This document shows, piece by piece, positions 1 through 64,000 of a DNA stretch of 64,000 nt. Where the stretch lies: the NCBI RefSeq assembly GCF_044647545.1, contig NZ_CP172818.1; one strand, given 5' to 3'. A program made the position numbers and the translations under genes. How positions within the stretch are numbered: position 1 is the first letter of the stretch; each line of letters begins with the position of its first letter. Source of the DNA: Escherichia coli (lineage in GTDB: Bacteria > Pseudomonadota > Gammaproteobacteria > Enterobacterales > Enterobacteriaceae). The notes beneath the pieces were generated by a model. That model had not been told where the DNA came from. It saw nothing but the letters and a program-made list of their open reading frames with translations, and did no database searches.

Positions 1-2739
<2,739 letters not shown>

Positions 2740-2831
2740 ACAACGCCGAAGGTGTTTTGGCGGATTGAGAGAAGATTTTCAGCCTGATACAGATTAAATC
2801 AGAACGCAGAAGCGGTCTGATAAACAGAATT

Positions 2832-2951
2832 TGCCTGGCGGCCTTAGCGCGGTGGTCCCACCTGACCCCATGCCGAACTCAGAAGTGAAACGCCGTAGCG
2901 CCGATGGTAGTGTGGGGTCTCCCCATGCGAGAGTAGGGACCACCTTTTTGC
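2832..2951 (+). rRNA. rrfA: 5S ribosomal RNA with aberrant 3' end (canonical sequence only to ~2939)
   Basis: TGCCTGGCGGCC...CCCCATGCGAGAGTAGGGA matches E. coli 5S, ~92 bp after the 23S end; last ~12 nt replaced by CCACCTTTTTGCG instead of ACTGCCAGGCAT. Confidence 0.8.
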
Positions 2952-3010
2952 GTTGGTGCGGAATAAATGCCGGATGCGACGCTGGCGCGTTTGCTCCAGC
3001 CTACTCTTGC

Positions 3011-3538
3011 TTATCCGTCCTGCTTTTGCATCCACTCCACCACAAAATCAGCCAGCCCCTCAACATCATTAATATCCAGTAACGCGACATCAAGATTAAG
3101 CGGCACATCACTGGCTACAACAATAACATGTCTGTCTATCACTAATTCTTCTGGTCGATGTCCGGTTCCATCGCGAAACAGCACAATCTTTGCGATCTCT
3201 TCATGCTTAAACCCTTCGACCAGAATCAAATCCAGCTTTGAAGCATCCATCCGGCTTGCGAGAAAATGCAGATCCAGTTCTTCTTCGTCTGGCGTTTCTG
3301 TCATCAAAGCCCATCGTTGCTGGCTGGCAACGATGGTTTGCGCCGCGCCAGCCTTGCGCAGCTCATAGCTATCTTTGCCCGGTTTATCAACATCCATATC
3401 ATGGTGCGTATGCTTAATCAGCCCCGGACGGATCCCTCTGGCGCATAATGCCGGGATCAGTTTTTTCAGCAGCGTCGTTTTTCCGGTGCCACTCCACGCG
3501 GCAAAGGCGAGTAACGGTATCATTGTCTTTCCTGCCAT
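3011..3538 (-). CDS. mobB: Molybdopterin-guanine dinucleotide biosynthesis adapter protein MobB
   Basis: 175 aa ORF with P-loop [12 protein letters not shown]; overlaps mobA start as in the mobAB operon. Confidence 0.9.
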
Positions 3539-4104
3539 CGGGCAAGCTCCTCTGGCGTATTCACGTTAACAAATGCATCTTTATGATCGCTGAAATCAAC
3601 CGCATGACCGCCAGCCTGACGCATAAATGCCATTACCCGGCGTTCTCCTGCTTGCAAATATTCTTGTAATAAAGGCTCAATAGCGCGGTTTACCAGAGCA
3701 ATAGTCGGGTGATCGCGTTCACCGTCGTGGACCCACACGACAGGCGCATCTTTGCGCTGATGATTAAGCCGGGCGGCTAAATCCTGGGGAATATAAGGCG
3801 TATCGCACGGACAAAACAAAAACCACTCACCCGCTTCCTGCTGCATTACTGAAAGCATTCCTGCCAGAGGGCCTGGGTAATCCGCCAGTGAATCTTCAAT
3901 CACTTTCAGACCGCTTGCCTGATAGATTTCCTGATGACGATTAGCATTAACCACGACGTGAGAGAGCTGCGTCATAAGCGCGTCAGCGACATGTTGCCAT
4001 AATGGTTTGCCGTTTAATTCAAGCAATCCTTTATCTACGCCGCCCATTCGTCTGGCTTTACCGCCTGCCAGCACAACGCCTGTTATCGTCGTCATCAGAT
4101 TCAC
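3520..4104 (-). CDS. mobA: Molybdenum cofactor guanylyltransferase MobA
   Basis: 194 aa [25 protein letters not shown]..., nucleotidyltransferase motif. Confidence 0.93.
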
Positions 4105-4173
4105 CGATATCGCCTCTTTTATTGTGGGATTGACCCTGCTAACGTGTCTGTCTCAAGAGTAAGGAGCATTACT

Positions 4174-4443
4174 ATGAAATGTAAACGTCTGAATGAAGTT
4201 ATTGAACTCCTCCAGCCAGCCTGGCAAAAAGAGCCAGACCTTAACCTGCTGCAATTTTTGCAGAAACTGGCGAAAGAGTCAGGTTTTGACGGCGAACTGG
4301 CGGATTTGACGGATGACATTCTGATCTATCACCTGAAAATGCGTGATTCCGCGAAAGATGCGGTGATTCCGGGTTTGCAGAAAGATTATGAAGAAGATTT
4401 CAAAACGGCGCTATTACGCGCACGTGGCGTAATTAAAGAGTAA
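4174..4443 (+). CDS. yihD: Conserved small protein YihD (DUF1040)
   Basis: 89 aa from [14 protein letters not shown]... inside ORF 4144..4443; synteny. Confidence 0.8.
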
Positions 4444-4519
4444 AAGCTTGTAAGCGGTGCCACCAAAATCATCATGAAATGATATCCTTCATCATTCGTA
4501 ATGTTTTCCGGATGATGGG

Positions 4520-5506
4520 ATGAACAACAGCGCTTTTACTTTCCAGACACTACACCCGGATACCATCATGGATGCTCTGTTTGAGCAAGGGATCCGGGTG
4601 GATTCCGGTCTTACCCCGCTTAACAGCTATGAAAACCGTGTCTATCAATTTCAGGACGAAGATCGTCGACGTTTTGTCGTCAAATTTTATCGTCCTGAAC
4701 GTTGGACAGCCGATCAAATCCTCGAAGAACATCAATTTGCGTTGCAGTTGGTAAATGATGAAGTTCCGGTCGCAGCACCTGTGGCCTTTAACGGTCAGAC
4801 TTTATTGAATCATCAGGGATTTTATTTCGCTGTTTTTCCAGGCGTCGGTGGTCGCCAGTTCGAAGCTGATAATATCGATCAGATGGAAGCGGTTGGGCGT
4901 TATTTAGGGCGTATGCACCAGACGGGGCGCAAACAGCTTTTTATCCATCGCCCGACCATCGGTCTGAATGAATATCTCATTGAGCCTCGCAAGCTGTTTG
5001 AGGACGCTACACTGATACCTTCCGGGTTGAAAGCGGCATTTCTGAAAGCGACAGATGAGCTGATCGCCGCCGTTACAGCACACTGGCGGGAAGATTTCAC
5101 CGTTCTGCGGCTACATGGAGACTGCCACGCTGGGAATATTCTCTGGCGCGATGGTCCAATGTTTGTTGATCTGGATGATGCACGTAATGGTCCGGCTATT
5201 CAGGATTTGTGGATGTTGCTCAATGGCGATAAAGCCGAGCAGCGGATGCAACTGGAAACTATTATTGAAGCTTATGAAGAATTTAGCGAGTTCGACACTG
5301 CTGAAATCGGACTGATTGAACCTTTACGCGCCATGCGTTTGGTTTATTATCTTGCCTGGCTAATGCGGCGTTGGGCTGATCCCGCGTTCCCGAAAAATTT
5401 CCCGTGGTTAACCGGGGAAGATTACTGGCTACGACAGACGGCGACTTTTATAGAACAGGCAAAAGTTCTACAAGAACCCCCTTTGCAATTAACACCTATG
5501 TATTAA
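4520..5506 (+). CDS. srkA: Stress response Ser/Thr kinase SrkA (RdoA/YihE)
   Basis: 328 aa ORF, kinase-like catalytic region HGDCHAGNILW..DLDD; upstream of dsbA. Confidence 0.9.
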   Translation: MNNSAFTFQTLHPDTIMDALFEQGIRVDSGLTPLNSYENRVYQFQDEDRRRFVVKFYRPERWTADQILEEHQFALQLVNDEVPVAAPVAFNGQTLLNHQGFYFAVFPGVGGRQFEADNIDQMEAVGRYLGRMHQTGRKQLFIHRPTIGLNEYLIEPRKLFEDATLIPSGLKAAFLKATDELIAAVTAHWREDFTVLRLHGDCHAGNILWRDGPMFVDLDDARNGPAIQDLWMLLNGDKAEQRMQLETIIEAYEEFSEFDTAEIGLIEPLRAMRLVYYLAWLMRRWADPAFPKNFPWLTGEDYWLRQTATFIEQAKVLQEPPLQLTPMY

Positions 5507-5522
5507 TCGGAGAGAGTAGATC

Positions 5523-6149
5523 ATGAAAAAGATTTGGCTGGCGCTGGCTGGTTTAGTTTTAGCGTTTAGCGCATCGGCGGCGCAGTATGAAGATGGTAAA
5601 CAGTACACTACCCTGGAAAAACCAGTTGCTGGCGCGCCGCAAGTGCTGGAGTTTTTCTCTTTCTTCTGCCCGCACTGCTATCAGTTTGAAGAAGTTCTGC
5701 ATATTTCTGATAACGTGAAGAAAAAACTGCCGGAAGGCGTGAAGATGACTAAATACCACGTCAACTTCATGGGTGGTGACCTGGGCAAAGATCTGACTCA
5801 GGCATGGGCAGTGGCGATGGCACTGGGCGTGGAAGACAAAGTCACTGTTCCGCTGTTTGAAGGCGTACAGAAAACCCAGACCATTCGTTCAGCATCTGAT
5901 ATCCGCGATGTATTTATCAACGCAGGTATTAAAGGTGAAGAGTACGACGCGGCGTGGAACAGCTTCGTGGTGAAATCCCTGGTCGCTCAGCAGGAAAAAG
6001 CTGCAGCTGACGTGCAATTGCGTGGCGTTCCGGCGATGTTTGTTAACGGTAAATATCAGCTGAATCCGCAGGGTATGGATACCAGCAATATGGATGTTTT
6101 TGTTCAGCAGTATGCTGATACTGTGAAATATCTGTCCGAGAAAAAATAA
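5523..6149 (+). CDS. dsbA: Periplasmic thiol:disulfide oxidoreductase DsbA
   Basis: 208 aa, signal peptide [19 protein letters not shown], active site CPHC. Confidence 0.96.
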
Positions 6150-6167
6150 TTCAATGTAAATTACATA

Positions 6168-6197
6168 AAGCCCGTGAATATTCACGGGCTTTTTTTA
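6168..6197 (+). terminator. Rho-independent terminator downstream of dsbA
   Basis: Hairpin AAAGCCCGTGAATATTCACGGGC followed by TTTTTTT. Confidence 0.65.
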
Positions 6198-6261
6198 TTA
6201 TTTAATAAATATAAATACATTCTGATAATGCATCCCGCCGCTGGACATTATTTCAGCATAA

Positions 6262-7734
6262 GTGGATATTCAAAGCTTTGCTGTTTTATCAGGGAATATT
6301 TATATGATACGTAAGTCAGCTACAGGTGTTATTGTTGCGTTAGCCGTAATCTGGGGTGGTGGCACATGGTACACAGGTACGCAAATTCAGCCTGGTGTCG
6401 AAAAGTTTATTAAAGATTTTAACGATGCTAAAAAGAAAGGTGAACATGCCTACGATATGACGTTAAGTTATAAAAACTTTGACAAAGGCTTTTTTAATTC
6501 TCATTTTCAAATGCAAATAACATTTGATAACGGTGCACCCGATCTCAATATCAAGCCAGGCCAGAAAGTTGCATTTGATGTGGATGTTGAGCACGGTCCG
6601 TTGCCCATCACAATGTTAATGCGTGGTAATGTCATCCCCGCACTGGCAGCGGCAAAAGTGAACTTAGTGAATAATGAACTGACACAACCGCTATTTATCG
6701 CCGCAAAAAATAAATCGCCCGTGGAAGCGACATTGCGATTCGCGTTTGGTGGCTCATTCTCCACGACATTAGATGTTGCCCCTGCAAAATATGGAAAGTT
6801 TTCTTTTGGTGAGGGCCAGTTTACTTTTAATGGTGATGGTAGTTCATTGTCTAACCTGGATAGTGAAGGCAAAGTCGAAGATATTGTTCTGCAATTTTCA
6901 CCAATGAACAAAGTAACGGCGAAAAGTTTTACCTTTGATTCTCTGACACGATTAGAAGAAAAGAAATTTCCGGTTGGTGAAAGCGAGTCGAAATTTAATC
7001 AGGTTAATATTATCAACCAGGGGGAAGTCGTTGCCCAAATCGATGCTTTCGTTGCAAAAACCAGGCTGGATCGCGTTAAAGACAAAGATTATATCAATGT
7101 CAATCTGACCTACGAACTTGATAAGTTAATAAAAGGGAATCAGCAACTCGGTAGTGGTGAGTGGTCATTGATTGCTGAATCTATTGATCCATCAGCGGTG
7201 CGCCAATTTATCATCCAGTATAACATTGCGATGCAGAAGCAGCTTGCTGCACACCCTGAGTTAGCAAACGATGAAGTTGCTCTGCAAGAAGTGAATGCTG
7301 CATTGTTCAAAGAGTATTTACCGTTATTACAAAAAAGTGAGCCGACCATTAAACAACCGGTAAGATGGAAGAACGCACTCGGCGAACTAAATGCCAATCT
7401 GGATATCAGTATTGCCGACCCAGCCAAATCTTCATCATCCACAAACAAAGATATCAAATCGCTCAATTTTGATGTGAAGTTACCGCTTAATGTCGTCACA
7501 GAAACCGCAAAACAGCTTAATTTATCTGAAGGAATGGATGCGGAAAAAGCGCAAAAGCAGGCTGATAAACAAATCAGCGGGATGATGACATTAGGTCAGA
7601 TGTTTCAGTTAATCACGATTGACAACAATACCGCCTCGCTGCAGCTGCGTTATACACCGGGTAAAGTTGTTTTTAACGGACAGGAGATGAGCGAAGAAGA
7701 ATTTATGTCTCGTGCCGGACGTTTTGTTCATTAA
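6262..7734 (+). CDS. yihF: DUF945 family protein YihF (true start may be the internal Met at ~6304)
   Basis: 490 aa ORF with N-terminal hydrophobic segment; synteny dsbA-yihF-yihG. Confidence 0.8.
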   Translation: MDIQSFAVLSGNIYMIRKSATGVIVALAVIWGGGTWYTGTQIQPGVEKFIKDFNDAKKKGEHAYDMTLSYKNFDKGFFNSHFQMQITFDNGAPDLNIKPGQKVAFDVDVEHGPLPITMLMRGNVIPALAAAKVNLVNNELTQPLFIAAKNKSPVEATLRFAFGGSFSTTLDVAPAKYGKFSFGEGQFTFNGDGSSLSNLDSEGKVEDIVLQFSPMNKVTAKSFTFDSLTRLEEKKFPVGESESKFNQVNIINQGEVVAQIDAFVAKTRLDRVKDKDYINVNLTYELDKLIKGNQQLGSGEWSLIAESIDPSAVRQFIIQYNIAMQKQLAAHPELANDEVALQEVNAALFKEYLPLLQKSEPTIKQPVRWKNALGELNANLDISIADPAKSSSSTNKDIKSLNFDVKLPLNVVTETAKQLNLSEGMDAEKAQKQADKQISGMMTLGQMFQLITIDNNTASLQLRYTPGKVVFNGQEMSEEEFMSRAGRFVH

Positions 7735-7774
7735 AATACTCACTCGCCTCTGCTCATTCAGAGGCGAGTAAAAC

Positions 7775-8731
7775 TTACTTTTCCTGCCGCTGTGATGACA
7801 TGAGAGACGTCAGAAGCCGGTCTTTTTCCTGCCACAATGAGTTCAGCCATTGCTGAAAATGGCGCTTAAAGCTTTTGTCATTGATGTAGTCGCCATGTAA
7901 CTCATCGGCAATAGGCTGTAAATCCACATGTACGACAATTCGCGTCAGTTTACCGCTTAACATATCGAAGAACGGCTGACGGTTATTGTCCGGATAACAC
8001 AGCGTAACATTAAGCAGTTTATCGAATTGTTTACCCAGTACATTTAGCGCCATCGCAATGCCTGCCGCCTTTGGTGGCAACAAGTTTTGAAAAGTGGAGT
8101 GGGTTTGCTGATGTTTTTCTTGCGTGAAACGGGAGCCTTCAACGAAATTGACAATGGTGGTGGGATGCAGGCGAAACTTTTCACAAGAACGCCGAGTGGT
8201 TTCAACATCTTTACCACGTCGCTCCGGATGACGTAATAAATAAGCGCGGGAATAACGCTTCATAAACGGCATATCCAGCGCCCAGCACGCCAGGCCAAGA
8301 AATGGCACCCAGGCCAGCTGTTGCTTGAGGAAATATTTATTCATCGGAATGTGCTTACGAAACAGCACGCACAGTACGACAATATCTGCCCAACTACGGT
8401 GGTTACAAATAAGCAGATACCAGTTCTTCTTACTTAACCCTTCCAGCCCGTGAACTTCCCATTGCAGGTGTGGGTTCAGATGCAGTAATACCGCCAGACC
8501 TTCACACCAGCAATACATCATAAAATCACAAAAACGCGAAACCTTTCGCCAAATGACTGGCACAGGTAGCAATAGTTTTACAATCCCGGCAATGATGATC
8601 GGGACGGAGCAAAAAATAGTGACCAAAATGGTCAATACGATACTCAGCAAAAGGGTTATCGCAGCGAGTATTCTCGTCATAATGAATTTATTCAAAAGGT
8701 TAGCCATAGACAGTGCGCTAAAGGAGCGCAA
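7775..8731 (-). CDS. yihG: PlsC-family acyltransferase YihG (true start may be internal, ~8707)
   Basis: 318 aa ORF with acyltransferase H(X)4D-like motif NHRSWAD; membrane N-terminus. Confidence 0.8.
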
Positions 8732-9070
8732 GGCGCAGATTTTAGCAGAAAACGCCCCAAATAACGGATGATCCTTAAGGAGAAAAATAATTCATATCTA
8801 TCCACATTAGAAAAAATCCCATTATCTCAATTATTAGGGATGGCTTTATTTTTAACTACATGAAAAACAAAGACAAACATCATGCTGTAAAAAGCATGAT
8901 AATAAATTAAAAGTGATGTAAATAATTTATGCACAAAGTTATCCACATGACGATTTGCGAGCGATCCAGAAGATCTACAAAAGATTTTCACGAAAAGCGG
9001 TGAAAAACTCATGTTTTCATCCTGTCTGTGGCATCCTTTACCCATAATCTGATAAACAGGCACGGACATT

Positions 9071-11857
9071 ATGGTTCAGATCCCCCAAAATCCACTTATC
9101 CTTGTAGATGGTTCATCTTATCTTTATCGCGCATATCACGCGTTTCCCCCGCTGACTAACAGCGCAGGCGAGCCGACTGGTGCGATGTATGGTGTCCTCA
9201 ACATGCTGCGCAGTCTGATCATGCAATATAAACCGACGCATGCAGCGGTGGTCTTTGACGCCAAGGGAAAAACCTTTCGTGATGAACTGTTTGAACATTA
9301 CAAATCACATCGCCCGCCAATGCCGGACGATCTGCGAGCACAAATCGAACCTCTGCACGCGATGGTTAAAGCGATGGGACTGCCGCTGCTGGCGGTTTCT
9401 GGCGTAGAAGCGGACGACGTTATTGGTACTCTGGCGCGCGAAGCCGAAAAAGCCGGGCGTCCGGTGCTGATCAGCACTGGCGATAAAGATATGGCGCAGC
9501 TGGTGACACCAAATATCACGCTTATCAACACCATGACGAATACCATCCTCGGACCGGAAGAGGTGGTGAATAAGTACGGCGTGCCGCCAGAACTGATCAT
9601 CGATTTCCTGGCGCTGATGGGTGACTCCTCTGATAACATTCCTGGCGTACCGGGCGTCGGTGAAAAAACCGCGCAGGCATTGCTGCAAGGTCTTGGCGGA
9701 CTGGATACGCTGTATGCCGAGCCAGAAAAAATTGCTGGGTTGAGCTTCCGTGGCGCGAAAACAATGGCAGCGAAGCTCGAGCAAAACAAAGAAGTTGCTT
9801 ATCTCTCATACCAGCTGGCGACGATTAAAACCGACGTTGAACTGGAGCTGACCTGTGAACAACTGGAAGTGCAGCCACCGGCGGCGGAAGAGTTGTTAGG
9901 GCTGTTCAAAAAGTATGAGTTCAAACGCTGGACTGCTGATGTCGAAGCGGGCAAATGGCTACAGGCCAAAGGGGCGAAACCCGCAGCCAAGCCGCAGGAA
10001 ACCAGTGTTGCAGACGAAGCGCCAGAAGTGACGGCAACGGTGATTTCTTATGACAACTACGTCACCATCCTTGATGAAGAAACACTGAAAGAGTGGATTG
10101 CGAAGCTGGAAAAAGCGCCGGTATTTGCATTTGATACCGAAACCGACAGCCTTGATAACATCTCTGCTAACCTGGTCGGGCTTTCTTTTGCTATCGAGCC
10201 AGGCGTAGCGGCATATATTCCGGTTGCTCATGATTATCTTGATGCGCCCGATCAAATCTCTCGCGAGCGTGCACTCGAGTTGCTAAAACCGCTGCTGGAA
10301 GATGAAAAGGCGCTGAAGGTCGGGCAAAACCTGAAATACGATCGCGGTATTCTGGCGAACTACGGCATTGAACTACGTGGGATTGCGTTTGATACCATGC
10401 TGGAGTCCTACATTCTCAATAGCGTTGCCGGGCGTCACGATATGGACAGCCTCGCGGAACGTTGGTTGAAGCACAAAACCATCACTTTTGAAGAGATTGC
10501 GGGTAAAGGCAAAAATCAACTGACCTTTAACCAGATTGCCCTCGAAGAAGCCGGACGTTACGCCGCCGAAGATGCAGATGTCACCTTGCAGTTGCATCTG
10601 AAAATGTGGCCGGATCTGCAAAAACACAAAGGGCCGTTGAACGTCTTCGAGAATATCGAAATGCCGCTGGTGCCGGTGCTTTCACGCATTGAACGTAACG
10701 GTGTGAAGATCGATCCGAAAGTACTGCACAATCACTCTGAAGAGCTCACCTTGCGTCTGGCTGAGCTGGAAAAGAAAGCGCATGAAATTGCAGGTGAAGA
10801 ATTTAACCTTTCTTCCACCAAGCAGTTACAAACCATTCTGTTTGAAAAACAGGGCATTAAACCGCTGAAGAAAACGCCGGGTGGCGCGCCGTCAACGTCG
10901 GAAGAGGTACTGGAAGAACTGGCGCTGGACTATCCGTTGCCAAAAGTGATTCTGGAGTATCGTGGTCTGGCGAAGCTGAAATCGACCTACACCGACAAGC
11001 TGCCGCTGATGATCAACCCGAAAACCGGGCGTGTACATACCTCTTATCACCAGGCAGTAACCGCAACGGGACGTTTATCGTCAACCGATCCTAACCTGCA
11101 AAACATTCCGGTGCGTAATGAAGAAGGTCGTCGTATCCGCCAGGCGTTTATTGCGCCAGAGGATTATGTGATTGTCTCGGCGGACTACTCGCAGATTGAA
11201 CTGCGCATTATGGCGCATCTCTCGCGTGACAAAGGCTTGCTGACCGCATTCGCGGAAGGAAAAGATATCCACCGGGCTACGGCGGCAGAAGTGTTTGGTT
11301 TGCCACTGGAAACCGTAACCAGCGAGCAACGCCGTAGCGCGAAAGCGATCAACTTTGGTCTGATTTATGGCATGAGTGCTTTCGGCCTGGCGCGGCAATT
11401 GAACATTCCACGTAAAGAAGCGCAGAAGTACATGGACCTTTACTTCGAACGCTACCCTGGCGTGCTGGAGTATATGGAACGCACCCGTGCTCAGGCGAAA
11501 GAGCAGGGCTACGTTGAAACGCTGGACGGACGCCGTCTGTATCTGCCGGATATCAAATCCAGCAATGGTGCTCGTCGTGCAGCGGCTGAACGTGCAGCCA
11601 TTAACGCGCCAATGCAGGGAACCGCCGCCGACATTATCAAACGGGCGATGATTGCCGTTGATGCGTGGCTACAGGCTGAGCAACCGCGTGTACGTATGAT
11701 CATGCAGGTACACGATGAACTGGTATTTGAAGTTCATAAAGATGATGTCGATGCCGTCGCGAAGCAGATTCATCAACTGATGGAAAACTGTACCCGTCTG
11801 GATGTGCCGTTGCTGGTGGAAGTGGGGAGTGGCGAAAACTGGGATCAGGCGCACTAA
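9071..11857 (+). CDS. polA: DNA polymerase I
   Basis: 928 aa ORF; 5'-3' exonuclease, 3'-5' exonuclease and polymerase regions ([23 protein letters not shown]) recognisable. Confidence 0.97.
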
Positions 11858-12004
11858 GATTCGCCTGAACATGCCCTTTTTTCGTAAGTAAGCAACATAA
11901 GCTGTCACGTTTTGTGATGGCTATTAGAAATTCCTATGCAACAACTGAAAAAAAATTACAAAAAATGCTTTCTGAACTGAACAAAAAAGAGTAAAGTTAG
12001 TCGC

Positions 12005-12113
12005 GTAGGGTACAGAGGTAAGATGTTCTATCTTTCAGACCTTTTACTTCACGTAATCGGATTTGGCTGAATATTTTAGCCGCCCCAGTCAGTAATGACT
12101 GGGGCGTTTTTTA
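12005..12113 (+). ncRNA. spf: Spot 42 small regulatory RNA
   Basis: Matches GTAGGGTACAGAGGTAAGATGTTCTATCTTTCAGACC...CCCCAGTCAGTAATGACTGGGGCGTTTTTTA with intrinsic terminator; located between polA and engB. Confidence 0.9.
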
Positions 12114-12138
12114 TTGGGCGAAAGAAAAGATCCGTAAT

Positions 12139-12218
12139 GCCTGATGCGCCATGTTTATCAGGCCAACGGTAGAAGTGTAATCTATTGAATTTACTGGCCG
12201 GATACGCCACATCCGGCA
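12139..12218. repeat. REP (repetitive extragenic palindromic) element(s)
   Basis: GCCTGATGCGCC...TATCAGGCC and GCCGGATACGCCACATCCGGCA palindromic units. Confidence 0.6.
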
Positions 12219-12238
12219 CAAGCATTAAGGCAAGAAAA

Positions 12239-12871
12239 TTATTCGCCGTCCTGCGTTTCTTCTACAGGCTGCATCTCGCTAAACCAGGTATCCAGTTTCT
12301 GCCGCAGCTTGTCCACGCCTTGTTTCTTCAGTGAAGAGAAGGTTTCAACCTGCACATCACCGTTAAACGCCAGCACCGCTTCACGCACCATATTCAATTG
12401 CGCTTTACGTGCGCCGCTTGCCAGTTTGTCCGCTTTGGTCAGCAGCACCAGCACGGCGATATTGCTGTCTACCGCCCACTCAATCATCTGCTGATCCAAA
12501 TCTTTCAGCGGATGGCGAATATCCATTAGCACCACCAGACCTTGCAGGCTCTGACGTTTTTCGAGGTACTCGCCGAGCGCGCGCTGCCATTTGCGCTTCA
12601 TCTCTTCCGGGACTTCCGCATAACCGTACCCAGGCAAGTCAACCAGACGCTTGCCGTCAGCCACTTCAAACAGGTTGATAAGCTGGGTGCGCCCTGGGGT
12701 TTTTGAGGTCCGCGCCAGGCTTTTCTGGTTAGTCAGCGTGTTCAGCGCGCTGGATTTACCTGCGTTGGAACGGCCTGCAAAAGCCACTTCAATTCCGGTA
12801 TCGGAAGGTAGGTGGCGAATATCAGGCGCACTCATCACAAAATGCGTCTGTTGATAATTCAAATTAGTCAA
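12239..12871 (-). CDS. engB: Ribosome biogenesis GTP-binding protein EngB (YihA)
   Basis: 210 aa ORF with G1 motif GRSNAGKSS and G4 motif TKADK. Confidence 0.92.
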
Positions 12872-13141
12872 AGCGGTCGTCTCCGTCAGTCAAAGCTTTG
12901 CGGCGATTATACCTGAACCATAATAAAAGGCGGATTTTTCGGCGTGAGCGTTGTAAGTAAAAGCCATACGCTTTGTGAGACATTGCCGATAGTCTTTATG
13001 CGAAATAGCAGAGAAAATTCTGCGATGCATGTCAAATAAGCTATATAAATCAGTTAATTGCTTTTATATAAAACTCTGAAAATGTGCAAATACTGATGGC
13101 GGTTGATTGTTTGTTTAAAGCAAAGGCGTAAAGTAGCACCC

Positions 13142-13385
13142 ATAGAGCGAGGACGCTAACAGGAACAATGACTCAGGATGAGGGTCAGGAGCGCCAGGAG
13201 GCGAAGACAGAGGATTGTCAGGAAGACAAACGTCCGGAGACGTAATTAAACGGAAATGGAATCAACACGGATTGTTCCGGCTAATGGAAAAACAGGGTGT
13301 GTTGGCGGCCTGCAAGGATTGTAAGACCCGTTAAGGGTTATGAGTCAGGAAAAAAGGCGACAGAGTAATCTGTCGCCTTTTTTCT
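13142..13385 (+). ncRNA. csrC: CsrC small RNA (CsrA-sequestering)
   Basis: ATAGAGCGAGGACGCTAACAGGAACAATGACTCAGGATGAGGGTCAGGAGCGCCAGGAGG... with multiple GGA motifs and terminal hairpin GGCGACAGAGTAATCTGTCGCCTTTTTT; between engB and yihI. Confidence 0.85.
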
Positions 13386-13452
13386 TTGCTTGCTTTCTGT
13401 TAGATTCCGCCGCAAATCTATACTGAATAAAACGGCTAAAAGACGAACCATT

Positions 13453-13962
13453 ATGAAACCATCATCTTCAAACTCACGCAGCAAAGGTCATGCAAAAGCG
13501 CGTCGAAAAACACGCGAGGAGCTGGATCAGGAAGCTCGTGACCGTAAGCGTCAGAAAAAACGTCGTGGTCATGCGCCGGGCAGCCGCGCAGCGGGCGGTA
13601 ACACCTCGTCAGGCAGCAAAGGCCAGAACGCACCAAAAGATCCACGTATTGGCAGTAAAACCCCTATTCCATTGGGCGTGACTGAAAAAGTCACCAAACA
13701 GCACAAACCGAAGAGTGAGAAACCTATGCTTTCACCGCAGGCGGAGTTGGAATTACTGGAAACGGATGAGCGTCTGGATGCGCTGCTGGAACGTCTGGAA
13801 GCAGGCGAAACCCTGAGCGCCGAAGAGCAATCCTGGGTGGATGCTAAACTGGATCGTATTGATGAGTTGATGCAGAAACTCGGCCTCTCTTATGACGATG
13901 ACGAAGAAGAGGAAGAAGACGAGAAGCAAGAAGACATGATGCGTCTGCTGCGGGGCAACTAA
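13453..13962 (+). CDS. yihI: Der GTPase-activating protein YihI
   Basis: 169 aa from [23 protein letters not shown]..., basic N-terminus and acidic C-terminus; inside ORF 13390..13962. Confidence 0.85.
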
Positions 13963-14150
13963 CGGATTGCCGCCGTGGGCCTTCCCGTTCTGCTGATAAC
14001 CCTTCCGGTTATATGTTATCTGGTGTGGTTATTCGTTAAACTACAGCGGTTGTCGCGGCGACAAAAGTGGCTGCGCAACCGGCTGATGACCCGAAACGGG
14101 CATCCGCCGGTACGCCGTAGCCGCCAGAGACGCCATCGGAAGGAGTGAGC

Positions 14151-15524
14151 ATGTCTGTACAGCAAATCGACTGGGATCTGGCCCTGATCCAGAAATATAA
14201 CTATTCCGGGCCACGATACACCTCGTACCCGACCGCGCTGGAGTTTTCAGAAGACTTCGGCGAACAGGCGTTTTTACAAGCCGTGGCGCGCTATCCTGAG
14301 CGTCCATTATCTCTCTACGTACATATTCCGTTCTGCCATAAGCTTTGTTACTTCTGCGGTTGCAATAAGATAGTTACTCGCCAGCAGCACAAGGCCGATC
14401 AGTATCTGGACGCGCTGGAGCAAGAAATCGTCCATCGTGCACCGCTTTTTGCCGGGCGCAAGGTGAGCCAGCTGCACTGGGGCGGTGGTACGCCGACGTA
14501 TCTGAACAAAGCGCAAATCAGCCGTCTGATGAAGCTGCTGCGCGAAAACTTCCAGTTCAATGCCGATGCGGAGATTTCGATCGAAGTCGATCCGCGCGAA
14601 ATCGAACTGGATGTACTCGATCATTTACGCGCCGAGGGCTTTAATCGCCTGAGCATGGGCGTGCAGGACTTCAACAAAGAAGTGCAACGTCTGGTTAACC
14701 GCGAGCAGGATGAAGAGTTCATCTTTGCACTGCTTAACCATGCGCGTGAGATTGGCTTTACCTCCACCAACATCGACCTGATTTACGGTCTGCCGAAACA
14801 GACGCCGGAAAGTTTTGCCTTTACCCTGAAACGTGTGGCGGAGCTGAACCCCGATCGTCTGAGCGTCTTTAACTACGCGCATTTGCCGACCATTTTTGCT
14901 GCTCAGCGCAAAATCAAAGATGCTGACCTGCCGAGTCCGCAGCAAAAACTCGATATCCTGCAGGAAACCATTGCCTTCCTGACGCAATCGGGCTATCAGT
15001 TTATCGGGATGGATCACTTTGCCCGCCCGGATGACGAGCTGGCGGTGGCCCAGCGTGAAGGCGTGCTGCATCGTAACTTCCAGGGCTACACCACTCAGGG
15101 CGATACCGATCTGCTGGGGATGGGCGTTTCCGCCATCAGTATGATTGGCGACTGCTACGCGCAGAACCAGAAAGAGTTGAAGCACTACTATCAGCAAGTG
15201 GATGAACAAGGCAACGCGCTGTGGCGTGGTATTGCGCTAACGCGTGATGACTGTATTCGCCGCGATGTGATTAAGTCGCTCATCTGCAACTTCCGTCTGG
15301 ATTACGCTCCCATTGAGCAACAGTGGGATTTGCACTTCGCTGATTACTTTGCGGAAGATCTCAAGCTGCTCGCCCCGTTAGCAAAAGATGGGCTGGTGGA
15401 TGTGGATGAGAAGGGGATTCAGGTGACGGCGAAAGGTCGCTTGCTGATCCGCAACATTTGCATGTGCTTTGATACCTATCTGCGCCAGAAAGCGCGGATG
15501 CAGCAGTTCTCACGGGTGATTTAA
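14151..15524 (+). CDS. hemN: Oxygen-independent coproporphyrinogen III dehydrogenase HemN (radical SAM)
   Basis: 457 aa from MSVQQIDWDLALIQKYNYSGPRYTSYPTA, radical-SAM cysteine cluster CHKLCYFCGC. Confidence 0.93.
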   Translation: MSVQQIDWDLALIQKYNYSGPRYTSYPTALEFSEDFGEQAFLQAVARYPERPLSLYVHIPFCHKLCYFCGCNKIVTRQQHKADQYLDALEQEIVHRAPLFAGRKVSQLHWGGGTPTYLNKAQISRLMKLLRENFQFNADAEISIEVDPREIELDVLDHLRAEGFNRLSMGVQDFNKEVQRLVNREQDEEFIFALLNHAREIGFTSTNIDLIYGLPKQTPESFAFTLKRVAELNPDRLSVFNYAHLPTIFAAQRKIKDADLPSPQQKLDILQETIAFLTQSGYQFIGMDHFARPDDELAVAQREGVLHRNFQGYTTQGDTDLLGMGVSAISMIGDCYAQNQKELKHYYQQVDEQGNALWRGIALTRDDCIRRDVIKSLICNFRLDYAPIEQQWDLHFADYFAEDLKLLAPLAKDGLVDVDEKGIQVTAKGRLLIRNICMCFDTYLRQKARMQQFSRVI

Positions 15525-15591
15525 ATAGTGAATGGCGCTTCGTTTACAAAGTAGAAAACGAAAGCGCCATCAATGTGCTGAGAACAAGATT

Positions 15592-15744
15592 GCCTGATGC
15601 GCTGGGCAACAAAACCTGTAGAAATTATTGCTTTTGTAGGCCAGATAAGGCGTTTACGCCGCATCTGGCATCTGAGCATGATGCCTGATGCGACGCTGGT
15701 CGCGTCTTATCAGGCCTACGACTTTCTCCGCATCCGGCATAAAC
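15592..15744. repeat. REP/BIME cluster in the hemN-glnG intergenic region
   Basis: Repeated GCCTGATGCG...CTTATCAGGCCTAC and GGCCAGATAAGGCGTTTACGCCGCATC units. Confidence 0.6.
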
Positions 15745-15752
15745 AACGAGCT

Positions 15753-15863
15753 TCAGCTAAACAGCCCAATCATCGCGGCACACAGCACGGCAGCAACGGC
15801 AGTTTGCGGTGTGTGGCTGTCAACTGCGCCACTCGATACCAGATTAATTATTGATTCCAGCAT
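15753..15863 (-). CDS. yshB: Small membrane protein YshB (36 aa)
   Basis: Minus-strand ORF MLESIINLVSSGAVDSHTPQTAVAAVLCAAMIGLFS between hemN and glnG; a small protein of this name is annotated at this position in K-12 (from memory). Confidence 0.45.
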   Translation of the reverse strand: MLESIINLVSSGAVDSHTPQTAVAAVLCAAMIGLFS

Positions 15864-15974
15864 AATGACTCTCCCCGTTTTCCGGGCAAGATCATACTGA
15901 ACTTATCGGAACAGTAAAGCGCAAAATACCAGCAATTTGCGCTCAATAATCAATCTTTACACACAAGCCGTGAA

Positions 15975-17384
15975 TCACTCCATTCCCAGCTCTTTTAACT
16001 TCCGCGTCAGAGTGTTACGCCCCCAGCCGAGTAGCCGCGCCGCTTCCTGTTTATGCCCCTGCGTATGTCGCAACGCGGTCGTCAGTAACGTCCGCTCCAA
16101 CTCTGGTTGCGCTTCAGACAGCAAGTTTTGATGACCGGAACGTAGCGCCCGATCTGCCCACTGTGCTAACAGCGTTGCCCAACTGTCCGGCTGCATTTGT
16201 GAAGTGCTTTCCGGTACGGTTGATTCAAACAGTTCGCCAGGCAAATCCTGAATCAACACTTCCTGTCCGGCAGCCATTACCGTTAGCCAGCGGCAGGTGT
16301 TTTCCAGCTGGCGCACGTTGCCTGGCCACGCCAGACGCGTCAGAGCGGCTTCAGTTTCCGGATGCAGCAACTTTGCTTCTACGCCCAGCTCGCGAGCAGC
16401 AACTTGTAAAAAATGGTGTGCCAGACGGGGAATATCTTCCCGACGCTCACGCAGCGGCGGCAGATGAACACGGATGACGTTCAGGCGGTGGAACAGATCC
16501 TCACGGAACTTGCCTTCCTGCACCCGCTGTTCGAGATTCTGGTGAGTGGCAGCGATAATCCGCACATCCACTTTCACCGGTGCATAGCCGCCAACGCGAT
16601 AAAACTGACCGTCTGCCAGCACGCGCAGCAAACGCGTCTGCACATCCAGCGGCATATCGCCAATTTCATCGAGAAATAACGTGCCGCCATCGGCTTGTTC
16701 AAAACGCCCCTGACGAATGGTATTCGCGCCGGTAAACGCGCCTTTCTCGTGACCAAACAGTTCTGATTCGATCAAATCCTTCGGGATAGCCGCCATATTG
16801 AGCGCGATAAACGGCGCTTTGGCTCGCGGGCTGTGGCGATGCAGGGCATGAGCGACCAGTTCTTTACCAGTGCCGGATTCGCCGTTGATCAGCACGCTAA
16901 TGGAAGAACGCGAAAGTCGACCGATAATACGGAACACGTCCTGCATGGCTGGCGCTTCGCCGATGATATCGGTCGTTGGGCCGTTAAGCTGAACATTACG
17001 CGGCTGCTGCTGTTCCTGATAATGACTGATGGCGCGCTCAACCAGCGCCACGGCTTCGTCGATATCAAACGGTTTGGGCAGATAATCAAACGCCCCTTGT
17101 TGATAGGCGCTGACGGCAGCATCCAGATCGGAATGTGCGGTCATAATGATGACCGGAAGCATTGGATGGCGCTGTTTAATCTGCTTGAGCAGCGCCAGCC
17201 CGTCCATTCCCGGCATACGGATATCTGAAAGCAGTACATCCGGCGTTTTGCTCGCCAACGCCTCCAGTACTTCCGCGCCGTTCTCAAATGTCGTACAGGT
17301 TAAACCCGCTCCAGCGAGCGCACGTTCAAGCACCCAACGGATGGAACTATCGTCATCGACTACCCAGACTATCCCTCGTTGCAT
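15975..17384 (-). CDS. glnG: Nitrogen regulation response regulator NtrC (sigma-54 activator)
   Basis: 469 aa from [23 protein letters not shown]; receiver domain, AAA+ sigma-54 interaction domain ([14 protein letters not shown]), C-terminal HTH. Confidence 0.96.
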
Positions 17385-17395
17385 AAACGTCACCT

Positions 17396-18445
17396 TTATT
17401 TCCTGATAGGCAGGTAAACCGAGAACTCGGTATGACCTGGCCAACTGGTAAATTCAATTTTGCCTGAATGCTGATCAATCAAATTACGGGCGATGGATAA
17501 GCCAAGCCCGGTGCCACCTTCGCGGCCGCTGACCATCGGGTAAAACAGCGTATCCTGCAAATGAGGCGGAATGCCCGGCCCGTTATCTTCCACATCAATC
17601 CGCGCCGCCAGCCGATAGCGCTCGCCGTGCAAGGTCAGTTGAAACGCTGTGCGGGTACGCAGAATGATTTCACCACCCTCCGGCCCCAGCGCCTGTAGCG
17701 CATTGCGCACAATATTCAGCAAGACCTGTTCAATTTGATCCGGGTCGTGCGCCAGTTCCGGCAGGCTGGGATCGTAATCACGAATCAACCGCACGTTGTC
17801 CGGCAGTTCCATCGACACCAGCGTCACCACGCGTTCAGCCACTTTGTGAATACTTTCGGTAACGCGCGTACCGGGCAGCTGCGGCCCCAACAGACGGTCG
17901 ACCAGATTTCGCAGCCGGTCCGCCTGTTCGATAATTACTTTGGTATATTCGAGTAGTGACGGGTCAGGTAATGCCTTGCTGAGTAGCTGCGCCGCACCAC
18001 GTAAACCGCCAAGCGGATTTTTAATCTCATGCGCCAGGCCGCGCACTAAATCACGGGCAGCAACCTGCTGGGCGTGCTGTAGCTGTTCCTGACTTAAGCG
18101 GCGCTGGTTATCCATCGGTGCCATCTCCAGCAGGATCATGCCGTCCGGCATACGCTGGGCCGTCACAGAAAGGATATGCGAACGCCCGTCGATGACCAGC
18201 GTCACTTCGTTATCGGTAAAACCTTGCCCCGCCTCCAGACTTTCTTGCATCAGCTCGATATTTAATGAGAAGTAGCTCAACAGTTCCGGTAACGGTGTAC
18301 CAAACAATTTGCGGGAGCTTTGGGCGAGCAGTTGTTGCGCGGCGGGGTTGGCGTAATGGATCGCCAGGTTGTCATCGATTAACAAAATACTGTTAATCAG
18401 CGAGTTGAGGATCTGCCCAGCATCGGGCTGCGTGCCTGTTGCCAT
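17396..18445 (-). CDS. glnL: Nitrogen regulation sensor histidine kinase NtrB
   Basis: 349 aa, H-box LAHEIKNPL, ATPase region DNGPGI...GTGLGL. Confidence 0.96.
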
Positions 18446-18534
18446 AAAGCAGTCTCCTGAACAGGTTGCACCATTTTAGTGCATTATAGCTTTTTACGGA
18501 TAAAAAGCGCGAAGCATCAGAGAATTGACGGAGA

Positions 18535-18560
18535 AAAAAGCCCATGCAGAGATGGGCTGA
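18535..18560 (-). terminator. Rho-independent terminator downstream of glnA
   Basis: Minus strand reads AGCCCATCTCTGCATGGGCTTTTTTC. Confidence 0.55.
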
Positions 18561-18583
18561 AGTTTCCCGAACAACTTCAACTA

Positions 18584-19993
18584 TTAGACGCTGTAGTACA
18601 GCTCAAACTCTACCGGATGCGGAGTCATACGCACACGGTCATCTTCTTCGCGACGCAGAGCGATGTACGCATCGATCGCTTCATCAGTGAACACGCCACC
18701 GGCTTTCAGGAACTCGCGGTCCAGATCCAGTTCGTTCAGTGCTTCTTCCAGAGAACCAGCAACCTGTGGGATCTCTTTCGCTTCTTCCGGCGGCAGGTCA
18801 TACAGGTTTTTGTCCATCGCTTCGCCCGGATGGATCTTGTTCTTGATACCGTCAAGACCGGCCATCAGCAGGGCAGCAAAGCACAGGTACGGGTTAGCCG
18901 CCGGGTCCGGGAAACGTACTTCGATACGACGTGCTTTCGGAGAAGAAACCACCGGAATACGGATAGACGCAGAACGGTTACGCGCAGAGTAAGCCAGCAT
19001 TACCGGTGCTTCGTAGCCCGGGACCAGACGCTTATAAGAGTTGGTGGTCGGGTTTGCCAGGGCGTTAATTGCTTTCGCGTGTTTGATTACGCCGCCAATG
19101 TAGTACAGCGCCTGTTCAGACAGACCTGCGTATTTGTCGCCAGCAAACAGGTTAACGCCGTTTTTAGACAGCGACATGTGGCAGTGCATACCGGAACCGT
19201 TATCACCGAACATCGGTTTTGGCATAAAGGTCGCAGTTTTACCGAAGCGGTGCGCTACGTTGTGCACAACATATTTGTAGATCTGAATTTCGTCAGCTTT
19301 TTTGGTCATGGTATTGAAGCGGGTAGCCACTTCGTTCTGACCAGCAGTCGCTACTTCGTGGTGATGGGCTTCAACCACCAGACCCATCTGTTCCATCACC
19401 AGACACATTTCAGAACGAATATCCTGAGCCGAGTCTACCGGTGGAACCGGGAAGTAACCGCCTTTCACTGCCGGACGGTGACCTTTGTTACCACCTTCGT
19501 ATTGGGTGGAGGAGTTCCATGCGCCTTCGATATCGTCGATAGCAACGTGGGAACCGGAGATAGATGATCCGAAACGGATGTCATCGAACAGGAAGAATTC
19601 AGGTTCTGGCCCGAACAGTACGGTGTCGGCAATGCCAGTGGAACGCAGGTAATCTTCGGCGCGCTTCGCAATGGAGCGCGGGTCACGGTCATAGCCTTGC
19701 AGGGTGCCAGGTTCAAGGATGTCGCAACGGATAATCAGGGTGGAGTCGGCGAAGAACGGGTCAATCACTGCGGTGGATGCGTCTGGCATCAGCACCATGT
19801 CGGATTCGTTAATGCCTTTCCAGCCGCCAATCGAGGAGCCGTCAAACATTTTGCCTTCTTCGAAGAATTCAGCATTCACCTGATGAGCAGGGATAGTGAC
19901 GTGCTGTTCTTTACCTTTGGTATCGGTGAAGCGCAAATCAACAAACTTCACTTCGTGCTCGTTCAGCATCGTCAGTACGTGTTCAGCGGACAT
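18584..19993 (-). CDS. glnA: Glutamine synthetase
   Basis: 469 aa [42 protein letters not shown]..., adenylylation-site region NLYDLP. Confidence 0.97.
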
Positions 19994-20059
19994 ACTTTAA
20001 CTCTCCTGGATTGGTCATGGTCGTCGTGGTAACGAAATCTGCAATTATTTTGGCCGTGT

Positions 20060-20220
20060 CGCCGTAAAAAAGATAAAGCGAAAACTGTGCCAACTTTTAA
20101 ATTGCCCCTAAAAGGCGTTATCATGCTTAACATCGTGCAAAAGGGCTGCACCATGATGTGAATGTTGCACCAATATAGTGCTTCAATGGAAACATTAAGC
20201 ACCATATTGGTGCAATGGCC
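20060..20220 (-). promoter_or_regulatory. glnAp2 sigma-54 promoter with upstream NtrC binding sites
   Basis: Minus strand TTGGCACAGTTTTCGCTTTATC (GG/GC -24/-12 elements) at ~20076-20093; NtrC-type palindromes GCACCATATTGGTGCA and TGCACCA...TTGCACCA at ~20147-20217. Confidence 0.75.
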
Positions 20221-20365
20221 TTTGGATAACCCTTTTTATGCTCCGTGAAAGCGATCACAAAGGGACTCTGCAATACTTGTTTGCGGAGGATGTTTGTGAT
20301 CCTGTTTTGTAGTGCGATTAATCCGTGTACAATAACGCGCTATTTCTAATGCCTGAGGCAAAGTT

Positions 20366-22189
20366 GTGATCGAAAAATTGCGTAATATCGCCATCATCGC
20401 GCACGTAGACCATGGTAAAACCACCCTGGTAGACAAGCTGCTCCAACAATCCGGTACGTTCGACTCTCGTGCCGAAACCCAAGAGCGCGTGATGGACTCC
20501 AACGATTTGGAGAAAGAGCGTGGGATTACCATCCTCGCGAAAAACACCGCTATCAAATGGAATGATTACCGTATCAACATCGTTGATACCCCGGGGCACG
20601 CCGACTTCGGTGGTGAAGTTGAACGTGTAATGTCCATGGTAGACTCAGTGCTGCTGGTGGTTGACGCATTTGACGGCCCGATGCCGCAAACGCGCTTCGT
20701 AACCAAAAAAGCGTTTGCTTACGGCCTGAAGCCGATTGTTGTTATCAACAAAGTTGACCGCCCTGGCGCGCGTCCTGATTGGGTTGTGGATCAGGTATTC
20801 GATCTGTTCGTTAACCTCGACGCGACCGACGAGCAGCTGGACTTCCCGATCGTTTACGCTTCTGCGCTGAATGGTATCGCGGGTCTGGACCACGAAGATA
20901 TGGCGGAAGACATGACCCCGCTGTATCAGGCGATTGTTGACCACGTTCCTGCGCCGGACGTTGACCTTGACGGTCCGTTCCAGATGCAGATTTCTCAGCT
21001 CGATTACAACAGCTATGTTGGCGTTATCGGCATTGGCCGCATCAAGCGCGGTAAAGTGAAGCCGAACCAACAGGTTACTATCATCGATAGCGAAGGCAAA
21101 ACCCGCAACGCGAAAGTCGGTAAAGTGCTGGGCCACCTCGGTCTGGAACGTATCGAAACCGATCTGGCGGAAGCTGGCGATATCGTGGCGATCACGGGTC
21201 TTGGCGAACTGAACATTTCTGACACCGTTTGCGACACGCAAAACGTTGAAGCGCTGCCGGCACTCTCCGTTGATGAGCCGACCGTTTCTATGTTCTTCTG
21301 CGTTAACACCTCGCCGTTCTGCGGTAAAGAAGGTAAGTTCGTAACGTCTCGTCAGATCCTGGATCGTCTGAACAAAGAACTGGTACACAACGTTGCGCTG
21401 CGCGTAGAAGAAACCGAAGACGCCGATGCGTTCCGCGTTTCTGGTCGTGGCGAACTGCACCTGTCTGTTCTTATCGAAAACATGCGTCGTGAAGGTTTCG
21501 AACTGGCGGTATCCCGTCCGAAAGTAATCTTCCGTGAAATCGACGGTCGTAAACAAGAGCCGTATGAAAACGTGACGCTGGACGTTGAAGAACAGCATCA
21601 GGGTTCTGTGATGCAGGCGCTGGGCGAACGTAAAGGCGACCTGAAAAACATGAATCCAGACGGTAAAGGCCGCGTACGTCTCGACTACGTGATCCCAAGC
21701 CGTGGTCTGATTGGCTTCCGTTCTGAGTTCATGACCATGACTTCCGGTACTGGTCTGCTGTACTCCACCTTCAGCCACTACGACGACGTACGTCCGGGCG
21801 AAGTGGGTCAGCGTCAGAACGGTGTACTGATCTCTAACGGTCAGGGTAAAGCGGTCGCGTTCGCGCTGTTCGGTCTGCAGGATCGCGGTAAGCTGTTCCT
21901 CGGTCACGGTGCAGAAGTTTACGAAGGTCAGATTATCGGTATTCATAGCCGCTCTAACGACCTGACTGTAAACTGCCTGACCGGTAAGAAACTGACCAAC
22001 ATGCGTGCTTCCGGTACTGACGAAGCCGTTGTTCTGGTTCCGCCTATCCGCATGACTCTGGAACAAGCTCTGGAGTTCATCGATGATGACGAACTGGTAG
22101 AAGTGACTCCGACCTCTATCCGTATTCGTAAACGTCACCTGACGGAAAACGATCGTCGTCGCGCCAACCGCGCACCGAAAGACGATTAA
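20366..22189 (+). CDS. typA: Translational GTPase TypA/BipA
   Basis: 607 aa, G-domain motifs AHVDHGKTT and DTPGH, EF-G-like domains. Confidence 0.96.
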
Positions 22190-22206
22190 TTTCGTTTTTT
22201 AGTTAT

Positions 22207-22239
22207 AAAAAACCTGCCATCGCTGGCAGGTTTTTTTTT
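22207..22239 (+). terminator. Rho-independent terminator downstream of typA
   Basis: AAAAAACCTGCCATCGCTGGCAGG followed by TTTTTTTTT. Confidence 0.7.
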
Positions 22240-22405
22240 GCCTGTCGTGAGCGCACACCAATGCGAGTATCTCCCTTATAAGTCTGTGGTTACGTCAATA
22301 GAGAGCTTTGTCACAATTATCTGCAAAGTCATACGCCGTTAATTGCTTTCTTTTTTGGCGTAAGCGTAAGATGCTTCATCTGGTTTAAACCAAAAGGATT
22401 AAACA

Positions 22406-23115
22406 ATGGCGGAGAATCAATCCACCGTAGAAAATGCAAAAGAGAAACTGGATCGGTGGTTGAAAGATGGCATCACCACGCCGGGTGGAAAACTCCCTTC
22501 AGAAAGAGAGCTGGGAGAACTGCTGGGCATTAAACGTATGACGCTGCGCCAGGCGTTGTTGAACCTCGAGGCAGAATCCAAAATCTTCCGTAAGGATTGT
22601 AGGGGTGGTTCGTGACCCAGCCGCGATTTAATTACAGTCCGGAGCTGTCAGCGAGCTTTCAGCGGGCCGCAATTGAGCAAGGACGAGAGCCTTCCTGGGG
22701 GTTTACCGAGAAAAACCGTACCAGCGATATTCCCGAGACGCTCGCGCCACTGATCGCAGTGACACCATCAACTGAACTCTATCGCATCACCGGCTGGGGG
22801 GCGCTGGAAGGACATAAAGTTTTCTATCACGAAACATATATTAATCCTGAAGTTGCTCCGGGCTTTATTGAACAACTTGAAAACCACTCATTTTCTGCAG
22901 TCTGGGAAAAGTGCTACCAAAAAGAGACGGTAGTAAAAAAATTGATTTTCAAACCCGTCAGAATGCCGGGCGATATCAGCAAGTATCTTGGCGGTTCTGC
23001 GGGTATGCCAGCGATCTTAATTGAAAAGCATCGCGCCGACCAGCAAGGCAATATTGTCCAAATAGATATTGAATATTGGCGATTTGAGGCCGTAGACCTC
23101 ATCATTAATCTGTAG
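22406..23115 (+). pseudogene. yihL: GntR-family regulator YihL, split by an apparent 1 bp deletion near 22601-22610
   Basis: ORFs 22406..22615 (69 aa, winged HTH) and 22612..23115 (167 aa) lie in different frames; combined length equals the 236 aa expected for intact YihL. Confidence 0.7.
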
Positions 23116-23122
23116 GTGTTTT

Positions 23123-24103
23123 ATGGTGACAATAAATAACGCAAGAAAGATTCTACAACGTGTCGACACTCTTCCTCTTTATTTACATGCTTATGCCTTT
23201 CATTTAAATATGCGGCTGGAAAGAGTGTTGCCTGCTGATTTACTTGATATCGCAAGTGAAAATAATCTACGTGGCGTCAAAATCCATGTTCTCGATGGCG
23301 AGCGTTTTTCTCTTGGTAATATGGACGATAAAGAACTCTCTGCCTTTGGGGATAAAGCCCGCCGTCTGAACCTTGATATTCATATTGAAACCAGCGCCTC
23401 AGATAAGGCATCTATTGACGAAGCCGTCGCCATCGCGTTGAAAACTGGGGCATCGTCCGTACGTTTTTATCCACGTTATGAAGGTAATTTGCGCGACGTA
23501 TTATCGATTATCGCTAACGACATTGCCTATGTACGGGAAACGTATCAGGACAGCGGCCTGACTTTTACGATCGAGCAGCATGAAGATTTAAAAAGTCATG
23601 AGCTGGTGTCGCTGGTCAAAGAAAGTGAGATGGAATCTCTTTCCTTACTGTTTGATTTTGCGAACATGATCAATGCAAATGAGCATCCCATCGACGCTTT
23701 AAAAACGATGGCACCGCATATTACCCAGGTCCATATCAAAGATGCCTTGATCGTTAAAGAACCGGGTGGCCTGGGTCATAAAGCCTGTATTTCAGGTCAG
23801 GGTGATATGCCGTTCAAAGCGTTATTAACGCACCTTATCTGCCTGGGTGATGATGAGCCGCAGGTGACGGCATATGGCCTGGAAGAAGAGGTTGATTACT
23901 ATGCGCCGGCGTTCCGCTTTGAAGACGAAGATGATAATCCGTGGATCCCTTATCGCCAGATGAGTGAAACACCATTGCCAGAAAATCATTTACTGGATGC
24001 GCGGTTACGTAAAGAAAAAGAAGATGCAATTAATCAGATAAATCATGTGCGTAACGTACTACAACAAATCAAACAAGAGGCAAACCATCTTCTGAACCAC
24101 TAA
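23123..24103 (+). CDS. yihM: Sugar phosphate isomerase/epimerase (xylose isomerase-like TIM barrel) YihM
   Basis: 326 aa ORF; synteny yihL-yihM-yihN. Confidence 0.85.
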   Translation: MVTINNARKILQRVDTLPLYLHAYAFHLNMRLERVLPADLLDIASENNLRGVKIHVLDGERFSLGNMDDKELSAFGDKARRLNLDIHIETSASDKASIDEAVAIALKTGASSVRFYPRYEGNLRDVLSIIANDIAYVRETYQDSGLTFTIEQHEDLKSHELVSLVKESEMESLSLLFDFANMINANEHPIDALKTMAPHITQVHIKDALIVKEPGGLGHKACISGQGDMPFKALLTHLICLGDDEPQVTAYGLEEEVDYYAPAFRFEDEDDNPWIPYRQMSETPLPENHLLDARLRKEKEDAINQINHVRNVLQQIKQEANHLLNH

Positions 24104-24204
24104 TAAGTTTTAACTCATACGCAGTTAATAAAACCATTCCATATGAATGGTCGGTATCTTATTGCCTTTAAAACAGTGATTTTAAAAATCGCTTAGGGGA
24201 TGTT

Positions 24205-25470
24205 ATGCTCACGAAAAAGAAATGGGCGTTATTTAGTCTATTAACACTGTGTGGCGGTACAATTTATAAATTACCGTCGCTGAAAGATGCGTTTTATATC
24301 CCGATGCAGGAATATTTCCATTTGACCAATGGTCAAATTGGTAATGCTATGTCGGTAAACTCATTTGTCACCACAGTGGGCTTTTTTCTGTCTATTTATT
24401 TTGCCGATAAACTACCGCGCAGATACACCATGTCATTCTCACTCATTGCGACAGGATTACTGGGTGTTTATTTGACGACAATGCCGGGGTATTGGGGCAT
24501 CCTCTTTGTCTGGGCGCTATTTGGCGTTACTTGCGACATGATGAACTGGCCGGTCTTGCTCAAGTCGGTAAGTCGATTGGGCAATAGCGAACAACAAGGT
24601 CGGTTGTTTGGCTTCTTCGAAACAGGGCGTGGCATTGTCGATACCGTGGTGGCATTTTCTGCGTTGGCAGTATTTACCTGGTTTGGCAGTGGCTTATTAG
24701 GTTTTAAAGCAGGCATCTGGTTCTATTCCCTTATTGTGATTGCCGTAGGCATTATTATTTTCTTTGTCCTGAATGACAAAGAAGAGGCACCGTCCGTTGA
24801 GGTGAAAAAAGAAGACGGAGCATCGAAAAACACCAGTATGACCTCGGTGCTGAAAGACAAAACTATCTGGCTTATCGCTTTTAACGTCTTCTTCGTTTAC
24901 GCGGTTTACTGTGGCCTGACATTCTTCATTCCATTCCTGAAAAACATCTATCTATTGCCCGTTGCGCTGGTGGGGGCTTACGGCATCATTAACCAATACT
25001 GTCTGAAAATGATTGGTGGACCGATTGGTGGCATGATTTCAGATAAGATCCTGAAATCGCCAAGTAAATATCTATGCTACACCTTTATCATTAGTACCGC
25101 TGCGCTCGTACTGTTGATTATGCTGCCGCACGAAAGTATGCCGGTCTATTTAGGGATGGCATGTACGCTGGGCTTTGGCGCGATAGTCTTTACACAGCGA
25201 GCCGTATTTTTTGCACCTATCGGCGAAGCAAAAATTGCTGAAAATAAAACAGGTGCGGCGATGGCGTTGGGTAGCTTTATTGGTTACGCTCCGGCGATGT
25301 TCTGCTTCAGTCTGTATGGCTACATTCTGGATTTAAATCCGGGGATTATTGGCTACAAAATCGTGTTTGGCATTATGGCCTGCTTCGCATTCAGTGGTGC
25401 GGTGGTTTCCGTAATGCTGGTTAAGCGTATTAGCCAACGTAAGAAAGAGATGCTGGCGGCTGAAGCTTAA
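24205..25470 (+). CDS. yihN: MFS transporter YihN
   Basis: 421 aa ORF with ~12 hydrophobic segments. Confidence 0.85.
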   Translation: MLTKKKWALFSLLTLCGGTIYKLPSLKDAFYIPMQEYFHLTNGQIGNAMSVNSFVTTVGFFLSIYFADKLPRRYTMSFSLIATGLLGVYLTTMPGYWGILFVWALFGVTCDMMNWPVLLKSVSRLGNSEQQGRLFGFFETGRGIVDTVVAFSALAVFTWFGSGLLGFKAGIWFYSLIVIAVGIIIFFVLNDKEEAPSVEVKKEDGASKNTSMTSVLKDKTIWLIAFNVFFVYAVYCGLTFFIPFLKNIYLLPVALVGAYGIINQYCLKMIGGPIGGMISDKILKSPSKYLCYTFIISTAALVLLIMLPHESMPVYLGMACTLGFGAIVFTQRAVFFAPIGEAKIAENKTGAAMALGSFIGYAPAMFCFSLYGYILDLNPGIIGYKIVFGIMACFAFSGAVVSVMLVKRISQRKKEMLAAEA

Positions 25471-25475
25471 TTAAT

Positions 25476-25553
<78 letters not shown>

Positions 25554-25560
25554 TTTCACA

Positions 25561-26253
25561 TCAGAAGAAATACTTCGTCCCGATACGAATCTGGTTTTGC
25601 TCGCGGTGGTACGGTTCGACATTACGATCTAACCAGCGCAATTCAATATAGGGCAACCAGTGCTCATTAATGCGATAACGGAAGGTGTTAGTGATTTCCC
25701 AGTGATGCTTCGTACCATTGCTGCTATTGAAATCATTAATGTTATAAAAATAATGCGGTTCAAAGGTATATGAGAACTTATCGGTAATAATAAAGTTCCA
25801 GTAGTTGCCAATCTCGTAGCTGTCATTATTATCCAGATCACCGTTCAAATCGGTTGAGCTGTAGTTATTATGGTTAAAACGATTACGTACCGTCAGGTTA
25901 AACCATGGAGTAAATTTGTAGTTAACATCCAGATAAACAGCACCACCCGAACCGATACTCTTATCATTAATTAAGCCACCGGGCTGGATGGTTAATTTAT
26001 CGGTTGGTTTGAATAACGGATACCAACCTTCGATTTCGTTATATCCATGTTTGAGTTCATCTTCTCGCTGAAAGGTGTAGGTATTGGTTAACATAATACC
26101 CGCGCCCATATCGAAGTTATAACCCACACGTAGCATAACCTCGCCCTGATCGGAGGCGAGATTATATGCCTCCCTGTTTTCGACGTATGCGCCAGCAAAT
26201 ACCGAGGCAGAGGTCAGAGAGGATAATAGAATTATTGCATTAATCTTTTTCAT
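25561..26253 (-). CDS. ompL: Outer membrane porin OmpL
   Basis: 230 aa from MKKINAIILLSSLTSASVFA (signal peptide) ending in C-terminal Phe (..KYFF), beta-barrel-like composition. Confidence 0.85.
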   Translation of the reverse strand: MKKINAIILLSSLTSASVFAGAYVENREAYNLASDQGEVMLRVGYNFDMGAGIMLTNTYTFQREDELKHGYNEIEGWYPLFKPTDKLTIQPGGLINDKSIGSGGAVYLDVNYKFTPWFNLTVRNRFNHNNYSSTDLNGDLDNNDSYEIGNYWNFIITDKFSYTFEPHYFYNINDFNSSNGTKHHWEITNTFRYRINEHWLPYIELRWLDRNVEPYHREQNQIRIGTKYFF

Positions 26254-26319
26254 AATAAGTCCATTTTTAAACGTAGGGAGGCCGCCACCCACCAGGATGG
26301 AAATAGCGGCTATTGACAT

Positions 26320-27729
26320 TTATAACGTTACGGAAGCCGTTTTTTCTTCTGTCGCCATCTCTTTATTTTTGCGTTGGTTGATTTCCTCAATAATCAATGC
26401 AAACCGTTTTTCATTGAGTGTGTAAAAGAATCCCATCGTCAATGCAGCAATAATTGCCAGTGCACAAGGCCAGATAAAAATGAGCTGACGCAAACCCTGT
26501 AATGTCGCATCACTTTGCGCGATGTTGGGAACATAACCGATTTGCGTCAGCATAATGCCTGGCAAGAAGCCAGCAAGTGCGGCAGAAATTTTACGAAAGA
26601 AGGTATAACCGGTATAAACAGAACCTTCGGCACGAATACCGGTTTTCCATTCACCGTAATCTACGGTATCTGGCACCAGTGCCCAGTTCAGGCTGTTTAC
26701 AAAGGCCGTGCCAAAAAAGGCGACACAAGAGAACATGACGAAAGTGAAAGAGTTACTTCCCCAGAAATAATTCAGGATATCACCAACCGCCCATAGCACC
26801 ATGCCAGCTAAATAAACCTGTTTTTTACCAAAACATTTTACAGTTAATGGCACCAGTAATACGCCGACGAGGATACATCCCATACTGAAAAATCCCATCC
26901 ACGACAATAAATTAATATCATTCAGCACATACTGGGTGTAATAGACCTGAATCGCCAGTTTGATATTAAATGCCGCCAGGGTACACAGGTTAGCAATGCA
27001 CAAAACCAGCAATGGCGGATTACGAAATATCGCGCAAAAAGATTTGAGAATACTGGCTTTATGTCCGGTTGGCGTCGTGTCTACATAATGCTCTTTGACG
27101 CCTCTGTAGCACAGCATCATAAAAATAAAGCCACCAATGGAGAACATCAGTGCCGCGCAGGCATAACCGACGGTGGAGTCAGAAAAAAGCGACTGCAATG
27201 GAATAAATGCTACGGTACAAATCAATAGCCCTATGGTTGCGCCGCCCTGGCGGTAAGCCGCAAGCTGCGCGCGCTCATTCGGGTTTTTGGTAATTGCCGG
27301 GATCATCGCGCCATACGAGCAGTTCATCAGACTGTATGAAAGTCCAAACATCATAAACAGCGCGGTGGCAATCGTCGTTTTAACCGGCAAACTAAAAGTG
27401 GTGGCGATAAACTGGAGCGTTGCAATTAACGCCGCCGGAACCGCTGCATATAAAATAAAGGGACGAAATTTGCCTTTAGGCCCAATATTTTTCCGCGAGT
27501 CGAGTAAAAATCCGGTGAGCATATCGGTAAATGCGGTAAAAAACTTCGCCACCAGAAAGATAATCCCGCCATAGTAAGCAGGCATCCCTAATTCATCGGT
27601 ATAAAATTTGAGGAGATACAGAGTACCGATGCAGAGCATTAAATTCGAACCGACGTCGCCCATACCATAGGCGATTTTTTCCCGCAGATTCAGTCTTAAT
27701 GTCAGTGGATTATGGTCAGACATAATCAC
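26320..27729 (-). CDS. yihO: GPH-family sulfoquinovose importer YihO
   Basis: 469 aa ORF, sugar:cation symporter motifs (MGDVGSN, ~12 TM); first gene of the sulfoquinovose cluster by synteny. Confidence 0.85.
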   Translation of the reverse strand: MIMSDHNPLTLRLNLREKIAYGMGDVGSNLMLCIGTLYLLKFYTDELGMPAYYGGIIFLVAKFFTAFTDMLTGFLLDSRKNIGPKGKFRPFILYAAVPAALIATLQFIATTFSLPVKTTIATALFMMFGLSYSLMNCSYGAMIPAITKNPNERAQLAAYRQGGATIGLLICTVAFIPLQSLFSDSTVGYACAALMFSIGGFIFMMLCYRGVKEHYVDTTPTGHKASILKSFCAIFRNPPLLVLCIANLCTLAAFNIKLAIQVYYTQYVLNDINLLSWMGFFSMGCILVGVLLVPLTVKCFGKKQVYLAGMVLWAVGDILNYFWGSNSFTFVMFSCVAFFGTAFVNSLNWALVPDTVDYGEWKTGIRAEGSVYTGYTFFRKISAALAGFLPGIMLTQIGYVPNIAQSDATLQGLRQLIFIWPCALAIIAALTMGFFYTLNEKRFALIIEEINQRKNKEMATEEKTASVTL

Positions 27730-27765
27730 TCCTTATAACGCCCCGCAGGGCGTTGTTTATTATAA

Positions 27766-29187
27766 TTACGCCGTGCGTTTACGGGCTTCTATCTCTTCAA
27801 CAATGCGGACGTACATCTTCTCGTTCAGACTGTAGAAGCAACCCATTGCCACGATGGTGACTACTGCCAGTGCGCTTGGGTAGATGAAGATCAGTTGGCG
27901 CAACCCTTCGATAGTGTGGTCAGCCTGGGCGACGTTTGGCACATAGCCGATTTGCGTCAGCATCCAGCCTGGGAAGAAACCTGCCAGCGCCTGAGATACT
28001 TTGCGAAAGAAGGTGAAACCGGTGTAGACCGTACCTTCCGAACGCACACCGGTGCGCCACTCGCCGTACTCGACGGTGTCGGAAACCAGCGCCCAGTTCA
28101 GGCTGTTAACAAACGCTGAGCCGAAGAATGCCAGGCAGGAGAACGCCACGAAGCTGACCGAACCGCCGCCAAAGAAATAGTTGAGCAGATCGCCAAGCAC
28201 CCAAATCAGCAGGCCGCCGATATAGACCTTCTTCTTACCAAAACGTCTGACTGCGCCGGGCATCAGGAACACGCCGATGAAAATACAGCCCATGCTGAAA
28301 AATCCCATATATGACAACAGGATGGGATCGTTGAGCACGTACTGGGTGTAATAGACCTGAATGGCGAGCTTGACGTTAAACGCCCCTAAAGTGCAGAGGT
28401 TGGCAATACACAGAATGAACAGTGGGCGGTTACCAGCAATCGCGCGGAAAGACTGCAACAAGCCAGGCTTTTTTTGCGCCGGATTGGTAGGTTGGGTTTC
28501 GACATAACGCTCTTTCACGCCCGAGTAGCAGATCCACATAAACAGCAGGCCGAACAGTGAAAACAGCGTGGCGGCGAAGATATAGCCAAGTTGCTGATTA
28601 CCTTCGATAAGATTCATAACCGGCACGAATCCCACCGTACACAGCAGCAGGCCTAATGTAGCGCCACCCTGACGCCATGCTGCCAGCGATGCACGTTCGT
28701 TGGGGTTTTTAGTAATAGCGGGGACCATCGCGCCATACGAGCAGTTCATCATGCTGAAAAACAGTCCGTAAAGCATAAACAGGATGGTGGCCATCACCGT
28801 TTTACCGGTGACATCGAACGGCGTACCGATAAAGTTGGCGATCGCCAGCAGGGTGACCGGGAATGACGCATACAGAATAAAAGGACGGAACTTGCCTTTT
28901 GGGCCGATCTTGCGTCGGGAATCCAGCATGATGCCTGTTCCCATATCGGTAAACGCAGTAAAGAATTTTGAAATCAAAAAGATAATGCCGCCATAGGTGC
29001 CAGGCAGCCCCAGAACGTCGGTATAAAACTTCAAAAGATAAAGCGTACCAATATCCAGCAGGATGTTAGAGGCCAGGTCGCCAATACCGTAAGAGAGTTT
29101 CTCTTTAAAGGGCAGGCGTAAAGTTGCTGGATCTTCCGTTGTGATGTGACTCATCGTTGTTCTCCCTTTGCCCGTGAGTTTCCCCAC
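27766..29187 (-). CDS. yihP: GPH-family transporter YihP (paralog of YihO)
   Basis: 473 aa ORF; strongly similar to the YihO ORF in this window (e.g. LYLLKFYTD, GGATxGLL, FNxKLAIQVYYTQYVLND). Confidence 0.85.
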   Translation of the reverse strand: MGKLTGKGRTTMSHITTEDPATLRLPFKEKLSYGIGDLASNILLDIGTLYLLKFYTDVLGLPGTYGGIIFLISKFFTAFTDMGTGIMLDSRRKIGPKGKFRPFILYASFPVTLLAIANFIGTPFDVTGKTVMATILFMLYGLFFSMMNCSYGAMVPAITKNPNERASLAAWRQGGATLGLLLCTVGFVPVMNLIEGNQQLGYIFAATLFSLFGLLFMWICYSGVKERYVETQPTNPAQKKPGLLQSFRAIAGNRPLFILCIANLCTLGAFNVKLAIQVYYTQYVLNDPILLSYMGFFSMGCIFIGVFLMPGAVRRFGKKKVYIGGLLIWVLGDLLNYFFGGGSVSFVAFSCLAFFGSAFVNSLNWALVSDTVEYGEWRTGVRSEGTVYTGFTFFRKVSQALAGFFPGWMLTQIGYVPNVAQADHTIEGLRQLIFIYPSALAVVTIVAMGCFYSLNEKMYVRIVEEIEARKRTA

Positions 29188-29199
29188 GGGCGGATGTGA

Positions 29200-31236
29200 T
29201 TAGATGCTTTTTAACGACGCGAACAGTGCCGCCCATTCGCTATCGGCGCGATAAAAGACCGGCGGTTTACCGATGGGCGCATTAACGGTAACTTCCCCGC
29301 CCCGGAACGCTTCACCCGTCCAGGCATGGACCCAGTTATCCTCCGGCAGATAGAGCGTCCAGTCGCTACGGCCTTCTTCATGCACCGGAGCGACCAGAAT
29401 GTCGCGGCCTAACAGGTACTGATATTTCAGGGTGTAGGTCTGCGCGTCGTCTTCGTAATGCAGGAACAGCGGGCGCATAACCGGCAGGCCGGACTTCGCA
29501 TTCAGCGCGACGGCCTCTTTCAGGTAAGGTTTCAGGGTGGTGAAGACGGTGGTCATACGGGCAAAATGGGCGATGGTTTCCGCGTCGCCGTCAAACTGCC
29601 AGTTGTCGCCAGGACGGTTACCTTCGTGGGTGCGCATCATCGGCGTGAAGGCGCTGAAATCGCACCAGCGCAGCAGCAGCTCTTTGCTGCGCTTCATCTC
29701 AAACAGGGTGGTGTAACCGCCAATATCGCTGTGATGCAGGCCATGTCCGGTCATTGCCAGCGACAGCGCCGCCGGGACAACCGACGCCAGGCCATCGTCG
29801 AGACTCCAGTCGACGTTCTGGTCGCCCGCCCACATCATGGTGGAGTATTTCTGGCTACCGGTAGAACCGGCGCGCATAAAGAAAAGGATCTCGCCAAGCT
29901 TGCCCGTTTCTTCAAGGGCTTCGTAGTTACATTTCGCCCACAGTGCGGGCCAGGCGTTATGCATAATTTCCGCGCTGACGCCGTTATGCAGGTAAGTGTC
30001 GGTGGGCAGATACTCGCCGAAGTCAGCCATCCAGCCGCCGCAGCCGAGTTCAATCATGTTCTTTTTGATCACTTCCTTGAACCAGGCGTAGGCTTCTGGA
30101 TTGGTGAGATCGACAACGCCGCCATAGAACTCGCCAAACTCCACCAGATAGTCGCCGCCAGAGGCATCTTTTGCCAGATAGCCGTGTGAAGCCGCCTCGG
30201 CGCAGAGGTCCTTATCGCTGGCAACATACGGGTTGATGTAGGCGAGGAACTGCACGCCTTCTTTGTTCCACTGTTTAATACGCGAATCCAGTTGCGGATA
30301 GTTTTCGCTGTTCCACTTCCAGTTCCACATCACACGTTTACCAAACGAGGTCATACGGATCCCGGACCAGTCCTGCGCCCAGATGCCGTTGACCTTCACG
30401 CCCGCGTTACGCATGGTGTCCAGTTTCTTCTGGCACACCTCAGTGCCGCCCTGAATGCCGAGCGTTACCCCGTCATAAATCCAGTCGGGCAGTTCTGGCT
30501 GGCGTCCCAGCAGGGCAGTTAATTTTTCCAGCAGGGAGATGTATGTATCAGCACATTCAAAACGCAGCGTTGCTTTGTCTTCCCACAGCGCCAGTTCATG
30601 GTATTCCGGGGCGCTAAAGTCGAAGTTCATGTAGCAACTGTTATCAACATGGCAGTAATACTTCTGCGTGCTGACAAACGTAGGCTGTGGGAAGAAAGTC
30701 CAGTAATAGTCGCCGCCCGCGTTCTCTTTGCAGTCGGCCTGCCAGGTGACATAGGTTTGCTTGTTGCGACCAACGCCTTGTTCACTGGTCCATAGCGGGA
30801 ACGGTTTGCCGCGCAGATCAAAGTAGGAGAATTGTTCACCGCAGCCGTAGATATGGTCCTCTGGTTGAGCGGCAAGGCGCAGCCAGATACGGTTGTGGTT
30901 AAGGTTGTCGTTTTGTAGTTCCAGCAATAAACGGCCCTGTTCGTCGGCAGAGATACGCAGCGTGGCGCTAATGTCAGAACCACGGCTGAAATGGATTAAC
31001 CAACCATCCGGTGACTGGCTGACGATGGCGTCGGTAAGCGCAATTTTCTCCTGTAGTTTATCTTTAATGCTGAAATTGCCGCGGAACATATCGATATCCG
31101 CAATACCTGAACCAATCCATAAACAAGGATTATCTTTGCTATGGGTTAAAATAAGACGCTGTTGAAAATGTAGGGTAAAACTGTCGTTATTCTGATGAAA
31201 CTGAAAATCTGGTAATTGTGGGCGTGGCGTATCCAT
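29200..31236 (-). CDS. yihQ: Sulfoquinovosidase (GH31 alpha-glucosidase family) YihQ
   Basis: 678 aa ORF with GH31-type catalytic region (GIWAQDWSG, WMADFGE). Confidence 0.9.
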   Translation of the reverse strand: MDTPRPQLPDFQFHQNNDSFTLHFQQRLILTHSKDNPCLWIGSGIADIDMFRGNFSIKDKLQEKIALTDAIVSQSPDGWLIHFSRGSDISATLRISADEQGRLLLELQNDNLNHNRIWLRLAAQPEDHIYGCGEQFSYFDLRGKPFPLWTSEQGVGRNKQTYVTWQADCKENAGGDYYWTFFPQPTFVSTQKYYCHVDNSCYMNFDFSAPEYHELALWEDKATLRFECADTYISLLEKLTALLGRQPELPDWIYDGVTLGIQGGTEVCQKKLDTMRNAGVKVNGIWAQDWSGIRMTSFGKRVMWNWKWNSENYPQLDSRIKQWNKEGVQFLAYINPYVASDKDLCAEAASHGYLAKDASGGDYLVEFGEFYGGVVDLTNPEAYAWFKEVIKKNMIELGCGGWMADFGEYLPTDTYLHNGVSAEIMHNAWPALWAKCNYEALEETGKLGEILFFMRAGSTGSQKYSTMMWAGDQNVDWSLDDGLASVVPAALSLAMTGHGLHHSDIGGYTTLFEMKRSKELLLRWCDFSAFTPMMRTHEGNRPGDNWQFDGDAETIAHFARMTTVFTTLKPYLKEAVALNAKSGLPVMRPLFLHYEDDAQTYTLKYQYLLGRDILVAPVHEEGRSDWTLYLPEDNWVHAWTGEAFRGGEVTVNAPIGKPPVFYRADSEWAALFASLKSI

Positions 31237-31554
31237 AAATAATCTCCATAGAGTATAAAGCTAATATTTCATGCCATCCTGTTGTTACAGGTTTCATTAA
31301 TTAAAGATTGTGTGCTATAAATAAAACCCCATAAGTGATATATAAAAACTTTTTCAGCCCGGCGGATTGCCGCCATTTTTAACCAAAAATGCCAGTTACA
31401 ATAATAACTAACAATAAACGGAGCAGAATCCAGCCGGGAATTCCCATCCCTTTTATCAACATAGAACCGGAGGCAATCAGCAACAAAAAGACCATCACAC
31501 GGAACACTTTGACTGAAAGCGTTTATGCACATATCTCCAACAAGCGAACCGAGA

Positions 31555-31945
31555 ATCAGGAAAACAAAAAACACCAGTTAAAAAAAGAAACATCAAAATC
31601 CCCCCCCCCCGCCCCCCCCGCCCCCCTTTTTGGGGAAAAAAAGGGTCCGAGGCCCCGAATCCCCCGGGCCCAATTCCAGCATACCTACACCCCCGCCCCG
31701 CCCCCCGCCCCGCTCGCCGCTACTCGCCGATACGCCGCGACCATAACGTCAAAACGACAGACAAGAAATAAACATAAAAAAAAAAAAAAAGAAAAGGATC
31801 CCCCTACCCATTAAAAACGTACATACAAACACACAAACAAACAACAAAAAAAAAAATAACGCCCCCCCAACACAAAAAAAAAAACCCCAACAAAAAGAAA
31901 AAAAAAAAAAAAAAAAAAAAAAACACCCCCCAAAAAAAAAAAAAA
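31555..31945. other. Anomalous low-complexity tract (A+C only; homopolymer runs of C and A up to ~26 nt)
   Basis: Directly visible: CCCCCCCCCCCGCCCCCCCCGCCCCCC, AAAAAAAAAAAAAAAAAAAAAAAAAA and similar; G nearly absent for ~250 bp; no plausible coding frame. Confidence 0.9.
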
Positions 31946-32008
31946 CATAATATTTCCTGTTGTGTAAATACAACCCTAAACAATGATCTCGTTCTTTTCT
32001 TAATAAAA

Positions 32009-32920
32009 TTAATTGTGCTGCCCGTGAATATTAAAAAACAGGCGGTGCGTTTTTCCTGGTTCCAGTAATAATAAGTCGATACCTGAATTAAAGGCGTTAG
32101 GCGGGCAACTCATAGGTTCAACTGCCAGTCCCTGACGCTGTAATTTTTCTCCGCTATAAACCTGCACCCAGGGTTGATCGGAACAGAGGCTCACCGAAAG
32201 CGCCTGTTGTGGATGGGTAATGGTTATTTCCCACAGATCATTAGCGGTTTTAAAGGTATGGTCTATTTTTGTCGCGGCTATTTTTGTCGCCCGCGTGAAA
32301 TTTAAATTCAGCTCATCAACGTGGTGAAGCGTTGTCGGATTTGCGTGCTCATCGACGGCATAAACCTGTTCTGCCGGAAGCTGGAAAAGATAGTCATCAA
32401 CAGATGTTAAGTTGCAGGTTAAATAAGGATGAATACCCACACCATAAGGTGCGGTCACAGTACCAATATTCTGGCTTGCGATCTCAACGGAAAGGCCCGT
32501 GCGAGCGTTGAGCGAATAAACAACCTGCGAAGCCAGCATAAACGGATAGCCGTAACTGGGCGGCAGAAAAGCTGTCAGGGTAACGCTGGTGGCGGTTAAT
32601 TCGCTAATTTGCCAGTCACGCCAGGCAAGCAGCCCGTGAATAGCGGCTTTTGAACCATGTTCATTAATGGGTAACTGATATTCCTGCCCCTGATAGCGAT
32701 AACAGCCGTTGGCGATCCGGTTCGGCCACGGAATAAGCACTTTACCCAGATGCGCCAGCGGCATCTCTTCGGGTTTGTGCGGGATGACTAAATGACAACC
32801 CTGAAAGGTTAATTCAGCCAGACCAGCACCAACCGTCACGATAGTCGCGTGATAATCCCCCGCGGCAAGTGAAACGGTTTGTCCACTGCAATGCATGTTG
32901 GTGATTTGCATACGAGGCAC
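32009..32920 (-). CDS. yihR: Aldose 1-epimerase family protein (sulfoquinovose mutarotase) YihR
   Basis: 303 aa ORF; synteny between yihQ and yihS. Confidence 0.85.
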   Translation of the reverse strand: MPRMQITNMHCSGQTVSLAAGDYHATIVTVGAGLAELTFQGCHLVIPHKPEEMPLAHLGKVLIPWPNRIANGCYRYQGQEYQLPINEHGSKAAIHGLLAWRDWQISELTATSVTLTAFLPPSYGYPFMLASQVVYSLNARTGLSVEIASQNIGTVTAPYGVGIHPYLTCNLTSVDDYLFQLPAEQVYAVDEHANPTTLHHVDELNLNFTRATKIAATKIDHTFKTANDLWEITITHPQQALSVSLCSDQPWVQVYSGEKLQRQGLAVEPMSCPPNAFNSGIDLLLLEPGKTHRLFFNIHGQHN

Positions 32921-32978
32921 CTTTATTGAATAACGACATACCCGGCATGTAGCCTGATATGCCGTTATTTCAGCTCAG

Positions 32979-34220
32979 TTATTTCGCATTCACGTCCAGC
33001 AGACCCGCCGCAACTGCCGGAGCCAGGCCTGGCGCTAACGGGATACGCGGGATCACCAGGCAATGCAGCAGGTGATAAATATCCTGTTTGCCGTCCCAGA
33101 CTTTGGTGGTGACCTTATTGTCCGCATCCAGCTCCTGCCACCAGGAACCATTTTCATAGTCCATCAGGTACTTAATGCAGTACTCCCACCATGTCTGATA
33201 CCAGGTTTCGTACTGGCGATCGCCGGTGACGGTGTAGAGCGCGTAAGCCGTACCCATCGCCTCGACGATAGGCCAACGCACACGTTCGCGAACGACCGGT
33301 TTTCCTTCCCAGTCAACGGTATAAACAATCCCGTCCGCACCATCGGGCGCCCAGGCATCGCGCACGGTGGCGTTGAACAGACCTTTGGCATCTTCTAACA
33401 GCCAGGCTGGCGGCTGTTCGCCGCGGGCTTCCAGGGCGGCATGGATGTGCAGCATTAAACGACCCCACTCGATCCAGTGGCCTGGCGTGCCTCCGAATGC
33501 GCGGAAGCGGTGCGCCGGGTTATCTTTGTTGTAATCCGGCAGCGGATTCCACTGGGTATCGAAGTGCTCGTTAACGCGATAATGATTATTTCTGGCGACG
33601 TCGTGGATAATGACGGAAGCCACGCGAATCGCGCGATCCAGCCATTTTTTGTCATGGGTGACGTCATAGACAATCAGGAAGGCTTCCACCGCGTGCATAT
33701 TGGCATTGCCGCCGCGATACTCTTCGGTTTTGCTGAAGGCTTCATCCCAGGACTCCAGGCACATCTGCTCTTCTTCGCTCCAGAAGTATTTCTCGATAAT
33801 TTCAATGGTGTAATCGAGCAGCTTGCGCGCTTCCGGGTGACCCGTTGTGACGGCACTGGCGGCACCCAGCAGGGCAAAGAAATGTTGATAGCCCTGTTTG
33901 GAGGCATCCACCACGCCCTCGTCATTCACACAGGCATACCAGCCGCCATATTTTTTATCGCGCAGTGCGCCATTCATGGCTTTGATACCGTGATCAACCA
34001 ACGAGTAAGCGCCAGGGCGGCCCATCGCCGCAGCAACGGAATAAACGTGCAGCATACGGGCGGTGATCCACAGATGCGTGCCCATCTCTTCTTTGATTTG
34101 CCCTTTATTGCCCAGCCAGCCAAAGCCAGTCGGCACCACGGCATTCTTACCAAAATCAAAGATGCGATCGGTTTCCTGTTCCAGCCAGCGGTTGTGACTT
34201 AAGGTGTTAAACCATTTCAT
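32979..34220 (-). CDS. yihS: Sulfoquinovose isomerase YihS (N-acyl-glucosamine 2-epimerase fold)
   Basis: 413 aa ORF, length and synteny match. Confidence 0.88.
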
Positions 34221-34235
34221 TTTTGTATCCCCATC

Positions 34236-35114
34236 TTAACGGCGTTTAGCCATCATTTCGTCGACGATATCGCCAAGTTGTTGTAATTTCGGTGCGCAAA
34301 CGTCACGCAGCATCAGCTCGTTGTCTGGTAAACCGACAACCGATGCCCAGACGGCACGACCAGCCAGGAAGCCCGATGCACCCGCTGTCATTGCCACGCG
34401 TACGGCACGCGGGAACAGTTTTTCGTCGACACCGGAAGAAAGTATCACCCACGGCATATTGATATGGTCATTCAGACGTTGTGAAGCACTGAGAAGCTCT
34501 TGTTGCGGACCTTTACCGTAAAGCGGCATTTCAACTTTGTAGAGGTCAGCGCCACTGTCGCCCAGCTCTTTGGCAGCATCGATGATCGCTTGTTCGCGAT
34601 CGAATTTATCGCCACGACGTGGTGGGCGGACGACTGGCTCAATAATGCTTACCAGGCCGTGTGAGTGGCACAGTTCGTTAAACTCTTTCACCATATCCAG
34701 ACGTTGCTGCGCATCTTCATCACTACGCCACAGCACCAGCAGTTTTAAGGCTTTGCCACCGTCTTGTTTGATTTGTAGCGGATTGATTTTGCGGTCAATG
34801 ACCACGCTATCTACCGGAATACCGTTGCCAGGAATGAACTCATCGGCGGCGACAATCATGGCGCAACTTTTGGCAATCGCGTTTTGCTCAACCACCTGGC
34901 GGTAACAGAATTGTTGATCTACCAGAATCGCCGAGGCATAAGGCGAGAGGGTCTTCGCCGCGTTAACTTTGAAATCAGTTAAAACGCTATCGGCTACCGG
35001 AGCGGGTGCGCCAGCCGCGGCAAACATCATGCGCATGGCTTCGCGCTGATCGACCGCCAGCATGGCAAAACCGCCCGATGCGCGCGTAATGTCGTTGATG
35101 GTGTACTTATTCAT
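34236..35114 (-). CDS. yihT: 6-deoxy-6-sulfofructose-1-phosphate aldolase YihT
   Basis: 292 aa ORF, class I aldolase-like; synteny. Confidence 0.88.
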
Positions 35115-35137
35115 TCATTTATTCCTTTATCCAGTCG

Positions 35138-36034
35138 TTACATTTTTACTTTGGCAGTCATCCCGGCACTGACACGGACCTGTTCCAGAATGGCGGACCA
35201 GTCCTGGCGACCGCGACCCGCTGCGCGCGCCTGGCTATAAACCTCCCGTGAGGCGGCCCCCAGCGGCATTGGCACATGCAGCTGGTTGGCGACATCAAGG
35301 GCGATACCAAGATCCTTATGGGCAAGATCGATCATGAAGGCGGGAGAAAGATCCCCGCTGAGGACTTTGTTTGGCCAGGAAGTGGTGAAGTGGCCTTTAC
35401 CGGCGGCGGTACCGCTCATCACCTTGACGGCAACATCGAAGGGAAGATTCAGGGCTTCGCACAAAACGGCGGCTTCTGCCGAAAGCGCATTGAGCGCGAT
35501 GCTCATGTAGTTGTTGATGAGCTTAACGCGGATCCCCATGCCCGGACCGCCCGCGTTGATCAACTCACTGCCCATCGCCATCAGGATCGGTGTGGCGCGT
35601 TCAACTTGTTCAGCGGTGCCGCCAGCCAGCAGTAACAGAGTACCGGTAATGGCATTTGCAGAAGTACGGCCTACCGGAACATCCATCATGCTGAAGCCTC
35701 TGGCCTGCATATCAGCAATCAATTTATCGGTTTGCAGTGGGTGGATGGTCGACATATCAATGACCAGCGCATCGGAAGATAAGCTCTCACAGACACCGTT
35801 TTCACCGAACAACACGTGACGCACCAGATCGCCATTCGGCAACATGGTAATGATAAATTCGGCACCTTTAGCGGCCTGCGCCGGGTTGGCGGCGGGAGTC
35901 GCACCTTTGTCTACCAGATGCCGCACAGCTTCGGCGTTCACATCAAAGACGCGAAGTTGATGCCCTTGCTGCAATAAATTGCTCGCCATTGGCGAACCCA
36001 TTTGCCCTAAACCGATAAACGCGATTGCTGCCAT
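35138..36034 (-). CDS. yihU: 3-sulfolactaldehyde reductase YihU (NAD-binding beta-hydroxyacid dehydrogenase family)
   Basis: 298 aa ORF, N-terminal Rossmann motif [10 protein letters not shown]. Confidence 0.9.
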
Positions 36035-36195
36035 AACCCTCTCCTGAATACAGTAATGTCACTTTTTGTCATTTATGACATGCCTTGCTTGTCTGTTTTT
36101 GATCGTATTTGTAATTTATCGTCAAAAAATTGACAGCCGTCACTTTTTAAACAATTGGTGAAATTAAAATGAACGCATCCCAAAATGCTTAAGGA
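36035..36195. promoter_or_regulatory. Divergent yihU/yihV promoter region with repeated TGTCA/TGACA half-sites (candidate CsqR operator)
   Basis: TGTCACTTTTTGTCATTTATGACATG (36056-36081) and TTGACAGCCGTCACTTTTT (36130-36148) contain direct and inverted TGTCA repeats. Confidence 0.5.
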
Positions 36196-37098
36196 ATGAC
36201 CATGATTCGTGTTGCTTGTGTAGGAATTACCGTGATGGATCGCATCTATTACGTGGAAGGATTGCCGACGGAGAGCGGTAAATACGTGGCGAAAAATTAT
36301 ACGGAAGTTGGCGGCGGGCCAGCGGCTACAGCAGCAGTTGCGGCGGCCAGACTAGGTGCGCAGGTCGATTTTATTGGTCGCGTCGGTGACGACGACACAG
36401 GCAACAGCCTGCTGGCAGAGCTGGAATCCTGGGGCGTTAACACCCGTTATACCAAACGGTATAACGAGGCGAAATCTTCGCAATCCGCCATCATGGTGGA
36501 TACCAAAGGCGAGCGGATAATCATTAACTACCCCAGCCCGGACTTGCTGCCTGACGCAGAGTGGTTGGAGGAAATTGATTTCTCTCAGTGGGATGTTGTG
36601 CTGGCGGATGTACGCTGGCACGAAGGTGCTAAAAAAGCCTTCACCCTGGCCCGGCAGGCGGGCGTGATGACTGTTTTGGACGGGGACATTACGCCGCAGG
36701 ATATCAGTGAGCTGGTGGCATTAAGCGATCATGCGGCCTTTTCAGAACCGGGTCTGGCGCGCTTAACGGGGGTGAAAGAGATGGCCAGTGCGCTAAAACA
36801 GGCACAAACGCTCACAAATGGTCATGTCTATGTGACCCAGGGCAGTGCAGGCTGTGACTGGCTGGAGAATGGCGGGCGACAGCATCAACCGGCCTTCAAA
36901 GTTGATGTGGTAGATACCACAGGAGCGGGTGATGTTTTTCACGGCGCATTGGCGGTGGCGCTGGCAACAGGTGGGGATTTAGCGGAGTCAGTCCGCTTCG
37001 CCAGCGGAGTAGCGGCGTTGAAATGCACGCGTCCCGGTGGACGAGCCGGGATCCCTGACTGTGATCAAACCCGATCTTTTTTGTCACTTTTTGTATAA
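36196..37098 (+). CDS. yihV: 6-deoxy-6-sulfofructose kinase YihV (PfkB/ribokinase family)
   Basis: 300 aa ORF; GG motif near N-terminus, C-terminal DTTGAGD motif. Confidence 0.9.
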   Translation: MTMIRVACVGITVMDRIYYVEGLPTESGKYVAKNYTEVGGGPAATAAVAAARLGAQVDFIGRVGDDDTGNSLLAELESWGVNTRYTKRYNEAKSSQSAIMVDTKGERIIINYPSPDLLPDAEWLEEIDFSQWDVVLADVRWHEGAKKAFTLARQAGVMTVLDGDITPQDISELVALSDHAAFSEPGLARLTGVKEMASALKQAQTLTNGHVYVTQGSAGCDWLENGGRQHQPAFKVDVVDTTGAGDVFHGALAVALATGGDLAESVRFASGVAALKCTRPGGRAGIPDCDQTRSFLSLFV

Positions 37099-37107
37099 AA
37101 TGCCAGG

Positions 37108-37917
37108 GTGATGGTTTTTCGAGGAATTTTCATGAGCCTTACCGAACTAACCGGTAACCCGCGGCACGACCAACTCCTCATGCTGATCGCCGAGCGTGGG
37201 TATATGAATATTGATGAGCTGGCAAATCTGCTGGATGTCTCCACGCAGACGGTCCGCCGGGATATTCGTAAATTAAGCGAGCAAGGACTGATTACGCGCC
37301 ATCACGGTGGCGCGGGTCGGGCCTCCAGCGTCGTTAATACGGCGTTTGAGCAGCGTGAGGTTTCGCAAACTGAAGAGAAAAAAGCGATTGCCGAAGCGGT
37401 GGCAGACTATATTCCTGATGGATCGACAATATTTATCACCATCGGTACGACTGTTGAACATGTTGCCCGGGCGTTACTTAACCACAATCATTTGCGGATA
37501 ATCACCAACAGCCTGCGTGTGGCGCATATTCTTTACCACAACCCGCGCTTTGAAGTGATGGTGCCTGGCGGAACGCTGCGTTCCCATAACAGTGGGATCA
37601 TTGGCCCTTCAGCGGCGTCCTTTGTGGCCGATTTTCGCGCCGATTATCTGGTAACAAGTGTAGGCGCAATTGAGAGCGATGGCGCGTTGATGGAGTTTGA
37701 TGTAAACGAAGCTAACGTGGTGAAAACGATGATGGCGCACGCGAGAAATATTCTGCTGGTCGCCGATCACACTAAGTATCATGCTTCGGCGGCGGTTGAA
37801 ATTGGTAACGTGGCACAGGTTACCGCGCTCTTTACCGACGAGCTGCCGCCCGCTGCGCTAAAATCACGCTTACAAGACAGCCAAATTGAAATCATCCTTC
37901 CCCAGGAAGACACGTAG
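37108..37917 (+). CDS. csqR: DeoR-family repressor of the sulfoquinovose operon, CsqR (YihW)
   Basis: 269 aa ORF, N-terminal HTH and DeoR C-terminal sugar-binding domain; true start probably internal. Confidence 0.88.
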   Translation: MMVFRGIFMSLTELTGNPRHDQLLMLIAERGYMNIDELANLLDVSTQTVRRDIRKLSEQGLITRHHGGAGRASSVVNTAFEQREVSQTEEKKAIAEAVADYIPDGSTIFITIGTTVEHVARALLNHNHLRIITNSLRVAHILYHNPRFEVMVPGGTLRSHNSGIIGPSAASFVADFRADYLVTSVGAIESDGALMEFDVNEANVVKTMMAHARNILLVADHTKYHASAAVEIGNVAQVTALFTDELPPAALKSRLQDSQIEIILPQEDT

Positions 37918-37994
37918 AATTTTGTGACCGTTGACCTGCCTTCATACCTGGCCACATAGCCAAACCCATCCTTTCCCGCTACAGTTAATTTCTT

Positions 37995-38615
37995 GTGGCG
38001 CGAAAGGAGGCAAAAATGCTCTATATCTTTGATTTAGGTAATGTGATTGTCGATATCGACTTTAACCGTGTGCTGGGGGCCTGGAGCGATTTAACGCGTG
38101 TTCCACTGGCTACGCTTAAGAAGAGTTTCCACATGGGCGAGGCGTTTCATCAGCATGAGCGTGGGGAAATTAGCGACGAAGCGTTCGCAGAGGCGCTGTG
38201 TCATGAGATGGCCCTGCCGCTAAGCTATGAGCAGTTCTCCCACGGTTGGCAGGCGGTATTTGTTGCGCTACGACCGGAAGTGATCGCCATCATGCATAAA
38301 CTGCGTGAGCAGGGGCATCGCGTGGTGGTGCTTTCCAATACTAACCGCCTGCATACTACCTTCTGGCCGGAGGAATACCCGGAAATCCGTGATGCTGCTG
38401 ACCATATCTATCTGTCGCAAGACTTGGGTATGCGCAAACCTGAAGCACGAATTTATCAGCATGTTTTGCAGGCAGAAGGTTTTTCACCAGACGATACGGT
38501 CTTTTTCGACGATAACGCCGATAATATAGAAGGAGCTAATCAGCTAGGCATTACTAGTATTCTGGTGAAAGATAAAACCACCATCCCGGACTATTTCGCG
38601 AAGGTGTTATGCTAA
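37995..38615 (+). CDS. yihX: HAD-family alpha-D-glucose-1-phosphate phosphatase YihX
   Basis: ORF contains HAD motif I ([14 protein letters not shown]) and motif IV (FFDDNADNI). Confidence 0.88.
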
Positions 38616-39481
38616 AAACCATTCAGGACAAAGCCAGGCATCGTACCCGTCCACTATGGGCCTGGCTAAAACTACTCTGGCAACGCATTGATGAGGACAA
38701 CATGACAACCCTGGCAGGTAACCTTGCCTATGTGTCGTTGCTCTCATTAGTGCCGCTGGTTGCCGTTGTTTTTGCGCTTTTCGCCGCTTTTCCCATGTTT
38801 TCCGACGTCAGCATTCAGTTGCGTCACTTTATTTTTGCCAACTTTCTGCCTGCTACTGGCGATGTTATTCAGCGGTATATCGAACAATTTGTTGCCAATT
38901 CCAACAAAATGACCGCCGTCGGGGCGTGCGGGCTGATCGTCACGGCGTTATTGTTGATGTACTCCATCGATAGCGCGTTGAATACCATCTGGCGCAGCAA
39001 ACGAGCGCGACCAAAAATTTACTCGTTTGCCGTGTACTGGATGATTTTAACGCTGGGGCCGCTGCTGGCAGGGGCCAGTCTGGCGATCAGTTCCTATCTG
39101 CTCTCCCTGCGCTGGGCGAGCGATCTCAATACTGTCATCGACAACGTGCTGCGTATTTTTCCGCTGCTGTTGTCGTGGATCTCCTTCTGGTTGCTGTACA
39201 GCATTGTTCCTACCATCCGCGTACCTAACCGCGACGCGATTGTCGGCGCGTTTGTCGCTGCACTCCTGTTCGAAGCAGGAAAGAAAGGTTTCGCGCTTTA
39301 TATCACCATGTTCCCGTCATATCAGCTCATTTACGGCGTGCTGGCGGTGATCCCCATTCTCTTTGTCTGGGTCTACTGGACATGGTGTATCGTCTTGCTT
39401 GGCGCGGAAATTACTGTCACTCTCGGGGAATACCGCAAATTAAAACAAGCTGCTGAACAAGAAGAAGACGACGAACCATGA
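38609..39481 (+). CDS. yihY: YihY/BrkB-family inner membrane protein
   Basis: 290 aa polytopic membrane ORF; synteny. Confidence 0.85.
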
Positions 39482-39915
39482 TTGCATTAATTCAACGCGT
39501 AACCCGTGCCAGCGTCACCGTGGAGGGAGAAGTGACGGGCGAAATTGGCGCGGGACTTTTGGTGTTATTGGGTGTCGAAAAGGATGACGACGAACAGAAA
39601 GCAAACCGTCTGTGCGAGCGTGTGCTCGGCTACCGCATCTTTAGCGATGCCGAAGGCAAGATGAATCTCAACGTGCAACAGGCGGGCGGCAGTGTACTGG
39701 TGGTTTCCCAGTTTACTCTCGCCGCAGATACCGAACGGGGGATGCGCCCAAGTTTCTCCAAAGGCGCATCACCGGATCGCGCAGAGGCGTTATATGACTA
39801 TTTCGTCGAACGCTGCCGTCAGCAAGAGATGAACACGCAAACAGGACGCTTCGCTGCGGATATGCAGGTATCGCTGGTCAATGATGGCCCCGTGACATTC
39901 TGGTTGCAGGTATGA
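39478..39915 (+). CDS. dtd: D-aminoacyl-tRNA deacylase
   Basis: 145 aa [40 protein letters not shown]..., conserved SQFTL motif. Confidence 0.93.
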
Positions 39916-40901
39916 GCCAGCTTCCAGGGTTGTCACGGGAAACAAGAGAGAGTATCGCTATGTATCACCTTCGGGTTCCACAAACAGAAGAAGAATTAGA
40001 GCGTTACTATCAGTTTCGCTGGGAAATGTTGCGTAAGCCCCTGCATCAACCGAAAGGTTCGGAACGCGACGCGTGGGATGCGATGGCGCATCACCAGATG
40101 GTCGTCGACGAGCAGGGTAATCTGGTGGCGGTAGGCCGACTGTATATTAATGCCGACAATGAAGCGTCCATTCGCTTTATGGCCGTTCATCCCGACGTGC
40201 AGGACAAAGGGTTAGGAACGCTGATGGCGATGACCCTCGAATCTGTGGCGCGTCAGGAAGGTGTTAAGCGCGTGACCTGTAGCGCCCGCGAAGACGCGGT
40301 GGAGTTTTTCGCCAAGCTGGGGTTTGTTAATCAGGGAGAAATCACCACGCCAACCACCACGCCGATTCGCCATTTTTTGATGATTAAACCCGTTGCCACT
40401 CTGGATGATATTTTGCATCGCGGCGACTGGTGCGCGCAGCTGCAACAGGCGTGGTATGAACACATCCCGCTGAGTGAAAAAATGGGCGTGCGCATTCAGC
40501 AATATACCGGGCAAAAATTTATCACCACCATGCCGGAAACAGGCAATCAGAATCCGCATCACACGCTGTTTGCCGGGAGTTTATTCTCGCTGGCAACGCT
40601 CACCGGTTGGGGGCTTATCTGGCTGATGCTGCGCGAACGCCACCTCGGCGGAACGATTATTCTGGCGGATGCGCATATCCGCTATAGCAAGCCGATTAGC
40701 GGCAAACCTCATGCGGTAGCCGACCTTGGTGCCTTAAGCGGCGATCTCGACCGTCTGGCGCGTGGACGAAAAGCACGGGTGCAGATGCAAGTAGAAATCT
40801 TTGGCGACGAGACGCCGGGTGCAGTGTTTGAAGGCACGTATATCGTTCTGCCCGCGAAGCCATTTGGCCCGTATGAAGAGGGCGGGAACGAAGAAGAGTA
40901 G
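39912..40901 (+). CDS. yiiD: GNAT acetyltransferase / thioesterase fusion protein YiiD (FabY)
   Basis: 329 aa ORF with GNAT region ([15 protein letters not shown]) followed by hotdog-like C-terminal domain. Confidence 0.85.
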
Positions 40902-40904
40902 CGT

Positions 40905-41729
40905 TGGCAGGTGCATTGCACTCCTTGCCCCTGTCATGCGGTGATACAACGCTTCACCTTCATCGCAAAGTGGGTCGTATTCAGCGGTAATGATATGTAC
41001 AGGTGGCAAGCCATTGAAATCATCGCGCCAAAGAGGGCTGGCTTCAGGATGCCTGCGTTCAATGCCTGGCAGGTACATCTCAAAGCCGCTCAGTAAAGTG
41101 TCGCGTGTGATGATGTAATCGTGACGATTGCGTATGTAGCTTTCGAAATGCGCAGTCGCATCAAGCATGGGATAAATTAAGATGACCGAGTTGTGCCGGT
41201 TGCCACTCGCCAGCACGCTTTAATCGCAAAGCAGTTACCAGCGCCAGATGTCCGCCCGCACTGTCACCGGCAAGAGTTATCCGTTGTTTATCAACGCCGA
41301 GTCGTTCGGCGTGTTGCCGACTGAATTCTGCACCTCGTTGCGCATCATCATGGGCGGCGGGGAAAGTATGTCCGGTGCCAGCCGATACTGGACGGCAATA
41401 ACCCGACATTGCCCGTAATAGGCTAACTGGCGCAGCTGGTTGTCGTGAGTTGCGAACCCGCCGCTAACAAAACAGCCACCGTAGTAATAAATTATCGTCG
41501 GGAGTAATGTCGGGGCATTCAGCGGTGACACTATTCGTAAGGTCATCGCTTCAAGTTCGATAGTCTGAATATCTACCCGCGTTTCTGTCTCACCCGCAAG
41601 GACAGCGCTGGCGATATAGCCCTCCCTGCGCTGCGCAATACTTTGTTGACGCGATGAGGGGCGACCCGCAGCGATAAACTCTTCGACTAACTCTGCAATT
41701 CCTTTTTCAGTGCCATAGTAGAACTCATT
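40905..41729 (-). pseudogene. Decayed alpha/beta-hydrolase (hormone-sensitive-lipase family esterase, Aes-like) gene remnant
   Basis: Minus-strand fragments in three or more frames: ..IIYYYGGCFVSGGFATHD.. (oxyanion-hole region), ..ITLAGDSAGGHLALVTALRLK.. (GDSAG nucleophile elbow), ..HIITAEYDPLCDEGEALYHRMTGA.. (acid-residue region); no single frame covers the gene and the 3' end runs into yiiD. Confidence 0.6.
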
Positions 41730-41945
41730 TTGCTGTATGAATGTACAGTTTTATACACCCGTTTTTACTGGATGGATACAGGGAAATTCACGGGCGTGAA
41801 AAATCTGGAAAGCGCCTCGCAAATGTAAAGACAAACCCGGCAGAGATGTGGTTTTGCTGGAGCACTATCAGTAAGCTAGTGGTTTCAAGGGTACGTCAAT
41901 GACGTACAGAAGGGGTTTATTTATCTAAGCCAATGGCGTATAATT

Positions 41946-42256
41946 ATGCTCTTCATCGAAACGGAAATTTTTACTGAAGATGTTCAAAAACTGCTGACCG
42001 ACGATGAATTCAGTCGTTTTCAGTTTTTCCTGGCCTTGAATCCTGACTATGGTGAGGTAATACCTGAAACTGGTGGGTTAAGAAAGGTTCGATGGGTGTC
42101 AGGAGGAAGGGGAAACGTGCTGGTGTCAGGGTTATTTACTTTCATCAGGTTAAACATTATGAGATCAGATTACTGCTTATTTATCGTAAGGGTATTAAAG
42201 ATAATATCTCTCCCCAGGAAAAAGCAATGCTCCGGTTGTTAAATACGAGGTGGTAA
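41946..42256 (+). pseudogene. RelE/ParE-superfamily (HigB-like) toxin with an internal frameshift
   Basis: Frame 1 gives MLFIETEIFTEDVQKLLTDDEFSRFQFFLALNPDYGEVIPETGGLRKVRWVSGGRG..; the +1 frame continues ..GKRAGVRVIYF..EIRLLLIYRKGIKDNISPQEKAMLRLLNTRW and stops at TAA directly abutting the antitoxin ATG. Confidence 0.6.
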
Positions 42257-42547
42257 ATGGATAAGGCACTTTTTGAGCGGTTGACTCACAGCATGGCCCA
42301 GATGAATGAAATTATTGAAGGAACGCGACAGCCTTCGCGGACTTTTGAAGTTGATGCTATGAAAATCAAAGAAATACGCCGCGCTTCAGGGTTGTCACAA
42401 TCTAAATTTGCCGATCTTATTTCTGTAAGCGTAGACACGTTGCGTAACTGGGAGCAGGGGCGACGTTCGCCGACCGGGCCTGCAAAGGCTTTGCTGCGAG
42501 CGATTGCCAATGATCCGCAACATGTGCTGCAAGCACTTAACCGTTAG
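42257..42547 (+). CDS. HTH (XRE-family) HigA-like antitoxin
   Basis: 96 aa ORF with HTH region IRRASGLSQSKFADLISVSVDTLRNWEQGRRSP; translationally coupled (TAAATG) to the upstream toxin frame. Confidence 0.7.
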   Translation: MDKALFERLTHSMAQMNEIIEGTRQPSRTFEVDAMKIKEIRRASGLSQSKFADLISVSVDTLRNWEQGRRSPTGPAKALLRAIANDPQHVLQALNR

Positions 42548-43150
42548 AGGCATGGTTATGCCATACAGAAAGCACCAGCATTCAGAACTCCTGTGAAAGC
42601 GGCGTAGTGCCACCTGCTCAGGAGTTTTGCTATGACCCGTAATCAGTGCTGACCGTTGCCACCCTATGATGCGATTAAAAAAACTCATCGTCGCGCCGAT
42701 GATTGACGTCAATGCTATCGGATGATACCGGGGGTGTTCCAGAAAGATCCAACTTTCCCGAACTGTTACCAACAAAATTATAACGATGAGCAAGTTAAGA
42801 CCGGTTGGTAGCAGTACTGACCGGTCTGTGATGGATGATTAATTTCACCTTAAATCCGGGTGCTGTTAGGATGCTGACATTTTTCGGCTACACCATTCAG
42901 ATTATGCAAATAAAGATCCAATCAAAAAATAAACATCCCTGTATATAATATATTTATAGCACCCATATCTCATCCTGGGCGATAACCCAACCATTTTTGA
43001 TTAACAAATGAAACAACTGCAACGTTCTTATTATTTCTGGAAAACGTCTCGCAAAAACAAAACAGCATGCAAAAATCCGCTTTTTTTAAATGATTTTTCG
43101 GCGTAATTTTCGCACATACATTAATGAGTAATATATGTAAGGTATTGGTA

Positions 43151-43369
43151 ATGGCGATGAATACGGTTTTTCTTCATTTATCAGAAGAGGCAATTAAACG
43201 GCTGAACAAGCTTAGGGGCTGGCGTAAGGTTTCACGATCTGCAATTTTACGCGAAGCGGTTGAGCAATATCTGGAGCGGCAGCAATTTCCGGTGCGTAAA
43301 GCAAAGGGTGGCAGGCAAAGGGGGGAGACAGTAGTTGTTGATGATCAGTGTAAGGAGCATAAGGAATGA
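43151..43369 (+). CDS. yiiE: Ribbon-helix-helix (CopG-like) small regulator YiiE
   Basis: 72 aa from MAMNTVFLHLSEEAIKRLNKLRGWRKVSRSAILREAVEQYLERQ inside ORF 43124..43369. Confidence 0.75.
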   Translation: MAMNTVFLHLSEEAIKRLNKLRGWRKVSRSAILREAVEQYLERQQFPVRKAKGGRQRGETVVVDDQCKEHKE

Positions 43370-43578
43370 CAAAAAATTTATTATTCTTGAATATAAAAAC
43401 CAGATGCCCTTATTCTGGTATTAATACAAGGCTGTTTTACTTGAACTTATAATAACTGCAACTGTTACATCATATCTGGAAAACGCCTCGCGAAATACGA
43501 GAGTTTGGAATAGCAGGTGTCGTCATACCCTATGAACTGTAATCCGGGCGACCAGCGCCACCCGGAAAACGTCAGAGA

Positions 43579-44508
43579 TTACTCCCCTTCACCCGGAAAC
43601 AGGAACGGGTTGATGGAACTACGGGCATAGCCTTCTTGCTCCATTCGCGCGTCCAGTACCAGAGAGGCGAGGTCATCTGCCACGGCTTCAACTTTCGGTT
43701 CTTTTTCCTGATAAAGAATCTTCAGGTAAGTGCCGCAGTCATCGCAGCTTTCGGCTTTAATCGCGGCCTGTTCGTCATCCAGCGACCAGTAATGCAGTTT
43801 GCCGCTTTGTTCACAGTTGCTGCATTTTACGCGTACTACGTGCCATTCAGTTTCACACAGGTTGCAGTGCAGGTAACGCAGCCCCTGAGTGGTGCCAATT
43901 TGCACCATGCTGGACACCGGCATAGAACCACAAACCGGGCAATATTGACGTTGTTCGCCATATTCCGCACGCGCTTTGCCGGGGATCAGATTGGCCATCT
44001 GCGCCCAGTAGAGCGACAGTGCAGCCCAGATAAACGGCGCTTTATCGCTGCTGACGGACGAGAAATCAGAGGCAAACAGTGCGCTGGCCATATCTTCCAG
44101 CTCCTGAGTCGATGCCTTCTCCAGATTCTCAATCACTGCCAGCGCCGGGCCGCTCATTTCAGGTTTCAGCTCAGCAATCAGCGCCATCAGCAGCTTTTGC
44201 CAGTGCTTATCACGCGGCAGAACGTGAATATCCAGCGGGGGCTTGCCTTGTGCGCTGGCTTCTTTAATGCGCGTGGTCAGATCCATCTCCAGCGGATGGT
44301 CGTACAGCACCACTTCCTGGGCGTGGGCGATAAGCGCAGCAAAGCGCAGGTAATCACCCAGCGGATTATTTTCTGCCAGCTCGCGCAGACGCTCGGCGCG
44401 GCGGTTGTATAAATTCTTGAGCCGAGGGAACAATAACGGCGGAATCATATCCGCCGTACGTTTCTCGCTCGAACCCAGCTCATCTTGCGGGATTATGCGA
44501 ATACTCAT
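43579..44508 (-). CDS. fdhE: Formate dehydrogenase accessory protein FdhE
   Basis: 309 aa ORF with CxxC pairs ([23 protein letters not shown]). Confidence 0.93.
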
Positions 44509-45140
44509 TCAGCTTTCTTTTCCGTTGTCTTGCGGACCTCACGGTACCAGCGCGGGTGATGTTTCTTCGCCCAGGCGCTGGTAACCCATCCTTCCACCAT
44601 GGCGGTAATCGTGCCTTTCACCCAAAGGGCGGCGTAGATATGCACCATGATAACCACAATTAACGCCACTGCGGCAAATGAATGCAGCATTAACGCGAAT
44701 CGGATCACCGGGATTGAGAAAGCAGGTGCAAAATAAGGACGCCAGATAATCACGCCGCTCACCAGCAGCAGAACCAGGAAAATAATCGCCGCCCAGAAAA
44801 CGCATTTCTGACCGAAGTTATAACGCCCGGTGTCACCTACTTCCTCGTTGACGACGATCTTACGAATATTCTTCGCCCAAAAGATATCATCCCGATTGAT
44901 TAGGTTGTGATGCCAGTAACGGAAAAACATGATGATGAACGAGGCAAACATAACCACGCCGACAAACGGGTGCAGAATGCGCGCCAGCTGCGGTGTGCCC
45001 ATGATTTGCATCAACCAGTTGAAGGACGGGAACAAAAAGCCCAGCCCGCTCACCGCCGCCAGGATGAAGCAGAAGGCGGTGATCCAGTGGTTGATACGTT
45101 CCGGCGCGGTGTAGCGCACGATGGTGTCACGTCGTTTCAT
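44505..45140 (-). CDS. fdoI: Formate dehydrogenase-O cytochrome b556 subunit
   Basis: 211 aa membrane ORF with conserved His ligands; overlaps fdoH stop. Confidence 0.92.
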
Positions 45141-46039
45141 TTGCGCTCCTCGTCTTTCTCTTCGTGCAGATTATTCTCTTCCTCATCCGCACGGTTCGGA
45201 CCGACACCCACGTAGTGGAAGATACTGGCCGCAAAGGTAGCCGCAAAGCCAACAGCCGCGAGCGGTTTCCAGATGCCTTTCCAGAATTTCACGGTTTCGC
45301 TGATTTCCGGGTTCTCCGGCAAGCCATGATACAGATTTGGCTTGTCAGCATGGTGCAGCACGTACATAACATGTGTACCACCGACGCCTGCCGGGTCGTA
45401 CAAACCCGCATTGTCGTAACCACGGGTTTTCAGCTCCGCCACGCGCTCGCTCGCCAGCGTTTTCATCGACTCTTTCGTACCGAAGTGAATCGCGCCCGTT
45501 GGGCAGGTCTTCACGCAGGCCGGTTCTTGCCCAACCACCACGCGGTCAACGCACAACGTACATTTGTAGACGCGGTTGTCTTCCGGGTTGAGGCGCGGAA
45601 TGTCGAACGGACAGCCCGCAATGCAATAACCGCAGCCGATGCACTGCTCGGACTGGAAGTCGACGATACCGTTGGCATACTGAATAATTGCCCCTTCCGC
45701 CGGGCACGCTTTCAGGCAGCCTGGATCGGAACAGTGCATACAGCCGTCTTTGCGGATCAGCCATTCCAGTTTGTCGTTCTGCTCCACTTCCGAGAATCGC
45801 ATCACCGTCCACGATTTGGCACTTAAATCATTGGGGTTGTCGTACACCCCAATGTTATTGCCGACGGTATCGCGAATGTCGTTCCACTCTGAACACGCCA
45901 CCTGACAGGCTTTACAGCCGATACAGGTGGTAACGTCGATGAGTTTCGCCACTTCTTCCTGGAAGTCCCGCGCCTGAGGCGCGGGGGTCAGACCGTTAGT
46001 CGCGGAACGACGAATGATATCTTGCGATTGATAAGCCAT
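45137..46039 (-). CDS. fdoH: Formate dehydrogenase-O iron-sulfur subunit
   Basis: 300 aa ORF with four ferredoxin-type Cys clusters (CIGCKAC.., CMHC.., CIGCGYC.., CTLC..). Confidence 0.94.
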
Positions 46040-46051
46040 ATGTCGTCTCCG

Positions 46052-49000
46052 TTACACCTTTTCCACATTCACAAGGAAGGACTTAAACTCCGGCGTCTGC
46101 GTGTTCGCATCACCCACGAATGGCGTTAACGTATTGGCAATAAAGCCTTTTTTCGCAACGCCTTCATAGCCCCAGTGAATCGGAATACCGATGGTATCGA
46201 TATCTTTGCCGTTCGCTTTCAGCGTGCGAATACGTTTGGTCACCACCGCTTTGGCTTTGATATAGCCACGGTTGGAGGAGACTTTCACAGTATCGCCCTG
46301 GGCAATGCCAAGTTTATTCGCCAGCGACTCCCCGATTTCCACAAACTGCTCTGGTTGCAAAATCGCATTCAACAGCGCGTGTTTGGTCCAGTAGTGGAAG
46401 TGCTCGGTCAGACGATAGGTGGTTCCGACATACGGGAACTTATCGGCTTTACCCAATGCTTCGGCGTCGTCTTTAAAGATACGCGCAGCCGGGTTCGAGA
46501 TAACGTTTGGATGCAGCGGGTTAGTTCCCAGCGGCGTTTCAAACGGCTCGTAGTGTTCCGGGAACGGACCTTCCGCCATCTTATCGAGGGCAAACAGACG
46601 TCCCATGCCTTCCTGCTGCATGATAAACGGCCCTACGCCGCTGCCCGGAGGCGCTGCGCTGTAGTCCGGAATATCCCAGCCGGTCCACTTAGTGCCGTCC
46701 CATTTCAGCAACTGACGCTTCGGATCCCATGGGTTACCCTGCGGATCTGCGGAGGCGCGGTTATACAGAATGCGGCGGTTAAGCGGCCATGCCCATGCCC
46801 AGCCCAGCGTGTTACCGAGGCCAGACGGATCGGCGTTATCACGACGCGCCATCTGGTTACCTTCTGGCGTCCAGCTACCGGCGAAAATCCAGCAGCCACA
46901 GGAGGTCGTACCGTCATCGCGCAGTTGGGCGAACGAGCTAAGTTGTTGGCCTTTCTTGACGATAACCGCACCGGTTGCCGGATCGGTAATATCGGCCAGC
47001 GCCTTACCGTTGCTCTCCATCGCCACTTCTTCCGACTTCGGCTCATGCGGAATGGCGTAGTTCCAGGTCATATTCAGCACCTGGTCCGGGTTTGCGCCAC
47101 CCTGTTCGGCATACATCTTGCGCAAGCGCAGGAAGATACCGGAGAGGATCTCGCCATCAGTCAGCGCAATCCCTGGGGCGTCCGCACCTTTCCAGTGCCA
47201 CTGTAACCAGCGACCGGAGTTAACGATTGAACCGTTCTCTTCTGCGAAGCAAGTCGATGGCAGACGGAACACTTCGGTCTGGATCTTCGACGAGTCAACT
47301 TCGTTCAGCTCACCGTGGTTCTGCCAGAAGTTAGAGGTTTCAGTGTTCAGCGGGTCGATGGTGACGAGGAACTTCAGTTTCGACAGACAGCCGATCACTT
47401 TGTTTTTGTTCGGGAATGAGGCAACAGGGTTAAAGCCCTGGCAGATATAGCCATTGACCTTGCCCTCTTTCATCATCTCGAAGTATTGCAGGACGTCGTA
47501 GCCTTTATCCCACTTCGGCAACCAGTCAAAGCCCCAGTTATTTTCCGCCGTCGCTTTATCACCAAAGAAGGCCTTCATCATGGAGACGAAGAATTTCGGG
47601 TAATTGCCCCAGTAGTTAACCTGGCCTTCCAGCAGTGGTTTCGGCGTGTTGGCGGTAAGGTAAGTTTGCAGATCGGTCTGCTTCTCGCTTGGCAACGTCA
47701 TGTAACCTGGCAGACTCTGCGACAGCAGCCCCAGGTCGGTCAGCCCCTGAATATTGGAGTGACCGCGCAGGGCGTTAACGCCGCCGCCAGCCATCCCCAT
47801 ATTGCCGAGCAGCAGCTGGATCATCGCCATCGTACGAATGTTTTGCGCACCAATGGAGTGTTGCGTCCAGCCGAGGGCGTAGAGGAACGACGCTGTTTTA
47901 TCGTGAGCACTGGTTTCGGCGATGTATTCGCAGACTTTCAGGAACGCGTCTTTTGGCGTACCGCAGATGTTTTCAACCACATCTGGCGTATAACGGGAAA
48001 CGTGCTGTTTCAGCAAGTTCCACACGCAACGTGGATGTTGCAGCGTGGTATCGCGTTTGGCGAAGCCGTTTTCGTCCAGTTCGTAAGTCCAGGAGGATTT
48101 ATCGTACTTGCGTTTTTCCGCGTCGTAGCCGGTGAACAGGCCATCTTCAAAGCCGTAATCCTCACGCACGATCAGGCTGGCGTTGGTATAGGCTTCGGTG
48201 TATTCGCGGTTGAATTTTTCATTGTTCAGCAGGTACAGCAATACGCCTGACAGGAAAGCAATGTCAGTCCCGGAACGAATAGGGGCATAGTAGTCAGCCA
48301 CCGCCGCCGTACGTGTAAAGCGAGGATCGATCACAATCAGCTTCGCGCCGTTGTGAATTTTGGCTTCCATCGCCCAGCGGAACCCGACCGGGTGAGCTTC
48401 AGCGGCGTTACCGCCCATCACCACGACGAGGTTGGCATTCTTGATGTCGACCCAGTGGTTGGTCATCGCACCGCGACCAAATGTTGGAGCAAGACTTGCT
48501 ACCGTTGGTCCGTGTCAGACACGCGCCTGGTTGTCGACCGCGAGCATACCCAGCGCGCGGGAGAATTTTTGCGTTAAATAGCCGGTTTCGTTACTCGACG
48601 CGGAAGCACACAGCATCCCGGTGGAGAGCCAGCGGTTAACAGTCACGCCTTCGGCGTTTTGCGCAATGTAGTTCGCATCGCGGTCTTCTTTCATCAGTTT
48701 GGCGATGCGATCAAACGCCTCTTCCCAACTGATTTGTTGCCATTTATCAGAACCTGGCGCACGGTATTCCGGAAACTTCAGGCGGCTTTCGGAGTGGATG
48801 AAATCCACCAGGCCAGCGCCTTTCGGACAAAGTGCTCCGCGGTTGACCGGGTGATCCGGGTCACCTTCGATATGGAAGATAGATGCTTTGGCGTTTTTTG
48901 CTCCGTCACCGAGGCTGTACATCAACAGCCCACAGCCTACGGAACAATAGGTGCAGGTATTACGGGTTTCGCGGGTGCGCAGCAGTTTATACTGCCGGGT

Positions 49001-49102
49001 TTCCGCGAGTGCTACGCTGGGTGCAAAACCCAGTGCCGCTGCCGTGGTGCCTGCCATACCGCCAGCGCAGATCTTAAAGAACTGCCTTCTGCTGACCTGC
49101 AT
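46052..49102 (-). CDS. fdoG: Formate dehydrogenase-O major (molybdopterin/selenocysteine) subunit; in-frame TGA at 48515-48517 read as selenocysteine
   Basis: ORFs 48515..49102 (Tat signal RRQFFKICAGGMAGTTAAALG) and 46052..48466 are in the same frame, separated only by one TGA; combined length ~1016 aa. Confidence 0.93.
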
Positions 49103-49295
49103 GGATTGCTCCTTGTTTCGACATTGTCACGTCCCATTTACATTCGCTTGCTGCGTGTGCAGGGAGTGGGAGTTATTTTTCTTTGCGGAAGGGGCCGCAA
49201 AGGTCCAGAATTGGCTCAATTTCCCTCCATCCAGGAAGGGTTTGTAACAGAATACCATAATGTTGGTGTGTGTGTTCTTATCTGGTTAAGAGAAA

Positions 49296-50129
49296 GTGAA
49301 AAAAACACAGCAAAAAGAAATCGAAAATGTGACAAGTGTCACAGGTGTTCGTCAAATTGAGTTATGGCGGCGTGATGATTTACAACACCCACGGTTAGAT
49401 GAGGTGGCGGAAGAGGTTCCCGTTGCGCTGGTCTACAACGGCATTTCGCATGTAGTGATGATGGCGTCACCCAAAGACCTTGAGTACTTTGCGCTCGGTT
49501 TTTCGCTTTCCGAGGGGATTATCGAAAGTCCGCGCGATATCTTCGGTATGGATGTCGTTCCTTCCTGTAATGGTCTGGAAGTGCAAATTGAGCTTTCCAG
49601 CCGCCGCTTTATGGGGTTGAAGGAGCGTCGCCGGGCACTGGCGGGACGTACGGGATGTGGCGTGTGCGGCGTGGAGCAACTTAATGACATCGGAAAACCG
49701 GTGCAGCCGCTACCGTTCACCCAGACGTTTGATCTCAACAAACTGGATGATGCATTACGTCATCTCAATGATTTTCAGCCAGTGGGGCAACTGACCGGTT
49801 GTACTCACGCCGCCGCCTGGATGTTGCCATCTGGCGAACTGGTCGGCGGGCATGAAGACGTGGGTCGCCATGTGGCGCTGGACAAACTGTTAGGCCGCCG
49901 GTCACAAGAAGGGGAAAGCTGGCAGCAAGGTGCGGTGCTGGTTTCCAGCCGTGCCAGTTATGAAATGGTGCAAAAGTCAGCGATGTGTGGCGTAGAGATT
50001 TTGTTTGCGGTGTCTGCCGCGACCACGCTTGCCGTAGAAGTGGCTGAGCGCTGTAATCTGACACTGGTAGGTTTTTGTAAACCGGGTCGGGCAACGGTTT
50101 ATACCCATCCGCAGCGTTTGAGCAATTAA
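49296..50129 (+). CDS. fdhD: Sulfurtransferase FdhD (formate dehydrogenase maturation)
   Basis: 277 aa ORF; synteny divergent from fdoGHI. Confidence 0.92.
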
Positions 50130-50281
50130 TTAAAATAAGTCCTGCGAGATATATTAAATTGCAGGACTTATTCATTTCGTGAATTTTATTATTTTATTTA
50201 TAAACAAAACGCGTGTAGTGGCGTTTTCTTTTTTCATTTATTATGTTCACTCTCTTATCTATATATTTATAAGGCAATTAA

Positions 50282-51337
50282 ATGAAAAGGAATTTATTAT
50301 CTTCCGCTATTATAGTCGCCATCATGGCCCTCGGTCTCACGGGTTGTGATGATAAAAAAGCCGAAACAGAAACGCCCCCGCCTGCCAATAGTCAACCTGC
50401 CGCACCAGCTCCTGAAGCGAAACCTGCTGAAGCTCCCGTTGCAAAAGCAGAAGTTAAACCTGAAACGCCTGCCCAACCGGTGGTCGATGAACAAGCGGTT
50501 TTCGACGAAAAAATGGATGTCTATATCAAGTGCTACAACAAGTTACAGATCCCGGTACAGCGCAGTCTGGCGCGTTATGCTGACTGGCTGAAAGATTTTA
50601 AACAGGGGCCTACCGGTAAAGAGAGTACTGTTTATGGCATCTACGGCATTAGTGAATCCAGCCTCGCTGAGTGTGAAAAAGGCGTAAAAAGTGCTGTGGC
50701 GTTAACGCCTGCGCTGCAACCTATTGATGGCGTAGCGGTGAGTTATATCGATGCTGCCGTGGCGTTGGGTAATACCATTAACGAAATGGATAAATATTAC
50801 ACCCAGGAAAATTATAAAGACGATGCGTTTGCGAAAGGGAAAACGCTGCACCAGACATTCTTAAAAAATCTGGAAGCCTTTGAACCTGTAGCCGAATCTT
50901 ATCATGCGGCGATCCAGGAAATTAATGATAAGCGTCAGCTTGCGGAACTGAAAAATATTGAAGAAAGAGAAGGGAAAACATTCCACTACTATTCTCTGGC
51001 AGTCATGATTTCAGCGAAACAAATTAATAACCTGATATCGCAAGAGAAGTTTGATGTTGATGCGGCAATGAAGAAAGTGTCTGAACTGGAAACGCTGGTG
51101 GCGCAGGCCAAAGAAGCGGATAAAGGCGGCATGAATTTCTCGTTTATTAATTCGGCAGGCCAGTATCAACTCGAGGCTAAAAAATACGTTCGCCGCATCA
51201 GAGATAAAGTCCCGTACTCTGACTGGGATAAAGAGCAACTTCAGGACGCAAACTCAAGCTGGATGGTCGAAGACTCTTTCCCGAGAGCATTACGCGAGTA
51301 CAACGAAATGGTCGATGATTATAATCGCCTGCGTTAA
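50282..51337 (+). CDS. yiiG: Lipoprotein YiiG (DUF3829)
   Basis: 351 aa ORF, lipobox LGLTGC, Pro/Ala-rich linker. Confidence 0.85.
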   Translation: MKRNLLSSAIIVAIMALGLTGCDDKKAETETPPPANSQPAAPAPEAKPAEAPVAKAEVKPETPAQPVVDEQAVFDEKMDVYIKCYNKLQIPVQRSLARYADWLKDFKQGPTGKESTVYGIYGISESSLAECEKGVKSAVALTPALQPIDGVAVSYIDAAVALGNTINEMDKYYTQENYKDDAFAKGKTLHQTFLKNLEAFEPVAESYHAAIQEINDKRQLAELKNIEEREGKTFHYYSLAVMISAKQINNLISQEKFDVDAAMKKVSELETLVAQAKEADKGGMNFSFINSAGQYQLEAKKYVRRIRDKVPYSDWDKEQLQDANSSWMVEDSFPRALREYNEMVDDYNRLR

Positions 51338-51386
51338 ACGTTTTTGATGATAAATGCAGTGTCGGATGCGGCGCATCCGACACAGT

Positions 51387-53135
51387 TCACCCCTTGTGAA
51401 GTAACTCCATAAATGCCTCATATCCTGTTAACCCGGCAATAACCTCTGCCGGATGCTGACACAATACGCTTGCCAGATAGCTAAATATTTTTAGCTCATG
51501 ACGCGCATCGGCGGCGGCGCAGGCGATCAAAACATGGTTAATGACTTCGTTATTCACCTCAACTGATTGGGCGAGGGTAATAAAAAATCCACGAAAACGT
51601 CGCTCCTGTTCGCTCCAGCAATGTGGGATGGCGAGGCGATTAACAATCAGGTTTTCACCTTCGCCTTCGCGGGCGATGATCCGTTGCGCTTCATCGGCGG
51701 TAATATGGTGTTGTGCGACTAATTGAGCACAAATTTGCCGGGTAATATGTTGCCAGCTTTCACCGCGTACATTCGAATAATGAAAACTTCCGGGGGCAGA
51801 GAAAAAACGCTCCGGTTGCCGGCGAATAAACGCCGTCGCCAGAAAATGTTTTATTTGTTCGATACCGGCGGCAGTAATAATGTTTTTTACGGTGATGCAA
51901 TTATTGACCGCATCATCCAGTAAATAATGGCTGTTATTAATGATCAATAACGGCTCAATCTCTTCGCGAATGGCAACCAGTTCGCTTACGCTGCGGGCAA
52001 TAATCACCCGACAATTCAGGACATCGCGCTCAATGGCGAGCTGATTAATAGTAGCAATCGCGTTCTGATCAGAGAGCAAAATGATCGGCTGGCGTTCGTT
52101 TTGATGCCGTTCCAGCGCACAGGCAAAATACAAACCAATCAGATCGCTGTCGAAAAGGGGAATATCGAGTTGTTCACGCAGTAGCGTAATAAAGTGCAGA
52201 CTCATATCAAAGGCCGCAGGCCAGGCGGCTTTCAGGTTATTCATGCTGCTTTGGCGGTGCTCGGCAATCCACACCGGTGCGGCAAGGCAACGTAATAAAT
52301 GCCCGGTAATATTCTCAACCAACTGCGTATCAATAATATTCAATGACGCGATGCCTGGCACCCTTTGCAGCAACCCCAGCACATGATCGGCAGAAATTAC
52401 CTGCGCTTGCTGATGCTGTTTCTCTATCAAACCTGTCAGGGTTCTTACAGCGTTATCACCAAGAAACAGGCCGCTCTGTTCAACGATTTGTTTTATCTCG
52501 TCACCGGGATATTGCGGCCACTCATCGGTCAGTTGATTACGCAGGGCGTAAATCGCCAGAATCAGGCTTGAGAGATAGTCGCCTTGCATCAGCGGCCAGC
52601 GACGTTGCTTTTCGCAGGCGGTGGTTAATTGTTGAAAATTGTCTCGTGTTACGCCCGACAGCGGAATTAAAAACGGATCTTTGCGTAAAAGATTCGCCAG
52701 CAAAATAATGCGTTTCTCTTCTGTCTCATCAATGAAATGGCCCAAACCAGGGCGACTAGCGAGACAAAAACCGCGTTCATAGCGCTGTTTCAGGCGGGGC
52801 AGGCGCTCTGCTACCCACGTTTCTGGCAAATTAAGCGCCGAGGCGAGTTGCGCACGGGGAGTGAAGGTATTCAGTAATAACAGCGCCAGCAGCCGATCGT
52901 CGTTATCGTGCTTTTGCAGCAACTGAAAAAAGCTGCGGCGCTCGAAGATTTCCAGCTGATAGCCCGCGTTGCCACTGGCGGAAATGCGGGCTTTGCCGTT
53001 AAGGGTAAAGTTGAGATAGTCAATATCACGCAGGATGGTCCTGCCGGAAACGCCAGTCTGTTGCGCCAGCTCGCCAGGCGTGCGTGGCTGTTGCTTCAGC
53101 AGATCGACAATCTTTAACTGGCGTTCGTTTAGCAT
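51387..53135 (-). CDS. frvR: Putative frv operon regulator FrvR (HTH plus PTS regulation domains)
   Basis: 582 aa ORF; synteny downstream of frvABX. Confidence 0.88.
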   Translation of the reverse strand: MLNERQLKIVDLLKQQPRTPGELAQQTGVSGRTILRDIDYLNFTLNGKARISASGNAGYQLEIFERRSFFQLLQKHDNDDRLLALLLLNTFTPRAQLASALNLPETWVAERLPRLKQRYERGFCLASRPGLGHFIDETEEKRIILLANLLRKDPFLIPLSGVTRDNFQQLTTACEKQRRWPLMQGDYLSSLILAIYALRNQLTDEWPQYPGDEIKQIVEQSGLFLGDNAVRTLTGLIEKQHQQAQVISADHVLGLLQRVPGIASLNIIDTQLVENITGHLLRCLAAPVWIAEHRQSSMNNLKAAWPAAFDMSLHFITLLREQLDIPLFDSDLIGLYFACALERHQNERQPIILLSDQNAIATINQLAIERDVLNCRVIIARSVSELVAIREEIEPLLIINNSHYLLDDAVNNCITVKNIITAAGIEQIKHFLATAFIRRQPERFFSAPGSFHYSNVRGESWQHITRQICAQLVAQHHITADEAQRIIAREGEGENLIVNRLAIPHCWSEQERRFRGFFITLAQSVEVNNEVINHVLIACAAADARHELKIFSYLASVLCQHPAEVIAGLTGYEAFMELLHKG

Positions 53136-54211
53136 TAATCCACCTGACGGAACTGGCTAAACGCGTTGACTTTCTCCGCGGTTAAGGTGGTCAGAAAATC
53201 CCTTATCAACGTGAGCAGAGCATCGTAATCGGCTTTTGAAATCATACCGCTATTGGCGTGCAGATAACGCGTTGGCAGACACAGCGCGACAACTGGACGC
53301 CCGCCGCCCATCACGTTGTAGCGCCCGCCATCCGTCGCTCCGGTTTTCATGGTGGAAAATTGCAGCGGTAAATCGTTATGTGCGGCACAGCTTTTTAACG
53401 CCGCCACCAGTTTCTGGTTGGGGAAGTAGCGCTTGTCAAACAGCATCAGCCCCGGCCCCTGGCCCAGTTTCAGCGGGTATTTTATGTTATCAATGCCCGG
53501 AACATCGCCCGCTACGGCGGTATCCAACACGATCACGACGTCCGGTTTAATGTGTTCCGCCGAGGTTTGTGCCCCGCGTAGCCCAACTTCTTCTTCCACG
53601 CTGCCGACGCCATACAGCGTAATTTCGGGGTTATTTACTGTCTGTAGTAGCTCAGCCATCATCGCGCAGCCGATGCGGTTATCCAGCGCCTTGCCGACCA
53701 CTTTATCTTCGCCCCAGCAGGCAAAATTGGCTTCCGGGCTAATAAAATCGCCAATTTCCACGCCGCGCTTTTCCACCTCTTCGCGACTGTTCGCGCCAAT
53801 ATCAATGAACATCTCATCAAATGACAGCGGTTGTTGCTTTTGCTTTTCGGTTAACGCATGAGGCGCGACGGAACCAATCACACCAGGGATTTTCACTCCC
53901 TTGTGTGTGCGTATGGTTACCCGGTGGTTGAGCATCGACTGATTCCACCAGCCACCAATGGTGGTGAAACGCAAAAAACCGCTCTCGTCGATGTGGGTGA
54001 CCATAAAGCCGACTTCATCCATATGCCCGACAACGGCAACTTTTGGCCCTTTATTCCCCTTACGGGCAACAAAGCTGCCCAGACCATCAAAGGTGATCTC
54101 ATTAACGCAAGGTTCCAGCGTGTTTATCAGAATGTCGCGAACTTCCTGTTCATCGCCGCTGACGGCGCTGGCTTCGCACAACTGTTGCAGTAACTCAATG
54201 TTCATGGACAA
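53135..54211 (-). CDS. frvX: M42-family aminopeptidase/cellulase-like protein FrvX
   Basis: 358 aa ORF; synteny. Confidence 0.88.
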   Translation of the reverse strand: MSMNIELLQQLCEASAVSGDEQEVRDILINTLEPCVNEITFDGLGSFVARKGNKGPKVAVVGHMDEVGFMVTHIDESGFLRFTTIGGWWNQSMLNHRVTIRTHKGVKIPGVIGSVAPHALTEKQKQQPLSFDEMFIDIGANSREEVEKRGVEIGDFISPEANFACWGEDKVVGKALDNRIGCAMMAELLQTVNNPEITLYGVGSVEEEVGLRGAQTSAEHIKPDVVIVLDTAVAGDVPGIDNIKYPLKLGQGPGLMLFDKRYFPNQKLVAALKSCAAHNDLPLQFSTMKTGATDGGRYNVMGGGRPVVALCLPTRYLHANSGMISKADYDALLTLIRDFLTTLTAEKVNAFSQFRQVD

Positions 54212-55652
54212 GCTCCTGTTGCGCAGCTTTGGCTTTGCGGCGTAACCATAATCCTTTCAGGACGATAATGAATGAAATGTTCAGCGCGAGGCCAATCGCC
54301 AGCACCAGGTAAAACGAACCTACCGGCGACATCAGGCCGATCAGCGGGTCAAAGATACCCAAACCAGGTGCCAGTCGTTTGATTCCGAAAGCGATCACCA
54401 GCACGCCGGTAATGCCGCCCGCCAGCGTATTGGCGGTGATCATTGGCAGTGGTGCCGCCAGAGCGTAAGGAATAGCCGGTTCGGTCGCGACCGTGGCACC
54501 GACCACAATGGCGCTACTGGCGGCTTCTTTTTCCTGTTGAGTAAACAGCTTGGGCGCAATGAACGTCGCAAGACCCGCCGCGACAGGCGGCATCAGCGCG
54601 ACAACGCCGACGATGGCGTACCAGTCGTAAATGTGTTTTTCCAGCAGTGAGAAGCAGAAGAACCAGGCGGTTTTATTGATAGGACCGCCCATATCGAACG
54701 CCAGCATCGCACCGACCAAAAACGCTGCCGCAAACTTCATTGACGGAGGAATGGTGTTCAGGAAGTGCAGCAACCCGCCCATGAGGTCGGACATCACCGG
54801 TCCGATAACGTAGTAAGTCAGTACGCCGAAAACCAGCAGAGTGACGAACGGGATCAGCATGGAACCGAGCAGCGGTTGTAATGCTTTGCCAAGGCGCACT
54901 TTACGGAACCAGAAGACGAAATAGCCAATCGCCAGCCCCAGCACCACCGCACCGAGGAAGCCCGCGCCAGACTGGGTGCCGAGCAGGGCTTTGTCATTCG
55001 CCAGATAGCAAACCAGAAACGCCGGAGCGAAAGCCGGTTTATCGGCAATCGACGAGGCAATATAAGCGCCCATGATGGGGATCATAAAGGTGAAGCCGAG
55101 ATAACCGATGGATTCCACCACCCAGGTAAACGACGGCGCGCCTTTCGACATATCGGTATACGGCAAACCGAACTGCACCAGCATGTTGGCAAGCGCCACC
55201 AGGATACCGCCACCGATGACAAACGGCAGCGCCGCAGAAACACCCGCCATCAGATGGCTCATTACGCTGCCACTTTGCACTTCCTGTTTGCCGAGCTTCA
55301 CGCCGCTATCTGCGGCAAAAAGCTGCGAGTTTGTCGGTAATTCACTGAAAATCTGGTCGATATTTTTCAGCGCCTGGGAGATGGCAATCTCATAAACCTT
55401 TTTCCCGGCAAATCGCGCGCGATCATCACCGCTCAGGCCACGCCCGGTAGCGAGAATCACGTAATCGGCAGCGGCAATCTCTTCGCTGGATAAGCGGTTT
55501 TCGATGCCGCTTGATCCTTGAGTTTCAACTTTAATGGTATGACCGAGAGAACGGGCTTTCTGTTCCAGGGCTTCCGCCACCATGTAGGTGTGAGCGATCC
55601 CGGCGGGGCAGTTGGTGATCGCGACAATACGTAAGGATGACTCCATCGCCAC
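54195..55652 (-). CDS. frvB: Fructose-like PTS EIIBC component FrvB
   Basis: 485 aa ORF, N-terminal EIIB Cys motif (ITNCPAGIAHTYM) and polytopic EIIC domain. Confidence 0.9.
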   Translation of the reverse strand: MAMESSLRIVAITNCPAGIAHTYMVAEALEQKARSLGHTIKVETQGSSGIENRLSSEEIAAADYVILATGRGLSGDDRARFAGKKVYEIAISQALKNIDQIFSELPTNSQLFAADSGVKLGKQEVQSGSVMSHLMAGVSAALPFVIGGGILVALANMLVQFGLPYTDMSKGAPSFTWVVESIGYLGFTFMIPIMGAYIASSIADKPAFAPAFLVCYLANDKALLGTQSGAGFLGAVVLGLAIGYFVFWFRKVRLGKALQPLLGSMLIPFVTLLVFGVLTYYVIGPVMSDLMGGLLHFLNTIPPSMKFAAAFLVGAMLAFDMGGPINKTAWFFCFSLLEKHIYDWYAIVGVVALMPPVAAGLATFIAPKLFTQQEKEAASSAIVVGATVATEPAIPYALAAPLPMITANTLAGGITGVLVIAFGIKRLAPGLGIFDPLIGLMSPVGSFYLVLAIGLALNISFIIVLKGLWLRRKAKAAQQELVHEH

Positions 55653-55656
55653 TTCC

Positions 55657-56103
55657 TTATGAGCTGAGGGTTTGATTTAACAAAGCAAGTACCTGGTCGG
55701 CGTCGCCCTGTCGCAGTTGGTTGATAAAATCCTGGTGGATAATTTTGCGGCACAGCGTGCCGATGATTTTGACCTGTTCCTCTTCGCCACTTTGTGGCAC
55801 GCCGAGGCAGATCCAGCAATTGACGTCTTCGCCATCGCTGGCCTGCCAGTCAATGGCCTGCGTTTTGCGGGCGAATAACACGAACGGTTGTTTAACGCAG
55901 GCGCTTTTACCGTGCGGCACGGCGACACCGGAACCAAATCCCGTGGAGTGCATTTTTTCGCGCAGCAGCAGGGTTTGCAGGAACTGGTGTGAGTCGGTGA
56001 TAAAACCGTTTTGTAACGCCATTGTCGCCAACTGCTTCAGAACGGAATAAGCGCCATTGCCCTGAATATTCAGGTCAATACAGCTTGCAGTAAGTGCTGC
56101 CAT
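55657..56103 (-). CDS. frvA: Fructose-like PTS EIIA component FrvA
   Basis: 148 aa from MAALTASCIDLNIQ..; EIIA(Fru/Mtl) family with conserved His region (GVAVPHGKS). Confidence 0.9.
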   Translation of the reverse strand: MAALTASCIDLNIQGNGAYSVLKQLATMALQNGFITDSHQFLQTLLLREKMHSTGFGSGVAVPHGKSACVKQPFVLFARKTQAIDWQASDGEDVNCWICLGVPQSGEEEQVKIIGTLCRKIIHQDFINQLRQGDADQVLALLNQTLSS

Positions 56104-56539
56104 TATTGGATTCCATGAAAAAATATAATAGTTAATTGTAACGGCGGGGCGGTTTTGTGATGAGCGCGGATATGTCGTGAAGTCGTGACAATATAAGGCA
56201 GAGTGAAGGATAAATTTTGCGGTGTAAGGCACATATTGATGGGTAAAATAAAGCAGTGAATAAAAAATCATTATTTAATGATGTTGTGAATGTTTAACTG
56301 CCGCACATGTTTTGCAGCAAGGTTATTTATATTTGTGGCTTATGAGTCAGCGTGAATTATATCTAATATTTTTAACGATATTTGGTTAAAAACGGCACTA
56401 TTGTTTATTCCTCAGTTCCAGAAATCAGCGGATTTACTCATATTATACGATACTATCCATCGCCTCTAAGTTGATTAAAAATTCGAAATCACACCTTATA
56501 TTTCTCTATAACTATTCCTTTTGAAACATCTCTTTTTTT

Positions 56540-57125
56540 GGGGAAGAAAAAAAAAAAAAACATTTGTTTGGGGAGGAGAGGGAAAAAAAAAAATTAAGGG
56601 AACAACGAGATTGTGGAAGAAGCCGGAGAGAAAAAAGCGGCAAAAAAAGAGAGAGAGGGGGAAAAAAAGCAGACAAAAAAAGGGAGACGGAAAAAGAGCG
56701 CGAGAAGGGGAAAAAGAGGAGAAGCGGGGAGCGAGAAAAAAAAACCCACCTCTCTTCTTCTCTGGGAAAAAAAAGCGGGAAAATAAAGGGAAAAGAAGGG
56801 GGGAGAAGAGTGGAGAAGACCACAAAAGAGAGGAGTGTTGTTGGAAAGAGAAGAAGTCGCGGGGTCCCCCGCAGGGGGGAGGGGGAGAAAAAGGGGTGTT
56901 TTCGCAAGAAAAAGAAGAAGGAAAGAAGGGGGGAGTGCCGGAGGAAGTGTGAGTAGAAAAACGAATGAGGGGGGAGCTATATGAAAGAAGGGGCGGGGGC
57001 AGGGGGTCATTCGGAAAAAAAAAAGAATGTTGAAAAAAAAGAAAGAAAAGGAAAAATTAAAGAAGAAAAGAGGAGGGGAGGGAGAAAGAAAATTCGGGAT
57101 GCGGGGCAGGAGGGTGCGCGGTGCT
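56540..57125. other. Anomalous ~590 bp polypurine (A+G) low-complexity tract
   Basis: Directly visible: GGGGAAGAAAAAAAAAAAAAA..GGGGAGGAGAGGGAAAAAAAAAAA..; plus strand almost devoid of pyrimidine runs; overlapping ORFs in several frames encode only low-complexity K/E/R/G or P/S/F/L peptides. Confidence 0.9.
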
Positions 57126-57152
57126 GGATATTTTCCGGCACTTCGCAACTCA

Positions 57153-57467
57153 TTAAGGCAGGTAAAACACTTCTTGCAGCTCGCTACTGACTGGGCTGTT
57201 ATCCGGGTTAGCTGGCATAACGTCGGTCATATATTTCCACCAACGTTGGCAAACATCAGTACTGGCTACCGCATTCCACCGTTCTTCAGATTCAATCTCT
57301 ACCGTGGCAAACAGCAGATTACGCGCTTTGTCGAGGTAAATGGCGTAGTTATGTGCACCGTGAGATTTCAACACTGCTTCCAGTTCCGGCCAGATTGGAT
57401 TATGCCGACGCTGATACTCTTCGTGGGCGTCGGGGTTAACCTGCATGACAAAGGCTTTGCGGATCAT
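57153..57467 (-). CDS. rhaM: L-rhamnose mutarotase
   Basis: 104 aa [41 protein letters not shown].. Confidence 0.93.
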
Positions 57468-57476
57468 GTTTGCTCC

Positions 57477-58301
57477 TTACAGCGCCAGCGCACTGGCGAG
57501 TGGTGTAACACCGAAACGCTGGCCGAGCGCTATCAGCTCTTCACGACTGATGGTCTGTTTCATGCCGCCCATCGAATAAACCTTCACTAATACTTGTGCT
57601 GATTTTTCTGCGGTGTCGATTAAACCGAATGTTTCATCCAGTGTCGGACCGCTGCCGAAGACGCCGTGGAAGGGCCACAACACCAGCGAATGTTTTTGCA
57701 TTTCCTGTGCGGTCGCCTGGCCGATTTCGTCCGTGCCGGGCACCATCCACGGCAAAATGCCGACGCCATCCGGGAACACTACCAGACACTCGGTGCTGCC
57801 TTCCCAAAGCTGGCGAGTGAAGAGCGCGGTGTCGTTTTCCAGTACGTAGGTAAGGGCGATCAGGTTGGTGGCGTGGCAGTGCATGATCACCCGATCTTTA
57901 CCGTTGGTGGCTTTAATGCGCTCGCAGTGGGAGAGAAAGTGAGCCGGAAGTTCAGAGGTTGGAACGGCTTCGTTGGTTAGCCCCCAGAGAATATGGTAGC
58001 CCGCGCCGTCGCTGTCGACTTTTACGACGCCTAAGTTAGCCGCAGGATCAAGCTGGACGTTACGAAAGAATTTGCCGGAGCCGGTGACAATAAACGGTGT
58101 ATTTGCCAGTAAAGGCATGGGCTGGATGAGCGGGATATAGCGCGGTTGTGCATGAAAGTTGCCGTGATAAGGCGCGATATCGGCGTCATCCAGGCGCAGC
58201 GTCAGGTTACCACCATTGCGCTCGTCCCAGCCTTTCAGCCAGGCGTCGGTGGTGGCTTTGATCATTCCCTGGACAAACCAGGACTGGGTAATGTTTTGCA
58301 T
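57477..58301 (-). CDS. rhaD: Rhamnulose-1-phosphate aldolase
   Basis: 274 aa from [37 protein letters not shown] inside ORF 57477..58394. Confidence 0.95.
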
Positions 58302-58319
58302 GTTCTGTGTTCCTGTTAA

Positions 58320-58737
58320 TTGGACGTCCGTGCCTGTTGCCGGATGTACGATCTGTAGGCCGGATAAGGCACTCGTGCCGCATCCGGCAATCAATGCCTG
58401 ATGCGACGCTGTCGCGTCTTATCAGCCTACAACTATTGCCGACCCTAGCCGGATATGGCGCTCGTGCCGCATCCGGCAATCAATGCCTGATGCGACGCTG
58501 TCGCGTCTTATCAGGCCTACAACTATTGCCGACCTGTAGGCCGGATAAGGCACTTGTGCCGCATCCGGCAACAATGCTGATGCGACGCGTCGCGTCTTAT
58601 CAGGCCTACAACTATTGCCGACCCGTAGCCGATATGCGCTCGTGCCGCATCCCAATCAATGCCGATGCGACGCTGCGCGCTATCAGGCCACAACAGCCGA
58701 CCCGAGGCCGGAAAGGCACGGCCGCATCCGGCAGTGT
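58320..58737. repeat. Tandem REP/BIME array (~4.5 units of ~85 bp) in the rhaD-rhaA intergenic region
   Basis: Repeated GCCGGATAAGGC.CTCGTGCCGCATCCGGCAATCAATGCCTGATGCGACGCTGTCGCGTCTTATCAGGCCTACAACTATTGCCGACC; distal copies progressively lose bases. Confidence 0.8.
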
Positions 58738-61750
<3,013 letters not shown>

Positions 61751-62587
61751 ATGACCGTATTACATAGTGTGGATTTTTTTCCGTCTGGTAACGCGTCCGT
61801 GGCGATAGAACCCCGGCTCCCGCAGGCGGATTTTCCTGAACATCATCATGATTTTCATGAAATTGTGATTGTCGAACATGGCACGGGTATTCATGTGTTT
61901 AATGGGCAGCCCTATACCATCACCGGTGGGACGGTCTGTTTCGTACGCGATCATGATCGGCATCTGTATGAACATACCGATAATCTGTGTCTGACCAATG
62001 TGCTGTATCGCTCGCCGGATCGATTTCAGTTTCTCGCCGGGCTGAATCAGTTGCTGCCACAAGAGCAGGATGGGCAGTATCCGTCTCACTGGCGCGTTAA
62101 CCACAGCGTGTTGCAGCAGGTGCGACAGCTGGTTGCACAGATGGAACAGCAGGAAGGGGAAAATGATTTACCCTCGACCGCCAGTCGCGAGATCTTATTT
62201 ATGCAATTACTGCTCTTGCTGCGTAAAAGCAGTTTGCAGGAGAACCTGGAAAACAGCGCGTCACGTCTCAACTTGCTTCTGGCTTGGCTGGAGGACCATT
62301 TTGCCGATGAGGTGAATTGGGATGCCGTGGCGGATCAATTTTCTCTTTCGCTGCGTACGCTACATCGGCAGCTTAAGCAGAAAACGGGACTGACGCCTCA
62401 GCGTTACCTGAACCGCCTGCGACTGATGAAAGCTCGACATCTGCTACGCCACAGCGAGGCCAGCGTTACTGACATCGCCTATCGCTGCGGATTTAGCGAC
62501 AGTAACCACTTTTCGACGCTTTTTCGCCGAGAGTTTAACTGGTCACCGCGTGATATTCGCCAGGGACGGGATGGCTTTCTGCAATAA
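61751..62587 (+). CDS. rhaS: AraC-family activator RhaS
   Basis: 278 aa ORF with cupin N-domain and C-terminal AraC HTH. Confidence 0.96.
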
Positions 62588-62660
62588 CGCGAATCTTCTC
62601 AACGTATTTGTACGCCATATTGCGAATAATCAACTTCGTTCTCTGGCCGAGGTAGCCACG

Positions 62661-63509
62661 GTGGCGCATCAGTTAAAACTTCTCAAAGATGATTTTTTTG
62701 CCAGCGACCAGCAGGCAGTCGCTGTGGCTGACCGTTATCCGCAAGATGTCTTTGCTGAACATACACATGATTTTTGTGAGCTGGTGATTGTCTGGCGCGG
62801 TAATGGTCTGCATGTACTCAACGATCGCCCTTATCGCATTACCCGTGGCGATCTCTTTTACATTCATGCTGACGATAAACACTCCTACGCTTCCGTTAAC
62901 GATCTGGTTTTGCAGAATATTATTTATTGCCCGGAGCGGCTGAAGCTGAATCTTGACTGGCAGGGAGCGATTCCGGGATTTAGCGCCAGCGCAGGGCAAC
63001 CACACTGGCGCTTAGGTAGCGTGGGGATGGCGCAGGCGCGGCAGGTTATCGGTCAACTTGAGCATGAAAGTAGTCAGCATGTGCCGTTTGCTAACGAAAT
63101 GGCAGAGTTGCTGTTCGGGCAGTTGGTGATGTTGCTGAATCGCCATCGTTACACCAGCGATTCGTTGCCGCCAACATCCAGCGAAACATTGCTGGATAAG
63201 CTGATTACCCGGCTGGCGGCCAGCCTGAAAAGTCCCTTTGCGCTGGATAAATTTTGTGATGAGGCATCGTGCAGTGAGCGCGTTTTGCGTCAGCAATTTC
63301 GCCAGCAGACTGGCATGACCATCAATCAATATCTGCGGCAGGTCAGAGTGTGTCATGCGCAATATCTCCTCCAGCATAGCCGCCTGTTAATCAGTGATAT
63401 TTCGACCGAATGTGGCTTTGAAGATAGTAACTATTTTTCGGTGGTGTTTACCCGGGAAACCGGGATGACGCCCAGCCAGTGGCGTCATCTCAATTCGCAG
63501 AAAGATTAA
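62661..63509 (+). CDS. rhaR: AraC-family activator RhaR (GTG start)
   Basis: 282 aa from (V)[37 protein letters not shown].. inside ORF 62550..63509. Confidence 0.93.
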
Positions 63510-64000
63510 TTCGCCATGCCGATGCCGACGATGTTAGCGGCGACAATAATCACCACACAACCGAGGCTCAACACCGTTACCGGACGGCGTCCTGCATTGT
63601 TCCACTCTTTCAGCACCAGCCCGACGATACCGCCGCACAATACATAGAAGCTCATATGCAGCATCCAACTGATGTAGTCATACTGCGCCGGAATGCGGGC
63701 GTGGCCCCAGGCATAGAAAAAGAATTGCAGATACCACATCAACCGCCCAGTGCTGAGAGTAACACATTGTGAATGATCAGCGGTTTTGCCAGCGAGAAGT
63801 CGGCTTTTAGCGACAAATCTTTCACTTTTGCCAGACGAATGAAGCAGAAACCGAGGTTGATGATCGCGCCGCCTCCCATGATGACAACATAGCTTGGCAG
63901 AGCGACATACAGTGGATCGACGCCCAGTGCGGCAGCGGCTTCATGCATCGGTTTTGCGGCGTTCATCGCAAAGGACATCCCGGCAGAGAAAATGCCGCAC
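63506..64000 (-). pseudogene. rhaT: L-rhamnose-proton symporter RhaT, 3' portion (gene continues past window end), split by an apparent 1 bp deletion near 63739-63742
   Basis: ORFs 63739..63978 (..[16 protein letters not shown]) and 63506..63742 ((L)[19 protein letters not shown]..) are consecutive RhaT segments in different frames. Confidence 0.75.

What the first reader, a model, noticed from the sequence alone, without database searches (positions are those of the whole stretch)
41946..42547. HigB/HigA-like toxin-antitoxin pair with a frameshifted toxin
Two adjacent same-strand small genes have the toxin-first order typical of HigBA modules. The upstream one has a RelE/ParE-type toxin N-terminus, but its conserved C-terminal half (..GVRVIYF..LLLIYRKGIKDNISPQEKAMLRLLNTRW) is in the +1 frame; the shift lies in a purine-rich stretch around 42100-42115. 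That C-terminal frame ends in TAA immediately followed by the ATG of an intact 96 aa XRE-HTH antitoxin. To my knowledge the module is not part of the K-12 yiiD-yiiE region, so it looks like strain-specific accessory DNA. Either the toxin is inactivated, leaving an orphan antitoxin/regulator, or the shift is a homopolymer sequencing error.
Basis: partly seen in the sequence, partly recalled or inferred. Interest (0 to 1): 0.5.

Follow-up and report, generated by a model that had tools for sequence, protein, structure and literature searches.

The report
Known HigB-2/HigA-2 module, doubtful frameshift
This is an ordinary, already-annotated E. coli HigB-2/HigA-2 toxin-antitoxin pair, and the one-base deletion that breaks the toxin is unique to this sequence and lies in a stretch of visibly corrupted DNA, so it is more likely a sequence artefact than a real pseudogene.

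Summary
The toxin at 41946-42256 is split between two frames. An intact 96-aa HTH gene (42257-42547) starts directly after its TAA.

The repaired toxin is a HigB-2-type RelE toxin: E about 1e-18 and 40% identity to the Vibrio cholerae HigB-2 structures, with all four catalytic residues kept. The antitoxin is identical to WP_000356397.1 (NadS / HigA-2). A GTACG-N7-CGTAC palindrome at 41891-41907 has the same core half-sites and spacing as the mapped V. cholerae HigA2 operator.

The module sits between fabY and yiiE in about 2635 of 5426 complete E. coli genomes. K-12 lacks it.

The break is a 1-bp deletion (AAA to AA, 42107-42108). None of 2636 complete genomes and none of 3 metagenome contigs share it, and neither ORF product is in a 15-billion-protein collection. 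About 88% of sampled natural copies are intact; natural pseudogenes carry other lesions.

The window differs from an ST648-type strain at only 6 positions over about 56.6 kb of backbone. The segments absent from K-12 carry dense private indels, and two of them decay into non-biological low-complexity junk. The islet holding this module has 31 private difference columns.

Verdict: a known module. The frameshift is probably an artefact (about 75%), and a real private pseudogene is the main rival (about 20%). Low interest.

The parts
41891..41907 (.). Operator-like inverted repeat GTACGTCA-a-TGACGTAC, starting 55 nt and ending 39 nt upstream of the toxin ATG. Presumed binding site of the HigA-2-type antitoxin.
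   Evidence: Perfect 8+8 inverted repeat. GTACG-N7-CGTAC occurs once in the 64-kb window against 0.03 expected. It is conserved in every natural copy fetched. It has the same core half-sites and spacing as the footprinted V. cholerae HigA2 operator TGTACGC-N5-GCGTACA (PMC11006873). Binding here is inferred, not tested.
41946..42256 (+). higB-2-type toxin gene, disrupted in this sequence. Frame 1 runs 41946-42242 (98 aa, native for 54 residues only). The native C-terminal half is read in the frame one base back, 42092-42256.
   Evidence: ORFs and translations. The intact 103-aa natural allele is WP_000897305.1. The repaired protein hits the HigB-2 structures 9TV9/5JA9/5JA8 at E 1e-18 to 6e-18, 40% identity over 97 aa. 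Pfam RelE PF06296 gives E 6e-4.
42107..42108 (+). Site of the 1-bp deletion (AAA to AA) that shifts the frame at codon 55, in the Gly/Lys-rich beta2-beta3 loop.
   Evidence: Alignment with three natural alleles. Not shared by any of 2636 complete E. coli genomes or 3 metagenome contigs. It removes the equivalents of catalytic R64, Y82 and K84 of VcHigB2 from the frame-1 product.
42257..42547 (+). higA-2 / nadS antitoxin gene, intact, 96 aa: an N-terminal segment plus a C-terminal Xre-type HTH domain.
   Evidence: Protein identical to WP_000356397.1, which is on at least 1000 contigs and is named NadS family / Antitoxin HigA-2. NCBIfam NadS NF041265 scores 60.7 bits against a cutoff of 60. Pfam HTH_3 gives 3e-9. 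HigA-2 structures 9TV9/5JAA give E 1.8e-8 to 1.8e-7 over residues 31-89. The only difference from the nearest relative is one synonymous base at 42469.
40902..41716 (-). Neighbouring alpha/beta-hydrolase gene of the same accessory islet, heavily disrupted in this sequence. It is context, not part of the TA module.
   Evidence: The natural gene is 303 codons. The window copy lacks about 153 bp of the reference that span the gene's 3' end, and carries six further small indels and one substitution. Its ORF fragments are absent from the protein collection.

Best explanation
The locus is a genuine type II toxin-antitoxin operon of the HigB-2/HigA-2 (RelE-like) kind. It forms a small accessory islet, together with an alpha/beta-hydrolase gene, between fabY(yiiD) and yiiE in about half of E. 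coli.

**How it works, inferred from the V. cholerae homologue.**
- The 103-aa toxin enters the ribosomal A site and cleaves translating mRNA.
- The 96-aa antitoxin neutralises it through its N-terminal segment.
- As a dimer, the antitoxin's C-terminal HTH domain binds the GTACG-N7-CGTAC palindrome upstream of the toxin gene and represses the operon.

**The frameshift.** In this window the toxin frame is broken by loss of one A at 42107-42108. The written frame-1 product would keep only one of the four catalytic residues. This deletion is most likely not biological. It is one of many private indels confined to the accessory (non-K-12) segments of a window whose backbone is almost identical to its closest relatives, and two of those segments decay into non-biological low-complexity sequence.

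The deletion is therefore best read as a sequence-quality artefact of unknown origin (assembly, consensus calling or synthetic corruption). The true locus is probably the common intact allele.
For: **TA identity.**
- HigB-2 structures hit at E 1e-18, 40% identity over 97 aa, ungapped.
- R49/R62/Y80/K82 align with the mutationally validated R51/R64/Y82/K84 of VcHigB2.
- The antitoxin matches HigA-2 structures, HTH_3 and NadS.
- The toxin TAA abuts the antitoxin ATG.
- The operator-like palindrome is unique in the window against 0.03 expected, is conserved in all natural copies, and has the core and spacing of the footprinted Vc operator.
- UniRef and some RefSeq records already name the pair HigB-2/HigA-2.

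**Distribution.**
- 2635 of 5426 complete genomes carry it.
- K-12 lacks it.
- 53 of 60 evenly sampled copies appear intact: 52 annotated 'hypothetical protein' and 1 'toxin HigB-2', all 312 bases long.

**Artefact.**
- The deletion is in 0 of 2636 genomes and 0 of 3 metagenome contigs.
- The 98-aa product, the 54-aa product and the repaired 'DNIS' protein are absent from about 15 billion proteins, while the intact allele is on at least 1000 contigs.
- Against strain FDAARGOS_497, the backbone has 6 differences in about 56.6 kb. The islet 40897-42753 has 31 difference columns: 16 substituted bases and 15 inserted or deleted bases.
- Those changes include a 4-bp insertion that duplicates no adjacent sequence and several multi-base clusters.
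- The ST648-type alleles are still the closest match to the islet, at 98.3-98.4%. It is therefore not an import of another sampled allele.
- The corrupted stretches coincide with the segments missing from K-12: 31255-32017, 40903-42749, 43496-43515 and 56236-57151.
- Two of them run into junk such as c11-g-c8 and a26.
Against: - No reads are available, so the deletion cannot be shown to be an error.
- The lesion is in a short purine run where real slippage happens. A natural pseudogene allele (AVS0285, and probably SE15) carries a +1 G in the adjacent G run.
- About 10% of natural copies look inactivated with the antitoxin kept, so a dead toxin with an orphan antitoxin is biologically plausible at this locus.
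- The islet's error profile differs from the junk patches. It runs at about 1.7% with roughly balanced insertions and deletions and no gradient. The junk patches are strongly deletion-biased and worsen progressively.
- The antitoxin gene carries only one synonymous change. With one indel per roughly 200 bp, escaping by chance has a probability of about 0.2, so this is uninformative.
- I could not identify the process that produced the corruption.
- Toxin activity, neutralisation and operator binding are all inferred from homology.
Confidence: 0.75

Rival explanations
1. The frameshift is real. The source strain carries a privately pseudogenised higB-2, leaving HigA-2/NadS as an orphan antitoxin or autoregulator, as part of real decay of the whole hydrolase-higBA islet.
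For: - About 10% of natural copies carry inactivating lesions with an intact antitoxin: a +1 G in the same purine tract and a Q26 stop.
- The deletion is in a short homopolymer.
- The neighbouring hydrolase is also disrupted.
- The antitoxin is untouched apart from one synonymous change.
Against: - The allele is unique among 2636 genomes and about 15 billion proteins.
- 31 private difference columns in 1.86 kb sit inside a backbone with 6 differences in about 56.6 kb.
- About half of those columns are inserted or deleted bases, and some insertions duplicate no adjacent sequence. That does not look like natural divergence.
- The boundaries of the altered stretch fall within a few bases of the K-12 indel junctions. 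Those junctions have no meaning for a mutational process in this genome.
- Other accessory segments of the same window are plainly non-biological.
Confidence: 0.2
2. The shift is real and is bypassed. The deletion places a canonical -1 slippery heptamer, G_GGA_AAC (42110-42116), in the zero frame. A -1 slip there restores the native C-terminal frame, so a small amount of full-length toxin (GGRGN-RAG instead of GGKGK-RAG) would be made.
For: Direct reading of the sequence. The frame-1 codons are AGG GGA AAC, and after a -1 slip the next codon is CGT, which is in the native frame. An AGGAGG motif lies just upstream at 42101-42106.
Against: - No downstream stimulatory structure (z = 0.22, 118 of 200 shuffles fold at least as well).
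- The SD-like motif ends only 3 nt from the heptamer. From my own knowledge of dnaX and prfB, that is the spacing that favours +1 frameshifting rather than -1.
- X_XXA_AAC is a poor slippery site in E. coli (own knowledge).
- The allele is unique, and all natural copies encode a single ORF.
- The reading requires the deletion to be real in the first place.
Confidence: 0.02
3. The pair is not a toxin-antitoxin system. The downstream gene is a stand-alone Xre/NadS-type regulator, and the upstream ORF is an unrelated small gene or a chance ORF.
For: - NCBIfam has no model that hits the toxin (0 families).
- PGAP calls the intact copy 'hypothetical protein'.
- The Pfam RelE hit is weak (E 6e-4).
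- The N-terminal 30 residues of the antitoxin show no detectable similarity to VcHigA2.
- No experimental study of the E. coli pair was found.
Against: - E 1e-18 to solved HigB-2 toxins over nearly the full length, with 4 of 4 catalytic residues kept.
- The adjacent antitoxin matches HigA-2.
- The operator core is the same as in V. cholerae.
- The gene order and stop-start abutment are the same.
Confidence: 0.02

Closest known systems
Vibrio cholerae HigB-2/HigA-2 (VCA0468/VCA0469; PDB 5JA8, 5JA9, 5JAA, 8A0W/8A0X, 9TV9)
   Same: - Toxin-first bicistronic operon.
- Toxin of about 103-110 aa, 40% identical over 97 aa without gaps, with the RelE-like catalytic set R/R/Y/K conserved.
- Antitoxin of about 100 aa with a C-terminal HTH domain, 37% identical over 59 aa.
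- A single inverted-repeat operator with GTACG...CGTAC half-sites separated by 7 nt.
   Different: - The location is chromosomal, between fabY and yiiE in E. coli, not the V. cholerae superintegron.
- The antitoxin's N-terminal neutralising segment has no detectable sequence similarity.
- Two of the four base-contacting residues differ: Vc R68 and E71 correspond to D60 and R63 here, while N72 and R77 are kept as N64 and R69.
- The inner and outer operator bases differ.
- In this window the toxin frame is broken.
E. coli accessory HigB-2/HigA-2 pair WP_000897305.1 / WP_000356397.1 (PGAP: 'hypothetical protein' + 'NadS family protein'; UniRef: Toxin HigB-2 / Antitoxin HigA-2)
   Same: - It is the same locus, with the same flanks (fabY, alpha/beta hydrolase, yiiE, fdhE).
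- The antitoxin protein is identical.
- The toxin DNA is about 98.7% identical.
   Different: - The window copy has a private 1-bp deletion.
- It has a private 3-base cluster that changes DDLS to DNIS.
- It has a private 7-change cluster just downstream of the operator.
Proteus vulgaris Rts1 HigB/HigA and E. coli K-12 HigB/HigA (ygjN/ygjM)
   Same: Toxin-before-antitoxin order, a RelE-superfamily ribosome-dependent mRNase toxin and an HTH antitoxin (PMC5416850).
   Different: This is a different subfamily. According to PMC5416850, VcHigB2-type toxins are closer to E. coli RelE in fold and active site, and they are neutralised by an N-terminal disordered segment of the antitoxin. No Rts1-type HigB or HigA structure appeared among the sequence hits.
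MqsR/MqsA
   Same: Toxin-first order. The C-terminal HTH of the antitoxin gives weak hits to MqsA models: TIGR03830 at 39.1 bits and Pfam MqsA_antitoxin at E 2.6e-4.
   Different: The TIGR03830 score is below the curated cutoff of 61.8 bits. Only the HTH part of the model matches, and the N-terminal CxxC zinc-binding domain is absent. The toxin is HigB-2-like, not MqsR-like.

Membership tests
HigB-2-type RelE toxin (RelE/ParE superfamily) | Significant full-length sequence similarity to characterised HigB-2 | tested here: met
   phmmer against PDB gives 9TV9_C at 1.1e-18 and 5JA9_C at 6.2e-18, residues 2-98, ungapped, 40% identity. Pfam RelE PF06296 gives E 6e-4. The test used the frame-repaired protein.
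HigB-2-type RelE toxin (RelE/ParE superfamily) | Catalytic residues equivalent to VcHigB2 R51, R64, Y82 and K84 | tested here: met
   R49, R62, Y80 and K82 are present in the repaired and natural protein. In the ORF as written in the window, only R49 stays in frame.
HigB-2-type RelE toxin (RelE/ParE superfamily) | Uninterrupted reading frame encoding the whole domain | tested here: not met
   A 1-bp deletion at 42107-42108 shifts the frame at codon 55. The natural alleles encode an uninterrupted 103-aa protein.
HigB-2-type RelE toxin (RelE/ParE superfamily) | Ribosome-dependent mRNA cleavage and growth arrest on expression | not testable with these tools
   This needs expression and in-vitro translation assays. 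No published test of the E. coli protein was found.
HigBA-type operon architecture | Toxin gene upstream of the antitoxin on the same strand, translationally coupled or abutting | tested here: met
   The toxin TAA at 42254-42256 is followed directly by the antitoxin ATG at 42257.
HigA-2-type antitoxin | C-terminal Xre-type HTH dimerisation and DNA-binding domain homologous to HigA-2 | tested here: met
   9TV9_A at 1.8e-8 and 5JAA_A at 1.8e-7 over residues 31-89. Pfam HTH_3 at 3.1e-9.
HigA-2-type antitoxin | N-terminal disordered segment that folds onto the toxin and neutralises it | tested here: inconclusive
   A roughly 30-residue N-terminal extension precedes the HTH domain, but it has no detectable sequence similarity to VcHigA2 residues 3-33. 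The complex was not modelled.
HigA-2-type antitoxin | Single inverted-repeat operator upstream of the toxin gene | tested here: met
   GTACGTCA-a-TGACGTAC at 41891-41907. It occurs once in the window against 0.03 expected and is conserved in 8 natural loci. It has the same GTACG-N7-CGTAC core as the footprinted Vc operator. Actual binding was not tested.
NadS family (NCBIfam NF041265, equivalog) | Whole-protein score at or above the curated cutoff | tested here: met
   60.7 bits against a cutoff of 60, residues 5-89 on model positions 3-87 of 94. RefSeq names the identical protein NadS family.
MqsA family antitoxin (TIGR03830) | Score above the cutoff and an N-terminal CxxCG zinc-binding domain | tested here: not met
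   39.1 bits against a cutoff of 61.8. Only model positions 64-123 (the HTH part) are matched.
Programmed -1 ribosomal frameshift site | In-frame X_XXY_YYZ heptamer, a stimulatory element, and conservation of the two-frame arrangement | tested here: not met
   The heptamer G_GGA_AAC is present and in frame. No downstream structure was found (z = 0.22). The two-frame arrangement is found in 0 of 2636 genomes.

The most novel reading that the evidence does not exclude
The private lesions are real rather than technical. The source lineage would then carry a process that riddles accessory, non-core DNA with indels while leaving about 56 kb of adjacent core sequence nearly unchanged. The affected segments are the hydrolase-higBA islet, the TauE/SafE exporter gene, a porin gene and a REP cluster. 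The higB-2 frameshift would be one footprint of that process. A G_GGA_AAC heptamer created by the deletion could then allow leaky -1 read-through to a full-length toxin.
Probability: 0.03. Interest if true: 0.75.

Novelty: already known. Interest (0 to 1): 0.1.

Why it matters
It matters little as biology. The module is a common, already-annotated E. coli accessory HigB-2/HigA-2 pair. Toxin-inactivated copies with a retained antitoxin are already visible in public genomes.

Three by-products are useful:
- **A data-quality warning.** Frameshifts and pseudogene calls in the accessory segments of this window should not be trusted without reads.
- **An annotation gap.** PGAP labels the intact toxin 'hypothetical protein', and no NCBIfam model hits it, although it is 40% identical to a structurally characterised toxin.
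- **A testable prediction.** The E. coli antitoxin should recognise the same GTACG-N7-CGTAC operator core as V. cholerae HigA2, even though two of the four base-contacting residues differ.

Tried and rejected
- **Import from a divergent allele or lineage (rejected).** The closest alleles of both the TA region and the hydrolase region are still the ST648-type strains that match the flanks, at 98.3-98.4%. The changes are therefore private derivatives of that allele.
- **Fall-back to K-12 reference sequence in the yihLMN segment (rejected).** That segment is 97.4% identical to K-12, not 100%. It is 99.8% identical to other natural strains.
- **Finding the source lineage through the truncated YihL ORF (led nowhere).** The 167-aa product is in the protein collection. 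All 8 contigs that carry it are only 97-99% identical to the window, and none has the window's yihL lesion. The ORF is simply called whenever the 5' part of yihL is damaged.
- **Programmed frameshifting (rejected).** A formal slippery heptamer exists, but there is no stimulatory structure and the two-frame arrangement is not conserved.
- **Origin of the name 'NadS' and any experimental work on the E. coli pair (little found).** The literature searches gave only one mention that a nadS gene is expressed in K-12 BW25113 (PMC12350097). That is a different locus, because K-12 lacks this islet. One other paper carries a Prokka-style listing of HigB-2/HigA-2 as strain-variable genes (PMC10304320).
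- **Promoter (unresolved).**
  - The window allele has no sigma-70-like match.
  - The natural allele has TTGTTA-16-TATAAT, but its -10 ends 1 nt before the ATG, so it cannot serve the annotated start.
  - A weak TTTCAA-16-TACAAA pair that would place the operator over the spacer and -10, as in V. cholerae, is only my reading of the sequence.
- **Rfam (nothing).** No RNA family hits the islet.

Full report
**1. The observation**

Reading the region and listing its ORFs confirms the description.
- An ATG at 41946 opens a 98-aa ORF ending at 42242.
- A second frame, one base back, carries the conserved C-terminal half (MGVRRKGKRAGVRVIYFHQVKHYEIRLLLIYRKGIKDNISPQEKAMLRLLNTRW) from 42092 to the TAA at 42254-42256.
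- The ATG of an intact 96-aa ORF (42257-42547) follows that TAA directly.

**2. Where the frame breaks**

The same 701-bp stretch is present at 95-99% identity in 2635 of 5426 complete E. coli genomes. It always lies between fabY(yiiD), an alpha/beta-hydrolase gene, and yiiE-fdhE.

Most genomes carry an uninterrupted 103-aa upstream gene, WP_000897305.1, which PGAP labels 'hypothetical protein'. It is followed by WP_000356397.1, 'NadS family protein'.

Alignment shows that the window has lost one A from an AAA run. GGAGGAAAGGGG has become GGAGGAAGGGG, and the remaining AA is at 42107-42108.

Other strains carry different lesions:
- a +1 G in the adjacent G run (AVS0285);
- a CAG-to-TAG stop at codon 26 (MY504).

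**3. What the genes are**

The frame-repaired toxin hits the solved V. cholerae HigB-2 structures at E 1e-18 to 6e-18 over residues 2-98, without gaps and at 40% identity. Pfam gives a weak RelE (PF06296) hit. NCBIfam gives no hit.

The four residues whose alanine substitution cripples VcHigB2 are R51, R64, Y82 and K84 (PMC5416850). They align with R49, R62, Y80 and K82 here.

The frameshift falls at codon 55, in the Gly/Lys-rich loop that corresponds to the disordered beta2-beta3 loop of VcHigB2. The written frame-1 product therefore keeps only R49 and would be catalytically dead.

The antitoxin evidence:
- It is identical to WP_000356397.1.
- It passes the NadS equivalog cutoff, 60.7 bits against 60.
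- It has an HTH_3 domain.
- It matches the HigA-2 structures over residues 31-89 at E 1.8e-8.
- Its first ~30 residues show no detectable similarity to the VcHigA2 neutralising segment.

UniRef already names the two proteins Toxin HigB-2 and Antitoxin HigA-2.

**4. Regulation**

A perfect 8+8 inverted repeat, GTACGTCA-a-TGACGTAC, lies at 41891-41907. It ends 39 nt upstream of the toxin ATG.

The footprinted and crystallised VcHigA2 operator is TGTACGC-N5-GCGTACA (PMC11006873). Written in register, both sites share GTACG-N7-CGTAC(A).

That pattern occurs once in the 64-kb window against 0.03 expected. It is present at the same place in all eight natural copies fetched.

Of the four base-contacting residues of VcHigA2, N72 and R77 are conserved (N64 and R69 here). 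R68 and E71 are replaced by D60 and R63.

Binding is inferred, and the promoter is not settled:
- The window allele gives no sigma-70 match.
- The only match in the natural allele ends one base before the ATG.

**5. Accessory status**

In K-12 the fabY-yiiE interval holds a different ~470-bp AT-rich segment in place of window 40903-42749. No trace of either TA gene is there.

'Strain-specific' overstates it, because roughly half of complete E. coli genomes carry the module. These include Nissle 1917 and SE15.

**6. Is the frameshift real?**

*It is unique.*
- A 71-bp probe across the site finds 2636 genomes, none at 100%.
- A pattern that accepts either allele finds three metagenome contigs, all with the extra base.
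- The 98-aa product, the 54-aa product and the repaired 'DNIS' protein are absent from a collection of about 15 billion proteins. The intact allele is on at least 1000 contigs there.

*Its surroundings are anomalous.* The comparison is with the closest complete genome, FDAARGOS_497 (ST648-type).
- The window has 6 differences in about 56.6 kb of backbone.
- The islet 40897-42753 has 31 difference columns: 16 substituted bases and 15 inserted or deleted bases.
- The islet also lacks about 153 bp of the reference at its left edge, spanning the 3' end of the hydrolase gene.
- Its changes include a 4-bp insertion that duplicates no adjacent sequence and multi-base clusters: 41909-41923, 42203-42208 and 42741-42753.
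- The same ST648-type alleles remain the best matches to the islet. It is therefore a private derivative of that allele, not an import of another sampled allele.

*The same window holds other altered stretches.*
- 31308-31945 replaces a TauE/SafE exporter gene.
- 56252-57143 replaces a carbohydrate porin gene.
- 58424-58720 is a REP cluster.

In these three, errors accumulate from left to right. In the first two the sequence collapses into non-biological low-complexity runs, for example ccccccccccc-g-cccccccc, a 26-base run of A, and purine-only runs such as gggaaaaagaggagaagcgggg. Perfect identity then returns abruptly.

*The boundaries track K-12.* The altered stretches coincide with the segments absent from K-12: 31255-32017, 40903-42749, 43496-43515 and 56236-57151. 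I know of no natural mutational process that would respect those boundaries.

I could not establish which technical or synthetic process made them. The simplest reading is that the higB-2 deletion belongs to the same corruption.

**7. Why this is not certain**

- No reads are available.
- The lesion is a one-base loss in a short purine run, where real slippage occurs. A natural pseudogene allele has its indel in the adjacent G run.
- In an evenly spaced sample of 60 carrier genomes, 53 look intact and 7 carry a pseudogene-style annotation. Most of the 7 are 313-314 bases long instead of 312. Toxin loss with antitoxin retention does therefore happen at this locus.
- The islet's error profile is milder and less deletion-biased than that of the junk patches.

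I put the artefact reading at about 0.75 and a real private pseudogene at about 0.2.

**8. Minor alternatives**

The deletion places a canonical -1 slippery heptamer, G_GGA_AAC (42110-42116), in the zero frame. A slip there would restore the native frame. Against this:
- there is no downstream structure (z = 0.22);
- the upstream AGGAGG is too close (own knowledge of dnaX and prfB spacing);
- the two-frame arrangement is unique.

The idea that the pair is not a TA system at all is contradicted by the full-length HigB-2 homology, the catalytic residues, the HigA-2 match and the shared operator core.

**9. Comparison with what is known, and verdict**

The locus is a member of the HigB-2/HigA-2 (RelE-like) branch of type II TA systems, and is the same locus that public databases already annotate. 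It works like V. cholerae HigBA2 as far as sequence can show.

- Met: homology, catalytic residues, gene order, the HTH domain and the operator.
- Not met in this window: the intact reading frame.
- Untested: toxin activity, neutralisation and DNA binding.

Nothing here is new in kind. The main value of the follow-up is the warning that the accessory segments of this window are unreliable.

Noticed in passing
window 31308-31945 (junk core 31551-31945): The closest relatives carry a TauE/SafE sulfite-exporter gene here. The window shows a copy that accumulates indels from left to right and collapses into runs such as c11-g-c8, a15 and a26. Perfect identity returns at about 31946. This is not natural-looking DNA. 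The segment is absent from K-12.
   Followed up: partly
window 56252-57143 (junk core 56501-57110): A carbohydrate porin gene of the closest relatives (about 1.4 kb) is replaced by about 0.6 kb of purine-rich low-complexity sequence (gggaaaaagaggagaagcgggg...). Progressive small deletions precede it, and an abrupt return to identity follows. The segment is absent from K-12.
   Followed up: partly
window 58424-58720: A tandem REP/naRNA4 cluster lies between rhaD and rhaA (three Rfam naRNA4 hits). It carries about 24 private single-base deletions relative to the closest relative, which increase towards the right-hand end.
   Followed up: partly
window 40902-41716, minus strand: The alpha/beta-hydrolase gene next to the TA module is 303 codons in relatives. 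In the window it is broken by a missing 153-bp stretch that spans its 3' end, six small indels (including a GACC insertion that duplicates no adjacent sequence) and one substitution. Its ORF fragments are absent from the 15-billion-protein collection.
   Followed up: yes
window 22598-22600 (yihL): yihL is truncated to a 167-aa C-terminal ORF by a private change, GGATCGTAAGGGG to GGATTGTAGGGG. The lost A again stands before a GGGG run, the same context as the higB-2 deletion, and it sits next to a destroyed GATC site. None of the 8 public contigs that carry the same 167-aa ORF has this lesion.
   Followed up: partly
window 22236-25551: The window carries yihL-yihM-yihN, as K-12 does. The ST648-type strains that match the rest of the backbone carry the STM4011-STM4015 radical-SAM cluster at this position. 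No complete genome combines this backbone with yihLMN; the best overall match is 97.6%.
   Followed up: partly
window 41909-41923; L002 3017-3044: Natural alleles have a good sigma-70-like match, TTGTTA-16-TATAAT, whose -10 ends one base before the toxin ATG. That is too close to serve the annotated start. In the window a private 7-change cluster destroys the -35-like hexamer. The real promoter and transcription start site are unknown.
   Followed up: partly
window 42110-42116: The 1-bp deletion puts a canonical -1 slippery heptamer, G_GGA_AAC, in the zero frame, with AGGAGG 3 nt upstream. A slip there would restore the toxin frame. No stimulatory structure was found downstream.
   Followed up: yes
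L002 3046-3357 and RefSeq annotation generally: There is an annotation gap. PGAP names the intact toxin 'hypothetical protein', and no NCBIfam model hits it. Frameshifted copies are named 'type II toxin-antitoxin system RelE/ParE family toxin'. The literature I could search contains no description of a 'NadS' family.
   Followed up: partly
window 18561: This is the only indel in the otherwise near-identical backbone: an AAA-to-AA deletion downstream of glnA, at the edge of a short stretch that does not align with the closest relative.
   Followed up: no
window 43496-43515: K-12 carries yiiF (about 600 bp) between yiiE and fdhE. The window and its relatives lack it. A private 5-base loss (43503-43506) sits exactly at this junction.
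   Followed up: no

Follow-up and report, generated by a model that had tools for sequence, protein, structure and literature searches.

Selenocysteine (Sec) insertion directed by SelB and a SECIS element in the three formate dehydrogenases of Escherichia coli is textbook knowledge that dates from the late 1980s and 1990s, and the SECIS of fdhF (FDH-H; Rfam RF01988) is its experimentally dissected prototype. The two other enzymes, FDH-O and FDH-N, are regulated differently from each other. The corresponding genes, fdoG, fdnG, and fdhF, are the three selenopolypeptide genes of E. coli, and fdoG is induced by selenite (PMC4009273). The SECIS structures of E. coli fdhF and fdnG have served as references (bioRxiv 10.64898/2026.03.03.709296), and rules for bacterial SECIS elements have been formulated: a 17-nt mini-helix located 11 nt from the UGA, with U17, G23, and U24 (PMC8659212).

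Here we analyze the in-frame TGA of fdoG in a 64-kb stretch of E. coli DNA (the window). We find that the TGA at 48517..48515 is almost certainly codon 196 of fdoG, recoded as Sec by means of a SECIS hairpin located immediately downstream.

Results

The features of the locus are collected in Table 1. The product of the alpha gene, with the internal stop replaced by Cys, matches the TIGR01553 equivalog over residues 2–1015 with a score of 1574.5 bits (cutoff 814.2). Since the gene is followed by fdoH, fdoI, and fdhE and lies divergent to fdhD, and since the gamma subunit is recognized by the FdoI model and falls short of the one for FdnI (NF007558, 243.6 bits, below the cutoff of 339), the alpha gene is fdoG, as the original prediction had named it. 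The operon is thus fdoGHI-fdhE and codes for FDH-O, not FDH-N. The PGAP label for the alpha gene is "fdnG," despite the FDH-O operon around it. Upstream of fdoG, a match to the Rfam family FdoG1_thermometer was rejected: at 32 bits it stayed below the gathering score of 50, and the alignment was limited to the part with the Shine-Dalgarno sequence and start codon.

Table 1. Coordinates of the fdoG selenocysteine codon, its SECIS element, and the surrounding genes in the window
Feature	Coordinates	Strand	Description and basis
fdoG	46052..49102	minus	alpha (catalytic, selenocysteine- and molybdopterin-containing) subunit of formate dehydrogenase-O; 1016 residues, Sec at codon 196
UGA, selenocysteine codon 196	48515..48517	minus	translation; alignment with 1kqf_A; same codon number as the TGA of K-12 fdnG
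Bacterial SECIS	48462..48520	minus	preceding Val codon, UGA, and hairpin; Rfam SECIS_3, full model 1–59
Apical mini-helix, putative SelB-binding part	48486..48503	minus	nt 15–32 counted from the U of the UGA; fold and pairing across species
Lower stem span	48470..48515	minus	5′ arm about 48515–48505, 3′ arm about 48480–48470; encloses the mini-helix; register ambiguous
fdoH	45137..46039	minus	beta (Fe-S) subunit; TIGR01582, 478.7 bits; RefSeq
fdoI	44505..45140	minus	gamma (cytochrome b556) subunit; NF007924, 453.3 bits, cutoff 341
fdhE	43579..44508	minus	formate dehydrogenase accessory protein; NF002925, 603.5 bits
fdhD	49296..50129	plus	accessory sulfurtransferase, divergent from fdoG; TIGR00129, 340 bits; RefSeq

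Translation of the minus strand from 49102 to 46052 gives a frame of 1,017 codons in which codon 196 is the sole internal stop. In the list of open reading frames the gene appears as two segments, 49102..48515 (195 aa) and 48466..46052 (804 aa from the first ATG); the claim that these share one frame and are split only by the TGA is borne out by the translation, and the position and strand given for the TGA are exact on re-reading of the sequence. Around it, the minus strand reads GCG CGT GTC TGA CAC GGA CCA ACG GTA GCA AGT CTT GCT CCA ACA TTT GGT CGC. The protein carries on across codon 196, from DNQARV through the stop into HGPTVASLAPTFGRGAMTNHW, and the frame that is open after the TGA comprises 820 codons matching FdnG residue for residue up to the C terminus. 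An N-terminal twin-arginine signal, SRRQFFK, is seen in the translation.

A search of solved structures matched the FdoG sequence over its full length to E. coli FdnG (1kqf_A; 1904.8 bits). The TGA-encoded position 196 of the query aligns with X196 of 1kqf_A, which is selenocysteine, within the identical stretch QARV-X-HGPTVASLAPTFGRGAMTNHWVDIKNAN; written with Sec as U, the motif in this alignment is QARV-U-HGPTVASLAPTFGRGAMTNHW. In the solved homologue 1kqf the Sec position is a metal ligand. Equivalent TGA codons occur in the two other E. coli genes, at codon 196 in K-12 fdnG and at codon 140 in K-12 fdhF, both of them before HGP. A TGA lying off the conserved Sec/Cys position of formate dehydrogenases would have spoken against recoding; the codon is instead aligned with Sec196, and the claim stands.

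The RNA quoted in the original prediction as following the TGA, UGACACGGACCAACGGUAGCAAGUCUUGCUCCAACAUUUGGUCG, is identical to the sequence at 48517..48474, and the proposal that it can form the stem-loop of a bacterial SECIS was supported by a covariance-model search. Rfam SECIS_3 (RF01989) matches with a score of 84.3 bits (gathering score 63; E = 1.8e-19), the UGA of codon 196 occupying model positions 4–6 and the whole element lying inside the coding region. This is the sole SECIS match at gathering thresholds in the entire 64 kb. Membership in SECIS_2 (RF01988, the fdhF type) was rejected; because the score on that model, 28.1 bits, lies below its gathering score of 70, the element belongs to the FdnG/FdoG type. 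As controls, K-12 fdnG scored 84.3 bits on SECIS_3 and K-12 fdhF scored 87.1 bits on SECIS_2.

When nucleotides are numbered from the U of the UGA (U1 G2 A3), an 11-nt spacer (nt 4–14) is followed by the mini-helix, which reads G15 G16 [U17] A18 G19 C20 A21 A22 [G23 U24 C25] U26 U27 G28 C29 U30 C31 C32. The bulged U17 lies at 48501, and G23, U24, and C25 of the loop lie at 48495–48493. The fdoG element therefore has the geometry described for bacterial SECIS elements (PMC8659212), namely an 11-nt spacer, a bulge at U17, and G23 and U24 within the loop. Comparison with the fdhF SECIS shows that both begin with the UGA followed by CACGG, that the mini-helix starts at nt 15 in both, and that the bulged U17 and loop G23 and U24 occupy identical positions. 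The two elements differ in that the apical stem of fdoG is one base pair longer (A18–A22 with U26–U30), leaving a predicted GUC triloop as opposed to GGUC in fdhF, and in that the fdoG lower stem contains a 5-nt asymmetric internal loop; the Sec residue is number 196 in fdoG and 140 in fdhF. By analogy, the fdoG element probably works like the fdhF SECIS, though it is filed under SECIS_3.

The sequence next to the TGA had been described as hairpin-capable. Indeed, the 52-nt region folds into a stem-loop with a minimum free energy (MFE) of −14.6 kcal/mol, but its stability does not exceed that expected by chance: compared with dinucleotide shuffles the z score is −0.61, and 59 of 200 shuffles reach an equal or lower MFE. 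The ability to form a hairpin is by itself weak evidence, since the MFE is unremarkable against shuffles. The SECIS assignment rests on the covariance-model match, on the conserved positions of U17, G23, and U24, and on covariation, not on stability.

Covariation was analyzed with a DNA-pattern scan of the genomes of 100,044 species (pattern GTNTGACAYGGNCCNACNGTNGC), which returned at least 120 loci. The matches listed comprise 68 distinct 62-mers, one of which, from Streptomyces (L054), was removed as a chance match with no formate dehydrogenase context around it, leaving an alignment of 67 sequences (A1). With the TGA and 18 bases of the 5′ arm fixed in the pattern, and with the sample made up of the first 120 matches, the listed sequences are non-random and say nothing about conservation of the TGA. 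The exact 62-mer of the window is found at at least 25 loci, in species including Enterobacter, Citrobacter, and E. albertii. Among the 67 listed sequences, 99.4% of cells in the apical helix (columns 18–25 with 29–35) are paired, and RNAalifold independently returned the same apical helix from the alignment.

Two column pairs of this helix vary in a concerted manner among the listed sequences. Pair 21:33 is GC in 52, AU in nine, and GU in six, and pair 24:30 is AU in 47, CG in 18, and GC in two; neither is broken in any sequence. All four columns are synonymous third codon positions. At pair 21:33, the Val codon GUA is found only with the Ala codon GCU, while GUG is found with GCC or GCU; at pair 24:30, the Ala codon GCA occurs with the Leu codon CUU, GCC with CUG or UUG, and GCG with CUC (all among the matches listed). 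The loop G and U are invariant in 67 of the 67 listed sequences, and the U, nucleotide 24, is itself a synonymous site: its codon is AGU (39 sequences) or GGU (28 sequences) and no other synonym. We conclude that the apical helix is kept by compensatory substitutions at two pairs, 21:33 and 24:30, and that, because the covariation lies at synonymous third positions and U24 is fixed in a synonymous site, protein sequence cannot explain the pattern. The shuffle control for covariation ignores phylogeny, and a single Enterobacterales lineage or event may lie behind the nine A-U cases at pair 21:33.

Which register the lower stem adopts is ambiguous. In the Rfam register (pairs C12-G44 and G11-C45), 86.1% of cells are paired among the 67 listed sequences, compared with 84.2% in a register shifted by one nucleotide (A12-U45, C13/C14-G44/G43), which is the one preferred by the MFE fold of the window sequence. 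The window sequence itself forms 10 of 10 pairs in the shifted register and 7 of 9 in the Rfam register. Thus, neither register is clearly better across species, and the two fit different sequences. Unpaired bases in the lower region (nt 4–14 with 32–41) were reported to decrease UGA read-through by only about 25% (PMC8659212); hence the lower stem tunes efficiency and is non-essential.

We compared fdoG with its paralog. The SECIS elements of fdoG and fdnG (FDH-N, also RF01989) share the codon number of Sec and the SECIS_3 score, whereas the genes belong to different operons, fdnG to its own fdnGHI and fdoG to fdoGHI-fdhE beside fdhD. The two proteins are 77% identical and the two genes 74.5% identical at the nucleotide level, differing on average at 15.3 nucleotides per 20 codons. 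Against this background, the SECIS lies within the longest identical run, which begins at codon 195, measures 71 nt (36 nt for the second longest), and extends about 20 nt beyond the 3′ end of the hairpin. This identity past the hairpin, together with the one-nucleotide-shifted register of the lower stem in Enterobacterales, would fit a functional element that is longer than, or shaped differently from, the textbook 40-nt SECIS, for example one making extra contacts with the ribosome or SelB, or else paralogs homogenized by recurrent gene conversion centered on the SECIS. We regard these readings as unlikely.

An IS-flanked fdnGHI-like operon of about 70% identity occurs on some E. coli plasmids. 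The fdnG-like gene of plasmid pN96-1 belongs to the same enzyme family and mostly retains the peptide motif (CHGPTVAALAPTFGRGAMT; shared motif HGPTVA.LAPTFGRGAMT), but has TGT (Cys) at the codon equivalent to the TGA. Its loop GU is lost, GCU standing in place of AGU, and a SECIS search of this gene gave no match. It provides a natural control, in which a gene without a UGA to recode also lacks the RNA features.

These comparisons bear on the possibility that the hairpin is a mere by-product of the protein motif HGPTVASLAPTFGR, with no role as RNA, and that the UGA is read through in some other way, for example by near-cognate tRNA-Trp. The unexceptional stability of the hairpin is in keeping with such an origin, as is the fact that most invariant columns are first and second codon positions fixed by the protein. 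Yet a protein motif would not make synonymous third positions of different codons covary with 0 broken pairs, or hold the loop U24 invariant at a synonymous site, among the 67 listed sequences; nor would it leave fdoG and fdnG free of synonymous differences over 71 nt when they diverge as they do gene-wide. The Cys-type plasmid copy, moreover, retains most of the peptide (HGPTVAALAPTFGRGAMT) and not the SECIS features. A by-product origin is accordingly most improbable.

The window is chromosomal DNA of E. coli: the 3.5 kb around the TGA match several complete chromosomes of the species at 100% identity and occur in 5,425 of 5,426 genomes. When the best place per record is taken, the 62-mer with the TGA is 100% identical in 5,432 of 5,433 records; there are 10,830 places in total, spread over 5,425 of the 5,426 E. 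coli genomes, and the median genome has two of them (fdoG and fdnG). The only point in favor of a true stop, by which fdoG would be a nonsense pseudogene or two genes of 195 and 804 aa, is that mechanical ORF calling breaks the frame at 48515. This reading has next to no chance of being correct: the 62-nt stretch with its TGA is unchanged at nearly all of these places, the long open frame downstream continues to match FdnG through the C terminus, the TGA coincides with the catalytic Sec in a solved homologue and precedes a curated SECIS, and RefSeq has one 3,051-nt coding sequence (CDS) at exactly the coordinates of the fdoG frame. In addition, a full-length (about 110 kDa), selenium-labelled FdoG has been reported in literature cited in PMC4009273. 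The warning in the original prediction that fdoG is neither two ORFs nor a pseudogene was therefore justified; the gene is intact, because its internal TGA is a known selenocysteine codon followed by the RNA hairpin signal.

Discussion

Recoding of codon 196 as Sec would proceed as in the fdhF system. The approximately 45 nt of mRNA after the UGA, which also encode HGPTVASLAPTFGR, are predicted to fold as a bacterial SECIS hairpin, and the apical mini-helix that starts 11 nt past the UGA would be bound by the C-terminal domain of SelB, as established knowledge of bacterial Sec insertion suggests. SelB, GTP, and Sec-tRNA(Sec) would thereby be tethered over the ribosome as the UGA reaches the A site, and the complex would presumably outcompete release factor 2 (RF2) there. 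The expected product is a single 1016-residue catalytic subunit, in which Sec196 probably ligates the molybdenum of the bis-MGD cofactor, as in FdnG. That SelB binds the mini-helix and competes with RF2, and that Sec has its catalytic role, we infer from established knowledge and from the fdhF system.

The machinery for decoding Sec is present at the species level and is encoded outside the window. No tRNA gene was found within the 64-kb window; among 5,426 complete E. coli genomes, 5,424 carry selC, coding for tRNA-Sec, and 5,425 carry selB, with selA adjacent.

It is exceedingly doubtful that the UGA and SECIS serve mainly as a selenium-sensing checkpoint, in which low selenium or SelB would lead to a stop at codon 196 and so tune FDH-O output, with Sec catalysis secondary: the known competition of SelB with RF2 and the selenite induction of fdoG (PMC4009273) are both compatible with it, but such a checkpoint would be an added consequence of Sec insertion and no replacement for it, and the Sec position is a metal ligand in the solved homologue.

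The Sec codon of fdoG and its SECIS are thus real, were correctly interpreted in the original prediction, and are ordinary. The feature is already known, as fdoG is among the listed selenopolypeptide genes, the element belongs to a curated Rfam family, and RefSeq has a single CDS. The importance of the finding is confined to annotation: unless the TGA is marked as Sec, fdoG risks being split into two ORFs or called a pseudogene, and the RefSeq annotation already treats it as one CDS. The locus is also a clean example of RNA-level selection on synonymous sites within a coding region.

A Plasmid-Borne Relative of the Chromosomal Formate Dehydrogenase Genes

The gene of the FDH-O alpha subunit, fdoG (window 46052-49102; 3153-6203 in locus L001), is named "fdnG: formate dehydrogenase-N subunit alpha" by RefSeq/PGAP. 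The gene so labelled adjoins fdoH and fdoI; the label is a systematic naming quirk, present in all genomes listed.

An IS-flanked fdnG-fdxH-fdnI operon is carried by plasmid pN96-1 and is ~70% identical to window 48400-48640 (241 nt compared). At the position where chromosomal genes have Sec, its fdnG has Cys (TGT), and no SECIS is detected in it. Matches of the pN96-1 kind were found at 25 plasmid places.

Coordinates of the features considered
Feature	Location	Strand	Source
fdnG-fdxH-fdnI operon, IS-flanked	L125 5536-10132, plasmid pN96-1 (NZ_JBXULY010000002.1)		
Outer pair 3:57 of the alignment	window 48518 with 48464		RNAalifold
Rfam matches	window 1-2948, 11995-12113, 13142-13395, 15639-15716, 20177-20284, 58358-58606		Rfam
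naRNA4 cluster, three tandem copies among four matches	window 58358-58606		Rfam
RF02778 sub-threshold match, 5' UTR and start of fdoG	window 49073-49271	minus	Rfam

Structured RNAs in and around fdoG

Across the 5' UTR and start of fdoG, the Rfam family RF02778 ("FdoG-1 5' UTR thermometer") matched below threshold (32 bits, E = 5e-5; gathering score, 50). The alignment is good only over the part with the Shine-Dalgarno sequence, start codon, and first codons, and poor over the 5' two-thirds; the partial match probably reflects shared fdoG sequence and was not taken as a conserved thermometer. Elsewhere in the window, further matches above the gathering score were to 23S rRNA (truncated by the edge of the window at position 1), 5S rRNA, Spot 42, CsrC, ES222 sRNA, and naRNA4 (four matches).

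In the 67-sequence cross-species alignment of the SECIS region, RNAalifold added three outer pairs (1:59, 2:58, and 3:57) that would enclose the UGA. These positions are near-invariant for protein-coding reasons, and only one double change was observed (to U-A, with Met to Ile, in sequence L107); we therefore see no real support for the outer pairs.

Over 71 nt (window 48447-48517 region, fdoG codons 195-218), fdoG is perfectly identical to its K-12 paralog fdnG. On its 3' side this run continues for ~20 nt (…GGTGCGATGACCAACCACTGGGT) past the SECIS hairpin, and may reflect extra RNA-level constraint or gene conversion.

Follow-up and report, generated by a model that had tools for sequence, protein, structure and literature searches.

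The purine-rich stretch between frvA and rhaM in this Escherichia coli sequence is, with a probability that we put at roughly 93%, an artefact of consensus or assembly in a publicly deposited genome: a database error and no biological element. Judged by its alignment, what stands there is the corrupted form of a normal accessory gene, which encodes a RafY-type carbohydrate porin. The analysis covered a window of 64 kb, the whole stretch of DNA under study, and found residual colinear homology to that gene, divergence confined to patches, an error spectrum tied to the contig and recurrence of the defect in the same assembly. An earlier note, made from the letters alone, had preferred an assembly or sequencing artefact, and our results support it in this; its view that the native intergenic sequence had been replaced has to be given up, as the tract runs colinear with a 1,395-bp RafY-type glycoporin gene, of which it is a degraded copy.

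Composition and limits of the tract

The polypurine tract lies where it had been reported, with base counts over 56540–57125 of A 258, G 221, T 55 and C 52 (82% purine on the + strand). Positions 56540–57115 have the lowest complexity anywhere in the window. In 200-nt windows across the full stretch, the purine fraction reaches its maximum of 0.875 at 56540, about 7 s.d. from the mean of 0.513 (s.d. 0.053), and the 3-mer entropy of the tract, 4.70 bits, lies about 11 s.d. under the mean of same-size segments (5.81 ± 0.10). Purine skew and complexity in sliding windows, the check that had been proposed, are thus extreme at the tract. The runs quoted earlier, among them G followed by A14 and GGGGAGGAGAGGG, are present in the sequence. 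The description of the plus strand as almost entirely A and G holds for its purine richness but goes too far, given that 18% of the tract is pyrimidine, with a pyrimidine block at 56745–56762, and that the longest pure purine run is 34 nt.

Across the six frames the tract holds no real ORF, and the low-complexity peptides that had been described for every frame are what is found. No periodic structure was detected, Tandem Repeats Finder returning only short imperfect A/G repeats, and terminal repeats were not found in the tract. A search against Rfam gave no significant family and a single match at chance level (mir-329, E 0.42). A BLAST search of the tract alone against complete E. coli genomes and plasmids returned no match, a negative that is weakened by the low-complexity filter, owing to which a flanked 1.7-kb query was preferred. 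Among 5,426 complete genomes, not one matched this longer query over 80% or more of its length at any single place.

The two edges differ in character. On the right, alignment to strain FDAARGOS_497 places a sharp junction at 57115/57116, and identity to relatives resumes at 57116, which moves the end of the tract inwards from the 57125 first given. The return to 100% identity is abrupt and falls 5 nt beyond the stop codon of the native porin. Of the flanks, both described as normal in the earlier note, the right one deserves the term, being identical from 57116 save for an extra TT; the left one does not, since it decays from 56406 onwards and 18 of the 24 deleted bases in its onset zone (Table 1) are G.

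The native locus

In K-12 and many other strains the spacing between frvA and rhaM is only ~300 bp, and in the window K-12 homology stops at 56235. The AT-rich sequence at 56230–56545, which corresponds to the porin upstream region, was found in 2,545 of 5,426 complete E. coli genomes (~47%). FDAARGOS_497 and IAI39 carry between frvA and rhaM a 1,395-bp + strand CDS annotated as ‘carbohydrate porin’ (WP_000749944.1), ending 40 bp short of rhaM. Its product belongs to Pfam family PF16966 (Porin_8), the RafY-type glycoporins, with an E-value of 3.7e-154; NCBIfam gave no family for this protein or for the native TauE protein considered below. The locus is shared by near-identical ST648-type relatives, and by sequence identity the window as a whole is ST648-like E. 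coli.

Agreement with these relatives is otherwise close. Positions 36000–56400 are 99.8% identical to FDAARGOS_497 and its relatives, and stretches of 0.8, 3.7 and 15.6 kb are 99.99–100% identical to FDAARGOS_497, the 15.6-kb stretch with a single indel and zero substitutions. The differences are clustered in patches with identical flanks, such that more than 400 local changes sit within otherwise undiverged DNA. At the porin locus itself, position, orientation and flanks are those of FDAARGOS_497 and IAI39, the upstream sequence is ~100% identical up to 56405 (a T deletion at 56253 and a T>A change at 56374 being the only differences from FDAARGOS_497 over 56235–56405), and downstream of the stop codon the sequence is again identical. 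The native porin start codon maps to ~56552.

Past the return of clean sequence by 26 nt, at 57142–57143, the window has an extra TT (GGCAC-TT-CGCAAC) that is absent in both FDAARGOS_497 and IAI39; it may be the mark of a join or a natural indel.

Table 1 Features at the frvA–rhaM locus and related patches, with the retention of native bases along the porin gene.
Feature	Position	Strand	Basis	Native bases kept (A, C, G, T)	Window/native length
Second garbled tract, TauE/SafE sulfite-exporter CDS (minus strand) decayed to A/C	31308–31946	+	colinearity with FDAARGOS_497
frvA (PTS fructose-like IIA), intact left neighbour	55657–56103	-	error-free alignment to frvA of FDAARGOS_497
Porin island, left part (porin upstream region), essentially clean	56235–56405	+	matches FDAARGOS_497
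Onset zone, nearly G-only dropout	56406–56539	+	24 single-base deletions vs FDAARGOS_497
Polypurine tract, judged to be the 1,395-bp porin CDS in garbled, compressed and still colinear form	56540–57115	+	global alignment, piece order
Decay zone	56401–56539			0.95, 0.94, 0.40, 0.97	0.85
Decay zone	56540–56650			0.90, 0.23, 0.73, 0.34	0.69
Decay zone	56651–56760			0.91, 0.39, 0.79, 0.22	0.78
Decay zone	56761–56900			0.59, 0.25, 0.66, 0.17	0.47
Decay zone	56901–57115			0.42, 0.08, 0.43, 0.10	0.27
Spurious 69-aa ORF of the garbled sequence, WP_400165097.1	56981–57190	+	exact-sequence look-up
Porin island, right edge, clean	57116–57152	+	100% identity to FDAARGOS_497 save extra TT
rhaM (L-rhamnose mutarotase), intact right neighbour	57153–57467	-	104-aa ORF; aligns to reference rhaM
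Third patch, REP/BIME array between rhaD and rhaA	58425–58721	+	single-base deletions only vs FDAARGOS_497

Residual colinearity with the porin gene

Compared with the native RafY-type glycoporin gene, the tract lacks an open reading frame, is skewed to A and G and has lost protein-level similarity (tblastn, E 1.4). No ORF in it encodes Porin_8, the defining feature of the RafY glycoporins (PF16966). Homology is nevertheless evident in the DNA. The longest common subsequence of tract and native gene (539 against 532 ± 2.6 after shuffling) is barely above control; this statistic was too permissive and was replaced by affine alignment with block-shuffle controls. Global alignment of the tract to the porin gene then scored 388, compared with 337 ± 9 for 30-nt block shuffles of the tract and 328 ± 10 for shuffles of the native gene (z 5.4–5.8).

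The order of the remnants agrees with this. When ten 60-nt pieces were placed singly by local alignment, seven fell in rising gene order, as far as ~57000, while the three that were out of order scored at control level; for the first eight pieces Kendall tau was 0.86 (p 0.002). Remnants can also be seen by eye in colinear succession from 56540 (ggaacaacg, tggaagaa-gcc-gga, gcagaca-aa, ccacctc and ctatatga-aaaga-gggc-gcgggc).

A directional, base-selective error spectrum

The errors begin at ~56406 as dropouts of G, after which C and T are lost and runs of A and G become inflated, as where A14 stands in place of native ATAATGAAAAAATCGA. In the onset zone 12 of 30 G were kept, against 30 of 32 C (Fisher p 6e-6). 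Loss of G but not of C is a strand-asymmetric, base-selective dropout. Compression accompanies the loss of bases: the ratio of window to native length runs along the locus from 1.00 through 0.85, ~0.7 and 0.47 to 0.27, and the tract with its decaying left edge measures 710 nt in place of 1,572 nt of native sequence. From frvA to rhaM the window has about 1.05 kb of intergenic DNA, against about 1.9 kb with the gene intact.

The garbled sequence has entered the protein databases. An exact-sequence look-up identified the 69-aa ORF that extends from the tract over the 3' end of rhaM, a gene read from the other strand, as WP_400165097.1 (UniRef100_UPI0037DDDD2D), ‘hypothetical protein [Escherichia coli]’. 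Among ~15 billion proteins this entry forms a 90% cluster of one member, from one contig of 4,499,902 bp. As the ORF is made by the tract and equals a RefSeq protein, the tract belongs to the deposited assembly. The remaining nine of ten candidate ORFs of the garbled tracts have no exact match in the protein collection.

These results bear on the origin of the tract as foreign or synthetic DNA unrelated to the locus, be it vector, eukaryotic contaminant, mobile element or computer-generated filler, which we regard as extremely improbable. A composition unlike that of E. coli would suit such an insertion, as would the matchless BLAST search of the tract alone, a negative weakened by the filter noted above. 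However, the tract is colinear with the gene proper to exactly that position, and its left boundary is gradual, with no discrete junction; for these two reasons we exclude a foreign or synthetic insert. The absence of terminal repeats, coding capacity, periodic structure and a significant Rfam match likewise speaks against it. Nor is the tract a mobile element, having a gradual left boundary, no real ORFs and no plasmid match. Generated filler, which the earlier note had offered as one option, finds no support in a tract that is present in an NCBI assembly and whose 69-aa ORF is a RefSeq protein of a deposited E. coli contig.

The same defect elsewhere in the window

The earlier note took the composition of the tract to be singular in its surroundings, which is not so: an A/C-rich second low-complexity tract lies at ~31310–31946. 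It is colinear with a segment of FDAARGOS_497 (L004, 1845–2720) in which an 876-bp TauE/SafE gene stands between yihQ and yihR. Here too G drops out first (23 of 41 G kept, against 34 of 36 C; p 1.6e-4), and the decay grows rightward, with runs of C11, A15 and A26 and near-pure poly-A at the end, until 100% identity is regained from the CAT start codon of the gene at 31946/7. The patch also holds an error-free stretch of 80 nt at 31451–31530, and its length ratio is non-monotonic (0.92, 0.99, 0.90, 0.73, 0.90, 0.42).

A third patch affects the REP array between rhaD and rhaA, where the deletions come in the order G, then T/C/T, then five of G, then 13 of T. It stops sharply at 58722, from where the sequence is unique. 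All three larger patches decay from left to right in window coordinates, whatever the strand of the gene, and all lie within segments that vary in structure from strain to strain and are missing from K-12 or variable there: two accessory islands (31254–32018 and 56235–57152) and the tandem REP array. In FDAARGOS_497 (NZ_CP033850.1) the counterparts of the two islands lie approximately at 1635618–1636652 and 1661034–1662813.

Smaller collapses were seen at two further places, both on GC-rich hairpins. At 2939–2945 the final ~10 nt of 5S rRNA together with the terminator hairpin, 49 nt in FDAARGOS_497, are reduced to the 5 nt CCACC, leaving the 5S rRNA truncated as written; this is probably a further collapse at a contig-break or hairpin site. 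At 18562–18571, between glnL and glnA, the window lacks ~38 nt that FDAARGOS_497 has, with a GC-rich hairpin (CCCGGCG...CGCCGGG), and a run of A3 is shortened by one A. The K-12 glnL–glnA intergenic region has a longer, different insert (the GlnZ region).

Two other regions depart from the relatives in milder ways. The accessory region at 40894–43507 (alpha/beta hydrolase, hypothetical protein, nadS) departs from all ST648-type genomes in small, clustered differences, of which several are changes towards A (as at 41909–41923, 42203–42208, 42741–42753 and 43504–43507), and its best identity among complete genomes is at most 98.8%. These differences may be a mild form of the same artefact or natural variation. 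At 22237–25550 the window has K-12-type yihL-yihM-yihN, where FDAARGOS_497 has the STM4011–STM4015 radical-SAM island. We considered this segment as a further artefact and rejected it, as its differences from IAI39 are ordinary spaced transitions that indicate natural variation. Single-base deletions were observed within it at 22601 and 25486.

An improbable reading: the tract as real DNA

The sequence might be genuine, the porin gene of this isolate having decayed to a purine-rich pseudogene by some strand-biased process of deletion or mutation. The sequence is present in a deposited, RefSeq-annotated assembly, and natural decay of accessory genes does occur. We nonetheless consider this origin most improbable and hold to an artefact, because natural decay would have to produce, in 1.6 kb, several hundred microdeletions selective for the base, together with homopolymer expansions, while neighbouring DNA remains undiverged and substitution-free over 15.6 kb in comparison with relatives whose porin gene is intact. 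The same polarised decay is met in an opposite-strand gene and in a REP array, with a polarity that tracks the contig and not the gene, and the sequence was met neither in 5,426 complete genomes nor elsewhere among 15 billion proteins. We know of no mutational mechanism that removes only G, then only C and T, on one strand. That all three patches are real, accessory genes and REP arrays having been collapsed very quickly by a strand-oriented, base-selective deletion (for instance by repair synthesis that skips template bases), is a conjecture to which we give hardly any credence.

The tract does share with natural polypurine/polypyrimidine sequences of the H-DNA-forming kind a purine bias of one strand over hundreds of bases. 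It is not of that kind, having purine runs of at most 34 nt, mirror-repeat arms of at most 11 nt and an origin in coding sequence, and being conserved in no relative among the 5,426 complete genomes.

How the artefact may have arisen

In draft assemblies, pile-up consensus and polishing can fail over long insertions and where the structure varies. We tentatively propose, at somewhat less than even odds, that a failure of this kind, with stacked insertions, was the source of the tract. The reads would have carried a long insertion relative to the backbone under polishing or correction, and the inserted bases would have been piled up from the left without mutual realignment. The reads would then have slid out of register, with only locally dominant bases reaching a majority and the other columns being dropped, until the next backbone position restored the register. 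Such an insertion is suggested because it fits the polarity, the clean prefix (54–171 nt), the growing compression and the abrupt re-registration. The patches resemble such consensus failures in being directional in contig coordinates and confined to islands or repeats, and in their clean prefix, compression, homopolymer inflation and abrupt re-registration. As to a K-12-like backbone, the garbled zones lie inside the islands, and the island borders do not coincide with the zone edges.

A toy simulation (40 reads, ~0.7% indels, left-justified stacking, majority threshold 0.4–0.5) reproduced several of these features qualitatively. The clean prefix was ~100–140 nt, against the 54–171 nt observed; the output for the porin island measured 799–1,359 nt and for the TauE island 573–836 nt (observed, 881 and 693 nt); and homopolymers reached 12–30 nt, compared with A14 and A26 in the window. 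The base bias was missed, the simulation predicting A~T-rich output for the porin where the real tract is A/G-rich and has lost T. Both the composition bias and the loss of particular bases (first G, then C/T or G/T) set the patches apart from consensus failures as simulated. The simulation likewise gave neither the G-only dropout at the onset nor the perfect 80-nt stretch in the TauE patch, and stacking leaves unexplained that two right ends lie within 5 nt of CDS boundaries. A test for local majority (a ‘mode filter’) was clear for the TauE patch (0.42–0.48 against a control of 0.27) and marginal for the porin tract (0.31–0.32 against 0.28); it used a coarse anchor interpolation and is not leaned upon. 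A literature search for ‘hallucination’ artefacts of basecallers or polishers gave nothing specific.

A second route, which we think rather unlikely though well above the natural and foreign origins, is the tail of a single read of low quality, such as a Sanger read continued past its resolving range, that was joined untrimmed to the next contig in gap closure. Peaks merging at poor resolution would yield compression and blocks of homopolymer, and signal from weak dye channels would be lost. The progressive and one-directional decay, the compression that rises along the tract and the sharp right join are what this route would give, and the base-specific, strand-asymmetric dropout suggests evidence from a single strand. 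Untrimmed low-quality read tails, such as those of Sanger reads, show this same progressive loss of resolution, blocky homopolymers and channel-like dropout on one strand up to a sharp join. The other small collapses, at sites where contigs typically break (the 5S rRNA 3' end with its terminator, a GC hairpin, the REP array), and the extra TT 26 nt beyond the join also favour it. The TauE patch, however, is at odds with a read tail, as it recovers in the middle, where two bad stretches enclose 80 nt free of error, and its compression is non-monotonic. Moreover, the dropped base differs from patch to patch, and a read tail leaves unexplained why unique genes should be the gaps of an assembly.

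Implications

The finding matters for data quality, and its biological interest is small. A deposited E. coli assembly holds several stretches of garbage consensus, and at least one meaningless ORF, WP_400165097.1, has become a ‘hypothetical protein’ of RefSeq and UniRef. One-directional decay in structurally variable segments, with base-specific dropout, homopolymer inflation and an abrupt return of identity, could serve as a signature in the screening of assemblies. Pan-genome or gene-loss analyses would count two intact accessory genes, encoding the RafY-type porin and the TauE/SafE exporter, as lost or as pseudogenes.

Follow-up and report, generated by a model that had tools for sequence, protein, structure and literature searches.

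The REP325 cluster of E. coli K-12 (naRNA1-6), located between yjdM and yjdN, consists of tandem units with two palindromes each, a short linker and a constant spacer, and is found extragenically within an operon (PMC4550694). Its Y-l-Z2 units are represented in Rfam by the family naRNA4 (RF02564; Qian et al., 2015, PMC4550694). DNA gyrase binding and cleavage as well as an association with HU have been reported for BIME-2 elements and for REP325 (PMC4550694 and references therein). The array between rhaA and rhaD analyzed here shares the described layout with REP325. In contrast to REP325, it resides at a different locus (rhaA-rhaD), its linker is 6 nt shorter than in the consensus of the naRNA4 model, and its units 4 and 5 have lost the fit owing to the bases that the record lacks. 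For REPs at this locus we found no open-access paper pairing rhaA, rhaD and "repetitive extragenic palindromic".

The rhaA-rhaD array and its natural counterparts

The window, i.e., the whole stretch of 64,000 nt that was analyzed, is E. coli chromosome extending from the end of an rrn operon via mobAB, polA, glnALG, the yih sulfoquinovose genes, fdo and frv to the rha genes. ST648-type strains, for example FDAARGOS_497, were the closest complete genomes, with 99.6-100% identity across most of the window. Open reading frames and the annotation of matching genomes place the rhaD-rhaA spacer at 58302-58737 (436 nt), between the start codon of rhaD (58301, minus strand) and the stop codon of rhaA (58738). 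It contains 4.5 REP-pair units (Table 1). The array is extragenic, lies inside the rhaBAD operon from the rhaA stop to the rhaD start and was assigned to the operon strand. Tandem Repeats Finder reported one single array (58359-58733) with a period of 89, 4.3 copies, 84% matches and 11% indels. Each unit is composed of two different palindromes with a short linker between them; the units are arranged head to tail, a constant spacer separates them, and their copy number is variable. Units 1-3 exceeded the naRNA4 gathering score of 59.5 bits (Table 1), and the intact homologous arrays of K-12 and ST648-type genomes reached 69-77 bits against the same model. The underlying element is an ordinary BIME-2-type REP cluster, a kind of element already known. 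In such clusters hairpins of the transcript serve as 3' stabilisers or attenuators and the DNA offers binding sites for gyrase and HU; by analogy, the rhaA-rhaD array may have the same functions. A second BIME-type REP pair of the window (15639-15738) is intact, equals that of the relatives, scored 82.3 bits against naRNA4 and provides an internal control.

Table 1. Features of the rhaD-rhaA region in the window. Losses refer to the repaired array, scores to the naRNA4 model.
Feature	Coordinates	Strand	State and evidence
rhaD (rhamnulose-1-phosphate aldolase)	57477..58301	-	Intact; start codon adjoins the array; open reading frame, sequence, annotated rhaD in matching genomes
Spacer leader	58302..58352	.	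Error-free; 10-nt GGACGTCCGT-type insertion compared to K-12; identical to ST648-type genomes and strain Z1323PEC0014
Unit 1, type A, Y-l-Z2 REP pair	58353..58444	+	Lacks one G at 58425; 65.5 bits versus 74.4 for unit 1 in a relative
Unit 2, type B, GGATATGGCGCTCG variant	58445..58534	+	Lacks two G (58446, 58448); 68.8 bits versus 70.8 in a relative
Unit 3	58535..58623	+	Equals K-12 unit 3 except for the losses of T 58572, C 58577 and T 58589; 61.2 bits versus 76.6 for K-12 unit 3
Unit 4, type B	58624..58702	+	79 nt versus 92; lacks five G (58629-58653) and eight T (58664-58696)
Terminal half unit, single REP	58703..58737	+	35 nt versus 40; lacks five T (58705-58721); final lesion at 58721
rhaA (L-rhamnose isomerase)	58738..59997	-	Intact; open reading frame, annotation, identity to FDAARGOS_497

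Flanks and unit sequence as in the window are found in the rhaA-rhaD arrays of K-12 MG1655, ST648-type strains, Z1323PEC0014, O157:H7 and others. The spacers of K-12 (450 nt) and Z1323PEC0014 (460 nt) hold 4.5 units like that of the window, and the 276-nt spacer of ST648-type strains is made up of unit A and unit B (the GGATATGGCGCTCG variant) and ends with half a unit C. Natural spacer lengths in eight genomes across the species were 82, 174, 266, 276, 450, 450 and 460 nt, corresponding to a base length plus n x 92 with n = 0, 1, 2 or 4. While these natural spacers stay within the series and differ by substitutions only, the spacer of the window falls 24 nt short of it. Six natural units (four from K-12, two from ST648) were compared in 15 pairwise combinations. 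Each measured exactly 92 nt, not the approximately 85 bp given in an earlier description of the array (the sequence-only reading), and they differed by 48 substitutions and 0 gap bases, in agreement with the expectation of that reading that natural copies usually diverge by substitution. The real element is a series of 92-nt units, in each of which a short linker connects a Y palindrome to a Z2 palindrome, and its copy number changes between strains by whole units. As natural arrays hold the exact 92-nt register, a rhaA-rhaD spacer whose length departs from the base plus n x 92 series points to a fault in the sequence, and this register test can be reused for other records. A different GC-rich inverted-repeat insert (CCCTCACCCTAACCCTCTCCCC ... 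GGGAGAGGGCCGGGGTGAGGG) replaces the Y-Z2 units in the rhaD-rhaA spacer of strain JNE23-001 (L013, NZ_AP045064.1, 303-543), where it is followed by a single terminal REP.

Bases missing from the array

An intact reference array of 460 nt was reconstructed from the relatives' own unit sequences in the order A-B-C-B-half C. The 436-nt spacer of the window is an exact subsequence of this repaired array: all 436 bases match, none is substituted or inserted, and 24 bases of the reference are deleted. These deletions are distributed over the five units as 1, 2, 3, 13 and 5 (the fifth being a 40-nt half unit). When each of the four full units was compared to the natural unit type closest to it, 0 substitutions and 1, 2, 3 and 13 gap bases were counted. 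The sequence-only reading had described a deletion-only gradient, and the 24 deletions without any substitution or insertion bear this out; its example strings are present at 58629-58670. It had called the first two or three units near-identical; units 1-3 are not fully clean, with 1, 2 and 3 bases missing. It had also proposed to align the array to the rhaD-rhaA regions of reference genomes and to count indels versus substitutions. Doing so yielded deletions only for the window and substitutions only for the natural units.

The losses are specific for certain letters. A total of 15 T, 8 G, 1 C and 0 A were deleted, with C being the commonest base in the array. Given the array composition, the chance of finding no more than one A or C among 24 deletions is p = 2.4e-6, and the ratio of G+T to C+A losses was 23 to 1 (p = 3e-6). 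The losses occurred in episodes, with G only at 58425-58448, T, C and T at 58572-58589, G only at 58629-58653, and T only at 58664-58721. Between 58685 and 58721 none of 9 T was kept, while all 37 A, C and G were; over the following 46 bases 13 of 13 T were retained. The loss density rose from left to right, and then error-free sequence returned abruptly at 58722. Zero differences from FDAARGOS_497 were observed over 57143-58424 and 58722-64000. A mutational process acting on duplex DNA with inverted repeats is expected to make no difference between G and C or between T and A, while a process of reading or handling one written strand need not do so; the 23:1 skew is therefore incompatible with double-strand mutation of inverted repeats.

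Unit 4 gave no naRNA4 match even at E<=1 because 13 of its bases are missing. Its predicted fold energy was -28.5 kcal/mol compared to -45.0 for an intact unit. According to Rfam scores and folding, the loss of structure is confined to the damaged units.

In 5,426 complete E. coli genomes, identity over the array reached 94.4% at best, increasing to 99.7% after repair. Relatives with the same degraded copies, which according to the sequence-only reading would have spoken against a quality problem, were not among them. The degraded string had no exact match in any of 100,044 species-representative genomes, nor in the metagenome contigs, and exact look-ups of two open reading frame products created by the lesions gave no match. 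Strain Z1323PEC0014, with a left flank as in the window, carries a natural 460-nt spacer that differs from the repaired array by 14 substitutions and 0 gaps; compared to this spacer, the window has 24 bases fewer and none extra. The repaired unit order A-B-C-B-C had no instance among complete genomes, and the junction of B to a full C had no match in metagenome contigs. The two extra units of the window array could themselves be real or artefactual.

Lesions elsewhere in the window

All differences of the window from FDAARGOS_497 are confined to a few stretches. The two largest lesions, 31308-31936 and 56253-57115, are the only low-complexity zones of the window, and both affect non-palindromic, rather AT-rich accessory coding sequence. 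At 31308-31936, where ST648-type relatives encode a TauE/SafE exporter, the loss of G and then of T increases from left to right until the sequence turns into junk composed of A and C alone, with extended poly-A and poly-C tracts; from 31937 it is perfect again. At 56253-57115 decay of the same kind begins with G-only losses (56421-56524) and ends in A/G-only junk, followed by an abrupt recovery at 57116 and a TT insertion at 57142. Relatives carry a carbohydrate porin gene between frvA and rhaM in this region (56253-57142).

Two shorter bursts remove hairpins. At 2940-2944, approximately 43 nt are absent in comparison to the relatives, so that the 5S rRNA gene lacks its 3' end and the rrn terminator hairpin is gone, and the few remaining bases form a subsequence of the lost stretch. 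At 18562-18570, approximately 35 nt are absent downstream of glnA, including the hairpin CCCGGCGTTGTTGCGCCGGG (CCCGGCG...CGCCGGG); K-12 has an additional REP-containing insert at this point. In the stretch 40897-43507 a clean 160-nt deletion between GTAG direct repeats follows the fabY stop codon, and indels scattered over the stretch, among them a GACC insertion at 41184, split an alpha/beta-hydrolase gene into several open reading frames. The best identity of this stretch to any complete genome was 98.7%.

The alignment of the window to K-12 breaks at 2939, 18558, 31254-32018, 40902-42750, 43495-43516 and 56235-57152. The array was counted as a further breakpoint site, given that K-12 and ST648-type strains do not have the same number of copies. 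All lesion clusters except the yihL deletion coincide with sites of structural difference from K-12, while the conserved core genes are clean. Only one K-12 breakpoint, 32927-32968, is without a lesion.

The sequence-only reading had assumed the same lesion type in the 5S gene, yihL and rhaT. The 5S gene shows a related burst of approximately 43 lost bases, which covers the terminator hairpin. In yihL a single A is deleted at 22601, leading to a frameshift that was found in 0 of 4,260 complete genomes carrying yihL; otherwise yihLMN (22765-25587) matches strain 300709 at 100% identity. This 1-bp deletion, unique to the window, could stem from an error or from private mutation. For rhaT the assumption fails. 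The gene lacks one C at 63745 compared to K-12, and since the independently sequenced FDAARGOS_497, in which rhaT is annotated as frameshifted, has the same deletion, the frameshift is natural. The rhaT lesion is a real lineage pseudogene and not an error.

Origin of the losses

The deletion-only, base-specific and directional pattern of the array is unique to this record and recurs elsewhere in the window. Judged from these comparisons, the apparent degradation is very probably a record-level artefact superimposed on an ordinary BIME-2-type array. The losses are absent from independent relatives, their spectrum is letter-specific, strand-specific and directional, and the fault is found again at 31308-31936, 56253-57115, 2940 and 18562. 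The suspicion of a sequence-quality problem instead of natural divergence, already voiced in the sequence-only reading, is well supported by this pattern. We infer that the losses stem from the reading of the sequence, from consensus building or from subsequent handling. The responsible process would have moved along the plus strand and dropped one type of letter after another, first some G, then T and never A, with a climbing loss density and an abrupt switch to perfect sequence at 58722. The same process would have been active at the further sites of the window, at two of which it ran on to two-letter junk. Its choice of sites would not follow palindromes; it would coincide with departures from the K-12 layout and spare conserved core genes. 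The K-12 breakpoints, together with a unit 3 that equals K-12 unit 3 apart from the losses, point to a record-building step that was perhaps guided by a reference with a K-12-like layout.

Untrimmed low-quality ends of reads or contigs and a weak draft consensus resemble the observed lesions in the rise of errors in one direction, the dominance of deletions, the low-complexity junk, the abrupt recovery and the restriction to one record. To our knowledge, a start-stop dropout of certain letters, junk in place of 0.9-1.4 kb of template and the coincidence with non-K-12 sites are not typical of any one nameable platform. No single known technology fits the transient letter-specific episodes, the junk replacing approximately 1.4 kb of template and the one-directional decay altogether. 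Several candidates were considered by reasoning. In the case of a capillary read tail, the junk replaces too much template. Flow-based under-calling is at odds with the return of G calls once a G episode is over. Had long-read insertions been merged into a naive consensus while unaligned, errors of mixed type would be expected, and the junk in the porin gene would be A/T-rich, while the observed junk consists of A and G. If the consensus had been built on a backbone of K-12-like layout, this would fit the K-12 breakpoints and the identity of unit 3 to K-12 unit 3, but it would not fit the inserts absent from K-12. Text corruption after assembly was considered as a candidate cause, likewise by reasoning only.

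The sequence-only reading had named GC-rich palindromes as the cause. A sequencing fault specific to them, in which stable hairpins cause band compression, polymerase skipping or signal loss, would hit REP arrays and terminators. The hairpins that make up the array are indeed strong, with about -45 kcal/mol for each unit, and limited support comes from the two short bursts that delete the rrn terminator after the 5S gene and the hairpin downstream of glnA. Nevertheless, we regard palindromes as an improbable main or specific trigger. A pattern search found five other REP sites (2969, 12205, 15657-15738, 25539 and 51361) undamaged and without difference from the relatives, and units 1-3 share identical hairpins yet are nearly clean, which shows that position matters and structure does not. 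Moreover, the largest lesions are located in ordinary, rather AT-rich coding sequence, and nearly all losses are G or T, with 8 G lost versus 1 C, although palindromes contain C and G in equal numbers and a fault driven by hairpins would be expected to affect both equally.

That the deletions are real, with distal REP copies decaying by deletion-biased mutation, for instance slippage or misrepair where one template strand extrudes hairpins, is highly improbable. REP/BIME arrays do vary between strains, the flanking rhaD and rhaA are intact, and the window contains a private 1-bp deletion in yihL and a real lineage pseudogene in rhaT. However, natural variation at this locus consists of whole 92-nt units and substitutions and never of single-base indels, as opposed to 24 deletions and 0 substitutions here. 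The losses are letter-specific and strand-asymmetric up to the removal of 9 of 9 T in a 37-nt run, and the pattern is unique among 5,426 genomes. Furthermore, the matching pattern at the other sites ends in poly-A/poly-C and A/G junk replacing whole genes, which no living lineage would carry in this form. A strand-specific removal of single G and T from distal BIME copies, for example by error-prone repair on the hairpin-extruding strand, has hardly any chance of being correct; if true, it would represent a route of REP decay not described before.

With a record-level artefact as the favored explanation, the main value of the finding is a quality flag on the window. The sites 2940, 18562, 31308-31936, 40897-43507, 56253-57142, 58425-58721 and possibly 22601 are unfit for inference on REP evolution, pseudogenes or gene content. 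Not all lesions of the window are spurious, as the rhaT frameshift is real.

The stretch 22237-25550 was compared to positions 22168-27915 of the comparison sequence L003. The window carries yihLMN as in K-12 between flanks that are 100% ST648-type, while ST648-type genomes possess the STM4011-STM4015 radical-SAM cluster at this position. Either the window represents a natural mosaic here, or the record was assembled from mixed sources.

Follow-up and report, generated by a model that had tools for sequence, protein, structure and literature searches.

A single-base deletion in rhaT inherited within one Escherichia coli clone and its predicted effect on rhamnose uptake

The rhaT gene at the end of a 64,000-nt stretch of Escherichia coli DNA (NCBI RefSeq assembly GCF_044647545.1, contig NZ_CP172818.1), here called the window, is a pseudogene through the loss of one G, and this pseudogenization is real, recent and clone-wide. 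From comparisons with complete E. coli genomes and with the RhaT protein family, we conclude with good confidence that the deletion has been inherited within one E. coli clone, in which high-affinity rhamnose uptake by RhaT is predicted to be most probably lost.

The rhaT lesion, its locus and its distribution

Reading the strand between positions 63000 and 64000 and listing its open reading frames reproduced two minus-strand frames at rhaT, just as the original prediction had described them: 63739..63978, which ends in LLSALGG followed by a TGA, and 63506..63742, which starts with TTG in another frame, reads MWYLQ and has IVGIGMAN as its C-terminal end. The family is known as the L-rhamnose/H+ symporter RhaT (NCBIfam NF010021, TIGR00776, Pfam PF06379). 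Both fragments derive from one rhaT gene, since they match the NCBIfam equivalog NF010021 at profile positions 1-266 and 268-344, respectively. With the G put back, the protein matched the same profile collinearly over 1-344 of its 344 positions, with a score of 767 bits (cut-off 509).

Aligned to the intact alleles of a K-12-like strain, ATCC 25922, AR_0013 and LR-28, the gene misses exactly one base and has no further indel. This alignment, which the original prediction had named as its check, and the profile matches bear out its claim that the gene is rhaT and that a 1-bp deletion breaks it. The identity of the base had been mistaken. A T was thought to be missing from an A/T run, but all intact alleles read CTG GGC GGG TTG ATG where the window reads CTG GGC GGT TGA TG, so that the base lost is one of G796-798, the GGG run of codon Gly266. 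Inserting a T does restore the same protein, as had been stated (GGT TTG also encodes Gly-Leu), but it does so by coincidence and with the wrong base.

Compared with K-12 and ATCC 25922, this is the same gene at the same locus, 1034 nt long instead of the 1035 nt of the intact alleles, with the uninterrupted 344-codon frame broken by a TGA after codon 266. The N-terminal product ended by this new TGA has 266 amino acids, and the last 78 residues of K-12 and ATCC 25922 RhaT are not attached to it. Restoring the G yields the sequence of the intact ATCC 25922 RhaT (100% identity), in which four residues are not those of the K-12-like protein.

The window ends at 64000 and holds only the 3' 495 nt of rhaT (63506..64000, minus strand), which are identified as a pseudogene by the reading frames, the alignment, the matches to NF010021 and the RefSeq label 'frameshifted' in identical genomes. 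The whole gene (1034 nt, minus strand) has an expected span of about 63506..64539; its 5' end lies beyond the window, and the 5' part was taken from 100%-identical genomes. The 495 nt match the tail of the gene of strain ST648 exactly, and window positions 61001-64000 have 0 mismatches to the record of that strain. On the minus strand, alignments to intact references place the deletion site, with the leftover GG of the ancestral GGG (rhaT nt 796-798, Gly266), at 63743..63744. The in-window part of the N-terminal reading frame runs to Gly266 (63742..64000) and is closed by the premature TGA that the frameshift creates (63739..63741). The orphaned C-terminal frame, which corresponds to RhaT residues 268-344 in the NF010021 match (77 amino acids plus stop), occupies 63506..63739, and its ATG (63737-63739) overlaps the new TGA as TGATG. 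PGAP (RefSeq) labels rhaT as a 'frameshifted' pseudogene in the three records examined; the lesion is already recorded in public annotation and is ordinary in kind.

The genomic context of rhaT is conserved, with the gene order sodA-rhaT-rhaR-rhaS-rhaB-rhaA-rhaD-rhaM. The regulatory genes rhaR (62661..63509, mapped from genome FDAARGOS_497 and identical here) and rhaS (61751..62587, 278 aa) lie on the plus strand; rhaB (59994..61463, 489 aa), rhaA (58738..59997, 419 aa), rhaD (57477..58301, 274 aa) and rhaM (57153..57467, 104 aa) lie on the minus strand. The reading frames of the window support rhaS and these four genes, together with the annotation of FDAARGOS_497 (rhaS, rhaB, rhaM) or identity to it (rhaA, rhaD). 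All six are full length, and PGAP annotates all six as intact in FDAARGOS_497, which is identical to the window over these genes. This agrees with the original prediction that rhaBAD, rhaSR and rhaM are intact. The regulators rhaSR and the catabolic genes rhaBAD and rhaM remain intact beside a broken rhaT. The genes rhaT and rhaR are convergent and their stop codons overlap by 4 nt (63506-63509), the usual arrangement of the locus, also found in K-12.

Upstream of the rhaT coding region, beyond the window, a double substitution changes TACACT to TATGCT, a -10-like hexamer, 49-50 nt before the rhaT ATG (locus L001, 2411-2412). This variant occurs in 60 complete genomes, namely the 59 carriers of the deletion (see below) and LR-28. 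Since LR-28 has TATGCT together with an intact rhaT, the change predates the deletion, and we rejected it as a sign of decay. A consensus promoter scan did not place the activator-dependent PrhaT.

We call the clone ST648 solely after the strain name of one record (CP008697). Among the approximately 5,420 complete E. coli genomes, exactly 59 have the rhaS-rhaR-rhaT haplotype of the window, and the deletion is present in every one of them. A 3-kb query retrieved 59 genomes at approximately 100% identity, all of them spanning 3000 nt, from which it follows that all 59 carry the deletion; the 60th match, AR_0013 (99.2%), is one base longer (3001 nt) and its rhaT is intact. A 601-nt query was 100% identical in many complete genomes. 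A 62-mer over the lesion was found exactly in 59 of 5418 genomes, and the other matches listed all span 63 nt. The deletion is absent from the remaining complete genomes (approximately 5,360). The haplotype with the G restored was found in none of the complete E. coli genomes; LR-28, the closest relative found with an intact gene, shows 99.6% identity over 6.4 kb and has the GGG run, the G being the sole indel. The deletion is present in every member of the haplotype, absent from its sister lineages and derived, as in a lineage-fixed pseudogene.

The carriers were obtained by many laboratories from humans, dogs, poultry, a pig, a wild bird, a dolphin and wastewater. Beyond RefSeq, 950 public contigs (NCBI, ENA, JGI, Logan) encode exactly the 266-aa truncated product, and at least 1000 contigs from the same sources contain the exact 77-aa reading frame. 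Two contigs with the 77-aa frame (L010 and L011) were rejected as lesions, as they contain scaffold gaps (runs of N). The distribution as a whole shows a genuine 1-bp deletion, GGG to GG at codon 266, that was inherited from the ancestor shared by a single E. coli clone of worldwide spread. The lesion is young, since restoring the G recovers the protein of an intact allele, and 57 of the 59 haplotype genomes do not differ over 3 kb. No secondary decay of rhaT (extra stops, indels or excess substitutions) was found, the restored protein being that of an intact allele; this lack of decay says nothing about residual function.

It is unlikely that the loss was selected rather than neutral, or that the GGG run is a mutational hot spot at which rhaT is repeatedly switched off. 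The same GGG to GG deletion was found on an O157:H7-like haplotype (L009, 2401-2579) and on a porcine-ETEC-like haplotype (L013, 2401-2579), which are approximately 98.1-98.3% identical to the clone, and the SNPs flanking the deletion in these two leave only 122-164 nt for recombination. Another 1-bp deletion (G775), 21 nt upstream, was found in O157-like contigs from seven samples (L012, 2401-2579), and rhaT is independently broken in O157:H7. However, L009 and L013 each represent one short-read (Logan) sample, the complete genomes of their lineages are without the deletion, and the deletion is confined to one clone in the set of 5,426 complete genomes. With a k-mer of approximately 31 in the assembler of the Logan pipeline, the two variants, which are 21 nt apart, would form one bubble, so that chimeric assembly of mixed samples would explain L009 and L013. 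We consider this at least as likely as recurrence. The deletions in L009, L013 and L012, which are absent from the complete genomes of their lineages, could reflect chimeric assembly or else repeated mutation of a gene that was no longer functional.

Consequence for the transporter

RhaT residues 253-281 form an uncharged hydrophobic stretch between K252 and R282, and the break between residues 266 and 267 lies at its middle. The secondary structure predicted by AlphaFold2 has a helix at 251-280, followed by helices at 285-313 and 320-343, at low confidence (pLDDT 41). The input was a 14-sequence alignment of proteins that are more than 90% identical, and only the helix boundaries were used. 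A PDB sequence search with RhaT returned nothing at E ≤ 1. Given a RhaT topology of 10 helices (Tate and Henderson 1993, as cited in PMC7354573), the break falls midway along predicted transmembrane helix 8 of 10, and the predicted product is without half of TM8 and without all of TM9 and TM10. Because these parts are absent, loss of RhaT transport is most likely. Translation would stop at the TGA after Gly266, and high-affinity rhamnose uptake by RhaT would most probably be lost; at the protein level, loss of transport activity is likely.

For the cell as a whole, we infer a rhamnose phenotype that is weak, delayed or concentration-dependent rather than an absolute negative. In a strain without RhaT transport and rhamnose catabolism, a dose-dependent response to rhamnose persists (PMC6664373). 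This indicates that an alternative route of rhamnose entry exists, so that the physiological effect of the lesion may be small, and that RhaT loss does not seal the cell against rhamnose. Our literature search found no paper on the rhaT lesion or the rhamnose phenotype of the ST648 clone.

That the frameshift spares rhamnose uptake through a split RhaT, or that the GGG run is a recurrently hit switch, is quite improbable. If either were true, rhaT loss would be something that can happen repeatedly among pathogenic E. coli clones, possibly under selection. Taken by itself, the split gene is very improbable. It would require that translation reinitiates at TGATG (63737-63741), where the new stop and the ATG of Met268 overlap, and that RhaT(1-266) and RhaT(268-344) assemble into a fully or partly functional transporter. 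Such a pair would lack no residue but Leu267, and the fragments are otherwise wild-type. The anti-SD pairing upstream of the ATG (GGGCGGU) is -6.4 kcal/mol, against -6.1 at the native rhaT start, and is stronger than at approximately 89% of internal ATGs. The 77-aa C-terminal piece might therefore be made from a restart at TGATG, although the spacing of 1-2 nt between the SD-like element and the ATG is probably too short. The cut, moreover, is within a transmembrane helix, and neither in a loop nor at the 5+5 repeat boundary of the transporter superfamily, and the split arrangement is limited to one young clone, with no evolutionary sign of upkeep. O157 strains with a truncated RhaT are still rhamnose-positive (PMC7354573), but this precedent may equally reflect RhaT-independent entry (PMC6664373). 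A non-functional RhaT with its last two and a half helices missing is the reading that we prefer.

Fidelity of the window and of the reading frame

An error of sequencing or assembly in the source of the window, with rhaT really intact, is effectively refuted. It deserved attention, as the same window holds a corrupted stretch (56527-57115) that is without a match in any complete E. coli genome, and zones in which missing T or G bases are the sole difference from relatives. Outside support for the deletion matters because the assembly of the window is locally unreliable; the window alone would not prove the deletion. This support is given by the identical deletion in 59 of 59 independently sequenced complete genomes of the haplotype and in approximately 950 other contigs. 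Positions 58721-64000 are also base-for-base (100%) identical to FDAARGOS_497, and a G run of 3 nt is not an error-prone homopolymer. The original prediction had considered that reads might show an intact homopolymer, a concern that does not apply to a lesion found in all haplotype genomes and absent from the other complete genomes.

The corrupted stretch itself consists of approximately 590 nt of almost pure purine and low complexity (A 258, G 216, T 61, C 51), and had no match among the complete E. coli genomes (5,426). In all close relatives, the interval between frvA and rhaM holds a 1395-nt 'carbohydrate porin' gene (WP_000749944.1) in place of this stretch. We regard the stretch as most likely artefactual, with bases dropped in assembly or consensus. 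When it was tested as a base-dropped copy of the porin gene, 40 conflicts were counted against 44-53 in shuffles, a marginal gain only. Two further zones, on either side of the artefact, are 56252-56523 and 58424-58720 (the latter being the rhaD-rhaA intergenic repeat region); they differ from FDAARGOS_497 almost exclusively in lacking G or T bases, which would fit a local loss of bases in the source assembly or another repeat copy number. Positions 43507-56251 are identical to FDAARGOS_497, whereas SNPs and small indels are clustered at 40894-43506, in the region of the genes for an alpha/beta hydrolase, a hypothetical protein and nadS.

Two other frameshifts were encountered in records of the clone. 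The gene frvB (window 54195-55652; L005, 2393-3845) is 'frameshifted' in CP008697, intact in FDAARGOS_497 and a full-length reading frame in the window; because of the latter two, the lesion is an error or a private mutation of CP008697 and does not characterize the clone. Near the start of rhaS, at codons 8-10 (L001, 5221), one base of a T7 run is missing from two assemblies of the clone (GCA_029964605.1 and GCA_045574525.1; L015 and L016), which alters the called length of RhaS. A homopolymer error of long reads is the probable cause, with secondary decay of the regulon as the other possibility.

In some genes, frameshifting can be promoted by a stop codon in the A site. Recoding of this site, by a programmed -1 frameshift or transcriptional slippage yielding full-length RhaT, is nonetheless of negligible probability, as C GGT TGA contains neither an X XXY YYZ slippery heptamer nor a long A/T run for slippage of RNA polymerase, a +1 shift of the prfB type would not lead into the right frame, the frameshift is absent from all other lineages and so is not a conserved recoding site, and Rfam gave no RNA family match in 63300-64000, which includes the rhaT site.

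Relation to known rha lesions and significance

The rhaT pseudogene of O157:H7 resembles that of the clone in being a lineage-fixed rhaT lesion with the other rha genes intact. In O157:H7 (strain FDAARGOS_293; L018, 301-1335), the substitution G152A causes W51*, which PGAP annotates as 'internal stop'. This stop is near the N-terminus and would remove the first helices, whereas the frameshift of the clone would remove the last 2.5 helices. O157 strains with broken rhaT tested rhamnose-positive, as cited above. Single-base frameshifts in rha genes that have become fixed in a pathogenic clone, and can serve as its marker, are also known from a rhaS frameshift in O26:H11 and a rhaR frameshift in CC119 (O165:H25) STEC, for which negative or delayed rhamnose fermentation has been measured (PMC10132054, PMC7354573). 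These lesions strike regulators, whereas that of the ST648 clone strikes the transporter. The clone joins O157:H7, O26:H11 and CC119 as a pathogenic clone with a broken rha gene.

ST648 has its own PhenePlate type, and rhamnose is on that sugar panel (PMC6709473, PMC10434162). For PMC10434162, it is only implied that ST648 differs from ST2797 on the panel of sugars that includes rhamnose. The rhaT deletion may explain part of the sugar-fermentation fingerprint of ST648. The lesion shows no new mechanism, and its use is mainly in strain typing, as a clean single-base marker of an internationally spread and often multidrug-resistant E. coli clone. The clone could also serve to ask whether E. coli has a RhaT-independent route of rhamnose entry.
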